Part shown: one piece after another, positions 1-5,550 of the stretch
How positions within the stretch are numbered: the first letter of the stretch is position 1
Layout: each line of letters opens with the position of its first letter
Source: a virus
Lineage: Duplodnaviria > Heunggongvirae > Uroviricota > Caudoviricetes
Virus record (IMG/VR): IMGVR_UViG_2534682095_000012
Direction: 5' to 3' (one strand)
DNA length: 5,550 bases
Notes under the pieces: model-generated
Seen by the model: the letters and a program-made list of their open reading frames with translations, nothing else
What the model was told of the DNA's origin: nothing
Database searches by the model: none
Position numbers and translations under genes: made by a program

Positions 1-38
1 ATAAAGTTTACGCATAATTACCTCTCGCTTCTCTGCAA

Positions 39-64
39 TAAAAAAGGCGTCATTTCTGACGCCC
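39..64 (-). terminator. Rho-independent terminator immediately downstream of J
   Basis: On the minus strand a 7-bp GC-rich stem (plus 46-52 GGCGTCA pairing with 57-63 TGACGCC) with a 4-nt loop is followed by a T6 tract (plus-strand A run 40-45). It lies about 18 nt after the J stop codon (82-84). On the plus strand the hairpin is preceded, not followed, by the A run, so it is oriented for minus-strand transcription. Confidence 0.65.
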
Positions 65-81
65 GTTATGGGTTATAAAAT

Positions 82-3435
<3,354 letters not shown>

Positions 3436-3449
3436 TCCTCACACTCCAT

Positions 3450-3477
3450 AAACAACAAAGCCGCCCAAAAGGCGGCT
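3450..3477 (-). terminator. Candidate intrinsic terminator after the lipoprotein gene, upstream of J
   Basis: The minus strand reads GCCGCC-TTTTG-GGCGGC (plus arms 3460-3465 and 3471-3476, extendable to 7 bp by a flanking A:T pair), followed by TTTGTTGTTT. It sits between the lipoprotein stop (3502-3504) and the J ribosome-binding site. Confidence 0.55.
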
Positions 3478-3501
3478 CATGAGTTACGACAGGATTAACT
3501 A

Positions 3502-3840
3502 TTATTTACATGCATTAACACTATCAGCAAAAATTTTTGGCGTTAATGCTGGTACACGTTCATAAAGAGTAAAACTACTGCCATTTCCTGCTTTTTTGAT
3601 ATCAAGCACAACATCATATCCCCCCATAGCCTGTGGAACTAAAAGGCTTACCCCATTCTCAATAGGAAGGGATGTTATAGGTGTTCCATTACCAGCCCAT
3701 TGTCTGGATATGCAGCCTGACAATTCATCAATATTTTTTAATGAATTACCTTCCATTACAGGTTTTCCGGATTTTACGTAATCCAAAGATTTACATCCTG
3801 TTAAGGCAATAATCGTGCAGAATAAAATCGTTTTGTTCAT
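3502..3840 (-). CDS. Small secreted lipoprotein (112-aa precursor) encoded in an AT-rich insertion between tail genes I and J; function unknown
   Basis: This is the ORF-track entry 3502..3852; I place the start at the ATG at 3838-3840 (MNKTILFCTIIALTGC...) rather than the upstream TTG. The N-terminus has a basic n-region (MNK), a hydrophobic core (TILFCTIIAL) and a lipobox L-T-G-C, so the mature protein would begin at the acylated Cys. The +2 residue is Lys, not Asp, which by the Lol sorting rule suggests the outer membrane. Two further Cys residues (SGCIS, NACK) could form a disulfide. A hand count of 3501-3560 gives about 32% GC, against about 65% in J at 1561-1620. No strong Shine-Dalgarno sequence is visible. 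Confidence 0.7.
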   Translation of the reverse strand: MNKTILFCTIIALTGCKSLDYVKSGKPVMEGNSLKNIDELSGCISRQWAGNGTPITSLPIENGVSLLVPQAMGGYDVVLDIKKAGNGSSFTLYERVPALTPKIFADSVNACK

Positions 3841-3879
3841 ATAGCTAACCAATAGAATAATTATCAGTGTTCGATATAA

Positions 3880-3907
3880 ATATTAAATTAGTTAGAACAT
3901 GAGTAAA
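3880..3907 (-). promoter_or_regulatory. Candidate sigma70-type promoter for the lipoprotein gene
   Basis: In the AT-rich I-to-lipoprotein spacer the minus strand reads TTTACT (plus 3902-3907), a 16-nt spacer, then TAATAT (plus 3880-3885), about 40 nt upstream of the ATG at 3840. Both hexamers match consensus at 4 of 6 positions. AT-rich DNA gives many such matches, so this is weak; an alternative -10 is GATAAT nearer the start. Confidence 0.2.
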
Positions 3908-3913
3908 ATAATA

Positions 3914-4555
3914 TTACCGCCCAATTACCACAACCTGACCACCATCCCCTTCATCTGCCGTGCTGATCTCCTGAGATGCCACACGTGACCCCACGCGCAT
4001 TTCACCGTACAGAACAGGCAGGACATTGCCCTGGGCAACCATGTTATCCAGTGAGGAGAAATAGGTGTTCTGTTTGCCGTTATCCGTTGTCTGTGTACGG
4101 GGAGTTCTGGCTTTCGGTGCCAGCATCTGCGCCACACCACCAAGCGTCATCGCCGCACCCATTGAAAAGAGAATGTCACTGAAAGCGATACTGATCCCCG
4201 GCATCCAGATTGCCGTAGCAATCAACGCCGCACCCAGCACCGCCTGAAACACACCGCCACTTTTTGCTCCCGCAAGACGCGGCACGATGTGGATCACGGC
4301 ACCATTTGCCAGCGGCTCATTAAGACGGGATGATAATTCGGTTTCTCCTGCATCCCGCCCGGCAATCCGTACCTGATACCAGCCATCGCTCAGTTTCTGA
4401 CGAAACGCCGGGAGCTGTGTGGCCAGTGCCCGGATGGCTTCAGCCCCCGTTTTCACACGAAGGTCGATGCGGCGGCCAAATCGTTGCAAATCCCCGTAAA
4501 GGCAGATGCGTGCCATGCCCGGTGACGCCAGAGGGAGTGTGTGCGTCGCTGCCAT
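3914..4555 (-). CDS. I: Tail assembly protein I (lambda gpI family), 213 aa
   Basis: The ORF translation MAATHTLPLASPGMARICLYGDLQRFGRRIDLRVKTGAEAIRALATQLPAFRQKLSDGWYQVRIAGRD...QEISTADEGDGGQVVVIGR matches lambda gpI at both termini as I recall it, with a divergent, slightly shorter middle. The ATG at 4553-4555 is preceded by AGAGG, and the TAA stop is at 3914-3916. The 5' end overlaps the 3' end of K, as in lambda. Confidence 0.9.
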   Translation of the reverse strand: MAATHTLPLASPGMARICLYGDLQRFGRRIDLRVKTGAEAIRALATQLPAFRQKLSDGWYQVRIAGRDAGETELSSRLNEPLANGAVIHIVPRLAGAKSGGVFQAVLGAALIATAIWMPGISIAFSDILFSMGAAMTLGGVAQMLAPKARTPRTQTTDNGKQNTYFSSLDNMVAQGNVLPVLYGEMRVGSRVASQEISTADEGDGGQVVVIGR

Positions 4556-5196
4556 TTGTCGGTATACCTCTCTCGTTTACTCAGTTGTTCAGGAATATGG
4601 TGCAGCAGCTCGCCGTCACCACAGTAAATGGCGGCATGATTCGGCACCGATGAACCAAAACAGCACAGCAGCACATCGCCCGGTTGTGCTGATGACAACG
4701 GCACCTGATACAGCCCTGTGGCCTCCAGATTATCCAGATAGAGATTCTGACCGTGACGCCACCAGTCATCCCCGCGATGAAAATCCGGCATCTCAATCCC
4801 CGCCAGATGATAAGCATCCCGGAACAGCGTGTAACAGTCCGTCACCCCGTGCTCAAAGCGCCGCCCGGTGAGATGCGGCACACAGCGGAACTTATGAATC
4901 GCCCCCCGGCAGACCAGCCACCACGGCAAATCACTCTGCACCTGCAGCCGCCGGTCAGCCTCACTCAGCCAGGGCAGACCACCGGGGTGGCTGTGGACCA
5001 GCGCCACAATCTCACCCTGCATCTCTGCCTGCAGCCAGTCCTCCGGAGCCATCCGGAAATACGCCTCCGGCTCACCGGAGATATTCACGCAGGGGAAATA
5101 TCTTTCCCCCTCCGGCGTTCTCACCACGAAGCCGCACGACTCCGCTGGCGCACATCGCCGGGCGTGCGCCAGAATCGCTGATTCTGTCTCTGTCAT
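4453..5196 (-). CDS. K: Tail tip assembly protein K (lambda gpK family): N-terminal MPN/JAMM metalloprotease-like domain plus C-terminal NlpC/P60 cysteine peptidase-like domain, 247 aa
   Basis: Starting from the ATG at 5194-5196 (MTETESAILAHARRCAPAESCGFVV...) the ORF matches lambda gpK. A JAMM motif H-x-H-x7-S-x2-D is present (HSHPGGLPWLSEAD, residues 68-81, nt 4954-4995). The NlpC/P60 signature Cys is in TDCYTLF (Cys121) with a downstream His in PNHAAIY. The start is 5 nt after the L stop. An alternative internal start (ATG 5050-5052, preceded by GGAGG) would give the 199-aa form I believe is classically annotated for lambda K. The ORF-track extension up to 5271 overlaps L and is not used. 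Confidence 0.85.
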   Translation of the reverse strand: MTETESAILAHARRCAPAESCGFVVRTPEGERYFPCVNISGEPEAYFRMAPEDWLQAEMQGEIVALVHSHPGGLPWLSEADRRLQVQSDLPWWLVCRGAIHKFRCVPHLTGRRFEHGVTDCYTLFRDAYHLAGIEMPDFHRGDDWWRHGQNLYLDNLEATGLYQVPLSSAQPGDVLLCCFGSSVPNHAAIYCGDGELLHHIPEQLSKRERYTDKWQRRTHSLWRHRAWHASAFTGICNDLAAASTFV

Positions 5197-5200
5197 GGGA

Positions 5201-5550
5201 TTACTGCGAAAGTTTGTTAATGGAAAGGAAGCCGCCAAAGTTGCCGACGTTATTGCGAAACTTACAGCCACTCAGGCATTTGCTGCATTTATCCTTCGTG
5301 ATATCGGACGTCGGCTGGTCATATTCATCCGCGACAGCCGGACCGCTATAACCGCACTCGTCACCGCGATAGGTCCAGGTGCAGGTGTTGGCCAGCATGA
5401 TACGTCCCGGAAAAACAGCGCCATCCGTTTCCGTCGGCGTGGACAGTACAAAGGAGGCACTCACCGCGCTCAGTTCGCTGCACTGCTCGATGCGCCAGCG
5501 GCTGATCACCTCCTGCTCCGGATCGGCGTCTCTGTTTCCGTTGACGAAGT
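5201..5550 (-). CDS. L: Tail tip protein L (lambda gpL family), C-terminal part; 5' end lies beyond the window
   Basis: The minus-strand frame is open to the window edge. It translates as ...FVNGNRDADPEQEVISRWRIEQCSELSAVSASFVLSTPTETDGAVFPGRIMLANTCTWTYRGDECGYSGPAVADEYDQPTSDITKDKCSKCLSGCKFRNNVGNFGGFLSINKLSQ, matching the gpL C-terminus as I recall it, including the Cys-rich region. The TAA stop is at 5201-5203. The Met at 5509 in the ORF track is an internal GTG (Val) codon, not the true start. Confidence 0.85.
   Translation of the reverse strand, partial: FVNGNRDADPEQEVISRWRIEQCSELSAVSASFVLSTPTETDGAVFPGRIMLANTCTWTYRGDECGYSGPAVADEYDQPTSDITKDKCSKCLSGCKFRNNVGNFGGFLSINKLSQ

Follow-up and report, generated by a model that had tools for sequence, protein, structure and literature searches.

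Morons are the main means by which temperate phages alter their hosts, and most of the small envelope proteins that morons encode have no known function. In lambda, the Bor gene adjoins the lysis genes, and the late operon is Q-antiterminated, so that a co-oriented gene inside it is transcribed late in lytic growth. The moron criteria (Juhala et al. 2000, summarised in PMC3594210) comprise extra DNA, deviant base composition, a promoter and a terminator of its own, and expression from the repressed prophage; the original gene-15 moron of HK97 occupies the slot between the tail chaperone and tape-measure genes (PMC3594210). Among small phage lipoproteins, Cor excludes phages experimentally (PMC3594210), and the mEp lipoproteins Lpp021 and Lpp010 exclude phages in a pattern that tracks OmpA or LamB usage (PMC11893012).

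The locus described here lies in a window of 5,550 nucleotides, the whole stretch of DNA that was analysed (IMG/VR virus record IMGVR_UViG_2534682095_000012). The spacer between tail genes I and J of this lambda-like prophage tail operon contains a 420-bp AT-rich moron with a single gene, which encodes a predicted outer-membrane lipoprotein (Table 1). We have high confidence in this anatomy of the moron and its lipoprotein gene. The gene belongs to PHROG 914, a sizeable uncharacterised family that recurs in three slots of lambda- and HK97-like tail modules.

Table 1. Features of the window (positions 5' to 3' of the given strand) and tail-module slots of the lipoprotein family
Feature	Position	Strand	Remarks
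Distal part of lambda-type tail operon	whole window	minus	all genes on the minus strand
L	about 5509..5201	minus	
K	end at 4453	minus	
Tail assembly gene I, 213 aa	3914..4555	minus	stop TAA 3916..3914
AT-rich insert, 420 bp, 34.3% GC	3478..3897	minus	from alignment with lambda; without counterpart at lambda-type empty sites
AT-rich leader upstream of the ORF	3841..3897	minus	weak promoter-like hexamers only
Lipoprotein gene, 112 aa, MNKTILFCTIIALTGCKSLD...	3502..3840	minus	ATG 3840..3838, stop 3504..3502
Signal peptide and lipobox LTGC	3840..3793	minus	Cys16 at 3795..3793
Hairpin GAGCCGCC-TTTT-GGGCGGCTT, then TGTTGTTTAT	3448..3478	minus	terminator-like in scan and fold; resident spacer element
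J, tail tip / host-specificity gene	82..3435	minus	start at 3435
Slot between I and J			E. coli clade
Slot between K and I			L004 (Kluyvera), L064, L072, L073, phage Fraca, L093
Slot between K and I, within a 4.9-kb insert			L063
Directly upstream of I			L074
Slot between tail chaperone and tape-measure			L065, L068-L070

An AT-rich insert in the I-J spacer

The product of gene I matches Pfam PF06805 (Lambda_tail_I, E 4.4e-24) and is 81% identical to lambda I and 100% identical to I of E. coli UTI89. The J domains FNIII-A_GpJ, Ig_J, Phage_Tail_Tip and Ig_GpJ_C were detected on both large ORF fragments of J; with the intact UTI89 J as the reference, the frame is broken in the window by 23 small deletions between 1807 and 2570, and the C-terminal third represents another allele than that of UTI89. 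Around the I-J gap, 551 bases match at 100% the prophage that adjoins trpA/yciEFG in UTI89, and the same prophage at the trpA/yciEFG side matches at 100% over these 551 bases in S88, APEC O1, IHE3034 and many further E. coli strains.

The I-J gap spans 478 bp in the window (3436-3913) and 60 bp in lambda (I ends at 15444, J starts at 15505), in agreement with the original prediction, which put the two at about 480 bp and a few tens. The GC content is 35.4% for the whole gap and 34.3% for the insert, against 57.3% for I. The counts made by hand for that prediction turned out to be exact (21.7% at 3841-3900 and 31.7% at 3501-3560), whereas the accompanying value of about 65% inside J describes a local stretch (64% at 1300-1700) but not J as a whole, with its mean of 56.4%. 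In a sliding-window analysis, every 420-nt stretch elsewhere in the window has at least 45% GC, and J contains no 60-nt window at or below 35%. The compositional break is far beyond the local range.

In the alignment with lambda, homology extends past the I stop codon for about 15 bases and is picked up again 43 bases before the J start; the insert boundaries are reliable to about +/-7 bp. A 7-bp direct repeat, ACTCATG, flanks the insert (left copy 3904..3898, right copy 3484..3478) and could reflect either microhomology at the joint or chance. When the empty site was rebuilt by joining the flanks over one copy of the repeat, the resulting 400-nt sequence aligned as a single piece of 401-402 nt in 102 isolated lambda-like phages. 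The predicted insertion is thus extra DNA relative to both lambda and these 102 phages.

Searches of complete E. coli genomes detected the insert in 337 of 5,426 genomes, at 349 places. The junction flanks were found in 4,293 of these genomes, at 8,704 places, which translates into an I-J occupancy of about 4% (349/8,704), and each genome with the insert contains 2-5 lambda-type I-J junctions. The insert was found in none of 50,697 phage records and in none of the 102 isolated lambda-like phages with an I-J junction. Because only about 4% of the comparable junctions are filled, the insert is accessory, as originally proposed; a homologous gene at this position in most lambdoid phages, which would have made it a core gene, was looked for and is not the case. 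The deviant composition compared with the flanks, together with the lack of a counterpart in lambda and the 102 phages, likewise sustains the view that the insert was horizontally acquired. A near-identical lipoprotein gene is present in about 6% of the complete E. coli genomes, and the carriers include the ST95-type extraintestinal pathogens UTI89, S88 and APEC O1, as well as O104:H4 outbreak strains.

The lipoprotein gene and its family

The one small ORF that had been noticed in the insert is its single real gene and lies on the strand of I and J. The start at ATG 3840 agrees with the annotated CDS of UTI89 and with the homologs; the UTI89 counterpart, WP_001332187.1, is labelled only as 'hypothetical protein'. 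The N-terminus, MNKTILFCTIIALTG-C, can be parsed as MNK-TILFCTIIA-LTG-C16 and conforms to the lipobox pattern [LVI][ASTVI][GAS]C. The residue at +2 is Lys, and the motif GCKSLD is invariant in the close subfamily. Under the '+2 rule' of the E. coli Lol system, Asp at this position avoids the outer membrane and Lys predicts outer-membrane sorting; the product is accordingly predicted to be an outer-membrane lipoprotein.

The protein matches PHROG 914 over its entire length (E 7.3e-33, residues 1-112 on profile positions 1-118 of 118), a family annotated as 'function unknown'. Homologs with 48-62% identity are found in Klebsiella, Enterobacter, Kluyvera and Jejubacter, and a profile search retrieved 125 representatives (50% clustering), nearly all of 105-125 aa. 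Across 52 members, only three residues are invariant, namely, the lipobox C16, C43 and C111, and P27, K35, W48 and G63 are nearly so. The invariance of C43 and C111 fits a periplasm-exposed domain with a single disulfide, and these two residues are probably the ones that form it. In the AlphaFold (AF2) model (pLDDT 83.7, pTM 0.76), the mature domain of about 96 residues is predicted to adopt a beta-alpha-beta4-alpha fold.

The 56 E. coli copies of the gene that were compared fall into 13 alleles. Of the distinct changes among them, 11 are synonymous and 6 nonsynonymous, which corresponds to a dN/dS of about 0.17 as a rough estimate, and none of the copies contains a stop. A frameshift is present in 3 of 59 E. 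coli-type copies (L060-L062). The lipoprotein gene is real, maintained and under purifying selection.

Searches of sequence databases yielded no characterised relatives. Pfam gave no family match for the window protein at E<=0.1, the YebO/HK97 gp15 family included, and none for the 52 members at E<=0.01 except for three single stray hits. In NCBIfam, a VirB7 hit (E 0.08) covered the signal peptide only; no defence-protein model of PADLOC-DB matched at E<=1, and a sequence-profile search of the PDB gave no match. The closest solved fold is that of the Francisella virulence lipoprotein Flpp3 (DUF3568), but the fold searches returned generic alpha+beta matches, with KA1 and DUF302 domains scoring equally well.

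We mapped 73 related loci together with their tail proteins. In all of these, the lipoprotein gene lies on the tail-gene strand, in one of three slots (Table 1). The homologs at the slots other than I-J have a GC content of 36-43%, against 48-59% in their flanks, with L075 (52%) as the exception. The relatives come from phages and prophages of Kluyvera, Klebsiella, Enterobacter and Jejubacter and from environmental metagenomes. The association with the tail tip holds down to about 26-30% identity and the position between K and I down to 26-28%; some very remote members are found away from tail modules, including one in a housekeeping neighbourhood of a chromosome, between an aminotransferase gene and dapD, and several distant members are on metagenome contigs too short for the neighbourhood to be read. 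A scan of genome contigs gave a single locus.

The lipoproteins diverge much faster than the tail proteins around them. Between the K-I loci of L004 and phage Fraca, identity amounts to 92% for K and 86% for the J N-terminus but to only 26% for the lipoproteins. Of the flanking proteins compared, I was the one with a divergence closest in pattern to that of the lipoprotein. A divergence so far in excess of that of K and J points to cassette replacement or diversifying selection, and the pattern is suggestive of an arms race.

Signals around the gene and routes of expression

The sequence between the lipoprotein gene and I is even poorer in GC than the insert as a whole (20.5% at 3841-3913), and the E. 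coli copy of the gene lacks a clear Shine-Dalgarno sequence (..TTGGTTAGCTAT ATG). A promoter consensus scan of the minus strand detected nothing at or above 9/12. A relaxed scan produced two candidates with 8/12 matches each, TTTACT-16-TAATAT (3907..3880) and TTTAAT-16-GATAAT (3887..3860), which is chance level for 21%-GC DNA. The candidate promoter of the original prediction was therefore not confirmed; a promoter in the leader is possible. We also considered, and rejected, a conserved mobile promoter common to copies of the gene at different junctions: when the 90 nt upstream were compared, 2 of 7 comparisons gave a marginal local match (p about 0.03 each, uncorrected), and MAFFT produced no alignment of these upstream regions. 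In several of the K-I copies, the upstream sequence is just about 30 nt long and includes a good Shine-Dalgarno sequence.

Downstream of the ORF, the predicted hairpin and T-tract are indeed present (3478..3448), with a GC-rich stem of 9 bp followed by the T-rich tract TGTTGTTTAT, but this element is not the cassette's own terminator, as had been supposed. A homologous hairpin is found in the 60-bp spacer of lambda and at 5 of 5 other empty sites (Lambda_2E9, Turner, phiSTEC1575-Stx2k, PhiR49_1 and ev099), with one compensatory change in the stem. The form at the empty sites is AAACCGCC-TSC-GGGCGGTTT, followed by TGTCRTTTAT, at equal spacing to the J ribosome-binding site; the window hairpin differs from it by one compensatory pair (A-T to G-C) and by the loop. 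Given that a homologous hairpin is found at all empty sites examined, it is older than the insertion, and the insertion thus landed directly upstream of a pre-existing hairpin. The 5' arm and the loop of the window hairpin may have been brought in by the insert via recombination within the stem. For the annotation of morons, this means that a hairpin adjoining an insert may belong to the resident phage sequence.

At the other junctions, where lambda has no spacer, copies of the gene have their own strong hairpin and T-run within 15-25 nt downstream. Altogether, 10 of the 12 loci examined show a terminator hairpin behind the gene, with all slot types represented, so that the gene-plus-terminator layout is typical of the family. 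Terminators serve only those transcripts that are not antiterminated and hence argue for some expression outside the late programme.

These features suggest two routes of expression. The lipoprotein gene is co-oriented with I and J and would therefore be transcribed with the Q-antiterminated late operon, being read together with these two genes during lytic growth. In the lysogen, any transcript begun in the AT-rich leader would lack antitermination and end at the resident I-J hairpin. This hairpin may thus serve as the stop for transcripts that originate in the insert; J would then stay silent.

Possible functions and comparison with known systems

A lipoprotein that masks the phage's own receptor would be expected to vary together with the receptor-binding domain of J, and this signature was sought and not found. 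Lipoproteins that are 99-100% identical precede at least 4 types of J C-terminus, and the J end of the window, which differs from that of UTI89, belongs to a very common type, with at least 1,487 genomes matching at >=95% identity. Conversely, L004 and L072 have lipoproteins that are 81% identical, whereas their J C-termini share about 34% identity and barely align. In the absence of co-variation, classical masking matched to the phage's own receptor appears unlikely, and exclusion, if real, would probably act at a receptor-independent step. In the genomes that carry the insert along with 2-5 lambda-type junctions, there is no obvious barrier to other lambda-tailed prophages. In phage Fraca, a member of this lipoprotein family is found together with a cor gene.

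Conversion, exclusion and defence, the functions suggested in the original prediction, are all plausible candidates. By analogy with described systems, we tentatively favor an envelope-level role in phage-phage competition. A lipoprotein in the cell envelope would exclude superinfecting siphophages or, alternatively, would protect the progeny from re-adsorbing to lysing cells. The step affected would be independent of the receptor recognised by the J C-terminus, for example, the penetration of the outer membrane and periplasm by the tail tip. An exclusion gene located inside the tail module would travel with the tail type on which it acts, as is the case for HK97 gp15. A broader and more speculative proposal, which we consider rather doubtful as it stands, is that PHROG 914 represents a new class of tail-module outer-membrane lipoproteins that would block siphophages at the penetration step, independently of the receptor-binding domain, with cassettes moving among the I-J, K-I and chaperone-tape-measure slots in a rapid arms race with the tail-tip proteins.

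The lipoprotein might instead benefit the bacterium and have nothing to do with other phages, through serum or complement resistance, adhesion or envelope stress, in the manner of Bor or Lom. Such a lysogenic-conversion or host-fitness factor seems somewhat unlikely: there is no sequence link to Bor/Iss or any other Pfam family, the resemblance to Flpp3, at 6-9% identity, is generic and confined to the fold, and the relatives come from several genera and environmental metagenomes rather than specially from pathogens. The steady placement at the tail tip and the very fast divergence compared with the flanks are a better fit to phage-phage conflict. That the insert is a decaying remnant with a functionless ORF is highly improbable. 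The three frameshifted copies among the 59 of the E. coli type and the weak ribosome-binding site would be compatible with this possibility, as would the fact that E. coli often silences foreign DNA rich in AT (H-NS). However, the dN/dS of about 0.17 without stops in 56 copies, the 125 representatives with invariant cysteines and a confident fold prediction, and the occurrence of the exact protein on at least 1,000 contigs largely refute it.

A further alternative is a purely late lytic gene that is silent in the lysogen and whose exported product helps release, for example by blocking re-adsorption to debris or by conditioning the envelope. Such a gene would need no promoter, and none above chance was detected; the K-I copies with about 30 nt upstream and a strong Shine-Dalgarno sequence are typical of operon-internal genes; and the gene runs in the direction of the tail genes at every mapped locus and keeps its K-I position down to 26-28% identity. 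Nevertheless, we consider this explanation unlikely. All 102 plaque-forming isolated lambda-like phages with the junction lack the gene, so that virions can be made without it; only about 4% of the comparable junctions are filled; the AT-richness is typical of acquired cargo; and a strong terminator right after the gene in 10 of 12 loci is hard to square with a gene that is transcribed only with antitermination.

The locus can be compared with several described systems. With the lambdoid morons, HK97 gene 15 in particular, it shares extra DNA between conserved late genes, deviant GC content, one small envelope-targeted protein and a terminator hairpin behind the gene, and the relatives at L065 and L068-L070 lie in exactly the slot of gene 15. 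The proteins are nevertheless different: gp15 is a YebO-like inner-membrane protein, whereas the window protein is a predicted outer-membrane lipoprotein with no sequence relation to it. The insert also departs from the classic moron. It is extra DNA of deviant composition, but its terminator is resident junction sequence rather than its own; a promoter in it is putative. The Tai (tail assembly inhibition) systems were rejected as a counterpart: the phi80 genes orf63/orf64 lie outside the tail-tip module, and the window protein is, by its signal peptide, a secreted lipoprotein.

Cor (phi80, N15, HK022, T1) and Lpp021/Lpp010 are likewise small phage lipoproteins whose genes lie inside the tail cluster or beside it. 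However, the exclusion specificity of Cor, Lpp021 and Lpp010 tracks the receptor, whereas the window lipoprotein is uncoupled from the receptor-binding type of J. The Cor and Lpp proteins consist of 72-82 aa and are encoded downstream of J (Lpp021 and Lpp010, of 72 and 82 aa, on the opposite strand to J), unlike the 112-aa window protein, which is encoded upstream of J and on the J strand. Homology was tried and rejected in both cases: hhalign comparison of the family profile with the Fraca Cor covered 30 columns, consisting only of the signal peptide and lipobox, and that with Lpp021/Lpp010 covered 16-20 signal-peptide columns at a probability of 34-45%. Like lambda Bor/Iss, the window protein is encoded by a prophage moron, has a length of about 100 aa and is predicted to be an outer-membrane lipoprotein, but it does not match Pfam Lambda_Bor, and its fold matches are to other proteins. 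The relation to Flpp3 and the BamC N-terminal domain is one of fold resemblance only, at 6-13% identity and with no sequence-profile link.

The element is thus of a well-known type, and the lipoprotein moron is a further case; what sets it above the routine is the recurrence at three tail-module junctions combined with rapid divergence. Should the protein prove to exclude phages, it would represent an additional class of lipoproteins, unrelated to Cor and Lpp and possibly also to Llp, and would matter for the host range of phage therapy in pathogenic E. coli; should it serve host fitness instead, the gene would count as a new conversion gene of the Bor type.

Exchange of the receptor-binding end of J

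The 3′ third of the tail tip gene J (window 82-1000), which encodes the C-terminal, receptor-binding part of the protein, is an allele unlike that of Escherichia coli UTI89, with only 49-78% nucleotide identity between the two and in-frame indels of 36, 27, 21 and 15 nt. These dissimilar ends lie behind an identical AT-rich insert, and the comparison thus shows a mosaic exchange of receptor-binding J ends downstream of the insert. The window-type end is very common: with an identity cut-off of 95% or higher, the complete E. coli genomes that carry it number at least 1,487. In one of the loci with a frameshifted lipoprotein gene (L062), the C-terminal part of J, from about residue 760, is also of a type other than that of UTI89 (54-58% identical only).

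The J reading frame and its flanks

Compared with the intact J of UTI89, the J frame in the window (minus strand) is broken by 23 small deletions (window 1807-2570), of 1-7 nt each and about 45 nt in sum. This sum matches the 44 nt by which the window falls short of the best complete-genome match (96.1%). The frame loss reflects either decay of a defective prophage or else poor sequence quality; the adjoining lipoprotein gene is intact and identical to the UTI89 copy.

Ahead of J, the I-J spacer contains a hairpin followed by a T-tract, located directly upstream of the J ribosome-binding site, which is kept in the 60-bp spacer of lambda and in all relatives examined; the stems of two lineages differ by one compensatory change. 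In lambda, this hairpin might stabilise the RNA, make the polymerase pause, or act as a terminator through which antiterminated polymerase passes. Past the J stop codon, a gene of the Lom/Ail family begins with MRKLY and continues beyond the window edge; in UTI89, lom lies 68 nt past J.

Features of the window and of compared loci
Feature	Location	Strand	Context
GC-rich hairpin and T-tract	window 3448-3478; lambda 15466-15496 (L002 about 2467-2497)		I-J spacer; conserved
J stop	window 84..82	minus	
Terminator-like hairpin, GGGCGTCAGAAATGACGCC then TTTTTTATT	window about 66..39	minus	past J stop
Ribosome-binding site and ATG (MRKLY...)	window, ATG at 15..13	minus	beyond hairpin, in 1-81
Frameshifted (pseudogenised) lipoprotein genes	L060:3279-3613; L061:10001-10335; L062:10001-10338		
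HTH-type regulator-like ORF	L063:9515-9898		K-I insert
PHROG 914 lipoprotein	L063:9971-10312		K-I insert
Second lipoprotein, 149 aa, MMKKLAIIGFAALVLSGC...	L063:10406-10855		directly after PHROG 914 gene, unrelated to it
PHROG 914 region and cor, Fraca (L003)	5725-6336 and 11579-11812		

Relatives of the lipoprotein gene at other locations

A marginal member of the lipoprotein family (P0140, L081:5766-6131; E about 1e-3) sits on a chromosome among housekeeping genes, with an aminotransferase gene on one side and dapD on the other, which hints that the phage family descends from a bacterial lipoprotein. Among phages, the K-I interval of a viral contig is filled by a 4.9-kb multi-gene insert (L063:6050-10935) that includes a PHROG 914 gene. 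In phage Fraca (LR597645.1), too, a PHROG 914 relative lies in the K-I interval, where another small ORF comes before it. Fraca also has, past the end of J, a gene annotated as the exclusion gene cor, which places two different lipoprotein genes in one tail module.

What the first reader, a model, noticed from the sequence alone, without database searches (positions are those of the whole stretch)
3502..3840. Uncharacterised phage lipoprotein next to the receptor-binding protein gene: candidate superinfection-exclusion factor
The product has a clear lipoprotein signal peptide (lipobox LTGC, Lys at +2) and a mature part of about 95 aa with two further cysteines. I do not recognise it as a named family. 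Known precedents are the small lipoproteins Cor (phi80, N15 and HK022-like phages) and Llp (T5), which inactivate the outer-membrane receptor FhuA that the phage itself uses and so block superinfection. A lipoprotein gene placed directly beside J, which determines receptor choice, fits that kind of pairing. It could equally be a virulence or serum-resistance type conversion gene. I am not claiming homology to Cor or Llp.
Basis: inference. Interest (0 to 1): 0.65.

Follow-up and report, generated by a model that had tools for sequence, protein, structure and literature searches.

The report
Uncharacterised prophage tail-module lipoprotein
A small outer-membrane lipoprotein gene of unknown function sits as an add-on between tail genes I and J of a lambda-like E. 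coli prophage; it may protect the lysogen from other phages, but it does not behave like the known receptor-blocking lipoproteins.

Summary
Window 3502-3840 (minus strand) encodes a 112-aa prelipoprotein: lipobox LTGC, Lys at +2, and two further Cys that never vary across the family. It is identical to WP_001332187.1 of UTI89, S88 and APEC O1.

It belongs to PHROG 914 (function unknown). It has no Pfam, NCBIfam or PADLOC match. It shows no homology to Cor, to the mEp021 exclusion lipoprotein Lpp021 or to Bor, and no solved structure of an exclusion lipoprotein appeared among its fold matches. The AF2 model is confident (pLDDT 88). Its nearest solved fold is the Francisella lipoprotein Flpp3, and only weakly.

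The gene is a low-GC insert of about 430 bp that many lambdoid phages lack. It occurs in 337 of 5426 complete E. coli genomes. Across 180 related loci the family almost always lies next to tail gene I, usually as K-lipoprotein-I. Some distant members lie in lysogeny-type modules or in ordinary chromosomal settings.

The same allele occurs with four different J C-termini. In sister loci Cor tracks the J C-terminus and this lipoprotein does not.

Superinfection exclusion remains the best guess, more likely independent of receptor identity. It is untested.

The parts
3502..3840 (-). CDS of the 112-aa prelipoprotein, stop codon included; identical to WP_001332187.1
   Evidence: PHROG 914 at E 7e-33
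3796..3840 (-). Signal peptide, residues 1-15 (MNKTILFCTIIALTG)
   Evidence: read directly from the sequence; this region is conserved in all homologues
3793..3804 (-). Lipobox L-T-G-C. Cys16 (3793-3795) is the predicted lipidation site. The next residue is Lys (+2), which predicts outer-membrane sorting.
   Evidence: C16 invariant; the +2 rule is established E. coli knowledge
3712..3714 (-). Cys43, invariant; predicted disulfide partner of Cys111
   Evidence: both Cys lie in the two helices of the model; the disulfide itself is inferred
3508..3510 (-). Cys111, invariant, penultimate residue
3841..3913 (-). 73-nt AT-rich spacer between the I stop codon and the ATG. It contains only weak promoter-like hexamers (for example TTTACT-17-AATATT, 8 of 12 matches, read by eye).
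   Evidence: no site passes the scanner's threshold on the minus strand
3481..3913 (-). Approximate extent of the inserted cassette (about 430 bp, GC about 0.36) compared with lambdoid phages that have I directly followed by the I-J spacer
   Evidence: empty site in phage Evi and 109 other phage records; GC
3448..3478 (-). GC-rich hairpin (GAGCCGCC-TTTT-GGGCGGCTT) followed by a T-rich tail: terminator-like, between the lipoprotein stop and the J start
   Evidence: a similar hairpin is already present in the empty I-J spacer of phage Evi
3914..4489 (-). Tail assembly gene I (PF06805); the gene the family is most consistently linked to
4453..5196 (-). Tail assembly gene K (JAB/MPN plus NlpC/P60)
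82..3435 (-). Tail tip and host specificity gene J. In this window it is split into an N-part (2551-3435) and a C-part (82-1944) by many small deletions.

Best explanation
This is an accessory (moron-type) gene of a lambda-like prophage. It encodes a small lipoprotein with one disulfide, sorted to the outer membrane. It belongs to an uncharacterised family (PHROG 914) that lives mainly next to tail gene I in the K-I-J tail-tip block of temperate siphophages of Enterobacteriaceae and Pseudomonas.

Most likely role (inferred): it is made from the prophage, and also late in lytic growth as part of the tail operon. It changes the cell envelope so that incoming phages are excluded.

Most likely mode (inferred, weaker): it acts at a step that does not depend on which receptor the J C-terminus binds. 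It could do this by engaging conserved tail-tip or ejection components (I, H, the J N-terminal hub) as they cross the periplasm, or a host envelope factor they need. HK97 gp15 and the Gram-positive lipoprotein Ltp are the functional models, rather than Cor or Llp.

Shown here: the gene, the lipoprotein signals, the family, the fold model, the insert status, the linkage to I, and the lack of coupling to the J C-terminus.

Not shown: expression, localisation, or any exclusion phenotype.
For: Lipoprotein signals and invariant cysteines. Confident alpha/beta model.

Insert status: GC is 0.36 against 0.58 in the flanks. The gene is absent from 110 isolated lambdoid phages that share the I and J flanks. 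It is present in only 337 of 5426 complete E. coli genomes.

Position: of 180 loci, 59 are I|lipo|J, about 110 have the gene directly upstream of I, and 6 are T|lipo|H. T|H is the site of the HK97 gp15 exclusion moron (PMC3594210).

A hairpin plus T-run follows the gene in 17 of 20 lineage representatives.

In phiAH14a a family member with a lipobox sits upstream of a second copy of I. It is downstream of the cI-like repressor and on the same strand. Distant members follow a Cro/CI-type HTH gene or an ImmA-like M78 peptidase gene. This is the kind of place where prophage-expressed genes lie.

Independence from receptor choice.

Precedent: experimentally shown exclusion lipoproteins encoded in tail gene clusters (PMC11893012, PMC12685063, PMC9586334).
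Against: There is no experimental or transcript evidence for this family anywhere in the searched literature.

No convincing sigma-70 promoter lies upstream. In K|lipo|I loci only about 30 nt separate the K stop from the ATG.

In this window the hairpin after the gene is native to the I-J spacer. It is not proof of a terminator carried by the cassette.

Adjacency to I may only reflect a permissive hot spot. Unrelated lipoprotein genes occupy the same junctions.

The loci are phylogenetically redundant, so the counts and correlations overstate independent support.

Some distant relatives are ordinary chromosomal genes. This is compatible with a housekeeping envelope role.

The fold gives no functional lead.
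Confidence: 0.38

Rival explanations
1. Cor/Llp-type receptor masking. The lipoprotein binds the periplasmic face of the outer-membrane receptor used by its own phage and prevents adsorption.
For: It is an outer-membrane lipoprotein encoded in the tail module, and in this window directly upstream of J. All characterised Gram-negative phage exclusion lipoproteins work this way (PMC9586334, PMC12685063, PMC11893012).
Against: The same allele occurs with four different J C-terminal types. In Fraca-type loci it does not covary with the J C-terminus, whereas Cor does. Fraca has both genes. The usual position is upstream of I, not beside the receptor-binding region. The mature protein is 97 aa with a different fold. 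The known blockers have mature parts of about 57-60 aa in the two sequences read here, or about 6 kDa as reported for Rtp45 (PMC12685063). Similarity beyond the signal peptide and a few residues after the lipobox Cys is absent.
Confidence: 0.15
2. A host-fitness or virulence conversion factor, such as serum or stress resistance or envelope remodelling. Lambda Bor/Iss would be the model, or the Francisella lipoprotein Flpp3, which has the closest fold. Under this reading it has no role against phages.
Against: The structural match is weak (6-12% identity, TM about 0.5) and the fold is generic. There is no hit to the Bor family or to any other Pfam family. The tight, recurrent linkage to tail gene I over wide phage divergence is not predicted by a purely host-directed role. 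Enrichment by pathotype was not tested.
Confidence: 0.2
3. A lytic-cycle function. The protein is made late with the tail proteins. It either neutralises envelope debris or vesicles so that progeny are not lost, or it otherwise assists release or tail-tip function.
For: In K|lipo|I loci the gene lies about 30 nt after K, has a strong Shine-Dalgarno sequence and no room for a promoter of its own. It must therefore be transcribed with the late operon. The same position is kept from Enterobacteriaceae to Pseudomonas.
Against: It is absent from many closely related, viable phages, so it is not needed for tail assembly. It is an exported lipoprotein, whereas tails assemble in the cytoplasm. The hairpin plus T-run after the gene, and the members found in lysogeny modules, point to expression without late antitermination.
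Confidence: 0.12

Closest known systems
Cor (phi80, N15, T1, HK022-type) exclusion lipoprotein
   Same: A small phage-encoded lipoprotein with internal cysteines, encoded in the tail region of temperate siphophages. It is present in some of the same phages (Fraca).
   Different: hhalign aligns only the signal peptide and a few residues after it. Cor of Fraca is 77 aa against 112 aa here. Cor lies downstream of J and its allele follows the J C-terminus (r 0.97). This family lies next to I and follows the J N-terminus.
Llp (T5) and Rtp45 (Rtp): periplasmic lipoproteins that lock FhuA or LptD
   Same: Lipoproteins anchored in the outer membrane, carrying a disulfide, and encoded next to adsorption genes (PMC9586334, PMC12685063).
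Lpp021 and Lpp010 of mEpimmI coliphages (Pfam PF24052, Phage_lipoprotein)
   Same: Lipoproteins of temperate coliphages with a J-type tail tip, encoded within the structural gene cluster. They were shown experimentally to exclude phages that use OmpA or LamB, lambda included (PMC11893012).
   Different: Lpp021 is 72 aa, matches PF24052 (E 6e-31) and lies downstream of J. The window protein has no Pfam hit. hhalign aligns the signal peptide only.
HK97 gp15 moron (exclusion at the DNA-entry step)
   Same: A moron inside the tail operon that is expressed from the prophage. Its exclusion depends on the tail of the incoming phage, not on the receptor (PMC3594210). One lineage of this family occupies the same T|H junction.
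   Different: gp15 is a small inner-membrane protein related to YebO, not a lipoprotein. There is no homology, and no phenotype is known for the present family.
Ltp (Streptococcus thermophilus phage TP-J34)
   Same: A prophage-encoded lipoprotein, described as surface-exposed on the host cell and involved in superinfection exclusion (PMC3952083). From my own knowledge, not checked here, it blocks DNA injection by acting on the tape measure protein. That makes it the functional model for an exclusion lipoprotein that is independent of the receptor.
   Different: It comes from a Gram-positive host and has a different fold. From my own knowledge, not checked here, it is encoded in the lysogeny module. 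No homology.
Flpp3 / DUF3568 (Francisella lipoprotein)
   Different: 6-12% identity and no Pfam hit. The fold class is shared with KA1, DUF302 and the BamC N-domain, so this is a resemblance and not membership.

Membership tests
Bacterial lipoprotein (Lgt/LspA substrate) | N-terminal signal peptide ending in the lipobox [LVI][ASTVI][GAS]C | tested here: met
   MNKTILFCTIIALTG|C has L-T-G-C at residues 13-16. The Cys is invariant in 65 homologues.
Bacterial lipoprotein (Lgt/LspA substrate) | [quoted passage not shown] | tested here: met
   Lys17 is at +2. The rule is established E. coli knowledge. It predicts localisation and does not measure it.
Bacterial lipoprotein (Lgt/LspA substrate) | Actual lipidation, globomycin sensitivity and membrane localisation | not testable with these tools
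   Needs globomycin treatment, palmitate labelling and membrane fractionation.
PHROG 914 (function unknown) | Full-length match to the family HMM | tested here: met
   E 7.3e-33; residues 1-112 match profile positions 1-118 of 118.
Cor | Sequence homology of the mature domain | tested here: not met
   hhalign of Fraca Cor against the family profile aligns residues 1-32 only (signal peptide and tether).
Cor | Encoded with, and covarying with, the receptor-binding end of J | tested here: not met
   One allele occurs with four J C-terminal types. Spearman correlation is 0.31 with the J C-terminus and 0.80 with the J N-terminus. Cor against the J C-terminus gives r 0.97.
Cor | Blocks FhuA-dependent adsorption | not testable with these tools
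   Needs plating and adsorption assays.
Llp (T5) | Sequence or fold similarity to a solved Llp structure | tested here: not met
Pfam PF24052 Phage_lipoprotein (Lpp021 type) | Match to the Pfam model | tested here: not met
   Lpp021 matches at E 5.6e-31. The window protein has no Pfam match at E <= 1, and none of 65 family members match.
Lambda Bor / Iss | Match to the Pfam Bor family | tested here: not met
   No Pfam family at E <= 1.
Moron (Juhala/Hendrix sense; PMC3594210) | Extra DNA compared with related phages | tested here: met
   110 phage records carry the I and J flanks without the roughly 430-bp insert.
Moron (Juhala/Hendrix sense; PMC3594210) | Base composition different from the neighbouring genes | tested here: met
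   GC is 0.36 against 0.58-0.59 in the flanks. In other enteric lineages it is 0.38-0.46 against 0.41-0.58, and lower than at least one flank in every representative. It is not lower in Pseudomonas.
Moron (Juhala/Hendrix sense; PMC3594210) | Own terminator | tested here: inconclusive
   A hairpin plus T-run follows the gene, but it already exists in the empty I-J spacer. In K|lipo|I, T|lipo|H and phiAH14a loci a hairpin follows the gene and precedes I or H.
Moron (Juhala/Hendrix sense; PMC3594210) | Own promoter and expression from the repressed prophage | tested here: inconclusive
   No consensus-grade sigma-70 site lies upstream on the coding strand. Transcript data are needed.
Flpp3 / DUF3568 | Sequence-family membership | tested here: not met

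The most novel reading that the evidence does not exclude
PHROG 914 would be a new class of Gram-negative exclusion lipoprotein that travels with the conserved tail-tip core (K-I-J N-terminus) and not with the receptor-binding cassette. It would block infection after adsorption by capturing ejected tail-tip proteins (I, H or the J hub) in the periplasm. That would make it a Gram-negative counterpart of Ltp. The junctions around gene I would then be a dedicated hot spot for such envelope-directed lipoprotein cargo.
Probability: 0.18. Interest if true: 0.7.

Novelty: new variant of a known kind. Interest (0 to 1): 0.42.

Why it matters
Exclusion lipoproteins decide which phages can superinfect a lysogen, so they matter for phage therapy and for how prophages compete. 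All characterised Gram-negative examples are receptor-matched blockers. These are Cor, Llp, Rtp45 and, from their exclusion spectra, Lpp021 and Lpp010, whose mechanism is not established.

This family is carried by about 6% of complete E. coli genomes, including the model strains UTI89, S88 and APEC O1. It is also found in Klebsiella, Enterobacter, Kluyvera and Pseudomonas prophages. It is linked to the conserved tail-tip genes and not to the receptor-binding end.

If it excludes phages, it would do so by a route not yet described for Gram-negative lipoproteins. It would also give a handle on the poorly understood periplasmic stage of siphophage DNA entry and on the role of gpI. If it does not, it is one more uncharacterised prophage cargo gene.

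Tried and rejected
- Pfam, NCBIfam and PADLOC gave nothing. The only listed hit, VirB7 at E 0.08, covers the signal peptide alone.
- A Pfam scan of 65 diverse members gave nothing.
- A profile search of PDB sequences returned only signal-peptide or chance matches.
- The afdb50 fold library was unavailable.
- The genome-contig scan returned a single locus. The wide alignment was too diverse to use for pattern scans.
- Two long multi-stretch hits of the representative search were set aside. P0159 is an Ig_7 repeat protein and the match is spurious. P0183 has no Pfam family and was not pursued.
- A conserved motif TGCTAATCT upstream of the gene in K|lipo|I loci looked like an extended -10 element. 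It is the conserved C-terminus and stop codon of K.
- I first read the hairpin after the gene as a terminator carried by the cassette. The empty site in phage Evi shows it belongs to the I-J spacer.
- I considered an immunity-like inhibitor of the NlpC/P60 domain of K, by analogy with type VI amidase immunity lipoproteins, because the usual position is directly after K. I found no evidence for it. It would also require K to reach the periplasm. It was not pursued.
- AH14a_p83 (140 aa) and the LMessi 115-aa lipoprotein were tested as possible relatives. For AH14a_p83 only the signal peptide and tether align. The LMessi protein was judged by eye only.
- A lipoprotein-gpI complex prediction was not attempted.
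- Four literature searches on phage exclusion lipoproteins and tail-module morons, and one for the RefSeq accession, found no paper on this family.

Full report
**1. The observation**

The product starts MNKTILFCTIIALTGCKS. It has a short positive n-region, a hydrophobic core and the lipobox L-T-G-C, with Cys16 as the predicted lipidation site and Lys at +2. Under the established E. coli +2 rule (Asp at +2 retains a lipoprotein in the inner membrane) this predicts sorting to the outer membrane. The mature part has two more cysteines, C43 and C111.

The 551 bp around the gene are 100% identical to a prophage next to the trp operon in UTI89, S88, APEC O1, IHE3034 and the E. coli type strain. There the product is WP_001332187.1, annotated 'hypothetical protein'. 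The flanking genes are the lambda tail-tip block L, K (JAB plus NlpC/P60), I (PF06805) and J.

**2. It is a real gene of a real family**

Pfam, NCBIfam and PADLOC give nothing. PHROGs gives a full-length match to phrog_914, function unknown (E 7e-33).

A word-indexed search found homologues at 50-60% identity in Klebsiella, Enterobacter, Kluyvera and Jejubacter. A profile search widened this to 90 proteins. An exhaustive profile search found 125 clusters at 50% identity with E <= 1e-3.

In a 65-sequence alignment with 21% mean column identity, only three columns are invariant: the lipobox Cys, C43 and C111. P27, W48 and G63 are nearly invariant. All names given by source databases are 'hypothetical protein', 'Lipoprotein' or 'Phage protein'.

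**3. Fold**

AlphaFold2 with a 53-sequence alignment gives mean pLDDT 88.4 and pTM 0.77. The order of elements is strand, helix, four strands, helix. The two invariant cysteines sit in the two helices, so a disulfide between them is a reasonable inference.

- Foldseek against the PDB: the best match is again Flpp3, at E 0.011 and TM 0.5.
- Against viral models: the only strong match is an unannotated protein of Pseudomonas phage phiAH14a (E 2e-5, TM 0.83).
- A profile search of PDB sequences returns only signal-peptide matches.

No solved structure of an exclusion lipoprotein appears in any of these lists. The fold therefore confirms a compact exported domain but gives no functional lead.

**4. 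It is an insert**

The gene has GC 0.36, against 0.58-0.59 in the flanking tail genes. One hundred and ten isolated lambdoid phages share the I and J flanks at 80-99% identity but lack about 415-430 bp in between. Examples are Evi, mEp460, mEp332, cdtI phage and PhiR49.

Alignment with Evi places the insert immediately after the I stop codon and before a GC-rich hairpin with a T-run. That hairpin is already present in the empty I-J spacer. So in this window the terminator-like hairpin at 3478-3458 is native to the site. It is not evidence for a terminator carried by the cassette.

The CDS occurs in 337 of 5426 complete E. coli genomes at 97.9% nucleotide identity or more. No sigma-70 site of consensus quality lies upstream on the coding strand. 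By eye there is only a weak TTTACT-17-AATATT.

**5. Where the family lives**

I collected 180 loci from phage records, assemblies and IMG/VR. Their tail genes were labelled by tblastn with references from five diverged phages.

| Type | Arrangement | Loci |
|---|---|---|
| E. coli (window) type | I, lipoprotein, J | 59 |
| Fraca type | lipoprotein directly upstream of I (spacer about 55-75 nt), with K or further small genes on the other side | 81 |
| Klebsiella, Kluyvera and Siccibacter types | K, lipoprotein, I | about 27 |
| An Enterobacter-associated type (P0014-like) | between the chaperone gene T and the tape measure gene H | 6 |

The T|H junction is the site of the classic HK97 gp15 moron (PMC3594210).

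In phiAH14a the annotated 93-aa ORF is truncated at its N-terminus. The full 115-aa ORF has a lipobox (LSGC) and the family cysteines. It lies 61 nt upstream of a second copy of gene I, in the early region, downstream of the cI-like repressor and on the same strand.

Eight more distant members were also looked up:
- Three are again next to I (P0098, P0122, P0136).
- One follows a Cro/CI-type HTH gene (P0131).
- One follows an ImmA-like M78 peptidase gene (P0165).
- Two are in ordinary chromosomal settings (P0113, P0184).
- One contig was too short to tell (P0103).

A borderline Pseudomonas homologue, P0090, is also chromosomal.

In 17 of 20 lineage representatives a hairpin plus T-run follows the gene and precedes I, J or H. 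In K|lipo|I loci only about 30 nt, carrying a strong Shine-Dalgarno sequence, separate the K stop from the ATG. Any promoter there would have to lie inside K.

The same junctions also hold unrelated exported proteins:
- a 115-aa lipoprotein in LMessi and Fraca;
- a 140-aa lipoprotein in phiAH14a;
- a UPF0257 protein between I and J in Siccibacter.

The surroundings of gene I thus look like a hot spot for envelope-directed cargo.

**6.

If this were a Cor/Llp-type blocker of the phage's own receptor, it should travel with the receptor-binding end of J. It does not.

- Among E. coli loci with a complete J, the lipoprotein at 98-100% identity is found with four J C-terminal types. They occur in 24, 5, 4 (plus the window itself) and 2 loci. 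Their last 150 aa are 42-60% identical or unalignable.
- In the Fraca-type loci, 21 loci whose lipoprotein is at least 96% identical have J C-termini from 31% to 100% identical. Over 60 loci, lipoprotein identity correlates with the J N-terminus (Spearman 0.80) and only weakly with the C-terminus (0.31).
- Cor is present in 12 of these loci and serves as an internal positive control. It tracks the J C-terminus (Pearson 0.97).
- Fraca carries both genes.
- Klebsiella homologues at 52% identity accompany J proteins of 3100-3400 aa with carbohydrate-binding modules.

The loci are not phylogenetically independent, so these figures are descriptive and not formal tests.

**7. Comparison with known exclusion lipoproteins**

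[quoted passage not shown] Both alter the extracellular loops of the receptor (PMC9586334, PMC12685063).

The mEpimmI coliphages encode lipoproteins in their structural cluster that were shown experimentally to exclude OmpA- or LamB-dependent phages, lambda included (PMC11893012). I retrieved Lpp021. It is 72 aa, matches Pfam PF24052, and is encoded downstream of J.

hhalign of Lpp021 against the family profile aligns the signal peptide only. hhalign of Fraca Cor aligns the signal peptide and about 14 further residues. The present family is larger (97 aa mature), has a different fold, and has different genomic linkage.

**8. Interpretation**

Firmly established:
- a conserved, exported, disulfide-bearing lipoprotein family;
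- an accessory insert in this prophage;
- recurrent linkage to the tail-tip genes, gene I above all;
- occasional placement in lysogeny-type modules;
- no coupling to the receptor-binding domain.

Inferred: the protein is made in lysogens, and also late in infection. It acts at the envelope, and phage exclusion is its most probable role. This rests on the precedents for tail-operon morons (gp15, Cor, Lpp021) and on the members found in lysogeny modules.

Given the lack of coupling to the J C-terminus, a receptor-independent step is more likely than receptor masking. It could act on conserved tail-tip or ejection proteins, or on a host factor they need. This is a hypothesis with no direct support. 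A host-fitness role of the Bor type and a purely lytic-cycle role remain open.

**9. Verdict**

The finding is real and the gene is uncharacterised. It is a new family within a known kind of element, the prophage lipoprotein moron. It is of moderate interest and is directly testable in standard E. coli strains.

Noticed in passing
window 1806-2568 (inside J, minus strand): J is not one ORF here. Compared with the closest complete genome (96% identity, intact gpJ of 1132 aa), the window has 22 small deletions of 1-7 nt, 45 nt in all. All are clustered in this 760-bp stretch, none is in a homopolymer, and mismatch density there is about twice that elsewhere. The only other indel in the window is a 1-nt insertion at 3905. 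This is either an error-rich assembly stretch or an unusual local decay of J.
   Followed up: partly
window 3448-3478; L184:590-760 (phage Evi): The terminator-like hairpin upstream of J is also present in the I-J spacer of lambdoid phages that lack the lipoprotein insert. A hairpin plus T-run inside the late tail operon, just before J, therefore seems to be a native feature of this phage group.
   Followed up: partly
window 45-64 (minus strand): A second clean terminator-like hairpin with a T-run (GGGCGTCAGAAATGACGCCT TTTTTATT) lies directly after the J stop codon. In related prophages the lom gene follows at this point.
   Followed up: no
L080:5962-6309 (Pseudomonas phage phiAH14a, KU708004.1): The annotated 93-aa AH14a_p33 is truncated at its N-terminus. 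The full 115-aa ORF is a lipoprotein of this family (LSGC lipobox). It sits 61 nt upstream of a second copy of tail assembly gene I, in the early region downstream of the cI-like repressor. According to the paper, the satellite phiAH14b also pairs an I homologue with a lipoprotein.
   Followed up: partly
L003:5647-5994 (LMessi); L183:4239-4661 (phiAH14a p83); L083:8060-8782 (Siccibacter prophage): Unrelated exported proteins occupy the same K|I and I|J junctions: a 115-aa lipoprotein (IVGC), a 140-aa lipoprotein, and a UPF0257 protein. The surroundings of gene I look like a hot spot for envelope-directed cargo genes.
   Followed up: partly
L002 and L084-L163 (Fraca-type IMG/VR loci): Where cor is present, the Cor allele covaries tightly with the last 200 aa of J (Pearson 0.97, n 12), while the J N-terminus stays 93-100% identical in all but one of those loci (84% in L147). 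This is a clean illustration of modular exchange of the receptor-binding cassette together with its blocker.
   Followed up: yes
L188:1446-1787, L189:3616-3957, L191:879-1220, L195:639-980, L081:7001-7330: Distant family members lie outside tail modules. Two follow a Cro/CI-type HTH gene or an ImmA-like M78 peptidase gene. Three are in apparently chromosomal settings: next to UvrD-like helicase and AI-2E transporter genes, next to an SDR gene, and next to a BamE-like lipoprotein gene. This suggests a cellular origin for the family.
   Followed up: partly
window 1-5550 as a whole: No complete E. coli genome matches the whole window better than 96%, although the lipoprotein segment is 100% identical to many. 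Identity varies block by block (85-100% per 150 nt), as expected for a mosaic lambdoid tail region.
   Followed up: no
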